Assembly (NCBI GenBank): GCA_951406725.2
Contig: OX597832.1
Span: 59,334,001 to 59,398,000 of the forward strand
Direction of reading: 5' to 3'
Origin: Octopus vulgaris
Taxonomy: Eukaryota
DNA: 64,000 nt
Part shown: positions 1-64,000 of the stretch, piece by piece
Numbering within the stretch: position 1 is the stretch's first letter
Layout: every line of letters begins with the position of its first letter
Program-made: the position numbers and the translations under genes
Notes under the pieces: generated by a model
The model's database searches: none
Told to the model about the DNA's origin: nothing
What the model saw: the letters and a program-made list of their open reading frames with translations, nothing else

Positions 1-1433
1 TGTGGCAAAGAAAGCCATTCGAAAGTGTCAAACTACCATCTAAACTTCTCCGAGTAATTTTCGCTCTTGTTTTGTGCACAATCCCGGAAGTTTTTGAGAA
101 GAGGTGCATATCGGTTGCATCGACCCCAGTACTTATCTGGTACATATTTTATCGATCCAGAAAGGACGAAAGGGTAAGTCGACCTCGGCAGTATTTGAAC
201 CAAGAACTTAAAATAGCCAGAGGAAATGCCATCAGCATTTTCTACGACGCGCTAACTATTCCGCCAATTCCGATCAACTAATGATAATTTCTTCGACAAA
301 CGCAAGGTCACAAATGTGAAAGGAATCGGATGTAGACGATCAAGTTGACCGCAGTAGCTGACTGGTACTTTATTTCATTGATTCTGAAGAGATGCAATGC
401 AAAGTCAACTTCGGTAGCATTTGATCTCAGTGACATTAAATCGATTTCGAAAGGATACAAGAAGAATGGAAATTGGCGGAGTTTTAGCTCGGTCCATAAA
501 GGAATGGCATTAATCACCACAAGGCATTATACCCAGAGCTCGACCAATCATGGCCTTTACGTCTCCTGTTGATGACATTTTCTAACTTTGGCATACAGCC
601 ACAGGATTTTTGAACGGATTTGGCATATGTTGATTAAAAGCATTTCACGGATGCTTAAAGCAACGACTTCATAGAGATATAAGTCACAGAAGAACTGTAC
701 GCGAAGCGAACTCTGGACGCAAAGAGACACAACGGACGTCTCCACTAATCTCTCTACTGTCCTAGTTATATTGTTAATAATATCAACATATCGGACTTCC
801 ATTAATCCTTCTTATCCTAAATCTTATGACTGACAAGGCTTAATAATAAGATCTTTATTAATCCTGTCCGTGACAAGAGTTTCGGCGATTATTAATCGCG
901 TAGATAATCTCAATATTCGTTGACATTTCGTTAGAGCTTTTTCTCTTCTAACCCAATTTCCTATTTATATTTGGATTTCACGAGCAGTGATATAGAGCAA
1001 GATGGCCGCTTACAGCTATGGTTACTTTGTACCGAACTGGCTGTGACACACTTTCAGCATACGGATCGAGGCTGCTTTATTTCATTTACTCAGAGTTAAT
1101 AGTGTCATCAGAACATAGACAAAATAATAATACTTATTCTCCTTAATTTAGCAATTGAGGACATTTTTACCGGACAAAAATTTAAAAGAAATGTAATAGT
1201 TGCTAACATGTGTGCGAGTGTGTGTGTGTGTTTGCGCGCGCGCGCATGTCTATGTGTGTGTCCATTTATATATATCTGCATATGTATATTACGGAGATGT
1301 ACTTGCATAGCAAGTAACTTGATCTGAGATCGTGTGCTGAAACAAAAAGAAAAAATTGCAGCGTGGAAGGTATTTGTAAGCCATTTAAAACACACACAAA
1401 AGCCGTAAGATTTACTTCAACATTTAAATTTAA

Positions 1434-1484
1434 TTTGTCAAAATGTTTTCGTCGCTTTAAGACCGCGACTTGTTCACTGGCAAA
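1434..1484 (-). ncRNA. Hammerhead variant with G3-C8 core (repeat family also at 7668-7718 and 7916-7966)
   Basis: Reverse complement: tttgcca-GTGAACA-A-GTCGC-ggtcttaaa-GCGAC-GAA-AACATT-T-TGACAAA. Confidence 0.65.
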
Positions 1485-1859
1485 ATTCCGTGCTGCATCT
1501 GTATGTGTGTATATGTATATATGTGTGTATATGTACGCATACACACACACACATTCACACACACACACACACACGCACTCATATCATCAGTCCGATGATA
1601 GCTTAGCTTCGAAGTCCCTGTCAATCGTATTCTTTTTAAAGAATTAGAAATTTAGAAGTAATGCTTATCGCCACATCAATATGGTTGTTTAACGTCCCTA
1701 CCGATTTAACCTCGGGCAGATCCTCCACCAGCTGGTTACTGGTGCAACCTGAAAGGATGAAAGACAAAGTCGACCTCGGCGGAATTTGAACTCAGAACAT
1801 AAAGATGGATAAAATGCCATTTTACCGGACGTACTAACGATTCTGCCAGCTTTCCGCCC

Positions 1860-1860
<1 letters not shown>

Positions 1861-1925
<65 letters not shown>

Positions 1926-1963
1926 TGATGGTGATGATGATGATGATAATAATAATTATAATG

Positions 1964-2033
<70 letters not shown>

Positions 2034-2120
2034 TAATAGTAGAAGCAGCAGCAGCAGCAGTAGTTGTAGTGGCAGCAGCAGTAGTAGTAGCAGCAGCAGC
2101 AGCAATAGCACCAGCAACAA

Positions 2121-2185
<65 letters not shown>
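1861..2185. repeat. Compound trinucleotide microsatellite (AAT/GAT/GCA/GTA)n
   Basis: Read directly from the sequence. Confidence 0.95.
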
Positions 2186-2186
<1 letters not shown>

Positions 2187-2506
2187 GTCTGGCATGCCAT
2201 TAATGTCTTCACCTAGTTTGTGCCTGTGTATGTTTGTGTGCGTATGTGTGTTTTATGTCTGTGCTTGTTCCCACACACATCCCTGCTTGACAACCGGTGT
2301 CGATGCATTTACATCCCGGTAACTTATCGGTTCTCAAATGAGACCGACGGAGTATGTGTCTGGCTAAGCAAAATAATCGATTCAATGGATTGAAAATACT
2401 TCAACACGCTGCCTCAGCATGGCCGCTGTCTAATGAACGAAACAAGAAAAGGATGTGAAAGACAGCGAAGAGAGAAAGAACCGAGACAGAGAGGGCCAAG
2501 AGAGCA

Positions 2507-2542
<36 letters not shown>

Positions 2543-3720
2543 CGAAGAGGGCGAGAACAGATAGAGAGATCAGAGAGAGAGAGAGAGAGAGAAAGAGAGG
2601 GGGTGAAGGAATTGAATAAAAAGCGAGTGCGTACGTGTGTGTATTTAATTAAATGCATATGGAAGAAATTGTGTGTGTGCGTTCATGTCTATGTATTTGT
2701 TCCTTTTGTAAATATACATGGAAGGGTCTCAGAGAGAGGAGGGAGAGAGGAGGAGAGTGGAAAGAGGAGAGGGTGAAGCGGATACGAAAACTAACAGACA
2801 AAACACCAGGCATGTGCCCGGCATGTTTCAATAAGCTTCTAAAATCTTACTTCATTTCGCTGTGTATGTATGTACGTATGCATGCATGTGTGCATGTATG
2901 TAGGCACATATGTATGAATGTATGTATGAATGTATGTATGTATGTAGGTATATGCTAATAATGTTTAGCATATTAAAAGAAAACATACAATTCAAGAAGG
3001 CATGGATTGACGGTTGTATAGGGGGTAAATAAAAGACAGGAAATTGCTAAGCGTCCCGGTAGCTTAACTAGGAATGTACTTGACTTCCAGAAAGTTCTTC
3101 GACTAATGCTTCGCTACTATCACCCCTCGTGTCTGTATGTTTACACATGTTCTCATTTACTATATGTAATAATTATAAAGCTAGCATATTATTAAATCAT
3201 TTCCTTAATTGCCTTCAAGCGATAGTAGCAAGCATGAAGTTCCACATAATCAGAAAGGAAGTGCAATTGAAAGGGTTTTCTGTGTAACTAAATGTCTGCT
3301 AATAAATGAGTCGCGCGTGCCGTAAACCAAAGCGTAAATCACACCGCCGATTCTTCTCACCCATCTTGGCAATATTAAGCTCACCCGTAAAGCCGCGAGC
3401 TGGCAGAAACGTTGGCACGCCGGGCGAAATGCTCAGCAGTATTTCGTTCGTTTCTACGTTCGGAGTCAAAAATCCGCCGGGGTCGACTTTGCCTTTTATC
3501 CTTTCGGGGGTCGAAAATTTAAGTACCAGATCTCATCGACTCTCGGGCCCTGTGCCTAGAGTAGAAAAGAATATTAAGTTCACCCGTAAAGTGGCGAGCT
3601 GGCAGAAACGTTAGCACGCCGGACAAAATGCTTAGTAGCATTTCGTCCCTCTTTACGTTCTGAGTTCAAATTCCGCCGCGGTCCATTTTGCTTTTCATCC
3701 TTTCGGGGTCGATAAATTAA

Positions 3721-3790
<70 letters not shown>

Positions 3791-3791
<1 letters not shown>

Positions 3792-4251
3792 CCAAAAAAT
3801 GAAAATACAACAACACATACATATAAAATATGGAAGGAAAATAATAAAGATATAGACTTGGATACAGCAATGAACCCTAATAAATTAGCTAACGTACGAA
3901 GATACATTCTCAACACAAAAATATATCAGAAATAGAAATAGAACACCTAAAAGAAAACATGCACCAGGAAAATGTAGATAGAAGCCACACAATAATGCCC
4001 AATAATATAAACACTGAGTAGGTGCATTAGGCATGATAAAAAAATATTCAGACAAATACATAACAAAAACACCAGGACTTACAAACACATATAACATACA
4101 GAAAATTGCACTACTAGGCACTGCACACATCCTACGCAGAACACTTTCCATACAATAACCATCAGAGCATCACAACAAATCACAGCACATACCAAGGCAC
4201 ACAGAGCTGCGCTCGGTAGTGAAGTGAAAGCACGCTATAAAAATAAAACTA

Positions 4252-4254
<3 letters not shown>
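3791..4254 (+). mobile_element. Internally deleted R4/Dong-like non-LTR retrotransposon in a (TAA)n tract
   Basis: 4018-4158 translates to VGALGMIKKYSDKYITKTPGLTNTYNIQKIALLGTAHILRRTLSIQ*, the C-terminus of a restriction-like endonuclease. The 5' part encodes ...KIWKENNK...NPNKLANVRRYILNTK..SEIEIEHLK, resembling an R4/Dong N-terminus. (TAA)n lies on both sides (3722-3790, 4255-4298), the known Dong target. Confidence 0.85.
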
Positions 4255-4299
<45 letters not shown>

Positions 4300-4569
4300 T
4301 CTTTCTACAAAAGGCACAAGGCCTGAAATTTTGAGGGCGAAAATAAGTCGGTTACGTCAACCGTTGTGCGTAACTGGCAGTTATTTCATTTACCCCCGAA
4401 AGGATTAAAAGGTAAATTCGACTTCGGTGGAGTTTGAACTCAGACCATGATGACAAACTAAGCATCCTGTCAGTTCCCACCATTCCACAAATACGATGAA
4501 GAGATAGAATTTCTTTCAAATAATGAGGCATCTTTCTCCCGAACTCAACATAACGATGCACGGAGCAAA

Positions 4570-4644
4570 GGAAGCAGTAGCTGCAACAGCAGCAGCAGCA
4601 GTAGTTATAGTAGCAGTACCAGCAGCTGCAGCAGCAGCAGTAGC

Positions 4645-4685
<41 letters not shown>

Positions 4686-4891
4686 CAGCAGCAGTAATAG
4701 TAGTAGTGCTGGTGGTGGTAGTAGTAGTAATAGTAGAAGTAGTAGTAGTAATAGTAGCAGTAGTGGTGGTGGTAGTAGTAATAGTAGTAGTAGCACTAGT
4801 AGCAGTAATTGTAGTAGTGGTTGTGGTGGTGGTGGTAGTAGTAGTAATAGTAGCAGTAGTATTAGTATTAGTGGTGGTGGTGGGTGTGATG

Positions 4892-4949
<58 letters not shown>

Positions 4950-5103
4950 CAACACCAGCACCACCACCTCCTCCACCACCACTACCGTCACCATTTCTGC
5001 CATTATCGCCAACAACACCAACGGCATCACCACCACCACCACCACCACCACCACAACCACCACCACCAGCAACAACAACAACAACATCAGCATCAGCATC
5101 AAC
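4570..5103. repeat. Compound trinucleotide tract (GCA/GTA/GTG then CAC/CAA)
   Basis: Read directly; source of the spurious poly-V/T/L ORFs. Confidence 0.95.
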
Positions 5104-5731
5104 AGCGCCACCTTCAAGTCCAACGCCAGATTCTTCACGCTTCTGCAGGAGAAATTTCATTGCAACGTAAACGCATTGCTGGCCAAATAATTGGTTCGTT
5201 TCGGCTTGACTGTCATGCGCAAGAACTAAGCTTTCAAGTAACTCGTAAAGAGGCCAGCCGATGGCTTTACTGGTGTGAAGTAGATTTCCACTGTGGCGGT
5301 GTCGTTAGATGGCGCTTCTATTACTATTATGGCCGCTGTCTTGTGAATGTTTAATGTAGCTGAATTGTTTTACGGTAATGGTCGTGTGTGACGGCTATAC
5401 AGCTAATATGTAGAGAAGTTTTGAGTTAGGTAACCTTTTACATGTTGCCAGGATTTGAAGGAGATCAGTTCCTATCATAAAAGTTTAATTAAGTCGCGTT
5501 GGGTATAATAGAGCCGATGAGGGATAGAGCAAAGCAATGTGCGTATGGGTGTTTGTGTGTGTGTGTGTGTGTGTTTGTGTATGTGTGTATGTGTGTGTGA
5601 GGGTGCCTTGTTGAAGGATTATATGTAAGAAGGAAAATTTTGTGACCTGTTGAAAGGGGATTTCATCTGCGACGACTTTCCGTTTGTTGTATTAATATAT
5701 ATATATATACGCATATGTGCACATGAACATA

Positions 5732-5771
<40 letters not shown>

Positions 5772-5889
5772 AACACACACAAGCACACAAAACTATATAC
5801 AAAGAATAAACATACACAAGCATACGTATATACATTTAACATTCATAAATAACTACAAACATGTATAATAGCAGATATATCTTCCTTCC

Positions 5890-5973
<84 letters not shown>

Positions 5974-6031
5974 TACATATATATAATATATATACAGTAC
6001 TTCTTGTGTGTATAGGTAAACATATATCTAT

Positions 6032-6075
<44 letters not shown>

Positions 6076-6300
6076 TTATTTGTATAATTAATTAATAAGG
6101 GTGAGAAAGTCAGTACGCTATTAATGAATTAAATGTAATTTTACTTACAAAAAAAATCCATTTGTAGCTCGTCAGCCAAAACTATCTGGATGAAATCCAC
6201 TCAATCACACGCCAGATTTTACCATAACGATAAATACGCGTGTGGTTCAATTGATTACATCCGACGTTATAATTCAAATGCCCCAACTAACAGCGCGCCA

Positions 6301-6383
6301 TTTGGCTGACGAGCTACAAATGGATTTTTTTTTTGTAAGTAAAATTACATTTAATTCATTAATAGCGAAACAATTGTCCCAAA
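6301..6383 (+). ncRNA. Type-I hammerhead ribozyme (535-bp family)
   Basis: tttgg-CTGACGA-GCTA...TAGC-GAA-ACAATTGT-C-ccaaa; predicted GUC cleavage after 6378. Confidence 0.85.
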
Positions 6384-6838
6384 ATAATCTGTATTTTTGT
6401 TATTTTTTATTTGCCCTGTCCGTGTGAGCTAACAATCGTACTGACTTTCATGGGAAACATGTATTTTCGTGGTTGAAACCTTTTGGATTAACTGGTGCTA
6501 GAGTGAGCAATATAGTGACCACTCTCTTATATTTATTTTGTAAAAAATATTATAATATGTTATAAAATATTATAATAATCCAGGTTTCTCGTAGCACTAG
6601 GCCACTTGGTGTTGAATAGATATACTATTAAATTAGTATCTAATTCTCTCACCCTTATTAATTAATTATAATTATGCTGCATTTATTTCTAAATGCTGTA
6701 TTTGTTTTCCGTGAAAGTTTGGCGCGCTGTTAGTTGGGGCATTTGAATTATAACGTCGGATGTAATCAATTGAACCACACGCGTATTTATCGTTATGGTA
6801 AAATCTGGCGTGTGATTGAGTGGATTTCATCCAGATAG

Positions 6839-6921
6839 TTTTGGCTGACGAGCTACAAATGGATTTTTTTTGTAAGTAAAATTACATTTAATTCATTAAT
6901 AGCGAAACAATTGTCCCAAAA
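6839..6921 (+). ncRNA. Type-I hammerhead ribozyme (535-bp family)
   Basis: ttttgg-CTGACGA-GCTA...TAGC-GAA-ACAATTGT-C-ccaaaa; stem I extends as cagatagttttgg/ccaaaataatctg. Cleavage after 6915, 537 nt from the previous site. Confidence 0.88.
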
Positions 6922-7078
6922 TAATCTGTATTTTTGTTATTTTTTATTTGCCCTGTCCGTGTGAGCTAACAATCGTACTGACTTTCATGGGAAACATGTA
7001 TTTTCGTGGTTGAAACCTTTTGGATTAACTGGTGCTAGAGTGAGCCATATAGTGACCACTCTCTTATATTTATTTATT

Positions 7079-7147
<69 letters not shown>

Positions 7148-7667
7148 AAGGGTATATTCTTTTATTCTTTTGTTTCAGTAATTTGACTGCGGTCATACTG
7201 GAGCACCGCTTCAAAGGACTTTTAGTCGAGGAAATCCACCCCAAGACTTATTCTTTGTAAGCCTAGTACTGCTAATTTACCGCTAAGTTACGAGGACGTA
7301 AACACACCGACATCGGTTGTCAAATAAATTAGCGGTTCGGCAAAAGAAACCGATAGAAGACGTACTACACTTACAAAAGAATAAGTCCTGGGATCGATTT
7401 GTTTCGACTAAAGGCGGTGCTCCAGCATGACCGCATCAAATGACTGAAACAAGTAAAAGAATAAAAGAATAAACGAAGATAGAATTGAAACCAAACGAAA
7501 TCAAGATTTGGCTATATACTGCCTCAGCCATAATAGTCACACCATTGGATATGTAGCAACTATTTCATTGATATCTTTATAAACATACAATTGCAGCGTG
7601 GAAGATGTTTATAAGCCATTTAAAAACACGTAAAAACCGTTTGATTCACTTCAGCATTTAAATTTTA

Positions 7668-7718
7668 TTTGTCAAAATATTTTCGTCCCTTTGAAACCAT
7701 GACCTGTTCACTGACAAA
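7668..7718 (-). ncRNA. Hammerhead variant with G3-C8 core
   Basis: Reverse complement: TTTGTCA-GTGAACA-G-GTC...GAC-GAA-AATATT-T-TGACAAA (7-bp stem I, palindromic AATATT). A third, decayed copy lies at 7916-7966. Confidence 0.65.
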
Positions 7719-8820
7719 ATTGCTCTTTAGGGAGACTTAGGTTAGACACCCTATCTACACATCCCACTGGTGTAATGCTGAGACAAGTCACCGAAGCTGT
7801 CTCTATACAGGAATACAAACCCATATATATATATACAATTGAAGCGTGGAAGGTGTTTATAAGCCATTTAAAAATACGCAAAAACCGTCCGATTCACTTC
7901 AACATTTAAATTTGATTCATCAAAATATTTTCGTCGCTTTGTAACCGCGACCTTTTCACTGACAAAATTCCGTGCTAAAGTCTAAGGGAAGGCTCTTGGT
8001 TTTGTTGTTCATGGCTTCTGTTCACGATCGTGAAGTATGGGTTTGATTACTGACGGCGCTTTGTATCCTGGAGTTCATTCAGCTGAGAGAGGAGTTATAC
8101 CAGTAATTGAAAGTGCCAGCCTTGTCACATTCTATATCATGCTGAATTTCCCAGAGAACTATTTGATAGGACTTGTGGTTGGCTCAGAAAACTTCCTTGC
8201 GTGTTAATATCATGAACAGACCGTTCCGTTGATTATATTAACTGGAACATTCGTCGTACCTGACGAAGTGCCAATTTTCAAACAGCTTAAGATTCCTTGT
8301 TTGTTCTGAATTTTTAATTAATCCGTGGTGCTTTCGTTTTCATTTATATCAGATTTTGTTAATCTTTACGTTCTACCAGACACATACAACCTCTACTGTG
8401 AAGCGAGCTACAGGAAACATTACACATAAACAAGGCAACCCGCACTACAAATAAAAGTATGCCTATGTTATATTCTTCGTGGCGTTAGGCAGTCCATTCA
8501 GAAAGTCCAGTGGGATATTTATTTTAGCTGTTATTGGTCTAAATGTTTGCTGAAAATATTTTAACTTGCCATTTCTACACAGGATGTAAACCTATCATGA
8601 ATATTGAAGATTTCTGTCCCTATATCATTAATCAGATACTCAAGTATTTGCTATGCACCCCATCAGAAATCTGTTCAGATTCATAATCCAACTCTCCAGC
8701 ATCCAGTCAGACAGTTTTAAACTTCTCCAGAGTGGCCACATAACAAGGTGTTCTATACGAAATAAATATATACGCACATATTTATGTGTGTGTATTTATG
8801 AATATATATATATATTATAT

Positions 8821-9088
8821 ATAAAGGATCGTGGGTAAGGCCAGTACAATGCAAACTAAATGCAAGGCAAATCACAAGTAAACAAATATATGAATTAATG
8901 TAGACTTACCTTGTATTCAATATTTCGGGGTTATGAACCCATTTTCAAGAAATATTGAATGCAAGGTAAGTCTACATTAATTTATATATTTGTTTTCTTT
9001 GGATTTGCCTTGTATTTATTTTGCATTGTACTGGCCCCATAATCCTTTATGCAATATATTCGGTACAATGCTTCATAGTAATTATTCC

Positions 9089-9095
<7 letters not shown>
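8821..9095. mobile_element. Fold-back element (about 105-bp inverted arms, 8821-9050) with a hammerhead-like centre, in (TA)n
   Basis: Arms ataaaggat...ttcaatatttc and gaaatattgaa...atcctttat. Minus strand at about 8914-8953: ttc-TTGAAAA-T-GGGTT-cat-AACCCC-GAA-ATAT-T-gaa. Confidence 0.7.
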
Positions 9096-9160
<65 letters not shown>

Positions 9161-9192
9161 ATGTATGTATGTATGAATGTATGTATGTATAT

Positions 9193-9363
9193 AGGCGTAG
9201 GAGTGGTTGTGTGGTACGAAGCTTGCTTCCCAACCTCGTGGTTCCAAGTTCCAGGTTCAGTCCGACTGCGTGGCACCTTGGACAAGTCTCTTCTACTATA
9301 GCTTCGGGCCGACCAAAGCCTTATGAGTGGATTTGGCAGACGGAAATTGAAAGAAGCCCGTCG

Positions 9364-9429
<66 letters not shown>

Positions 9430-9610
9430 CCTGTTCCCACACATCACCACTTGACAACCGCGTTAACTTAGCAGTTCGGCAAGAGTGACCGACAGAAAAA
9501 GCACCAGTCTTGAAAGGTAAGTATTGGAGTCGATTCATTCGTCTAAAATCCCTTCAAGGCGCGGGGCTCTAGCGTGGCTGCAGTCTAATGACTGAAACAG
9601 GTAAGCGATT
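9193..9610 (+). mobile_element. SINE family C (CORE-like central motif, internal (TA)n(TG)n)
   Basis: ggcgtaggagtggttgtgtggta..ggttcagtcc.actgcgtggcaccttgg(g)caagt..gaaagaagcccgtcg-(TA)n(TG)n-..aatgactgaaaca. Other copies at about 2240-2445, 7155-7475 (inverted pair), 16107-16266, 23085-23275(-), 25509-25935, 29323-29660, 32490-32715, 36485-36600, 39820-40020, 51019-51420, 58965-59098(-) and 61335-61450(-). Confidence 0.8.
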
Positions 9611-9611
9611 A

Positions 9612-9712
<101 letters not shown>

Positions 9713-10288
9713 CACATATATATATATGCTTCTTATGTATGCACGTCATGTCGTTTATAGATTCGTGTACGTCATCATATCTGCATGTATCTTGTAACTA
9801 TATATAAGCTTGTACACATCTAATTCATCTTCATTTCCTCTAATTGTACTATTTCCGGTTCTTCAATTACACTGGCTTTGTTACAATTTCCATATTTCTA
9901 GCTGAACTTTAATCCACTTTGGTGGGGTTCCGACTCTGACTACTATCGTCTATCAGTATACGATACAGTATTGACAGTGCTGTAGTTCTAACAATGACTG
10001 CTGCCAAACACTGTTTGGTTAGGGTGGGTCGTTCTCAACGGAAATGCCGAATATATTAAAATTTGTAAAGATGGTCTGCAATTTGGTAGCATGTAGAGAC
10101 TAGAAACAAAAGATAGATAGTAATTAAGAATTGCATTAAGACGGTGAGCTGATAGAACCGCTAGTTTGCCGAACAAAATGATTAGCGGTATATCGTCCGT
10201 GTTTATGTTCTGAGTTCAAATTCCGCCTCGGCCGTTTTTGTCTTTTATTTTTAATGTAATCGACTTACCTCATACTCGAAACTGTTGG

Positions 10289-10666
10289 TCGCAATGGCCC
10301 AGTGGTTAGGGCAGCGGACTCGCGGTCATAGGATCGCAGTTTCGATTCCCAGACCGGGCGTTGTGAGTGTTTATTGAGCGAAAACACCTAAAGCTCCACG
10401 AGGCTCCGGCAGGGGATGGTGGTGATCCCTGCTGTACTCTTTCACCACAACTTTCTCTCACTCTTACTTCCTGTTTCTGTTGTGCCTGTATTTCAAAGGG
10501 CCGGCCTTGTCACTCTCTGTGTCACGCTGAATATCCCCGAGAACTACGTTAAGGGTACACGTGTCTGTGGAGTGCTCAGCCACTTACACGTTAATTTCAC
10601 GAGCAGGCTGTTCCGTTGATTCGGATCAACCGGAATCCTCGTCGTCGTAACCGACGGAGTGCTTCC
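10289..10666 (+). mobile_element. tRNA-derived SINE family B
   Basis: gcaatggcccagtggttagggcagcggactcgcggtc..gtttcgattcccagaccgggcg (A/B boxes) plus a shared body gagcgaaaacacctaaagctccacgaggctccggcag. Confidence 0.85.
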
Positions 10667-11241
10667 ATCCAGGTCTTTTGCCAAAATTTGAAAATAATAT
10701 TCAAATAAGTTCTTCCGTAAAGCGGCGATGTAGTAGAACCGTTAGCAAGCTTGGAAAAATACCTAGCAGTATTTCGCCAGTCTTGATGTTCTGAGTTCAA
10801 ATTCCGCCGTGGTCGACTTTGTCTTTCATCTTTAATGTAATCGACTTACCTCATACTCGAAATTGCTGGCCTTGTGCCAAAATTTGAAATTAAGAGTAAG
10901 AATATACAGGCCTTATACTAATTTTGAATTTTGAATATACGGCCTCTTACTCCATTTCGAAATATCCTTGGATCGAAACTCCACTACGTTCAATATTATT
11001 TTCCTTCGTTACCAAAAATTATATGGAGCAAAGATCTTTTACCAGCCTCAGACAATAGACATTCTATAGTTATGCTTTGCTAGGTCTTACCTGGAATAAA
11101 ATAGAATTTTGTACATTAAGTGGTATTTTCCGATGTGCAATTCTAGTAAGAAGACTAAGAATATATTTTTCTACCAGGAATACCGCTGCACTTTAGTTCT
11201 CTTCAGTCGAAGGATTATTCGGTGCTAATGAACCACAAGTG

Positions 11242-11290
11242 TGACGTAATGCGCTGAGAGAGATGGCGGAAGTTACGTCAGGCGGGCGAG
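11242..11290. promoter_or_regulatory. Candidate promoter motif cluster (CRE/ATF x2, YY1, ETS, GC box)
   Basis: TGACGTAA (11242), AGATGGCGG (11261), CGGAAGT (11267), TTACGTCA (11273) and GGCGGG (11281) within 50 bp of non-repetitive, CpG-rich sequence. Confidence 0.45.
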
Positions 11291-11861
11291 AATGCGCCTT
11301 GAGATTTATAATGATGAGGATTCATATCTGGTGGCTATTGGAACATGATTGGTTTAAGTTATATACAGTTATCTCTCTTGCGGGATGAGACAATTAGGTG
11401 CAGATTTTTAGATACGGATTATTCGGAACGGCTGGTTGGGAGTTCAACCTGTTTTGGCAATGGTACATTTTGGTGCAGGAGGCAAACAGATGCGTGCGCA
11501 GAGAAATATTTGCAGAGCGAAAAATTCAAAGAGAAAGTGGTAGAGAGAGAGAGAGAGTGAGCGAGAGATTGCAGTTTATTAATTGAGCATCACTGACATA
11601 AATATTTCGTCTTCCTCATACACAAAGAGAAATATGCTCACACACATGAACAGAGAGGAAGAGAAAAAGAAGAAGAGAGAGACGAGTGGGAAAGAGGGAC
11701 AGAAACATTATTGCATCTGATGTCAAATGTGGCAGGATCACTGACGCCAAATAGACGACGCCGTAACAGCTGTGCAAGAACGTCTCATACCACTTTTGTA
11801 TTCGTGAGTACGTAGTTTAAAACAGTAGAACTTGAGTTCTAGGGTTTTAAACCGAATAAAA

Positions 11862-12306
<445 letters not shown>

Positions 12307-12912
12307 TGAATAAACTACATTAGTCTATAGTTTCTCTATTCCTACCATACAAATTTCATGAATGTTGTTGTGTAGAATTGCCTTTCCCGAAACCATAATA
12401 ATGAAGGATATAAGTAGTCAATGAGCCGACACTTTGAGATAATATCGGTCCTTTCACGAAGTCACTTTCTTAGCAAACATATTGATAATGAATAAAATGT
12501 CTTAGTTATGGCTCTAAATTATAGAACTTTGAATTCCGAATTCAAAGCATGTAATGCTAAATTTTCGGTTTTCATGAAATAAAGTACCAGAGTACCAGTT
12601 AATTACTGGGATCAACTTGAAAATCTTCGAAGAAATCTTACGTTTTACCGGAGGTAAAATAAAAGATTAAAAATAAAATTTAATCCAGCGCCATTCAATG
12701 CCATAGTTATTCCTAAGAAACTAATGTTTTGGGTGCCATATTTCCCTCCTCATCCATTCATTTCAGGTTCAAATGAATAACATTAATCTGAAATAAGAAA
12801 TAATTTAAACAGACGCAAGAGCCTTTCTAATATAACTCAATATTAAACATATCGAAATGTATCAATCATGTCTAACATCACGTACAACTGCGACATCGCT
12901 TTAATGTATTGC

Positions 12913-12983
<71 letters not shown>

Positions 12984-13259
12984 GACAACAACTACACAAG
13001 CAATATATTGCTATTTCGAACTCTGAAGAACGAGGGACAGGTTCCTGCAGAATTATACAACTATACACGCTTTCAATTCTACAGAGATACTAAATTGACT
13101 TCGTTTATTCCACAGTATATGACGAGGTGAGGGTGACATAGTGGGGGTGTGCATCGGTGTGACGGGTTCATGAATAATTTCTTCTACATATTCAAATATA
13201 TAGCTATGTATTATATGTGTGTGTATGTGTGTGTGTGCATGCGTGTGTGGCCGGTGTAG

Positions 13260-13319
<60 letters not shown>

Positions 13320-13480
13320 TATGTATATATATATATAGATATAGATAGATATGTATTTAGATATATATAGATGAATATATATAAATGTATGTGTATATGT
13401 GTATGTGTATCTATGTATAGACAAGCTTATATACATACATATATATACATATGTATGTATCTATGAATATATAAACATAA

Positions 13481-13527
<47 letters not shown>

Positions 13528-13913
13528 CATATATATATGGATGCATGCATATATATATATATATGCGTGTGTATAAATATATGTATGCATATGTACACTT
13601 GTATGTATATAGATATGTACGCATTGATATATATACACTCATACACACACACACATATATATATACACACATTCACATGAATTCATCCACAAATATATGC
13701 GTAAATACATACAAAGACTTCTGTCTCGTCAAACGCAATCTATATTTGAAACCTAATCTCGCCTTCATAATATTCCAGCTAGACATTTCCCTGCAGTAAT
13801 TTCAAAACCTCATTTCCTGCCTAATATTGGTGAGGATTTCTGTTATTCCAATACTTCCACGCCATTCTAGTCTTACTGCTAAACCTTATCAAACTGCACA
13901 TACTTATTCATCG

Positions 13914-13974
<61 letters not shown>

Positions 13975-14372
13975 CTCTAGGTTATTCCGTCAATCGTGGT
14001 TTTCAACTCTCCCCCACCACCACCCTTATCTATCTTGCTGTCAGTTTGTAACTGTCTAACTCTGTCTATTTCTTATTCTCACATTCACTCTCAGTCACTC
14101 TATCTCTTCCTATCTCTCTCCCTCTCTCTCTGTTTTCTCCTATCGATCTTTCTTTCATTCTTACATCTTGACTGTCTCTCTTTTCCCTCCGACCAATCTC
14201 TCTTTTCTTCTTCCATCCTTTATAGATGCATATATACATATACATATACACATACACACAATGATATATATATAGATTATGCATATATCTATATGTACAT
14301 AGCCATCTGTTTAACTATATGCTCTATATCTATTTATCTATTTATCTATCTCTCTATCTAAATACATGTTTG

Positions 14373-14447
<75 letters not shown>

Positions 14448-14760
14448 GGGAGAGAGAGAGAGAGGGGAGATGTGTTTGTGCGTATGTATATGAATGTAAA
14501 TGTGAATAATATATACATATATACATATATATATATGTATATATGCATACCTATATTTATATGTATATGTATATATATGCATATATATATATACATGCCT
14601 GCGTGTGTGTGTAAGGAACGCAAACACACAAACACATACACGCATGCACAAACATATATATCTATATATGTATATATATATACATATATATATGCATTTA
14701 TGTATGTGTATATATATATTTATATATATATATATATATACATATATATATGCATTTATG

Positions 14761-14856
<96 letters not shown>

Positions 14857-15136
14857 TAGAGTTATTCAAACCCCCATAAATTACACTTTATATACCTCTA
14901 ACCACTACTCTCGCTATCACTCTTCCACAATTGCTCACTTTTTTAACTCTTACTACTTTACCACTTTCCATTTAAGTATTTTCACTTTCACCATATCTGC
15001 CCGCCACCTCAGAGTATCATAGATTATCACCGAAATTCTTATTCGCATCTAATACACCACATCTTCGTCATTCTCTATTTTCTTTCATTTCCCCTCTCCT
15101 TATTCTCCTCCCTCTGCTTTTCCTTCTGCTTTTCAT

Positions 15137-15360
15137 TCTTCTTCTTCTTCTTCTTCTTCTTCTTCTTCTTCTTCTTCTTCTTCTTCTTCTTCTTCTTCTT
15201 CTTCTTCTTCTTCTTCTTCTTCTTCTTCTTCTTCTTCTTCTTCTTCTTCTTCTTCTTCTTCTTCTTCAGCTACTTCTTCTTTTTCTTCTTCATTTTCTTC
15301 ATCATCATCATCTTCTTCTTCTTCTTCTTCTTCTTCTTCTTCTTCTTCTTCTTCTTCTTC
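15137..15360. repeat. (TTC)n microsatellite
   Basis: Read directly from the sequence. Confidence 0.97.
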
Positions 15361-15672
15361 TCCTCTTCCTCCTCGTTCTTCTTCCTCTTTTCCTTCTCTT
15401 CGTACTCCTCATTCTTCTAACTTTTCTGTCCTTCCTCTCCTTCTTCTTCTCCTCCTCTATTCCTCCCATTCTCTTTTCTTCCACTTCCCACTCCTCCTCC
15501 TTCTACTACCACCACCACCACCACCAGCACGGCAACGACAACCACCCCTACCCCCTTCACCCACATAATTATCATTATCATCATTATTATTGATATGACT
15601 CGTTGTTATTACTATTTTATCAAAATATCAAAATTCCTACTACGATTTTATTGGCTCTGTCTTTTTTTGGTG

Positions 15673-15770
<98 letters not shown>

Positions 15771-15777
15771 GTTGTTG

Positions 15778-15859
<82 letters not shown>

Positions 15860-15980
15860 CATCATCATATTAGTTATTGTTCTTACTGATACTCATAGCA
15901 TTATTACAATTCTATTTTATGAATATTGAGCGACGTTCTTTTCGTGCAGCCGCCATTTCTTACGCAACTACACACACACA

Positions 15981-16063
<83 letters not shown>

Positions 16064-16389
16064 ACATACACACATATTTTAGTAGGTATGCATGCATGTA
16101 TCTGTAAAGGAGCGGGTATGTTGTAAGAAGCTTGCTTACAAACCGCATGGTTCCAGGTTCAGCTCCACTGCGTGGTACATTGGGCAAGTGTCTTCTACTA
16201 TAGCCTCGGGCCGACCAAAGCCTTGTAAGTGGATTTGGTAGACTGAAACTGAAAGAAGCTAGTCGTATATACATACATACATGCATACATACATACATAC
16301 ATACATACATACATACATACATACATACATACATGCATACATACATACATATATACATACATACATACATACATACATACATACATACA

Positions 16390-16424
<35 letters not shown>

Positions 16425-16913
16425 GTGTGTGTGTGTGTGTGAATATTTATACACGTATGCATGTATGTGCTTATATATATATATTTGTGTGTATATAGAT
16501 ATCCATGTATATACATATATCTATATTTATGTACGTGTGTGTGGGTGTGTATGTGTACTTACATATGAAAATTATTATATATATACACCTTTATGTATGT
16601 GTATTGTTGGTATGTATGTATATTGAAATAGATAAAATAAGTATCCATACATATATGTGTGTGTACGTGTGTGTCTGTGTGAGTGTGTATGTGTGTGTGT
16701 TTGTGTGTATGCATAGTGTAGATGTTTGTATATAAGTGAGCATATAGGTTTTTTGTATAAATCTACTTTTGTATGTATAAATTTCTCCAAAATAGACCTC
16801 AATGTCTAAGTTTGAACATATGTCTATCAATGTGAAGACAAAGACACACACAGACACTCAAATATACACATATATACAAATCTACATTTATATATATAGA
16901 TATACATACATCA

Positions 16914-16974
<61 letters not shown>

Positions 16975-17439
16975 TGTATGAATTCCTCCTATCACACTGG
17001 GATTGTTGAGAGAGTACAATTTGTCTAAGAAATACACACATACTTTCATACACACTCGCACGAACACAATAATGCGCAGAAGCACACACATACTCACACA
17101 CAAACACACACTTAAATATCGGTTTGTGTAAAAATTTATGCTTATAAACGCCTACATATCTATGGTTGCATAGTTACATGTAATTATACACACACATACA
17201 CACACATAAATACACATATACGCATATATATATACATATACACATATATATATGCATATAAATACATATATATATATATACGTATATATACATATTTATA
17301 TATATTTAAATATAAATACCTATATACATACATATACATACGTATATATAAACAAACATGTGCATCCGGTATATATATACTTAGGTATATACATAAATAT
17401 ATTCGTATACATATATATATACACACATACATATATGTC

Positions 17440-17492
<53 letters not shown>

Positions 17493-17511
17493 GCATGTAT
17501 ATATATGTATA

Positions 17512-17553
<42 letters not shown>

Positions 17554-18366
17554 TTGATATATGTATACATATACATACATGCATATATCCATATGCATAT
17601 ATATACACATACATGAGTGTGAGTGAGCGAGATAGAGATTGAGGGTGTACGCGTACACAGAAAAACATATACGTTCATAGATGTATGGATATAGATATAT
17701 ACACACATATGTACATACATCTCATGCATACATGCATATATACATAAATACACAGAGAAATACATACATACATACATTCGCACTTTCATACATACGTACA
17801 GACACACATATATACAAACACTCATACATACATACATGCATACATACATACGTATATACATACACGATTATATGACTGACCTCATTAGAGCATTGACATA
17901 TTACTCTCTAGGAAGTTGAAATACTGCCGTCCGCCATATAAACCTTGTCTAAACAGAAAGAATTTTAGAGACTTTATTAGCAAGTCAATCTACAGAGACC
18001 AATCAACTCACATTGTTTGAAGACAGCCATCCATCATAGGCATAAAATTATGTTTGTCTCACGTCATTCCAGCATCGACTTCATTTTGAAGTGTGTTACC
18101 TCACTGTCAATGTATATATACATATATACATAAATGTATGTATATACATATAAACACAGGAACACGCAAGGACACATACACAGAAACATACACACACACT
18201 GGCACACATATATACGTCGGTTTTCTCCTGCCATCGATCGTCCAAACCGAGTCCTTTCTCCTCCGTCTTCTGATACGCGTCCCGTAATACATAAATTTTG
18301 ACATGCCTGCCGATACATACACGCAGACAAGCATACACACGCACGCACACGCCAGACCCATATATA

Positions 18367-18402
<36 letters not shown>

Positions 18403-18466
18403 TGTATGTATGTATGTATGTATGTATGTATGTATGTATGTATGCATGCATGCATGTATGTATGTA

Positions 18467-18567
<101 letters not shown>

Positions 18568-18617
18568 TGGAATACCCGTATATATGTATTTATATGCGAA
18601 TGTATATATATATATAT

Positions 18618-18654
<37 letters not shown>

Positions 18655-18883
18655 TACATACCGTCAGACAGACGGACCGACAGGCAGAAAGTAACATGGT
18701 CATCCGTCGGTTTGTGACTAGGGTTCTGTTTGTGCCGATCAACAGACTAGCTTGTTCGTATATATTTATGCTCCGCAATTAACTGTGCAAATATGTGTGT
18801 GTGTGTGTATGTGTGTGTGTGTATTATATATTCTTTTATTCTTACTACGATTTTATTACCTCTGTGACCTTTTAGTGTTGTTG

Positions 18884-19020
<137 letters not shown>

Positions 19021-19043
19021 ATCATTATTATTATTATATGAGT

Positions 19044-22000
19044 AGTGGGTAGCAAACTTCTTCACTACTTCAGGGAGTGACGACCCTGCCTGACACGAGA
19101 TCCGGGCTCAGCTGGCTCCGATATGGGCCCCTATCCAGGGTTACGGAAAGGAGACAACCTTCAAAGAAATCCGGAGTGGAGCCCCGAAGGCGGTTTAGTG
19201 TTCGACTCGACACTCTTCCGGCAGATCCTGCAACCAAGCTGGTGCCAAACGTAATGCTCTGCACTCCTTTGGACGACATCAGCAAGGTGGAGAGAGGAAA
19301 CCTGACGATTGGGCTACCCAGGACTTTCTTATATCTAGTCCAGGCCTGCGCAAAACTGGACAGGACACTTCAGTGCTGCTGTAAAAAGCTGCAGAAACAA
19401 CACAGGAAGTAACAGTCACGAGTGATAAGTCCATTCAGATTGGCGTAAAATATGGGCGCTACGGGTTACTTCTGACGGTGGGAGGGACCTCCGTGTCCTA
19501 TTGGTTAGCTACTGCCCACCTCAAGCTGGGCAGCCCCCAGTTAATAATGTGCTTACCCGCCACAGGCCGCCTGCTTCATTGGGTGCTTGGAGCTAAGAGT
19601 ATAACTTGAAAAGTGGCCTGCAACCTCTGCACCAGGCAAACAACTAAAAGACAAGAAACCACCAGTCCTGCGGTTGGCAAGCTGGAAAGTCAGGACCATG
19701 TGCCCTGGAATATCTGATGATCTACCCAGGGTTGAAGACACAAGGAAAACGGCCATCATTGACCGTGAACTAAAGAGGCTTAACATAGACATTGCTGGGC
19801 TACAGGAGACAAGACTTCCCTCAAACGGCAAACTCAAAGAACAGGATTTCACCTTCTTTTGGCAGGGAAGCGATCCAGAAGAACCCCGTCAGTATGGCGT
19901 TGGCTTTGCAGTGAGAAACTCATTACTCTCCTCAATAGAATCACCATCAGAAGGCACTGAGCGTATCCTCTCACTGCGCCTCTCGACTTCTTCTGGCTCA
20001 GTACATCTACTCAGCATCTATGCTCCCACTCTCTACAGCTCAGAGGAGACCAAGGACCAGTTCTACAAAGATCTCAAATGTGTCATAAAAACTATACCAA
20101 CAACTGAAAATATCTACCTTCTAGGGGACTTTAACGCTCGCGTGGGATCTGACCATGATTCGTGGCCCATTTGTGTTGGACACTTTGGTATTGGTAACAT
20201 GAATGACAATGTTCAGAGACTACTCGAATTCTGCACATACCATAACCTGTGCATCACAAACACATTCTTTACCAACAAGCCATCCCACAAGGCATCTTGG
20301 AGACATCCAAGATCTCACCACTGGCATCAGCTGGATCTCATCATTACACGGAGATCCTTTCTGAATTCTGTTCTACTGACCCACAGTTACCACAGCGCGG
20401 ATTGTGACACAGACCACTCACTAATTAGAATTAGGGTAAGGATTCTGCCTAAAAAAGTCCATCTCTCCAAAAAAGTGGGCCGACCATGCATTAACACAGC
20501 TAGAACCTCGTACCCTACACTGCGAAAATGTTTTGCTGCTTCTATCAAGGTTGCCCTCGGTAGCTGCCCAACCTCCTCTGCTGAAGGTAGGTGGAATTAT
20601 ATCGGGGAAGCTTTGTATACCACATCAATAGATACTCTCGGCATGAGAGAAAGGCAAAACCCAGATTGGTTCAATGCTGGGCTCTCAGAGCTGGAGCCAG
20701 TTATCGAAGCAAAGCGTGCAGCTCTGATGCAATACAAGAGTGATTCTTCTACAAAGTCACTCGAAGAACTCAGAAAGGCAAGAAATAAAACCCAACTGAC
20801 AGCCAGACGCTGTGCAAATAGGTATTGGCAGGAAATCTGTCAGAGTATCCAGTCAGCTGCCGACAGGGGCGACACCCGTGGGATGTATGCCGGTTTGAAG
20901 AAGGCCCTCGGTCCATCCGCAACCAAGTCAGCCCCTCTGAAATCAACTACTGGAGATCTCATCAGGGATCAAAGCAAGCAAATGGATAGATGGGTGGAGC
21001 ACTACCAGGATCTCTACTCACGGGAGACTACAGTAGCTGAGGCTGCAATCGAGAGTGTCAAGATCTTGCCAGTCATATGCGAACTTGACAGTCCGCCATC
21101 TATAGCAGAGCTCACCAAGGCTATTGACTCCCTAGCAAGTAACAAGGCTCCGGGAAAAGACGGCATCCCCTCAGAGATCATCAAAGTCGGCAAAAACACC
21201 ATCCTGCTTCGGCATCTTCATGAGCTTCTGTGTCAGTGCTGGGAAGAGGGTACAGTCCCTCAGGATATGCGGGATGCTAATATCATTTCGCTTTACAAAA
21301 ACAAAGGTGACCGCGGTGATTGTAATAATTACCGTGGAATATCTCTTCTAAGCACTGTTGGAAAGACCTTTGCTCGCGTTATCCTGGCCAAGCTACAACT
21401 ACTTGCTTCTCGAATCTATCAGGAATCGCAGTGTGGCCTTAGAAGAAGCAGATCAACTATTGATATGATATTCTCCATACGCCAACTTCAGGAGAAGTCC
21501 AGAGAGCAGAAAATGCCATTATATATGGCCTTCATTGATCTAACAAAGGCCTTTGACTCGGTAAGTAGAAAACGCCTCTTCATCCTGCTCCAAAAAAATC
21601 GGATGTCCACCAAAGCTGCTGAGGATCATCAATTCTTTCCATGATTATATGCAAGGCACCATACAGCACAATGGTTCAACATAAGCCGCCTTCCAAATAA
21701 AAAACGGGGTAAAGCAAGGTTGTGTCCTCGCTCCTACATTATTTGGCATTTTCTTCTCGTTCTTGCTCTCACATGCCTTTCAGACATCAGATGATGGAGT
21801 GTTTCTGCACAATAGAAGTGACGGGAAACTGTTGAATCTCTCGCGCCTGCGTGCCAAGACCAAAATCAGAAACGTCCTGATCAAGGAGATACTATTTGCT
21901 GATGATGCCGCTCTGGTATCACACACAGAAGAAGCCCTCCAAAGGCTCATTAACTGTTTTGAGCAAGCATGTAACGACTTTGGCTTAGCTATCAGCCTTA

Positions 22001-22899
22001 AGAAGACCAACATCATGGGTCAGGCTACATCGGACATCCCAAACATACATATTGGAGACTACAGATTACAGAAGGTGGAGAAGTTTACCTATCTTGGCTC
22101 TACCGTCACCTACAACCTATCCCTTGACGCTGAGCTCAATATACGCATTGGCAAGGCAGCTGCTGCGATGGCCCAACTCTCCAAACGGGCATGGGACAAC
22201 AATAAGCTGACCAAGACCACGAAAATGAAGATCTACCAAGCATATGTACTTAGCACTCTACTGTATGGAAGTGAGACTTGGACGCTATACACACGCCAAG
22301 AGCGTCGCCTAAACATCTTTCACCTGCGCTGCCTCCGGAAAATCCTCCGCATCAAATGGCAGAACCATATCCCCAACAAAGATGTCCTCAGGCAAGCAGG
22401 AATACCAAGCATGTTTGCACTCCTCACACAAAGACGTATGAGATGGCTTGGGCATGTTAGCCGTATGAAAGAATCCCCAAGGACATACTCTACGGAGAGC
22501 TTGCTAGGGGTACTAGGTCTGTGGGTAGACCGTTCTTACGTTACAAGGATGTTTGCAAAAGGGACATGAAGGCCTGCAACATCAATATTAGCTGTTGGGA
22601 AGCAATTGCCAGCAACCGTGGAGATTGGCGATGTACCGTAAAAGAGGGAATACAAAGGAGTGACAGAGAGAGAGAGGAGAAATGGAAAGACAAGAAAAGA
22701 CGTCAACAAGAAACTATGATACTACAACCAGCCAGGAACAGTCTTCGCTACATTTGCGGTACCTGCCAGAGGAAGTGTTTGTCCAGGATAGGACTACACA
22801 GCCACAGCAGGAAATGTATCAGGACATGAAATGTAAAAGCCGGACTGGACTATTTTATGCGCAACTCCATTGTCTCCCGAGACAAAAAGGATGCCAACA
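19044..22899 (+). mobile_element. Full-length RTE (BovB-like) LINE with 11-bp target-site duplication
   Basis: attatatgagt is duplicated at 19033-19043 and 22900-22910. About 600 bp of 5' leader, then an APE endonuclease + RT ORF, then a short 3' UTR ending ccattgtctcccgagac...gatgccaacaa, typical of RTE 3' ends. Inserted at the end of an (ATT)n tract. Confidence 0.95.
19674..22829 (+). pseudogene. Disrupted RTE polyprotein (APE endonuclease, reverse transcriptase, C-terminal Cys/His motif)
   Basis: Motifs GLQETRL, LSIYAPT, GDFNARVG, DCDTDH (EN); KAPGKDGI, NYRGISLL, FIDLTKAFDSV, GVKQGCVLAPTLF, LFADD, FTYLGS (RT); C-terminal CGTCQRKCLSRIGLHSHSRKC*. Lesions: +1 frameshift in the A-run at about 21592-21598, in-frame TAA at 21682-21684, and a frameshifting deletion at about 22470 (the RIPKDILYGEL frame resumes). 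Confidence 0.93.
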
Positions 22900-22992
22900 A
22901 TTATATGAGTGATTACTGTTGTTACTCATAACATTATTACAATTACAGTATGGTGTGACGTTCTTCTCGTGCAGTCGCCATTTCTTACAGAA

Positions 22993-23043
<51 letters not shown>

Positions 23044-23302
23044 CGCACACGCATGCACAAACACATAAGTATGTGTATGTATATTCTTTTATTCCTTTAT
23101 TTGGTTCATTCATTTGACTGCGGCCATGCTGGAGCACCGCCATTTAGTCGAACAAGTTGACCCCAGGACTTTTCTTGGCAAGTCTAGTACTTATTTCACT
23201 ATTTCCTTGTTGTCGAACAGTTAACTTACGATGATGTAAACACACCAACAAGCGATGGTGGGCGGGGGCAAATACAGTTGCAGGAATACATGTATACATA
23301 TA

Positions 23303-23339
<37 letters not shown>

Positions 23340-23395
23340 GCATATTGTATGGATGTATTTCTGCATACATATATGCAAATATATGCATATGTGTG

Positions 23396-23444
<49 letters not shown>

Positions 23445-23506
23445 TTATACATACATACATACATGCATATATATATATATATTATATATATTATAAATAT
23501 TATATA

Positions 23507-24019
<513 letters not shown>

Positions 24020-24841
24020 ACGCACGCATCCCTTTTAAGTAAGATTGTTCTTTATATCAAGTTTTGTTCTTGATATTAACTTTGATGTGCACTCTTAACC
24101 TTTCTGTCCCATCCCTTTCTCAGCCTTCATTCTTTGATTTCTTTTTCCTCTACTTAACTTGTCTCTTCCTCTCTCTCATTATTCACTCTCTCTCTCCCCC
24201 TCTTCATTCTTCGTGGTTTCCTCGCAGCCATTCCCCTTGTTCTCTCCCTTTCTCTTGCTCCTCCTCCCTCCCTCCCGTCGTTGACCCGCGACGAGACTTC
24301 CGCTGCTGTCTTTCTGGCCTGGCCCTCTCAAGGTATGGACGACAATTCTTTTTGCTCCGCTCGTCGTTCATAAAAAAATCCGCGTTCGCAATACTTTTTT
24401 TCGTTCGGTGTTAACAGCCCTCCTTATCTTGTTTTTCCTTGTCCTGTCTTTTACTGTTTATAATTTGTACTGTCGTTACTGTCCTGTTTTTATTACCATT
24501 TTTTACCCCTCTGCGAAAATATCTCAGAATTTTAATTGATTTGCTTTTCGCAGGAAGGAAAATTTCTTGTCGAAGATACGTCTCGCTTTCACCTTCGAAA
24601 CGTAGAGTAGATGAAACCATAGCGACTGAAGAAGGGTTTTTTTCTTTGTGTTAATTGTCCTGTACTCTATTTTTTTGCTGCTTAAAAAATGTCCAGTTCC
24701 TTTGGTTTGTGTCTATGTTTTCGTTTCTCATTGTGTTCGACGTCTTTTTGGTGTCCTGTACTCATATATGCGTGTATATGTACATGTAGAGGTAGGTATG
24801 TACATATATGTTTATATATATGTATATGTTTATTTTATTTA

Positions 24842-24907
<66 letters not shown>

Positions 24908-25980
24908 CATATTTATAGACATGTCTGTATACATATATATGTCTTTGTTTGTGTGGGAAGTCTCCTGGCTTCATGGTGAGTGTTTTCGGCGCACAGTCGT
25001 AAGGTGTGTAGTGTTCTTGAGCAAGACACTTTATTTCGTGTTTCTCCAGACCACTGTACTTGCCATTTAAAAGCGACATCCATGTCACATTCTGTGTCTC
25101 ACTCAATTTCCCCAAGTGGTAAATTAACAGTACCCATATTCGTAGAATATTCAGTCACTTGCACGTTAAATTTACGAACTAGCTATTCTGTCGCCCGGAA
25201 CAACTAGAACCCTCATCACAACCGACGGATTGCCATACTCTTGTCTGTCTGTCTGTCTGTCTGTCAATCTGTCTGTCTGTATGTATGTATGTATGTATGT
25301 ATGTATATATGTATGTATGATTATATATTGAAATATATATATATATTTCTTTATTGCCCACAAGGGGCTAAACATAGAGAGGACAAACAAGGACAGACAA
25401 AGGGATTAAGTCGATTACATCGACCCCAGTGCGAAACTGGTACTTTTATTTATCGACCCTGAAAGGATGAAAGGCAAAGTCGACCTCGGCGGAATTTGAA
25501 ATATATATAGGCGCAGACGTGGCTGTGTTGTGAGAAACTTACTTCCTAATCACAAGGTTCTGTGTTCATTTCCACTCTGTGGTACCTTAAGCAAGTGTTT
25601 TTTACTATAGCCTAGGGTCGACCAAACCCTTGTGATGGGGTTTCGTCGATGGGAACTGAAAGAAGCCCGCCGTATACATATATATGTACATGCTTGTGTG
25701 TGTGTCTGTGTGTGTGTGTGGGTGGGTGGGTTGGGTGGGTGTGGGCGGGTGTGTGGGTGTGTGTGTGTGTGTTTGTACCCCCACCATCGCTTGACAACAG
25801 ATGTTAGTGTGTTTACATTCCCGTGACTTAGCGGTTCGGTTAAAAGGCGTGATAGAACAATAAGTTCTAGAGCCGAATTGTTCGACTAAAGACGGTGCAC
25901 CAGCATGGCCGCAATCAAATGACTGAAGGAAGTAACAGAGTGTGTGTGTGTGTGTGTGTATCTGTGTGTGTGTCTGTGTA

Positions 25981-26040
<60 letters not shown>

Positions 26041-26584
26041 TGCTTATACATGCCCGCCCCGTTTCAGTTTTTTGAGGCCCGAACATGTTAACTTTTAAGA
26101 TACGGGCATTTAAACGAAGATCATCGTAATGCATAAACGGTTCGATCTCAAGAATACTTTGCGTTTAAGAAATCTGCACAAGTTCCAACAGAATCTTCGC
26201 AAAATTAGCTATTTACCATGAAATGGATGTGTTTATCTTCGAAATGATCGGGAGACCAAGACAATTTCGATGACTTGATGTGACAAACTTCGCATGGAAA
26301 CCCCAAATGTGGAATGACCCATTCTTATATTGAAGCAATATTAAGGTTATTAATTAATTATGAATTAAATAAACAAATAAAAATATATTAGCCTGATTTC
26401 TTAATTAAAAACAGAAGTAAATAATGTTAGTAATTCGGCATACCGAGTTATTTTCCGTGAATCAAAAACTCATCTTCAAATATTCTCAAGAATACTTCAT
26501 GCATGACTCGCAAATAGGCTGAAGTAACTTTTTCAATGTTAAAATCTGGGACCATATTTGTAGTTTATATGCCGGCATATAAAT

Positions 26585-27368
26585 CTTTTTTTACTCTAGG
26601 CAACAGGCCCAAAATTTTGGGGAAGGGGGCCAGTCTATTAGATCGACCCCAGTGCGTAACTGATGCTTAAGATATTGACCCGGAAAGTATGAAGGGCAAA
26701 GTCGACCTCAGCGGAATTTGAACTCAGAACGTAAAGACGAAATACCTGTTTCTTTATTACCCACAAGGGGCTAAACACAGAGGGGACAAACAAGGACAGA
26801 CATAGGTATTAAGTCGATTACATCGACCCCAGTGCGTAACTGGTACTTAATTTATCGACCCCGAAAGGATGAAAGGCAAAGTCGACCTCGGCGGAATTTG
26901 AACTCAGAACGTAAGACAGACGAAATACCGCTATGCATTTCTCCCGGCGTGCTAACGTTTCTTTTTTCTTTATTACCCACAAAGGCTGAACATACAGGGG
27001 ACAAACAAGGACAGACAAAGGGATTAAGTCGATTACATCGCCCCCAGTTCGTTACTGGTACTTAATTTATCGACCCTTAAAGGATGAAAGGCAATGTCGA
27101 CATTGGCGGAATTTGAACTCAGAACGTAAGGACAGACGAAATACCTATTTCTTTACTACCCACAAAGGGCTAAACATAGAGAGGACAGACAAACGGATTA
27201 AGTCGATAATACCCACCCCAGTGCGTAACTGCTACTTATTTAATCGACCCCGAAAGGATGAAAGGCAAAGTCGACCTCGGCGGAATTTGAACTCAGAACG
27301 TAGCAGCAGACAAAATACGGCTACGCATTTCGCCCGGCGTGCTAACGTTTCTGCCAGCTTGCCGCCTT
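26585..27368 (-). mobile_element. SINE family A multimer
   Basis: Four tandem bodies (gaaaggatgaaaggcaaagtcgacctcggcggaatttgaactcagaacg) with a single head at about 27330-27368. Confidence 0.85.
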
Positions 27369-27789
27369 ATATAGTCTATATAATACGATGTCTCATGAAA
27401 AATTATCGGGATTGTTGGTATTTTAATAGGGTTGAAATAGTCAGAGTGAAGCCACTTGGCATTAGATGATCTTTGGGTTCTGTATCGCACATACACACTA
27501 AGTTATAATGTTCTCGTTCACTTCGGAAGTAAAGGGTGTAAAATGTGATCATCTGAAAATAGAAGATCGGGCGTTAACTGCACAAGATTTCGCACATATA
27601 AATGTATATATCTAGATACATATATGCCTACATTTCTATGAATATATGTATGATTGAGTGTGTTTCTGTGTCTATAGATCTCCATATCTCTATATGTATG
27701 CACGATATACACCAATACACCCACGCATGCACAAACATATGAAGACATATATATATATATATAGTTTGTTGTTAGTTCCTTCTCGAGCC

Positions 27790-28066
27790 ATGCTTGGCTC
27801 ATGGGGCCGGATTCCCGGTTTCCTTGGCGTATAAGTTCCCCACCTTGACGGGACGCCAATCAGGTGAGCTGTAAGATGCAAGAGGAAAGAGTGAGAGAAA
27901 GTCATGGTGAAAGAGTCAGCAGTAGTTTGCCATTACCTTCTGTCGGAGCCGCTTGCAGCTTAGGTGTTTCGCTCATAAACACACACATCGCCCGGTTTGA
28001 GATTCGAACCCGCGTACCCTCGACCGCGGGTTCGCTGTTCTAACCACTAGGCCATGTGCCTCCACT
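27790..28066 (-). mobile_element. SINE family B
   Basis: Reverse complement of the family-B head and body. Confidence 0.8.
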
Positions 28067-28120
28067 ACATATACATATACGTATTTATATACGTATATAT
28101 ATATATACGTATATATATAC

Positions 28121-28521
<401 letters not shown>

Positions 28522-28742
28522 TATATACATAAATATATACATTATATATATATGTATGTACATCTATATATATATATAAATGTACATACATATATATAAT
28601 GTATATATGTATGTATGTATATATATATATATATACATATATATACATATATATATATACATCATATATATATGTATGTACGTTTAATATATATATATAT
28701 ATATATAGATAGATAGATATAGTTATACATATATAGAAAGAT

Positions 28743-28775
<33 letters not shown>

Positions 28776-28947
28776 CAGATAGATAGAAAGATAGGTGTAT
28801 TTACATCGGCATGAGAGTTGAATATAATTAAACACTTTGGCATTTAATAAGTGGATATATATTACACATAAGATTGTATTTACTTAAATAGTAATCAATA
28901 TACTCATACGTAGACACACGCACACATAATAATATCAATATATATAC

Positions 28948-28982
<35 letters not shown>

Positions 28983-29961
28983 TACATAATTGTATAATGC
29001 ACGTACACACACACATATTGATATATATATATATATATATATATATGACTGGTTACACACATTTTAAATGTAATAATACGACCAGTGTATACTGATCAGT
29101 GAAAAGTACATATGAACTCAGTGGTAACATGTGATCACTTGTGACAATATGCAATATGAGATATATACGTGTGTGAGTATTGAGTATTGACCAACAGAGT
29201 GTATATCCATCTGGCAGCATATGTGTGTGTGTGTGTGCTTGAGACTCGGTGTGTGTATGTGCTTGATGTGTGTGGGCGTGTGATGTATGTATATATATTT
29301 TATATAATTATATTATATATGTAGGCGCAGGAGTGGCTGTGTGGTAAGAAGTTGTTTCCTAATCACATGGTTCCAGGTTCAGTCCTACAGCCTGGCACCT
29401 CAGGGAAGTGTCTTTAACTATAGTCTCGAGCCGACCAAAGCCTTGTGAATGAATTTCGTAGTAGGAAACTTAAAGAAGCCCGTCGTATATATGTATATAT
29501 ATGTTTGTGTGCCTGTGTTTGTCCCCCATCATCGCTTGACAACCGATGTTTTTGTGCTTAGGTCTCCGAAAGTTAGCGGTTCAGCTTAAGATACCGATGG
29601 AATAAGTTCTAGGCTTGCAAAGAATAAGTCTTGGGGTCGATCTGTTCGACTAATGGTCGCAGTGACAACACAACATTAAAGTATATTGCAAAGAGTGTGG
29701 GTGCATCAAGGTCTCCTTGCTTTACTCCATTTTCCACAGCAAGAGATTCATATATATATATATATATATATATTATATAGAGGGCACTGGCATCTATGTG
29801 TAATAGGGCCCTCTATATAATATAAATAAATATTTTCAAATTGAAAAAAATTACGGGTTTTTTCTCTTACGAGGATTTGTCACGCTAACTACTTGATAAT
29901 TTCTTATGAAGATTTTATCCTATTTTTAAATTTATATATATATATATATATATATATACAT

Positions 29962-30020
<59 letters not shown>

Positions 30021-30035
30021 CATATATTCGCATAT

Positions 30036-30119
<84 letters not shown>

Positions 30120-30420
30120 GAATGTGTGGAAGTGTGAGATAAATATCATTTAATGTACATAGTATTAAAGTGAGAAATACTAATAATTTCTTGCCATTGA
30201 GACACGTAGATTGGCAGATTGTTATAACGTACATTGTGTCTCCAAGCAATCTTCAGTCTCTCTCTCCATCTCTGTCTCTGTCTCTGTCTCTCTCTTTTTC
30301 TCTGTATATATACAGAATATTATTAACCACATATACTGAATGTATATGTTCCGCCAATTTTACGGTGGTTGCGATAGCGTAATGCAATATATACACTCTA
30401 AAATCGCTGCATATTTCAGA

Positions 30421-30544
<124 letters not shown>

Positions 30545-31712
30545 AAAGGAGACACGAGGCGCCAGCCTCCTAGAGGCTGGAAGTAAAATCTCCAGATAAA
30601 CCACTAATAACACTGAAAAATGAAACAGAAAACGAACAGTATTCGAACGAAGGAGTAAAGAATTTAGCCATACCATCAAAGCTAAATGGCATTTGGATTC
30701 TCTTGTATCAGGAATTGAGTTCTGGCGAAAAACCCTTCAGCAAGGTTTGTATGTATGTATGTATGTATGTATGTATGGATGGATGGATGGATGGATGGAT
30801 GGATGGATGGATGGATGGATGGATGGATAGATGGATGGATGGATGGATTGATGGATGGATGGATGGATCAAAACAGTTTGATTCAAAATCCGTGGTACTT
30901 AAAGTTTCAAAGCGTGAAGCTTTTCCTCAGCCATTGGAATATATATATGGAAATATGCTAAAATATGTCGGGAAAACATACCACGGCTTTCTTTTGCAAT
31001 CCAGAATTGGATCTTTAGAAACAACTTTATGAATATGGATGAGAAACGAACAGATAATGCAATATATATTCTATAAAATTGTAAACGTTGTTTGAATGTG
31101 TTTGAGAAACTAAAAGTTCAAAGAAAAGCACAGTATCATTTGAATGACAAAGGAAGGAAATCTTTTGAAAATCAAATTCAAAATAATTTTTTGAAATCAA
31201 TACAGCTCTGACATTGGCCTAGTTAGAATGTGGACCCTGAGTTGACCGTTCACGCTCATCCCCTATACATGCTTTTGCAGCAGACCCAATTCTGCAGCTC
31301 CCGCCTGAGGGTCGCTTGGGACGGAACGCTTTCTCATTTTAGTTATGCTGTTGATCCAGAGTGTTAAACATCAGTCATGTCTCAATATTTGTTTTTCGAT
31401 CAAGTATTTTGAAAATTAAATAAGAGACATCCAAATTAGCTTGACTAGCAGCCAGCGAGGAAATTATGGATTACGAGGAATATGCTTATAAGTCACGGAA
31501 GAACCAGCGTAGCTTTGGAAATATGTTACGTGTGTTTTTTTAATTACTCTGAGGAGTTTTAAAAAACATGACAACATAACAGCAAAGTGTATTACAAAGA
31601 GGATGGGCGCATCAAGGTCTTATTCCTTTACTCCATTTTCCTCGGCAAAAGTTTCAGAGAGATATTTATACAAATATTCACACACACCCACACACACACA
31701 CACACACACAAA

Positions 31713-31767
<55 letters not shown>

Positions 31768-31775
31768 ACGCACAC

Positions 31776-31873
<98 letters not shown>

Positions 31874-31921
31874 GTAGGTAGGTAGGTAGGTAGGTAGGTA
31901 GGTAGGTAGGTAGGTAGGTAG

Positions 31922-32008
31922 ATATGCCCACGGGCATATGGCGTAGGAGTTAAGAGCGCGGGCTACTAACCCCCAAGACACCGAGTTCGATTCCAGGCAG
32001 TGATCTGG

Positions 32009-32059
<51 letters not shown>

Positions 32060-32220
32060 ATAATAATATCGAAAAATGACTTAAGAATGAGAGCCCAAGT
32101 TCGAAATTTCCCCAAGACACCTGATGAAGGCTGGAGGGTATATCAGCCGAAACGTTGTGTTAATAACAAACAAGATGAGGACAAAAATCCGCCAAATGTG
32201 AATAATGTAAATAATGTACT
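31922..32220 (+). mobile_element. tRNA-headed SINE-like element with internal (AAT)n and a hammerhead
   Basis: tRNA-like head (A-box-like tggcgtaggagtt, B-box gagttcgattcc) at 31932-32005, then (AAT)n, then a hammerhead at 32116-32161, then a conserved tail aacaaacaagatgaggacaaa...gtaaataatgta. Confidence 0.8.
32116..32161 (+). ncRNA. Minimal type-I hammerhead ribozyme
   Basis: GACAC-CTGATGA-A-GGCTG-gagggtatat-CAGCC-GAA-ACGT-T-GTGTT: stems I and II pair, and stem III is the palindrome ACGT. Confidence 0.85.
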
Positions 32221-32296
32221 ATTAAAAGGGTTCACAAACGCCTCCAGTAAAAATGAATGTTTTTTCTCTCTCACTCTGTTTCTCTGTCTGTCTGTT

Positions 32297-32348
<52 letters not shown>

Positions 32349-32769
32349 AAACACAACGACTTACAAACCTGTTGCCCGCTTTCCAAGGTGCATAAGTTAC
32401 CGAAATCACAACAATCTATCGAAAAGTTGATTATTTCGACCCCAGTACTTAAAAAGTATTTTATTTTATCGAATCCGATAAAATATGTATGTTTGCGTGT
32501 TTGTGTATCTGTATTTGTGCTCCCAACATCGCTTTACAACCGATGTTGGTGTGTATACGTCCCCGTAACTTAGCAGTTCGGCAAAAGAGACCGATAGAAT
32601 AAGTACTAGGCATACAAAGACAAGTCCTGGGGTCGATTTGCACGACTAAGAGGTAGTGCTCTAGCATGGCCGCAGTCATATGACTGAAACAAATAAAATA
32701 TTAAAGGAAAAACGAATAAAATACATACAAATAATTAATAATACATACATATATGTGTATATATGTATG

Positions 32770-32818
<49 letters not shown>

Positions 32819-32847
32819 ATATGAATGAATATATGTGTTTATGTAGG

Positions 32848-32882
<35 letters not shown>

Positions 32883-33189
32883 ATGTATATGTACTTATAT
32901 ATATGTTTATTTATATATATATATATATATGTACTCGCGCACTCATAATTTCTTTAACACCTATTTGTAAACGTCTGTTTGTATTATTCTACTTGATGAT
33001 AGAAGTGTTAATTGTATTCAGTGTTAAATATTACATGTATATATAATATATACAAGTGCAATGTACATAAAGTTTAGCAAGCACTGGCTTGACGACAACC
33101 ACAGAATGAATTTATAAGCAGAGACGAAGACGTACAGATAGCAGAATCGCTAGATTGGTGGTAATATGTTTTGTAGATATTAGTTACAA

Positions 33190-33530
33190 GTGGAGGTGCA
33201 ATGGCCCAGTGGTTAGGATAGCGGTTTCGATTGCCAGACCGGGCGTTGTGAGTGTTTATTGAGCGAAAACAGCTAAAGACCCACGAAGCTCCGGCAGGAG
33301 CTAGTGGCGAACCCTGCTGTACTGTTTCACCACAGCATTCTCTCACTCTTTCTTCCTGTTTCTGTTGTACCAGTATTTCTAAGGGCCAGCCTTGTCACAC
33401 TCTGTGTCACGCTGAATCTCCCCTGAGAACTACTCTAAGAGTACACGTGTCTGTGGAGTGCTCAGCCACTTGAATGTTCTGTTGGTCGGATCAACGGGAA
33501 CCCTCGTCGCGGTAACCGACGAAGTGCCAC
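33190..33530 (+). mobile_element. SINE family B
   Basis: Family-B head (with an internal deletion) and the same tail as 10289-10666. Confidence 0.8.
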
Positions 33531-33715
33531 GATTATTTACAAGCTTCTTAAGATTTGATTTCAAACCTCGCCGAGGTCGCCATATTTGCTGGCATACCAC
33601 GGCGATACATTCATCAGATTAAATTCAATAACGAATCAAAAGCAGCGCTGGTGTTGTAAACACTATCGACCGTACATACTTTATGTATTTTGTTTGTTCG
33701 CTGCTTCGCTCCGTA

Positions 33716-34064
33716 TAGCGCCTGGGTGGAGTCGACTTGCTCATTATGCTGGGTGCCAAAAAAACCTGAACGTCGTAGACAGGCGAGGCAACTCGCCTCC
33801 GATCAAATTTAAGTGTGATGGATGCCGATATTTCGCCACGTTTCAAACTAGCAAGTAGTTTTGACATTATTTCTATATCGTCATAGACTGGCAATTCGAC
33901 TATCCTCCGATTTGATTCAGGCTCGTGGTGCCGAGAAGCCACCAAAAATGGCGAAATATTGACATCTGCTATTCCTGAATTCGATCGGAAGCCTGTTGTT
34001 TCGCCTGTCTATGACATTCAGGTGTTTTAAAATCCAGCGCTATCAGAGAATCTCTCCCCAGGCG

Positions 34065-34067
<3 letters not shown>
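33716..34067. mobile_element. Fold-back MITE (about 350 bp, imperfect inverted repeat over nearly its whole length)
   Basis: Matching inverted blocks: agcgcctggg/ccccaggcgct, cctgaacgtcgtagacaggcga/tcgcctgtctatgacattcagg, ccgatcaaattta/tgaattcgatcgg, gatatttcgcca/tggcgaaatatt. Confidence 0.7.
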
Positions 34068-34163
<96 letters not shown>

Positions 34164-36331
34164 TGTATGTGTGTGAATGTATGTGTGTTAGCGCGCTGGG
34201 TGAAATGCTTACTGGTATTTCGTTCGTCTTTACGTTCTGGGTTCAAATTCCGCCGAGGTCGACTATGCCTATCATCGTTTCGGGGTGGATAAATTAAGTA
34301 CCAATTGCGTACTGGGGTAGATCTAATCGACTGGCCCCCTCCCCTAAAACTTCGAGCCTTGTGCCTAGAGTAGAAAATAATGTATGTGTGTGTGTGTATA
34401 GTCTTATAATAACAGGACTAGTAGTCATGACCCTGTATCATAAAATTTCCTTGGTAAAGTCCTCCCAGTCCTAGTTACTTGCTCTTAAAATGTGACCCTC
34501 CAGTAAGAGGACCCTTGTGTTTGCATACCCTACTCTCACTCCCTCCCTCTTTTTTCTCTCTTTCTCTCTTTTTCCACACACACACACACACACACACACA
34601 TGTATATATACTCAGACATAAAAGTAGGAGGTCTTAGAAGCATGGGACGCATTTTATTCGTAATTTTCAAAATTTATTAGTAATAAATGTGTTTGGTGCA
34701 ATCCTAGTTACTTGCGTCTAAAACATGCGTGTCCCACAATTACAAACTACCCTGTATTTTGAGAAGCCATACTCTGACTTTACCCAAAGTGAAAGTTTAA
34801 AGGTTATGCAAGTAATACCAAGATGACATTTAGCTTATCCACTTGCGAGCTAAGCAGAATTCTCTGTGAATATAGCTAGAAGCTATTATTCTCGCGGTAG
34901 ATTAACGAAGTTGAACCGCAAAAGCTGATGAAGTATAATGGGCCTAAAGTCCGCCATTTTATATCTTAGTTATTTTTTTATGAACATTCCTACAACTTTA
35001 AGGACGAATATGTTTTAAACTTTTTAAATATATTTCATGTGGCAGAACTGAAATATATTTCCAATTCCGTATAAATTACATTCTCTGCTTCGTATACAAT
35101 CGGTTCCTTCTATGTTCTTTTACAAAGTCAAGGCAGGAGAATTGCTAAAATGTGACAATAAATTCGATTTGTACTTTTATCTGATATGCTGCTTATAACG
35201 TAACAAGTAAAAACCATTTTTCTTCTTCACTCCAAGAGATCTCAAAGGTCATAGATATGACCGTATATTCTATACTTTATTTTTCCGTTGCCTTCTACTT
35301 TTACACAGATATATATATATTCTCCTGTATTCTCATATATTCCAAATGTTTTCATGAAGAAATAAATCTCTTTATTACGCTGCACATCCTACCAAGAAGT
35401 CTTATATATTTCACACATAGGAATTTTATCGTTTCTCTGATTAGTCATTCTTCGAAACCTAAATACATAAATAAACAAATAAATAAATACATAAATAAAT
35501 TCTGACATTCAAAATAAAAATTGAAAAACTAAATATAGTTAGGAAGATGTAGCTTGATATGCAAAAGAAACTTGAGAGAGGGTACCGAACAAAGAAATAC
35601 GTGATGTATCTATATGATATAAAGTTTTTGATATTTTGCACTCCGGCCTAACATAGAAGCTATTATAAAGTAAAATTGCATAGAGTTACCGAATAGGCTT
35701 TTCTTTACATTTATTTCTGTTTTAATTAAAATGCCATTTTAGCGTTCGTTTCAATAAATGTTACCAATCGGATCGGATTCCGTGCGTAGGTTTTAGAATA
35801 TTGTCTGTTTTTTTTTTTCCTTTTCTTTCTTTTTTTTTGTTTTTTTTGTTTACTGTTCTAGGTTTGGATTTAGATATTTTGGGTAGTCTTGAATGTGGAT
35901 GGAAGTATTTGTGTTCGGATGTAAGCGTCGTGAATGATGCGTGTACGTAGTGTTAATATGGTCCCCTCTGCAACCTCCCACCCAGTGACGTAGTTTGTTA
36001 AGGAAGAACATAGAATTGAGTGTGTAATTCCTTTACGCATGTGTCCATAGTATATATGTATCGGTGTGTGCGTATGTATGTATGTATGTATGTATGTACG
36101 TGTATCTACAAATGCATATACAAATATATGTATATGTACGTATGTATATGTATGTACATATATATATATACATATTATACATATGCGTAATGATAAAAGA
36201 GCAGAAGTTTTGGAATCACCTTCATGACTTACTGCTGTCTTGAGCAGCAAGGACCTACGCACCCAAGTTTAAGTGCGACTTCTTACAGCTTCATCAGAGC
36301 TCTAACACACACAGACATATATATGTGTGTG

Positions 36332-36427
<96 letters not shown>

Positions 36428-36428
36428 T

Positions 36429-36482
<54 letters not shown>

Positions 36483-36784
36483 TCTAGGTTCAGCCCCACT
36501 GCATGACACCTTGGGTAAGTGACTTCCACTATAGCCTCTGGCCGGTCAAAGTCTTCTGAGTGGATATGGTAGACGGAAAATGAAAGAAATCCCTCGTATG
36601 TATGTATATATATATATATATATATATAGGGAGAATTCGGAAAAAAAACAGAAGACGAAGACAGGTGGTGTCGCTCAGGAACGGAAAAAGGCTTTAACGT
36701 TTCGAGCCTACGCTCTTCCATAGAAAGGAACACAGGAAGTAACAAGGAGAGAAAATAAAGAATGTGTAGTGGCTAGCAATATAT

Positions 36785-37075
<291 letters not shown>

Positions 37076-37076
37076 T

Positions 37077-37142
<66 letters not shown>

Positions 37143-37291
37143 AATATAAGAGAGTGGTCACTATATTGCTCACTCTAGCACCAGTTAATCCAAAAGGTTT
37201 CAACCACGAAAATACATGTTTCCCATGAAAGCCAGTACGACTGTTAGCTCACACGGACAGGGCAAATAAAAAATAACAAAAATACAGATTA

Positions 37292-37371
37292 TTTTGGGAC
37301 AATTGTTTCGCTATTAATGAATTAAATGTAATATTACTTACAAAAATCCATTTGTAGCTCGTCAGCCAAGA
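37292..37371 (-). ncRNA. Type-I hammerhead ribozyme (533-bp family)
   Basis: Reverse complement reads cttgg-CTGACGA-GCTA..TAGC-GAA-ACAATTGT-C-ccaaaa. Confidence 0.85.
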
Positions 37372-37824
37372 CTATCTGGATGAAATCCACTCAATCACAC
37401 GCCAGATTTTACCATAACGATAAATACGCGTGTGGTTCAATTGATTACATCCGACGTTATAATTCAAATGCCCCAACCAACAGCGCGCCAAACTCTCACG
37501 GAAAACAAATACAGCATTTAGAAATAAATGCAGCATAATTATAATTAATTAATAAGGGTGAGAGAATTAGATACTAATTTAATAGTATATTTATTCCACA
37601 CCAAGTGGCCTAGTGCTACGAGAAACCTGGATTATTATAATATTTTATAACATATTATAATATTTTTACAAAATAAATATAAGAGAGTGGTCACTATATT
37701 GCTCACTCTAGCACCAGTTAATCCAAAAGGTTTCAACCACGAAAATACATGTTTCCCATGAAAGCCAGTACGACTGTTAGCTCACACGGACAGGGCAAAT
37801 AAAAAATAACAAAAATACAGATTA

Positions 37825-37904
37825 TTTTGGGACAATTGTTTCGCTATTAATGAATTAAATGTAATATTATTTACAAAAATCCATTTGTAGCTCGTCAGCC
37901 AAGA
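37825..37904 (-). ncRNA. Type-I hammerhead ribozyme (533-bp family)
   Basis: Same motif, 533 bp from the previous copy. Confidence 0.85.
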
Positions 37905-38895
37905 CTATCTGGATGAAATCCACTCAATCACACGCCAGATTTTACCATAACGATAAATACGCGTGTGGTTCAATTGATTACATCCGACGTTATAATTCAA
38001 ATGCCCCAACCAACAGCGCGCCAAACTCTCACGGAAAACAAATACAGCATTTAGAAATAAATGCAGCATAATTATAATTAATTAATAAGGGTGAGAGAAT
38101 TAGATACTAATTTAATAGTATATTTATTCCACACCAAGTGGCCTAGTGCTACGAGAAACCTGGATTATTATAATATTTTATAACATATTATAATATTTTT
38201 ACAAAATAAATATAAGAGAGTGGTCACTATATTGCTCACTCTAGCACCAGTTAATCCAAAAGGTTTCAACCACGAAAATACATGTTTCCCATGAAAGCCA
38301 GTACGACTGTTAGCTCACACGGACAGGGCAAATAAAAAATAACAAAAATACAGATTATTTTGGGACAATTGTTTCGCTATTAATGGATTATTGTAAGTAA
38401 TATTACATTTAATTCATTAATAGCGAAACAATTGTCCCAAAATAATCTGTATTTTTGTTATTTTTTATTTGCCCTGTCCCTGTGAGCTAACAATCGTACT
38501 GACTTTCATGGGAAACATGTATTTTCGTGGTTGAAACCTTTTGGATTAACTGGTGCTAGAGTGAGCCATATAGTGACCACTCTCTTATATTTATTTTGTA
38601 AAAATATTATAATATGTTATAAAATATTATAATAATCCAGGTTTCTCGTAGCACTAGGCCACTTGGTGTTGAATAGATATACTATTAAATTAGTATCTAA
38701 TTCTCTCACCCTTATTAATTAATTATAATTATGCTGCATTTATTTCTAAATGCTGTATTTGTTTTCCGTGAAAGTTTGGCGCGCTGTTAGTTGGGGCATT
38801 TGAATTATAACGTCGGATGTAATCAATTGAACCACACGCGTATTTATCGTTATGGTAAAATCTGGCGTGTGATTGAGTGGATTTCATCCAGATAG

Positions 38896-38978
38896 TTTTG
38901 GCTGACGAGCTACAAATGGATTTTTTTTGTAAGTAAAATTACATTTAATTCATTAATAGCGAAACAATTGTCCCAAAA
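38896..38978 (+). ncRNA. Type-I hammerhead ribozyme (533-bp family)
   Basis: ttttgg-CTGACGA-GCTA..TAGC-GAA-ACAATTGT-C(38972)-ccaaaa. Confidence 0.88.
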
Positions 38979-39431
38979 TAATCTGTATTTTTGTTATTTT
39001 TTATTTGCCCTGTCCGTGTGAGCTAACAGTCGTACTGGCTTTCATGGGAAACATGTATTTTCGTGGTTGAAACCTTTTGGATTAACTGGTGCTAGAGTGA
39101 GCAATATAGTGACCACTCTCTTATATTTATTTTGTAAAAATATTATAATATGTTATAAAATATTATAATAATCCAGGTTTCTCGTAGCACTAGGCCACTT
39201 GGTGTGGAATAAATATACTATTAAATTAGTATCTAATTCTCTCACCCTTATTAATTAATTATAATTATGCTGCATTTATTTCTAAATGCTGTATTTGTTT
39301 TCCGTGAGAGTTTGGCGCGCTGTTGGTTGGGGCATTTGAATTATAACGTCGGATGTAATCAATTGAACCACACGCGTATTTATCGTTATGGTAAAATCTG
39401 GCGTGTGATTGAGTGGATTTCATCCAGATAG

Positions 39432-39511
39432 TCTTGGCTGACGAGCTACAAATGGATTTTTGTAAGTAATATTACATTTAATTCATTAATAGCGAAACAA
39501 TTGTCCCAAAA
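39432..39511 (+). ncRNA. Type-I hammerhead ribozyme (533-bp family)
   Basis: tcttgg-CTGACGA-GCTA..TAGC-GAA-ACAATTGT-C(39505)-ccaaaa. Confidence 0.85.
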
Positions 39512-40018
39512 TAATCTGTATTTTTGTTATTTTTTATTTGCCCTGTCCGTGTGAGCTAACAGTCGTACTGGCTTTCATGGGAAACATGTATTTTCGTGGT
39601 TGAAACCTTTTGGATTAACTGGTGCTAGAGTGAGCAATATAGTGACCACTCTCTTATATTTATTTTGTAAAAATATTATAATATGTTATAAAATATTATA
39701 ATAATCCAGGTTTCTCGTAGCACTAGGCCACTTGGTGTGGAATAAATATACTATTAAATTAGTATCTAATTCTCTCACCCTTATTAATTAATTATATATA
39801 TATATATATATCTTAATGTGTCTTTCTGACTGTCCCACCATCGTTTGGCAACCGATGTTGGAGCGTTTATATCTCCGAAGCTTAGCGGTTCGGCATAAAA
39901 GTCGATAGAGTAAGTACTAGGCTTAAAAAGAATAAGTCCGGCTGTCGATTTCTTCGACTAAATGTTGTGCTCCAGCATAGCCGCAGTCAAATGACTGGAT
40001 CGTGTGAAAGAATAAAAG

Positions 40019-40068
<50 letters not shown>

Positions 40069-40102
40069 TACGTATGTGTGTGCACGTGTGTGTGTGTGTG
40101 TA

Positions 40103-40139
<37 letters not shown>

Positions 40140-41644
40140 ATATGTGTATATATTGTATGTATTTTCCATCCCCCGTGAGTGATATATTTCACTCTTCTGT
40201 AACTGTATATTGCTGGAGGATGTGAACATAGGCTAGAGTACCAAAACACCCTTGCGATATTTGTTCTGATCCCAGTAACACAAAAACTCTCTTATCATTT
40301 ACTCCGTGAGAAATGTAGTGAACCAGAGAGGGGTAACTTGGAAACCTGTGCCCCCTGATCAATTATGCTCCTGGCTTCTCACTGCGATATAAAATAAATA
40401 AATAAATAATTGCATTTCTCTTGTTTATATTCGTTATAAATAAAATGTTTTGTTATTAAATTCTTTCTTTCGCTGTTTTTCATTCTCAAATAAACTATAT
40501 TGATTTCTTGTATTGGCAAAAGATCACGATTTTCTTTAGGTGAAAAACATCCTTATTTTAAATGATCGTGTCCTCAGGACTTGACTGTTATTTTAGTTTG
40601 TCGATCTCTTAAGGGATTTTTACCCTAGCTGGTAAAATTGTTAGCGTGTTGGAAAAAATGCTTAGCGGCATTTTGTCCGTTCTAACGCTTTAAAATTCAA
40701 ATTCTGCCGAGGTCGAGTCTACCTTTCATTCTTTCTGGGTATCGATTAAATGAACACCATTTGTGCACTGGAATTTATGAAATCGATTTTTTCCGCTCCC
40801 CAGAAATTACTGGTCTTGTATCGAAATCTAAAACCATTATATTTTATCGATTCCCTCGGGCGGCAAGATGATAGGAATCGCTAGCACGTCGAACATAATG
40901 CTTAGCAGCATTTTTCCAGTTTTACGTATTTAGTCGACCCTGCATTTCATTGTTTCTGGGTCGATAGAATAAGAACCATTTAAGTACTGCGCTCCGGGTT
41001 ATCGATTTACTGTTTGCCTGTAAAGTTCATCTTTTGTGCCCGTGGTAGGAAAAAATATATATATATATTATCGACCAAGGAAGTATGAAACTCAAATTGT
41101 GGTCGTCGTCAAATTAGAAACCAGACTACAAAAAGCCGCGAATGAATACCTCAACACAACCCCGCCACCGGTATAGTGATTCACCCACTGCGCCCCTTAT
41201 TAAGAAACATTGTATTTCCATCATTTCTGTCACATTTAACATCTGTACCGGTCGAAAGATGGGGAGAGGGTTGTAATCCTCGTCTGATTGACGTACCCTA
41301 AATACACAAAAGACTTCTCCGCCATGTTTGTTTTCATTTTCAGTTCCTTTTTTTGCGATGAAACAGTATTTTTTGTAAATTTTAATGAGCTCATTAGAAA
41401 CTCTTTCTGTTGCTATATCAAACTTTTTTTTCGCCTCCTGTCATTTTAGACTTTCTTTCGTCCCTACGCCATGTTCAACTCGTAACATTTCTGTGTTCGG
41501 TTTATAAACTGATTTACCCAAGGGAATAGAAGCGTGGCTCTGTGTGTGCGTATGTGGAAGGGTGGAGAATAAATGCGGCTGATGGAGGGGAATAAAAATG
41601 TTTCATATTTTCTCATTATATCTATATGTCAGAATAGCGAATAT

Positions 41645-41706
<62 letters not shown>

Positions 41707-41840
41707 ATACGTATATATGTATATGTATTGATTTATTTATATATATACATATATAGACACGCATACATACTGAGGAGTATGGAGTGTGTATACTTATCTG
41801 TGTATGCGTGTATGTGTATGTATGTAAATATATATGTATG

Positions 41841-41903
<63 letters not shown>

Positions 41904-42035
41904 GCGCGCATATGTATATATGTATGCGTTTATATACATTTTTGTATATACCGCTTATACTCTCACACATTTACACATACATACATATATATATTTATGG
42001 ATATCTTGTTATCTAAGTACTATTTTAGTATTTTA

Positions 42036-42087
<52 letters not shown>

Positions 42088-42869
42088 GTACACACAAACT
42101 CACACACTCACTCACTCTCACAGACACGCGTCCTCATCTCCATACATACACACTCCACCCCTTACACACTCATGTATGTATATAAATAAATAAATGAGAA
42201 ATTATGGCAGGTATGGTAGCGGGACAATCGTAAATGTCGTTGTTTCGATCCTAAGACGAGGCAATGCCTTTTTCTTTCTGGCGAAACCACGACTTTCTCA
42301 TGGCACCATCACTTCTGCTTAGCCACACACCTCCGACCAAAGTACCAGAAAGCTTGCGACGGAATGGAGTCCAAGAGCATTGGTATTCGTTGTATATCTG
42401 GAACAAACATTATTCGTGACCGTACTCATTACCTTTAGAAACTACTCAGGTGATATCTCAGTAATATATTCCTTCAGGGAAAAAGGCCGTTAGACGAAAA
42501 AAAGAAAGAATGAAAGACGGAAAGAAAGATAAACAACAAACGAGGATGGCGGCGGTGGCTGCGGTGATGGTGGTGGTGGTGCTGTTGGGAAATGGTGGTG
42601 TTGGTGCTATTGATGTTACGATTCTGCTGCTCGTGATGCTGGTTGTGCGAGTAGTTCCTCCGGTGCATTCTAGATTTCGTCTCTTTGATCGTGCTGTAAA
42701 TATGGACGGTGCACTGCGTAAGGACGAAGTGTGTTGCTTCTACGAGTGTGTGTTTGTTCTCTTTTGTTTTGTTTTGTTGTTTCCCTTTTTTTTTTGTCTG
42801 TGGACTTTTTGTTCCTTTTTTTTTGTTTTGTTTCTTTTTTGTTTTATTTCGCTTTTGAAATTGCTGTTA

Positions 42870-42903
42870 ATGTAGTGATGGTGCCGATGATGATGATGAT
42901 GAC

Positions 42904-42966
<63 letters not shown>

Positions 42967-43247
42967 GGTGGTGGTGGTGGTGGTGGTGGTGGTGGTGGTG
43001 GCAATGGCAGTGGCAGTGGTGATGGTGGAGGTTGTAAAGTAGAAGACGAAGACGAAGAAAAAGAAGAAGAAAAAGAAAAAGAAGACGAAGAAACACAAGA
43101 AGATGACGAAGAAACACAAGAAGAAGATGATGATGATGATGATGATGGTGATGATGACGATTATGACGACGACGATGACGGTATTGGTTATGGTAGGAGT
43201 AGTGGTGGTGGTGGTGGTGATGGTGGTAACAGAAAGATGATGGTGTA

Positions 43248-43282
<35 letters not shown>

Positions 43283-43960
43283 CGACGATGATGACGGTGA
43301 TCATGGTGGTGATAATGGTGTTGGTGTTGGTGCTTGTGGTGGTAACAGAAGATGATGATGATGATAATCATGATTACGATGATGACGATGCTAATGATGA
43401 TGGTATTGCTAATGCTGATGATTTTTGTGGTGGTAGTGGTGATGGTAGCGGTGGTAACGGTTGTGGTAGAAAAAGACAAAGAAGAAGAGGACGCGGAGGA
43501 AGAGGAAGTGGAGAAGGCGAAGTAAGAAGAGCAAGAGGACGTGGAGGAGGAGGTGGAGTCAGAGTCAGAAGAGGACGAGGAGGAGGCAAATACAACAGCA
43601 GTATTTGTTGTACTGGTGGTTTTGCATAACGGTGACACAGTAGTAGTAGTAGTAGCAGCAGCAGCAACAGCAGTAGTAGTAGTAGTAGTAGTGATGCCGG
43701 TGGTATTGTTGGTGATTGTTGATGTTGTTATTGTAGTCGTTGTTGCTGTTGTTGTTGTTGTTGTGGTGGTGGTGGTGGTGGTGGTGGGTGTTGGGGGTAG
43801 TTGTTGTGATGGTAGTGGTGATGATGGTGGTGGTTGTTGTTGTTGTTGCTGGTGTTGTCATTGTGGTGGTGGGTATGGTTGTTGCTGTTGTCGTTTTGGT
43901 GGTGGTGGTGGTGGTGATGGTGGTGGTGGTGGTGGTGGTGGTAGTGGTGGTGGTATGTCT
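42870..43960. repeat. Long compound trinucleotide region (GAT/GGT/GAA/GTA/GTT)n
   Basis: Read directly; source of the spurious low-complexity ORFs. Confidence 0.95.
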
Positions 43961-44319
43961 TTGTTGGATGGGGTAGTTTGGCGGCGGGGGGGGGGGGGGC
44001 TTACTGAGTGGCCGTTGCGGGGGACGTCTGTGAGATGGGTTTTAGTTATTGTGGTCTTGGTGTTTGAGGCTGAATTAATAATGGCGATGGCGATGGCGAT
44101 GGCGGCGGTGGTGGGCATGGGCAGACATGGCAATAGGTCTGGCAATGACTATAACTTCTCCGCTGGTTACTGAGTGTAATATATTCATTAGCACGACTGC
44201 TAACTCTTTCATATATGTAATAAATTATATAGCATCCAGAAATGTAATAGAACAGTTACAGCGTAAAAGAGATCTGACACCGGCCATTTATGTCTGCACC
44301 CTCCCATATACATACATAA

Positions 44320-44382
<63 letters not shown>

Positions 44383-44471
44383 CAGACACACACACGCAAC
44401 GCACAAGCAAGTAACCGCATATATATACATACATACACAAACGTGGTCGTACACATACATATATATATATA

Positions 44472-44687
44472 CGAGAGTGTGGTGTAAAGTTCCTAGCTTT
44501 AAGGGTATTGTGAAAGGCCTGGTTGGAGGCCCTACCTTCCGAGTTTTTTTGCAGGGCTTAGAAAACCTGAAGGATGGTTACAATAAGTGCTTGAATCTGA
44601 GAAGGAGGAATATGTTGAATAAAATCATAAACTGATTATTCTGTATTTTCTTTTACTCGAAACAAGGAACTTTTCAGCGTCCTCTTG
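44472..44687 (+). mobile_element. Mariner-derived MITE / deleted mariner
   Basis: Imperfect TIRs (ta)cgagagtgtggtgtaaagttcct and aggaacttttcagcgtcctcttg. Internal remnant ...aagtgcttgaatctgagaaggaggaatatgttgaataa resembles the mariner C-terminus (KC..L.GEYVE*). Confidence 0.7.
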
Positions 44688-44719
44688 TGTAATGGGTGTG
44701 TGTGTGTGTGTGTGCGAAA

Positions 44720-44769
<50 letters not shown>

Positions 44770-45139
44770 GGGGTGGAGAGAGAGTATATGTATGTTTGAT
44801 TGTCCTAACGTGAGAAAGAATGCGCAAAAAAAGAGAATATATAAACCTTTATTAACTCCTGAAAACTTCCCGACAAATAAACATAATTATAGGTGCGTCG
44901 TTGATTAAAAGGTCGCTTATATCAAGTAAAGCTGGCGGGTGATCTATCTTTCTATCAGCTCATTGCCTCTATCCCAAACTTTTATATTCAAGCAGTAAAG
45001 CTCTGTGAAGGAAGTTTTCTCTATATTTTTCAGTCAGTCAATTTTTCTCGTTGAGAAATTAAACAATTGTGTCGTCTCTTTGTCAGTCTCAAGCTGATTT
45101 ATAAACCATCTCAAGTGCTTTCAACGACAGGTATCTACT

Positions 45140-45768
45140 CTTTTCTACTCTAGAGACAAAGCTCAAAATTTTTAGGGGGTTGGGAGCAGGTGATTAGATC
45201 GACTTAAGTGTGTAACTGGTACTTATTTAATCGACCCCGAAAGTATGAAAAGCAAAGTCGACCTCGACGGAATTTGAACTCAGAACGTAGCGGCAGATGA
45301 AATATCTATTTCTTTACTACCCACAAGGGGCTCAACACAGAGAGGACAAACAACGACAGACAAACAGATTAAGTCGATTATATCGACCCCAGTGCGTAAC
45401 TGGTACTTATTTAATCGACCAAGAAAGGATGAAAGGCAAACTCGACCTCGGCGGAATTTGGACTCAGAGCGTAGCGGCAGACGAAATACAGCTAAGCATT
45501 TCGCCCGGCGTCCTAACGATCCTGCCAGCTCACCGCCTTATATATTTAAAATATTCTTTTGTACTCTAGGGACAAGGCTCAAAATTTTGGGAGAGAGGGC
45601 CAGTCGATTAGATCGACCCCAGCACGCAACTGGTACTTAATTTATCGAATCCGAAAGGATGAAAGGCAAAGTCGACCTCGGTGGAATTTGAACACAGAAC
45701 TTAGCGGCAGACGGAATACCGCTAAGCATATCGCCCGGCCTGCTAACAACGTTTCTACCAGCTCGCTG
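45140..45768 (-). mobile_element. SINE family A dimer plus an adjacent monomer
   Basis: Three bodies; heads at about 45500-45540 and 45725-45768. Confidence 0.85.
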
Positions 45769-45916
45769 GGATACGACAGTTATGTATTATATGACTAGAT
45801 GAGCAATTGTCTTTAGGCCAACAGTGACTGAAAAAATCAATCGTTACCGAACTATCATATCTCCAAAAAGACACCATATAGTAAATATTCAATAAATATT
45901 GTTATTATTATTATTG

Positions 45917-45960
<44 letters not shown>

Positions 45961-45977
45961 GTTATTATTATGATTAT

Positions 45978-46545
45978 TGAGTGAGAGAGAGCAGTGCATG
46001 CCATCAAAGTGACATTGGGGTAAAATATACGAAGCCCAGTGAACCCATCATGACTACCCATCTGATAAGGGTACACCAGGCACATGCATCACAACCATAT
46101 GGGCGCGACATGGTGATCTCATATCAAGATAAACAGCGCATGACCTTGCAGGTGGAGCCCAGTTAGAAATTTCTTCTGGTCGAGTAGCCCATCACGCTCA
46201 AAAGGTTTCTGAATAAGGATTGTTTAAGGAAGTTTGTTCAACGAACCACCCATGTTTCGAAAGGTGAATTATCCAAACTTCTAAGAATTCCTTTTAACAC
46301 ATGGCTATGATGCTCCCCCACTACTTCTGCTTGTGATCAGAGATGCACATATCATCAGCCACTGAGGGATATGGTCAATTGGTTAAGGTCAAACAACTGA
46401 CAAGCATATCTGTTGTATTGAGCAGAATATTTTCTGTAGCCCATCTTTTATAGCAAGACAAAACAATGTACATGATAACACTTCCAATCAGTTATGATCA
46501 GAAGACATGAGAGCCAATGCCTGCTACTGCATCAGGGCAATTGCA
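45978..46545 (-). mobile_element. Probable retroelement 3' fragment inserted in (ATT)n
   Basis: Complex-sequence island between (ATC/ATT)n tracts; the minus strand ends ...ctctctctcactcaataat(aat)n. Family not identified. Confidence 0.4.
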
Positions 46546-46619
<74 letters not shown>

Positions 46620-46620
<1 letters not shown>

Positions 46621-46765
46621 AATACCTTAGGACACCTGATGAAAGTTTGAGGGTATATCAGCCGAAACGTTGTATTATCAACAAACAAGATGAGGACAAT
46701 TATCAATCAATTGTAAATAATGTAAATAATGTACATAATTCCTCTTCTCTCAAATACAGAACTGT
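46620..46765 (+). mobile_element. Headless copy of the hammerhead SINE family after (ATT)n
   Basis: gacacctgatgaaagtttgagggtatatcagccgaaacgttgtatt (46631-46676) plus the family tail; stem II is degenerate. Confidence 0.75.
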
Positions 46766-46911
46766 TTTAATCCAAACATATTCAAGAACAATTATCGGAA
46801 TTTTACAATCGGCAAGTTTTCCACCAGAGGTTTTTCAAAACCGAATGCTGTTAGGGTTTGCCACAGAGGGTACAGCAAAAAAAAAAAACGCCAAAAAACA
46901 GCATAACTTAG

Positions 46912-47065
46912 CTTATTTACATTATTTACATTCAACGGATATTTGTCCTCATCTTATTTGTTGTTAACGCAACGTTTCGGCTGATATATCCTCCAGCCTT
47001 CTTCGTGTGTCTTGGGGAAATTTCAAACCTGGGTTCTCATTCTAAAGTATTTTTCGATGTTATTA

Positions 47066-47132
<67 letters not shown>

Positions 47133-47140
47133 CATCATCA

Positions 47141-47195
<55 letters not shown>

Positions 47196-47342
47196 AATTT
47201 CCCCCAAGACACCTGAAGAAGGCTGGAGGGTATATCAGCCGAAATATTGTGTTAACAACAAACAAGATGAGGACACATATCCGTCGAATGTAAATAATGT
47301 AAATAATATACATAATTTCTCTTCTCTTAAATATAGAACTGT
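46912..47342. mobile_element. Two divergently oriented copies of the hammerhead SINE family around (ATT)n
   Basis: Minus-strand copy (about 46912-47060) has a mutated core. Plus-strand copy at 47208-47253 reads GACAC-CTGAAGA-A-GGCTG..CAGCC-GAA-ATAT-T-GTGTT with an intact core. Confidence 0.8.
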
Positions 47343-47662
47343 ACAACTTAGCTTGTCAAAACTCTTTAACGCATTTCGTTCTTGTTGTTATTGTTGTTGT
47401 TATTGTTCAGTCATTGTCCTCATCGTCGTTGTTTCTGTCGTTGCTCTTGTTGTTATTGTCGTTGTTTAACATCTGGTTGACCATGATCGGAATTCCTGAG
47501 CTGCAAAGTCCTTTCAGCCTCGATCCTAACGGTGCTTATTACATTGTCCAAATTTCTTCCTACTTTTAAGAGAGGAAAGATGTAATTCGAGGGAGAAATG
47601 CCTGCTGTTGCTAGCAGGTCAGTAACTACGTGAAGGCTTCTTTCTTAGCTGGTTTTACAAAG

Positions 47663-47899
47663 ATCGGCGAGCTGGCAGAAACGTTAGCACGACGGGCGAA
47701 ATGCTTAGCGGTATTTCGTCTGTCGTTACGTTCTGAGTTCAAATTCCGCCGAGGTCGACTTTGCCTTTCATCCTTTCGGGGTCGATAAATTAAGTACCAG
47801 TTACGCACTGGGGTTGATGTAATCGACTTAATCCGTTTGTCTGTCCTTGTTTGTCCCCTCTATGTTTAGCCCCTTGTGGGTAGTAAAGAAATAGGTATT
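47663..47899 (+). mobile_element. SINE family A monomer
   Basis: ggcgagctggcagaaacgttagcacg...gagttcaaattccgccgaggtcgactttgcctttcatcctttcggggtcgataaattaagtacc...aagaaataggtatt. Other copies or remnants at about 100-430, 1735-1860, 3380-3722, 4298-4445, 10140-10890, 25345-25500, 34185-34380, 40625-41050 and 49670-50175. Confidence 0.85.
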
Positions 47900-48439
47900 G
47901 CGAGCGTTCTTAGCAGTCGTGAGGGTGGTAATAATATAACTGTGGATGACGATGAAAATGATCGGAGGTCGAAGAGAGATCAATATATGTAATCGAAGAC
48001 AATACCACCATGAGCATCACGCCTGATTCATAGATAGTGTATTTAGAATTATATTACAAAACTTTTAGCTTTATGTTTTTTGGAAGCTACATTAGATTTG
48101 AGGGTGGCTCGGCTGCTATTGTTAAAAGAACGAAGACAGCTTTTTCCGTAGATGGGTTAAGTGGGTGGAGTTCTTCTTGGTTGTAGTACTGATGTCGCTG
48201 CAGACGACGTTGTTGTTGTTGTTTGTGGTGGTGGTGGTGGTGGTGGTGGTGGTGTCTGTGGTGGTAGTGGAAGTAGTGGTGTTGGTAGTGTTGGTAGTAT
48301 AATTCGATTTTTTTTCCATCTTGCAGTATAATTTTTTGTTTCTCTACTCCACCACTTACGCCGGCAGAAACATCACCGACACTTTACGCATTAATAAATG
48401 CATATAAATACTCATACACACACATACACACACGCACAA

Positions 48440-48474
<35 letters not shown>

Positions 48475-48869
48475 AATACATATGTGTGTACGCGCGCCTG
48501 TGTGTATGTGTGTGAGTCTATATATTACATATATATATATATACACACACATATATATATATATATATATGTATATGCTTGTTTATACATATGTATGTAT
48601 ATGGATATATATATGTGTGTGTGTATGTATGTAGTATATGCATATTCCTATACATATGTGTATATATAATGGAATTGGATGATGAAGGAGAGCGCAAGTC
48701 ATTCATCATAAAGACAAGCATATTAATATCGTTGTTTGAGGGTAGAGGTTGGCGCACGGGAATCAGGAAATGTTATGTCGACTGACGTATTTGGGAGGGA
48801 GTAAGTACACCCGTTCTTAAACAGAATTATCGTATACTCATATGCATGCATGAGTATATATGTGTGTGT

Positions 48870-48971
48870 TTGTGTGCGTGTATGATGTGTTTCTGCAAAT
48901 ATACGAATCTATGTACTCATGCTTGTGTGTATATATATATATATATATATATGAACATATATATAAATATG

Positions 48972-49025
<54 letters not shown>

Positions 49026-49286
49026 TATAAATATAAGCATATATATATATATATATGAATCATAAATATATATGGGTATATATATAAGTATTGTGGTATA
49101 AACGTATAGCTATCTATATATGTATATGTGTGTGTTTGTGTGTGAAGGTATATGTATGTTTTGTGTGTGTGTGTGTGTGTGTGTATGATGTGTTTCTGCA
49201 AATATACGAGTCGATGTATGCATGCGCGTATATATAAGTATATATAAATATAAACATATATATATATATATATAATTATAACATAA

Positions 49287-49317
<31 letters not shown>

Positions 49318-49400
49318 GAATTATATACGTATGTATAAATAAATATGGGTATATATACGTATTGAGGCATAAACGTGTAGCTATCTATATATGTATGTGT
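48870..49400 (+). repeat. Diverged local tandem duplication (about 270-300 bp)
   Basis: tgtatgatgtgtttctgcaaatatacga at 48879 and 49182; tatgggtata..taaacgt.tagctatctatatatgtat at about 49071 and 49344. Confidence 0.8.
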
Positions 49401-50262
49401 GTGAATTTATGTTTGCGTATGTGTGTCTCAATTCGAAAATGATTTTCTTGAATTTAAACTTATTTTATAAAGATATGTTTAGGAAAGCAGACACACACAG
49501 ACCTGCTGGAAGAAAGCTTTAGTGTAAGTGCTTTTCGCTTCATATCTATTTATTAATCCGTCTATATCTACTTATCTATCTATCTCTGTACGCATGCACG
49601 TATGCATATGTATATAATATAATATTATTGTTCTTTCTTACGAAATATATAGAACTGTTAAAATGAAGCACTTTGCTTCTTATCCTTTAGGATCGATAAA
49701 ATAAATTCCAGTTGAAAATTAGGGCCAACGTAATCGAATTATTCCATCCCTCGAAATCACTGGACTTGTGTTCAAAATTTGAAACCTCTTTAAGGTGGTG
49801 AAATGCTTAGTTCTGAGTTCAAATTCCATCGAGGTCAACTTTGCTTTTTATACTTTCTGGGTCGATGAAATATGTACCAGTTGAAAACTGGAGTCGATGT
49901 AATCGATATATCCCTTTCCTCCAAAATTGCTGGCCTTGCACCAAAATGTGAAAGGAATAATTACTAATATGGCGGCGAACAGACAGAATCGTTTGCACGC
50001 CGTGCAAAATGCATAGCGTCTTTACGTTCTCACTTCAAATTTCGCCGAAATCTACTTCACCTTTCATCTTTCTTCGGCTCGACAAAATAACTACCAGTTG
50101 AGCACTGGGGTCGGTCTAATCGACTTATCCCGTGCCCCCAAAATGTCAGGCCTTGTGCCAAAATTTGAAACCGACATTTCCCTGTCTATTTGATGAATTA
50201 TTGCCGGAATCGGGTTTCAATCCTGAGTCTAAATCATTTAACCAATCCTATGGCTTTGTATG

Positions 50263-50545
50263 GTGGAGGCACATGGCCAAGTGGTTAAGGCAGCGGATTC
50301 GCGGTCGAAGGATCGCGGATTCGAATCTCAGACCGGACGATGTGGGTGTTTATGAGCGAAACACCTAAGCTCCACGCGGCTCCGGCAGAAGGTAATGGCG
50401 AACTTCTGCTGACTCTTTTGCCACAACTTTCTTTCACTCTTTCCTCCTGCATCTTGCAGCTCACCTGCGACGGGCCGGTGTCCCGTCCAGGTGGGGAACC
50501 TATACGCCAAGGAAACCGGGAAATCGGCCCTATGATCCACAAGGG
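50263..50545 (+). mobile_element. SINE family B
   Basis: ggaggcacatggccaagtggttaaggcagcggattcgcggtc... head and body. Confidence 0.8.
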
Positions 50546-50957
50546 ACAAATAAGTATTAAGAAGAAGAGATGTCTTTGTATAGATTCAGATCTGAAAGTT
50601 AATTCATTATTCCGCGTTGTTGTCACCATTCTCATTGTCATGCTACATAGGGTCACTTGTAGAACGTTTCTTCATCGGTACGGAGCAGTTAGTTATCAGC
50701 TTTGTTGCCTACAAATGGGTATCGTCATGTTCGCGAATCTCCCACACAACGCTTTCCCCAAGACCACACACTCACACACACACACGCTCACACACACACG
50801 CTCACACACACACACACGCACACACACACACACACACACACATACACACACACAGAGGCATTCATTCATTTATACACTAATGCTCACAAACATCTATGTA
50901 CATCTGTGATATGCCTGTATACATCTATACATACATATATACATATAGATAGATATT

Positions 50958-51019
<62 letters not shown>

Positions 51020-51601
51020 GGCACACGAGTGGCTGTGTGGTAAGTAGCCTGCTTACCAACCACAAGGTTCCAGGTTCAGCCCCACTGCGTGATACCTTAA
51101 TGTTTTCTACTATATCCTCGGGCCGATCAAGGCCTTGTGAGTGGATTTGGTAGACGGAAACTGAAAGAAGCCCATCGTATATATATGAGTATGTGTGTGT
51201 GTGCGTGTGTGGGTGGGTGTTTATATATTTGTGTATCTGTGTTTGTCCCCACAACATCACTTCACAAAAGATTTTGGTGTGTTTACGTCCCCGTAACTTA
51301 GTGGTTCGGCAAAAGAAGCCGATAGAATAAGTACTAGGCTTACAAAGAATAAGTCCTGGGATCGACTAGAGGCCGCGCTCCAGCTTGGCCGCAGTCAAGT
51401 GACTGAAACAAGTAAAAAAAAATAGAATATACATATACATACATATATATATGTGTGTGTATGTGTGATTTTGTGCGCGTATTTATGTATGTATATGTAT
51501 ATATATACGTTCTTGCATGCATGTGTATGCATACTTACATAACTTTTGAATACGTTTATATCCATGTGTATACACACGCACATTAACATACACAAATATA
51601 T

Positions 51602-51636
<35 letters not shown>

Positions 51637-52184
51637 TACATATATACTTACCCATATATCTGTACGCAAACACGTATACACAAATTTCTACACATATTTA
51701 TATTAACAGAATTTGATTTCGTCAAATAAACAGGAAAACACAACGCGTGCTCCTTCTTGTGTATACAGGATTACTTCCGTACAAATTTTAGCTAATGGGA
51801 ATTTAGTCACTGTCCATTTTCGCCATGTACGTATATCGGCAAAGAGATTAAGTGATTAGTGGATGTTTAAGCTATCTTTCGTTTTAAACCAAAGTTCATA
51901 TCTTTAGACAGTTCAACTCCGATGTCTCCACCTAGGCATCTTTATGCAAAGACTATTATCATTAATGAGTTTACTGTTCTCGTTTTGAAATCAACAATCA
52001 GACTGTTACAATATTGTCGTCAGCGCTTGTAGATATTTTTAATATCCAGAGTCGACATTAATAGGGATATGTGCGTGTGCGAATGTGTGCATGTACTAAC
52101 ATTATAAATGTATGTTTGCCTGCATGCGCATGTGTATGTATGTATGTATGTATGTATGTATGTATGTATGTATATATGGGCGGG

Positions 52185-52497
52185 TGGAGGCGCAATGGCC
52201 CAGTGGTTAGGGCAGCGGCAGCGGACTCCCGGTCGGAGGATAGCGGCTTCGATTCCCAGACCGGGCGTTGTGTATGTTTACTGAGCGAAAACATCTAAAA
52301 GCTCCACGAGGCTCCGGCAGTGGGTGGTGGCGATCCCTGTTGTACTCTTTCGCCCCAACTTTCTCTCACTCTTTCTTCCTGTTTCTTGAATAACGCTGCA
52401 ATGGACTGGCGTCCCGTCCTCCTGGAGTGAACACAAACGCCACAGAAATCGGGAAACCGGACCCATGAGCCCGGCTAGGCTTGAAAAGGGCGCATAA
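52185..52497 (+). mobile_element. SINE family B
   Basis: Head and body match; ends in (TAAA)n. Confidence 0.8.
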
Positions 52498-52898
52498 ATA
52501 AATAAATATGTATGGATGAATGGATGTATATATGTCTATCTATCTCTCTATTTGCCCATCTATCTATATATTTTTTTGAGTGTGTGTGTGGGGAGAGAGA
52601 GAGAGAGATAGAAAAAGAGACAGAGAGATAGAAAATATGACAGAGGTGGGGTACAATGGTTCATATAAACAGATAAAAAAACATTGGGTTTTAATTTACA
52701 AAATATATGCAAAAAGGGAAGGCAGGCTTAAAATTTTCAGACGATTAACAATCAAGTATGGACAAATACATCATGTTCGTTTCTGCTGGAGAGCGTAGGC
52801 TCGAAACATAAAAAGACATTCTTACCTTCCTGAGCGGCAAACTAATACCCCTGCTTGTTGTTTATACACCTGTCTTCGTCTTTTGTTCTGAAAATTTC

Positions 52899-52985
<87 letters not shown>

Positions 52986-52990
<5 letters not shown>

Positions 52991-53165
52991 ATAAAAACGG
53001 TAAGACAACAAAAGAAAGAAAGAGACCTCGATATTAAGTTATTAGAGGAATTTATTTGTAAATGTAATATGTAACAATTATTCGGTAGCAATGATAAAAC
53101 TTCGAGCTTTGGATGCCGAGGTGGAAATCCACGCTGCCATCTCTTCAGTTATCCGGCCATCGGAA
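52986..53165 (-). mobile_element. Element with a decayed hammerhead (53093-53153), homologous to 36881-37075
   Basis: Reverse complement: GATAA-CTGAAGA-GATG..gtggatttccac..CATC-c-aaagctcgaagt-t-TTATC (GAAA mutated). Ends in (TA)n. Confidence 0.65.
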
Positions 53166-53377
53166 AAATGCTATGAAAAATGACCGTTATACAAAGGGAA
53201 ATTACTGTGCGATTGACCGTTATAAAGACAAAAGAGCTATTCAAATGACTGCTAAGTAAGAGGAGGAAGTAAAGTAAGGGGGTAATAGCGACAAACACCA
53301 ACTGCCGCCATAAATAGAACAGCACAACCTAATTGGTACAGACTAGAGACCTGCCTTTTATAACGGAGAAAGCCTTA

Positions 53378-53995
53378 AGGCAGACGAAATACCTATTTCT
53401 TTACTACCCACAAGGGGCTAAACATAGAAGGGACAAACAAGGACAGACAAACAGATTAACTCGATTATATCGACCCCAGTGCGTAACTGGTATTTATTTA
53501 ATCGACCTCGATAGGATGAACGTCAAAGTCTACCTCGGCGGAATTTGAACTCAGAACGTAGCGACAAACGAAATACCCATTTCTTTCCTACCCACAAGGG
53601 GCTAAAAACAGAGAGGACAAACAAGGACAGAAAAACAGATTAAGTCGATTATATCGATCCCAGTGCGTAACTAGTACTTATTTAATCGACCCCGAAAGGA
53701 TGAAAGGCAAAGTCGACCTCGGCGGAATTTGAACTCAGAACATAACGGCAGACGAAATACCCATTTCTTTACTGCCCACAAGGGGCTAAACACAGAGAGG
53801 ACAAACAAGGACAGAAAAACGGATTAAGTCGATTATATCGATCCCAGTGCGTAACTAGTACTTATTTAATCGACCCCGAAAGGATGAAAGGCAAAGTCGA
53901 CCTCAGCGGAATTTGAACTCAGAACGTAACCACAGACGAAATACTGCTAAGCATTGCGCCCGGCGTGCTAGCGTATCTGGCAGGTCGCCATCTTC
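53378..53995 (-). mobile_element. SINE family A trimer
   Basis: Three approximately 185-bp bodies with the head at about 53950-53995. Confidence 0.85.
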
Positions 53996-54780
53996 GAGGC
54001 ACTTACAGACGTGTATTACAACTTTAAGCAAATGCTTACCAGCCTTTTTTTTTTATAGCAGAATATGGTAGAAAAATGTGTTGTTTATTTTTTTTACAAA
54101 GGCCATTATGTATCACATAACAACACTCACAGTACGTTATAGGTACGTTATTACGTATGTAGCACTATAATATATGATATGTCACTCCGTTAACACGTTA
54201 CCGGATGAGGTGTTGCAGATAATAATATGGAACGGGGAAACAGTTACGTTGGTTTTTCTCGTTGATTCGTGAAATTTATGGTCCTTGCTGGGGAGGAAAA
54301 TACAAGAACATTTTATCATTACTATTATTATTATCCTTATCCGCATCATCACCATCACCATCATCATCATCATCATCATCATCATTATCACTATTATATA
54401 AATGTACGTACGAGTATGCATTTGTGTGTCTGTATGTATTTGTAAATGTGTGTATTTGTGTGTATTTGTATGTGTGTGTGAGTTAGTGTGCTTGTGTGTG
54501 TGTGTGTGTATTGATGCGTGTGTGTATATGAGTAGATACTGTTTAATATTTTTTGTATTTCAATTTCTTCTTCATTGTTTTTTTTCTCGAGTATTCTTTT
54601 AAAATAAATATTACTTATATCCTTCTGGGATCGATAAAATAACCTTGCAGTCAGAAACTGAAGGAGAGTCAAATCAATTGTGCACACTTTAAAAAATTTG
54701 AAATATATGATCTTAAGTCAAAACCAAAAATCAATATTTTCGGAATATGCGACTGCAATGAAGATACATAAAATATAGAC

Positions 54781-55308
54781 AATACTGGTGGTGTAAAGAT
54801 TATTTGCCAACATAACATGGCAGTCCTGGTTTAGGACGAACGTTGCTGTAATTACGGCAACATTCGTCCTAAACCAGGACTGCCATGTTATGATGGCAAA
54901 TAATGTTTACTCCAAAGTACTGTTATGAGATTTACAAATAGTAATTTTCTAATTCATAGATCAGTGTCTAGTTTTCACTTTGAAAACCATATATTTCGAA
55001 CGGGAATTTGGCAGGGCTACCTCAGGCCGAACAATTATTCTGTGCTGATGAAGGGAAATAACCCGGAAATCGCGATCCACAGACATTGTTTTGAGCTGAG
55101 TGCGGGTGCTAGATTCCCTTGTTCAAAAAATATAAAGATACAGATCGTGTCGTATAGCCAGCTGGAGACGATGCCTCCTGAGGCTAAATTACAGCAACAT
55201 TCGTCCTAAACCAGGACTGCTATGTTATGTTGGCAAAAAATCTTTGCTCCAAAGTACTTTTGCTGAATATCTCTCGTTGTGAGATTTACAAATAGTAATT
55301 TTCTAATA
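54781..55308. mobile_element. 337-bp retrozyme-like unit (about 1.3 copies) with an inverted 5' segment
   Basis: Palindrome at 54781-54920 (axis 54851/54852). cattcgtcctaaaccaggac repeats at 54861 and 55198. Hammerhead at 55039-55083. Confidence 0.8.
55039..55083 (+). ncRNA. Minimal type-I hammerhead ribozyme
   Basis: TCTGTG-CTGATGA-A-GGG-aaataa-CCC-G-GAA-ATCGCGAT-C-CACAGA; 6-bp stem I, palindromic stem III, AUC cleavage triplet. Confidence 0.8.
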
Positions 55309-55408
55309 CTGGTAGTTTATATAATAAAGAGAACATTGGTGGTATAGAATCTGCAGAGTAAAGAGGTGGTATATAAAGTACTGAAAAGGTAGTAAAACAT
55401 ATATATTT

Positions 55409-55466
<58 letters not shown>

Positions 55467-57846
55467 ATGCGTAAAAATAATTTAACCCGCGTTAATTACC
55501 TAACTATAAAGAGTCAATGCGTTGAGTTATGGTGCGACTTCATCTTTTTATATTAGATGAATTCTATCAGGAAGGTGTTAACTAGCATGACAGAGTAAAG
55601 ATCTGTCTACAATAACCACCAGAGAATACACAAGAAGTTTGCTTTTGGAGAGCAGCTTTGGTCGTATTGGTCGTATTGAATCGATGTAGAATGTTTGATA
55701 AGGGTTGACAGTCATTTTTCAGTTGATGTTCGCTGATTTCCGTCTCGTGGGTATCAAAGGAACACCACTGGGCGAAACCGTTTCGAATCACATTCTGGTT
55801 CTGTCAAAGGTGTCTTTAAACCATTGAATCTTGAGTCTCGAGTAACTACTGCAGAAACTGAACGTAATGAGGGTATTTCGATTGAATACGAATGCAAGGT
55901 CGTCTCAATGTAGACGAGCGATATCGCTATGACCTTGACTTTCTCCATGGAAGTCGAGATGGTCAAATTTTTGGTGCTGGAAAATAAAGTATTGAAAAGC
56001 GTAAATATTTCCCCGGACAAAACGCACTGAAACAGAAAATCCAGGTTGATAGCTAGAGTCCTGTGATTCAAGGCTAGATGTTTCCAAAGTGACTGGTACT
56101 ATCCTCTTGGGGGCAGGGAAAGATCGGGGAGTGGTGGCGTTGAAGAAAAGTTGAGTAATAATGGGGTTTGCTAAAAGGGGGCGATGGATGTAGAAACAAC
56201 AAAATAATGGCTTCATTAGGTTAACTTTTATTTGTGAAATACAGTTGCTTTGAATTTATCCCAGAAAGTGATCTATATTTCTGGTGGTAAGATGGTGGGG
56301 TATTAGAAACGTGACCCAGGTGCTAAGGGGGCTGCAGCTCCCCAAAATTTTGTGAGTCATTGTGCTAAACCGACACACTACTTAAGTTGCTTGTGGTTTG
56401 GTTTGATCCAAACTGAGAAGTGGATAGGTACCGTAGAGAGTTAATGAATTGTTTGGTCTGTCGAACACAGATATGGACCGTGACGAAGCGGTCCCTCAAC
56501 ATGTCATTCATAGGTGTGAAACGCAAGTATCGTTTCAGTCGTATATTATCACCTGATCAGCTGACTAGCATTATATCCTCCTTCCCTTTCCTATCTTCAG
56601 CGAAGGTCACATTCCACTGGTCAAGCAGTCCATTGCTGACAACAAACCGTGTGTGGACAATTCATTCAAACAAAAGATAGAACAGAAAGAATTCATTCAT
56701 TGATATTTGTATGTGAATCTGCATAAATAATGTATACATTAGGGAGAGAATCGACCTGTCCTACTTTCTTTACAACATAAAAACGGGGAGTGGCAAGTAG
56801 CCAAGTGTATTGGGGATTCATATGGCCATTGTTTCATTTCCGGTTTTACTCCGCCTTGTTCCTGTTGAACCGTCATGTCTCTTTACCATTTACGCACATA
56901 TAGGCACACACATAAATACATACATACATACACGCACACGCACATACATACATACATACATACATACACACATACATACATACATACATACATACATACA
57001 AAGACGAACATACATACACACAAACTTACATATATACACACATACATACACACAAACATATATATACACATACATGAAGGCATGCATACATAAATGCATG
57101 CTCACACACATACAGTACATACACATACGAACACATACATATATTGACACATATACACATATATACATACAAACACATACATATATACACACATATACAC
57201 ACATATATACATACAAACACACACACATGCATAATACATACATACATACATACATACATACATACATACATACATACATACATACATACATACATACATA
57301 CATACATACGTATATACGTAAATGCATACAAATAAATACACACACAAACATACATGAAGTGCTGAATAAGCAAAATTAATCCACAAATATACAAAACCTA
57401 TTATTAAATTAGTTGTATGCTGTCAAATTAATGTGACAGTCCCATAAAGGGAATAATACTACTGCTATTTAGCCCTAGGAAGCAGCACCGCTTCCTGTCA
57501 GCCTTGACACATTTCCTGTGTCCTTATGTTTACAAGGACGATACAAGCACCCACACCCAGCTAAGCTAACATCCAGATCTAATCGACTACCGCACTTCCT
57601 CAAAATTTCGGGCCTTGTGCCTAGAGTAGGTTAGATATGTGAACCGCGATGTGGCAAGGGATCTCTGTAAAAAGTTTATTTAAATAACAGAAAAATGTTG
57701 GCCTTCATTGGTATATCTTTTCCCTGTTACTTGTTTCGTAGACTGCAGCCATGCTGGGGCACCACATGAATATTTTGAATCGATCGTAGTATTTTTTTAA
57801 AGTCTAGTATCTGCGGTGGGCACAATTATCTATATATGTATATATA

Positions 57847-57993
<147 letters not shown>

Positions 57994-58870
57994 GTATATA
58001 TACATATATATGTATATATACATATATATATATATACATTATGGCTGCCCCCTCGTTATCGTGTATGGCCATTGCACGAAGCTTAACTGTTACTGGTGCT
58101 GTGATCGAATGTGACTTTTTAGCCCAGCTAAAGATCTACAATGTCTTGTACAAAATTGGCAACTAAAACCTTTACTGGTAATAGCCGGCTGTAGTTTTAA
58201 CTGGGCTTCATGTACCTTTGCATCAGTTGAGACTCACAGCACTATCAACAATCATGAATTAGTTAATCACTTTAATCAATCCAATGTAGTTATTGTGCAA
58301 TACCTGTGCAAAAAGATATTTTTTTAAAGTGAGGAAAGGCTGTGCACTGAGTCAATCCCACTCACTAAGCAACAGCAGCCATAATCCGAAAAGAAGAACA
58401 ACTCAACATCATCGGTAACCAGTGAGCCGCAGGTTTTATGTCAGAGTTATCCCAGTTACCTGAGTTGCTTTCTCCTAGAAGGATGTCCTAACAAAGGCTA
58501 GGAGTCCTTCACTCCCAATGGTTTAACCGCGCGATCGGGTATTCAGTCCGATTATTTCTATGTCCCCGCGCATGATACAGCCTTAAGTCTTCAGAAAAAA
58601 AAACATTTATTGGATGGCCGTTGACTCTCGAGAGTTCCTCCGCCCTTTGACGTGTTTTGTTTTTCGTCCTTCAGGGTGTCCAATAAACAGCCTCCTCACC
58701 AAGCAAGCTTGTTGGGGTTGCCGGTTTAGTCGCCGACGACCCGACCATGCAACACGTTGTTCTGGGTTACATGTTACCAGTAGCACTCGAAAGTGACCTG
58801 ACATATACATATATATATATATATATATACATATATACATATATATATATGTATATATACACACACACAC

Positions 58871-58963
<93 letters not shown>

Positions 58964-59561
58964 GATGGACTTTTTCCATTTTCCGTGGCCCAAGGTTTTA
59001 GCAGAATACTCTTGCCCAAAGCGCCACGCAGTGACACTGAACCCGGAACCAGTCGGTTGGAGAGCAAGATTCTTACCACAGAGACACACCTGCGCCTATA
59101 TATAATTATATTATTTCGAGTATAGAGATACGTCTTGAATAGCTGTTATTGTGGTAAAGTTGTTTGTGAATTATTGGTTTCATACAAATATAATGGTTTC
59201 GTCATGGTTTTTAATGTAAAAAAATATTATGCATAATTGTATTTGTTAGTTTAATTTCCTTGTTTTCAAGCAAGTCTCATAAATGGTATGAATAATTAGT
59301 TAGGACATTGTTATAATATATTCTTTAGATTCATTTGGTGTATAATTATTTAGATAATTAAGTAAATAGTAATTGAGACACAAACAAACACACACACACG
59401 CGCGCATAAGCAGACATGACAGACAGTCAGACAGACTGACAGACACACACACATAGAGAAACATGTGTGTGTGTGTATGTATATATATACATATATATAC
59501 ATATATATATACATACACACATATAAATGTATATGAATATATATGAATATTATATATATAT

Positions 59562-59646
<85 letters not shown>

Positions 59647-59647
<1 letters not shown>

Positions 59648-59945
59648 GGAGGCGCAATGGCCCAGTGGTTAGGGCAGCGGACTCGCGGTCGTAGGATCGT
59701 GGTTTCGATTCCCAGACCAGGCGTTGTGAATGTTTATTGAGCGAAAACACCTAAAGCTCTACGAGACTCCGGCAGGGGGTGGTGGCGATCCCTGCTGTAC
59801 TCTTTCGCCACAACTTTCTCTCACTCTTTCTTCTGTTGGCCTGCTCTCTTAGCCAGTGGGGTGGCGTCATTTGAAGGCTAAAACAATGCGAAGAGCATTG
59901 TGACCAGCGATGTGTAGCAACATCTGATAGCCTGGTCGGTCACGG
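59647..59945 (+). mobile_element. SINE family B
   Basis: Head and body match; different 3' tail. Confidence 0.8.
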
Positions 59946-60037
59946 TGATCACGGTGATATATATACACATACATATACATATATACAAACATACATGCAT
60001 ACATACGTACATACGAACATACGAACATATATCCATC

Positions 60038-60520
60038 TACGCTGGACTATGGAAAGATCTAAAGTTATTTTACCCAGATTACAAGTTCATGCTCATACCT
60101 GTAATTATTGGGGCCCTGGGATACGTATCACACTGCCTAAATACCAATCTTGAAAAATTAGTCTTCTCAAAACCAGAAAGGAGAAAGCTATTTTGAAGGC
60201 TACAGACCCAATCCATCATTGGAACAGTTATTCTATAAGACTTCCCAGAAGTGTATCATTTAAATGTATAATGAGCATGTCTAGATAAGCTACTATATGC
60301 ATGAGAATATGAACATGAAGCAAAACATACAAATCTGCACATATACTTACATACATGCATACATACATACATACATACATACGTATATACGTAAATGCAT
60401 ACACACAAAATTACCCTCTTGTTGACGTTGAAATTCCAATGAAGGAGGCTTGGATCTAGGTTAGAAACCGGCTCTTTCTCTATTGGTAAGAAATCTTGAA
60501 ATAAAACTGAACAATGATAT
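60038..60520 (+). mobile_element. 5'-truncated RLE-type (R4/NeSL/HERO-like) LINE 3' fragment
   Basis: Translates YAGLWKDLKLFYPDYKFMLIPVIIGALGYVSHCLNTNLEKL...KLF*RLQTQSIIGTV, the IPVIIGALG/Q...IGT signature of the RLE C-terminus. Followed by a 3' UTR containing (TACA)n. Right boundary approximate. Confidence 0.75.
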
Positions 60521-60529
60521 ACATACATA

Positions 60530-60580
<51 letters not shown>

Positions 60581-60937
60581 CATATATAGTTGAATTTTAC
60601 AGAAAAACAAAAGACGAAGACAGGTTTATGAACAACAAGTAGGTGCATTATTTTGATGCTCGGCCAAGTGAGAAAGTTTTTTACATTTCGAGCCTATGCT
60701 CTTCAATAGAAAGGCATAAGAGAAAATAAACACACAGAGAATTATTTTTAATGTGGATTTAGCGGTCAAGCATGACGACTGCTTGAAAAATAAACGGTTT
60801 GACACGAGAGGCTGAAAGAAGGGGAGATAATAAAGTATCGGTGATCCCAAAACATGCCGAAACGTTAAGTTACGGAGACGTAAACACACCAACATCGGTT
60901 GTGAAGCGATGAAGGAGGAAGAAACACACATACACAT

Positions 60938-61010
<73 letters not shown>

Positions 61011-61547
61011 GATGTGTGTGTGCCTATATCTATCTATCTAGCTATCTACACACAAACACACTCACAAACAAACACACACACATATTTATAAAACACTCCG
61101 TTAGGGGTTTGGGGCTTAGGAAAAACATCTAGCCGCAAAATCCCTGCGAAAAGTGATAGCGGTGCCTAATTCAGTCTCCTGCATACACAGCCTCTATCAA
61201 ACTGTCTAACCCATGCCAGCAGGGAAAAATGGACATTAGAAAATGATGGTGATGATGATGATGATGATGATGATGATGACGACGACGATGATGCTGATAA
61301 TGAGGAAGAAGAGATTGATATACCTAGGCATATATATACGACAGTCTTCTTTCGGTTTCAATCTACCAACTCCGTTCAAAAGGTTGTGGTCTGCTCCAGG
61401 CAATAGTAGAGCACACTTGCCCAAGGTACCACGCAGAGGAACTGAACGCGAAACTCTGTCCTTGTATTACGCAGTACCTCGGCTTACGAACAACTCTGAT
61501 CACGAATAAATGGTGCTTTATCTCCTCTTCATTTCGTACAGTAGTAC

Positions 61548-62312
61548 AAGGTGGCAAGCTGGCAGAAACGTTAGCACACCGGTCGAAATGCGTAGCCATA
61601 TTTCGTCTGCAGTTACGTTCTGAGTTCAAATTCCGCCGAGGTCGACTTTGCCTTTCATCCTTTCGGGGTCTATAAACTAAGTACCAGTTACGCACTGGGG
61701 TCGATGTAATCGACTTAATCCGTTTGTCTGTCCTTGTTTGTCCCTTCTGTGTTTAGCCCCTTGTGGGTAGTAAAGAAATAGGTATTTCGTCTGCTGTTAC
61801 GTTCTGAGTTCAAATTCCGCTGAGGTCGACTTTGCCTTTCATCCATTCGGGGTCGATAAACTAAGTACCAGTTACGCACTGGGTCGATGTAATCGACTTA
61901 ATCCGTTTGTCTGTCCTTGTTTGTCCCTTCTGTGTTTAGCCCCTTGTGGGTAATAAAGAAATAGGTATTTCGTCTGCTGTTACGTTCTGAGTTCAAATTC
62001 CGCTGAGGTCGACTTTGCCTTTCATCCATTCGGGGTCGATAAACTAAGTACCAGTTACGCACTGGATCGATGTAATCGACTTAATCCGTTTGTCTGTCCT
62101 TGTTTGTCCCGTCTGTGTTTATCCCCTTGTGGGTAGTAAAGAAATAGGTATTTCGTCTGTTGTTACGTTCCGAGTTCAAATTCCGCCGAGGTCGACTTTG
62201 CCTTTCATCCATTCGGGCTCGATAAATTAAGTACCAGTTGCGTACTGTGGTCGATGTAATCGACTGGCCCCCTCTCACAAAATTCCGACCTTGTGCCTAG
62301 AATAGAAGAGAA
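61548..62312 (+). mobile_element. tRNA-derived SINE (family A), tetrameric with a 183-bp internal period and 11-bp TSD
   Basis: Head ggtggcaagctggcagaaacgttagca; B-box gagttcaaattcc; junction ggtatttcgtc at 61781, 61964 and 62147; TSD tacagtagtac at 61537-61547 and 62313-62323. Confidence 0.88.
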
Positions 62313-62314
62313 TA

Positions 62315-62445
62315 CAGTAGTACCTCGGTTTACGAACACCTCCGATTACGAATAAACGGAGTCGCAAAGGCAAAATATAAGTTAGTCCTTGAGCACACAA
62401 TGTTCCTGAAGGTCAGCTATGGTTTTCCTCGGTCACGAGTGGACG

Positions 62446-62512
<67 letters not shown>

Positions 62513-62562
62513 AGTCATGATTTATTCGTAATCAGAGTCGTTTGAAAACCGAGGTACTTTTG
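62315..62562. mobile_element. Tigger/pogo-like MITE with TA TSD
   Basis: TIRs cagtagtacctcggtttacgaacacctccgattacgaataaa and tttattcgtaatcagagtcgtttgaaaaccgaggtacttttg, with TA on both sides. A solo TIR copy lies at about 61468-61512. Confidence 0.8.
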
Positions 62563-62952
62563 TATATGTTTATTTGTATATGTGTGAATATATGTATGTA
62601 TGTTTGTTGTGTCCGTTTAAATTTAAATGTTTGATATCAATGAATGCGGCCTTGGAATGGTGGTGAAGTGTTTAAACTTGTAATGAGAGAAGAAACCGTA
62701 AGAAATATTTATAAGGAACGCTGGCTAATACAGCAACGTGTCGATTTAATTTATTTTAATTTTGTAATTTAGGTGAGAGATAACTCAGCTTACTTATAAT
62801 AGGGTATAATGAAATCTCCTACACACAAGAGACACCCCATAGAAACGCACATACACACACACAAACACACACAGGTATTCATTCATATATGCATAAGCAC
62901 ATACATATATAACACACGTAAATACATACACTCACACACACATACATATATA

Positions 62953-62996
<44 letters not shown>

Positions 62997-63125
62997 AGAA
63001 AGTTAGAGAGAAGTGACAGACTAAGAGAGAGACAGATAGATAGTCAAATATCTATGGATATATATATGTGTGTGTGTGTGCATATATATGAATAAAAATA
63101 TATGAGCGTGTATGTATGAAGAGTA

Positions 63126-63232
<107 letters not shown>

Positions 63233-63366
63233 TTCACAACTCTTTACAGCTATCTAGGCTTCTGTTTGTCTCCTTCCAATTCTTCTTTCTTCATTCGTCT
63301 CGAACCAGAAGCAAAAGATGGTAGATTCAGTGAGAACGTGAGAGACATACAGACAGAGAGACAGAC

Positions 63367-63461
<95 letters not shown>

Positions 63462-63490
63462 AAAATAGATAGATAGGGAGAGAGAGAGAA

Positions 63491-63535
<45 letters not shown>

Positions 63536-64000
63536 AACATAGAGACAGACAGAGAAATAAAGTAATTCATAACTGTTCTAAAATTTTCTCTTTTCCACGC
63601 AATCCTTTTGGGCAAACAATGTGATATTGTGATATAAGTGTAATTATATTTGGAGAAACTCCGACGTGTCCTTTCCTCACATTAAACATCGATCATACAC
63701 GCCAAACATCTCCACTAATAAGATCAATGAAGAAAACGCTGCATGCCGACACTCAACCTAATGTAGTTGGTATTAAAACTAAAAACATTGATTGGTTTAT
63801 GTAACTACTCGTTGCTTACAAAGACAGTCTCATCTAGCTTTAAATACTAATTAAACTGGAAAGATAATTTACATAATTTACACAGAATTGGTTTATCTTA
63901 ATTGGATAGACGTTATTTAGTGATGTCTGTGGTGTATATTATGTATATATTAATGATTTGGTTGTTATTTTTAGCAGAGCGAGTCATCATGCTGGAGGTC

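Follow-up and report, generated by a model that had tools for sequence, protein, structure and literature searches.

A variant monomer between predicted hammerhead cleavage sites in a two-armed, retrozyme-like array of Octopus vulgaris

Introduction

Non-LTR retrozymes of animals, as portrayed in the pertinent parts of two reports (PMC7229834; 10.64898/2026.07.22.740005), are non-coding tandem units of low GC content, each of which carries one type I hammerhead ribozyme. Their monomers are strongly folded, and they occur as dispersed dimers to multimers. The same parts propose that their spread depends on Penelope-like elements (PLEs) and proceeds via circular RNA. Sections of the first report further describe that hammerheads with a minimal stem III work as dimers, and that ligation of purified retrozyme monomers by RtcB in vitro gives linear and circular dimers as minor products (PMC7229834).

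PLE insertions, according to excerpts on their structure, are partial tandems in (TA)n or other AT-rich targets, with a 5′-truncated copy in inverted orientation at the 5′ end and with only one end bearing a tail (PMC8557442, PMC11167929). The PLE protein of an anole is described, in part of the second of these sources, as cutting and extending both strands of AT-rich DNA and as starting at two internal RNA sites (PMC11167929). The reverse transcriptase (RT) of R2 jumps end to end between RNAs, adding up to 5 untemplated bases and using microhomology, as set out in portions of another report (PMC4117753). Whether arrays arise by rolling circle, by jumps or from ligated multimers, and why PLEs take their inverted, one-tailed form, are treated as unsettled in those parts of the literature.

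Here we describe an array in a 64,000-nucleotide stretch of the Octopus vulgaris genome (hereafter the window; contig OX597832.1, positions 59,334,001 to 59,398,000). The original prediction for this array held that one monomer is a sequence variant bounded by ribozyme cleavage sites, and that the array was built either by RT template-jumping between self-cleaved monomer RNAs or from ligated heteromultimers. Judged from its sequence, the element resembles an animal non-LTR retrozyme in its probable manner of working and a PLE in its probable manner of insertion.

Results and Discussion

A large unit with a type I hammerhead motif

The repeat unit is 533–536 nt long and non-coding (longest ATG-initiated ORF, 54 aa), has a GC content of 0.32–0.33, and shows no LTR layout. 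Its predicted fold is far more stable than those of shuffled sequences (z −6.9). The pattern CTGACGA...GAAAC-AATT-GTC, together with stem I, is present at each full junction, so that the motif is found in every tandem unit (Table 1). The palindromic stem III is predicted to pair with that of a second copy at −7.8 kcal/mol. An Rfam search of the window returned no hammerhead (or other) match, and a DNA search using the hammerhead region returned identical copies only. No RNA dataset was listed among those with matching sequence.

In its tandem non-coding organization, its one type I hammerhead per unit, its low GC content, its strongly folded monomer and its dispersal as dimers to multimers, the family is like the animal retrozymes described in the consulted parts of PMC7229834 and 10.64898/2026.07.22.740005. 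Its unit length lies outside the 150–450 bp quoted there, a range that is descriptive, and we read the unit as a probable larger variant of the non-LTR retrozyme. The octopus family also differs from the retrozymes of those sections in its minimal palindromic stem III, its two head-to-head multi-unit arms and its fixed ends. Neither inverted arms nor mixed-variant arrays are described in the searched parts of these two reports, and a literature search, made largely without subscription papers, found no report of mixed-variant retrozyme arrays.

Two related CTGATGA...GAAAC-GTT-GT motifs elsewhere in the window (32121 and 46636, plus strand) resemble a second hammerhead-bearing repeat family. 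Further type I hammerhead-like motifs with a long stem II and a palindromic stem III are present at loci L199, L205 and L206, on both strands in L199. Their sequences suggest that motifs of the L199 type may represent additional two-armed retrozyme families.

Table 1. Features of the array and of the second family locus, in window coordinates
Feature	Position	Strand	Description
Minus arm	37137..38385	−	B0; two full units; meets (TA)n at its 3′ end, unit position 161; central stub of unit ~510–533
Central inversion joint	38382..38385		AATG common to both arms; lies at the base of hammerhead stem II; junction starts at unit 479
Plus arm	~38382–39796	+	Order: stub, odd unit, B0 unit, partial B0 unit
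5′-truncated stub of plus arm	38382..38436	+	Unit 479–533; carries 498T and 487A
Left switch interval	38401..38493	+	B-type 498T to A-type 57A; contains predicted cut after 38436
Odd monomer	38437..38972	+	A1 haplotype, 536 nt; starts directly after one GTC and runs to the next; one private change (38480)
Type I hammerhead motif (predicted)	38895..38980	+	Stem I UUUUGG/CCAAAA, CUGACGA, long stem II, GAAAC-AAUU-GUC; minimal palindromic stem III
Right switch interval	38937..39029	+	A-type 498A to B-type 57G; contains predicted cut after 38972
Full B0 unit	38973..39505	+	533 nt, 33% GC, non-coding
Partial B0 unit	39506..39796	+	Runs to the fixed 3′ end (unit 291), where (TA)n follows
Second family locus (A1)	6083..7076		Short minus arm 6083–6300 with two internal skips; plus arm 6301–7076

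One unit of the array belongs to another subfamily

The array contains a single variant monomer, as had been predicted. This odd unit measures 536 nt, whereas the units of both arms measure 533 nt. It differs from these units, termed B0, by 10 substitutions and by a T-run that is 3 nt longer (T8 vs. T5). Nine of the substitutions (unit positions 57, 66, 131, 234, 240, 336, 353, 461 and 498) are common to other loci of the family and define the subfamily A1. The tenth, 44C (window 38480), occurs only once in the genome. Over 442 nt the odd unit is a coherent A1 haplotype, which is a minority haplotype, and it departs from the family majority at 6 sites.

The diagnostic bases of this unit had been matched to the locus at 6–7 kb of the window. 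That locus is A1 as well, but it is not the closest relative: 13 units in 8 other loci lie within one substitution of the odd unit, and the 6.4-kb unit differs by 2 substitutions plus an insertion. The 6.4-kb locus is thus a member of the subfamily with no special claim as donor, and we rejected it as the specific source. The string gagccata, which had been listed among the bases matching that locus, sits in its partial unit at 7042 and is absent from its full unit (6379–6915). The further statement that all other units of the array carry the alternative set of bases holds for the full B0 units but not plainly for the upstream stub, whose 487A is the allele of a third subfamily (B1). This base suggests that a third subfamily may be represented in the same arm; changes like it, 8–15 nt from a truncated end, are present in 5 of 189 segments. 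It may instead derive from the central joint, which is 5 nt away and where the other arm could supply it.

Both junctions of the odd unit read GAAACAATTGTC directly followed by CCAAAAT, with no base gained or lost. Each switch interval contains the GUC and spans 92 nt, or 17% of the unit, so the notion that the odd unit is bounded by the cleavage sites is true only at that resolution. By chance, one switch would fall in the interval between unit positions 498 and 57 with a probability of 0.17, and two independent switches would both do so with a probability of 0.03. The chance that both share one interval, of any kind, is 0.16.

These figures are pertinent to a DNA-level event after insertion, in which one unit was replaced or added. 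It could be gene conversion from an A1 locus, the integration of a DNA circle of unit length that had been excised, or a recombination that involved a cDNA of monomer length. A unit-length circle that integrates by a single crossover would place both switches in the same interval, and the 498–57 interval makes up 17% of the length (probability 0.17). An event of this kind agrees with a minus arm that holds no A1 unit. An A1 locus is also at hand 32 kb away, although it is not the best match to the odd unit, and if 487A is B1, the arm is at odds with a B0 array that simply received an insertion. Overall, we consider a DNA-level origin unlikely.

Two head-to-head arms inserted within (TA)n

Inspection of the flanks in the window showed that the region 37137–39796 is a single insertion inside a (TA)n tract. 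Insertions of the family number in the hundreds. The odd unit does lie inside an array, as had been stated, but this array is not a single tandem run. It consists of two head-to-head arms that point away from the central joint (Table 1). At the second family locus, the minus arm comprises unit positions 268–291, 59–71 and 341–522, joined via 2-nt microhomologies; the internal skips run from 268 to 71 and from 59 to 522, and one of them crosses the cleavage site.

The two loci in the window and 158 others were examined. The latter were 76 best matches to the two variants, 42 loci with discordant patterns, and 40 taken from the match lists of chromosomes 1 and 2, a scheme that does not give a random sample. 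Two adjoining arms are present in 106 loci, and 95 of these pair an end at ∼291 with an end at 155–200. None has 291 on both arms, and one has the short end on both. The short end is exactly 161 in 67 of 129 arms and falls within 157–161 in 108, and 123 of 127 arm ends at 291 have a TA-rich flank. This strict pairing of two start sites, 130 nt apart, with two break ends is the firmest mechanistic signal of the family. At the arm centre, 1–10 bases are shared in 51 of the 106 loci and the joint is blunt in 17.

In L1 twin priming, both target ends prime on the RNA, and the two cDNAs converge head to head at a microhomology. The octopus arrays are alike in their apparent two-end priming and in head-to-head cDNAs with microhomology, but they differ in that the 291 arm usually passes the second start site and in that both arms can hold many units. 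No report of twin priming in PLEs was found in a literature search that was conducted largely without subscription papers.

The octopus insertions share several features with PLEs as these are described in parts of PMC8557442 and PMC11167929, including partial tandems, a copy at the 5′ end that is inverted and 5′-truncated, a tail confined to one end and (TA)n or AT-rich targets. The putative two internal RT start sites and the putative extension of both strands have their counterpart in sections of PMC11167929. Unlike the PLEs of these sources, the octopus family has no ORF, a tail of 130 nt rather than 30–40 nt, and arms that are often both multi-unit. By analogy, it is likely that a Penelope-like reverse transcriptase synthesized the array at a break in (TA)n.

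A further difference from PLEs is that no autonomous partner sharing sequence with the octopus unit was found. The genome holds intact ORFs with RT plus GIY-YIG domains. Of 6136 candidates, 150 were scored, and 32 GIY-YIG loci contained no DNA match to the unit at E<0.01. A young two-ORF PLE family (L203–L217), with an intact 781-aa RT plus GIY-YIG ORF, a pLTR of ∼510 bp and two 3′ ends ∼30–40 nt apart, has no DNA match to the unit and no hammerhead by the patterns used. The PLE ORF beside locus L074 was rejected as a partner, since it is a neighbour only, separated by (TA)n. The window itself includes a LINE at 19605–22566 (plus strand), whose two open frames encode AP endonuclease and RT domains.

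The two arms of a locus usually represent one lineage. They differ at one core site in 4 of 96 comparable loci and at more than one in none, and private changes run through whole arrays and often through both arms (L066, L068, L082 and L085). Fold-back copying of the first arm was rejected because either arm may be the longer one (14 vs. 2 segments in L063, 13 vs. 1 in L113) and because the arms in the window differ. The junctions of the family favour two fixed start sites, each used once per insertion, and they offer a ready substrate for in vitro work.

Junctions between subfamilies are rare

Patterns across the cleavage site were counted in the whole 2.8-Gb assembly; as exact patterns, they miss units with extra mutations. 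Like-with-like junctions number 420 for B–B and 922 for A–A (total 1,342). The A–B pattern has one match, in the window, and B–A has 19. The 18 B–A matches outside the window were rejected as mosaics, being A-lineage variants that carry 498T, in 8 loci. The true between-subfamily junctions found are therefore two among ∼1,360, and both flank the odd unit. Genome-wide counts of mixed B0/B1 junctions were 0 and 0, and patterns of the same geometry found 62 and 89 like-with-like junctions in the examined loci.

Control patterns for switches within the unit gave 24, 40, 37, 0, 15 and 6 matches, and all matched loci were examined except 2 of 14 for one pattern. No between-subfamily mosaic that switches in the intervals 66–234, 234–336 or 336–461 was found; the loci examined are uniform intermediate lineages or have single-site differences. 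The search for such switches covered these three intervals, each on its own. This outcome argues against the DNA-level event described above: no between-subfamily tract was found to end in these intervals, though they constitute most of the unit.

Among 81 loci with at least two full units, 73 show no family-shared difference between units. The largest numbers of such differences are found in the window (9) and then in L113 (6). A check of other arrays for variant mosaics had been proposed along with the original prediction, and in this survey the window is the sole between-subfamily mosaic found. The observation of the odd unit is confirmed: it is real as sequence, it is more than chance, and it is rarer than had been supposed.

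This rarity could also reflect an artefact of assembly or polishing, given that a long palindrome has its centre next to the unit. The odd unit is unique among the ∼1,360 junctions, it adjoins the inversion centre, and it has a base found nowhere else in the genome (38480). Homopolymer length noise is common in these arrays, and Logan contigs gave no piece spanning the stretch, their pieces of 31–60 nt being too short to phase a 92-nt interval. However, a collapsed consensus is disfavoured by a haplotype that is coherent over 442 nt and is not that of the family majority. Moreover, no comparable flip is present in 95 other two-armed loci with the same architecture, and reads from A units would have hundreds of better mapping places. 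We judge an artefact to be rather improbable. As a feature of one locus, known from the assembly, the odd unit should count as a lead rather than a result.

Arrays are most likely copied from continuous RNA

Arm 5′ ends lie within 5 nt of the cleavage site in 6 of 271 cases, compared with 5.1 expected (p 0.40). In the first 120 loci, 462 of 468 crossings of the cleavage site are exact, and the other six are single-base changes or one-base slips. End-to-end jumping by R2, as presented in portions of PMC4117753, likewise gives continuous cDNA from separate RNAs and could yield a monomer-sized switch, but it leaves untemplated bases and uses microhomology, whereas the octopus junctions are exact, with no surplus of arm ends at the cut. 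The missing pile-up of arm ends at the cut and the unscarred junctions indicate that routine jumping between monomers of different loci is not the array-making route. The proposal that arrays are built by template-jumping between monomers is thus not supported, given 1,342 like-with-like and 2 mixed junctions, the zero counts of mixed B0/B1 junctions, the lack of an excess of ends at the cut site, the exact crossings, and the private changes that extend along entire arrays. Most likely, arrays are copied from covalently continuous RNA, either circles or ligated multimers. The family is young, and its well over a thousand near-identical, marked junctions favour a continuous RNA template. In L032 and L042 marks recur every three units, and L113 repeats a block of four units; these patterns fit multimeric circles, although unequal crossover would look identical.

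Same-strand jumps were flagged in 7 of 160 loci, and some skips with 2–4-nt microhomology occur away from the cut site. The odd unit could be the product of a one-off series of RT jumps, in which the enzyme reaches a linear 5′ end at the cut, jumps to the 3′ end of an A1 monomer, reads through, and jumps again to a B1 monomer. Such a series accounts for two consecutive switches in one arm only. It draws on the short-microhomology skips that the family makes (two in the 6.1-kb arm), on the flagged same-strand jumps, and on the end-to-end jumps of the R2 RT in parts of PMC4117753. Yet R2 jumps, in the same passages, bring up to 5 untemplated bases and microhomology, and both junctions of the odd unit are exact. 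In addition, arm ends are not enriched at the cut site and the observed skips are not located there. We regard this series of jumps as quite improbable.

A rare ligation of self-cleaved monomers may explain the odd unit

Our preferred reading, which we hold tentatively, is that the odd unit records a rare intermolecular, end-to-end ligation of self-cleaved monomers from different subfamilies. Transcripts would cleave themselves after GUC, acting as dimers because stem III is palindromic. A tRNA-type ligase would join the ends, yielding for the most part circles that contain a single monomer or siblings derived from one parent array. Stem I alone would hold the 3′ product of a type I hammerhead, and the head of any monomer can form this stem, so the head of another molecule could be swapped in and sealed. 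The predicted pairing energies of stem I are −6.3 kcal/mol for the A tail and −3.1 kcal/mol for the B tail. A PLE protein would then cut both strands of (TA)n and prime one cDNA at 291 and one at ∼161, each of which would run round or along the RNA for 1–14 units before microhomology joins the two cDNA ends. After such a head swap and sealing, the plus arm would read B1?–A1–B0–B0 and its junctions at the cut would be exact; should 487A represent B1, the next cut would mark a second subfamily change. Because every segment of the minus arm is B0, the arms took different paths and must have started on different units or molecules.

Ligation is favoured by the presence of GUC in both switch intervals, the exact junctions, the clean minority haplotype, the 487A of the stub with its hint of a third subfamily, the minor dimers that RtcB forms from purified monomers in vitro (PMC7229834), and the finding of no between-subfamily switches in the other intervals searched. 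Against it stand the single locus, the 92-nt intervals, and the recombination within monomers in L113 and L119 (see below). Furthermore, self-cleavage, circles and a driving PLE are postulated, and no DNA match to the unit was found in the intact PLE family that was examined. Provided that it is real and was made from RNA, the odd unit would document in the genome an intermolecular ligation at a site set by a ribozyme.

A more general form of this scenario is doubtful. Germ-line ligation would join self-cleaved monomers from different loci head to tail, and a Penelope-type protein would write the resulting shuffled multimers into DNA from both break ends; the window would then contain a B1–A1–B0 chain, and long arrays such as L178 would contain shuffled sibling chains. 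If true, this would be RNA-level recombination with a breakpoint defined by a ribozyme and fixed in the genome.

Mixed sibling arrays

Recurring marks that are present in some units only were found in 17 of 47 loci with at least three full units and in 9 of 15 with at least six. Several long arrays mix closely related sibling units in a non-periodic order. In L178 (G000:C1:158285000-158294999), 15 full units in two arms bear the marks 193G, 285C and 335T, which are non-periodic and never occur two in one unit (P about 0.046). This order possibly fits a shuffling of whole sibling monomers from one parent array.

L113 (G000:C28:10730800-10740799) and L119 (G000:C3:42216000-42223999) are arrays that mix two related haplotypes. 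L113 may be a source locus, given its block repeat and a haplotype that it shares with the short loci L107–L110, L112 and L116. Four-gamete pairs within units (6 of 26 in L113 and 7 of 31 in L119) reveal recombination inside the monomer, and such patchy exchange among units is a point in favour of the DNA-level event for the window. Four-gamete pairs that span the cleavage site, compared with those within units, numbered 3 vs. 0 of 5 in L092, 15 vs. 6 of 26 in L113, and 16 vs. 7 of 31 in L119. This cut-phase and linkage test comprised seven multi-marker arrays, is confounded by distance, and was made after the unreliable marks 213 and 480 of L092 and all gap marks had been dropped; at useful resolution, it did not single out the cleavage site as the breakpoint in these arrays. 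Of the two routes first proposed, ligated heteromultimers are the best reading of the odd unit and agree with the sibling mixing in long arrays, but the case comes from a single locus with wide intervals, and L113 switches inside the monomer.

Two other repeats in the window were noted. A perfect-looking palindrome at 36880–37003, with ∼60 bp per arm, no spacer and its centre at 36941/36942, lies between (TA)n tracts to the left of the array and is possibly a tiny two-armed insertion of another family. At 53381–53944, a 184-bp unit is present in three tandem copies that are 92% alike.
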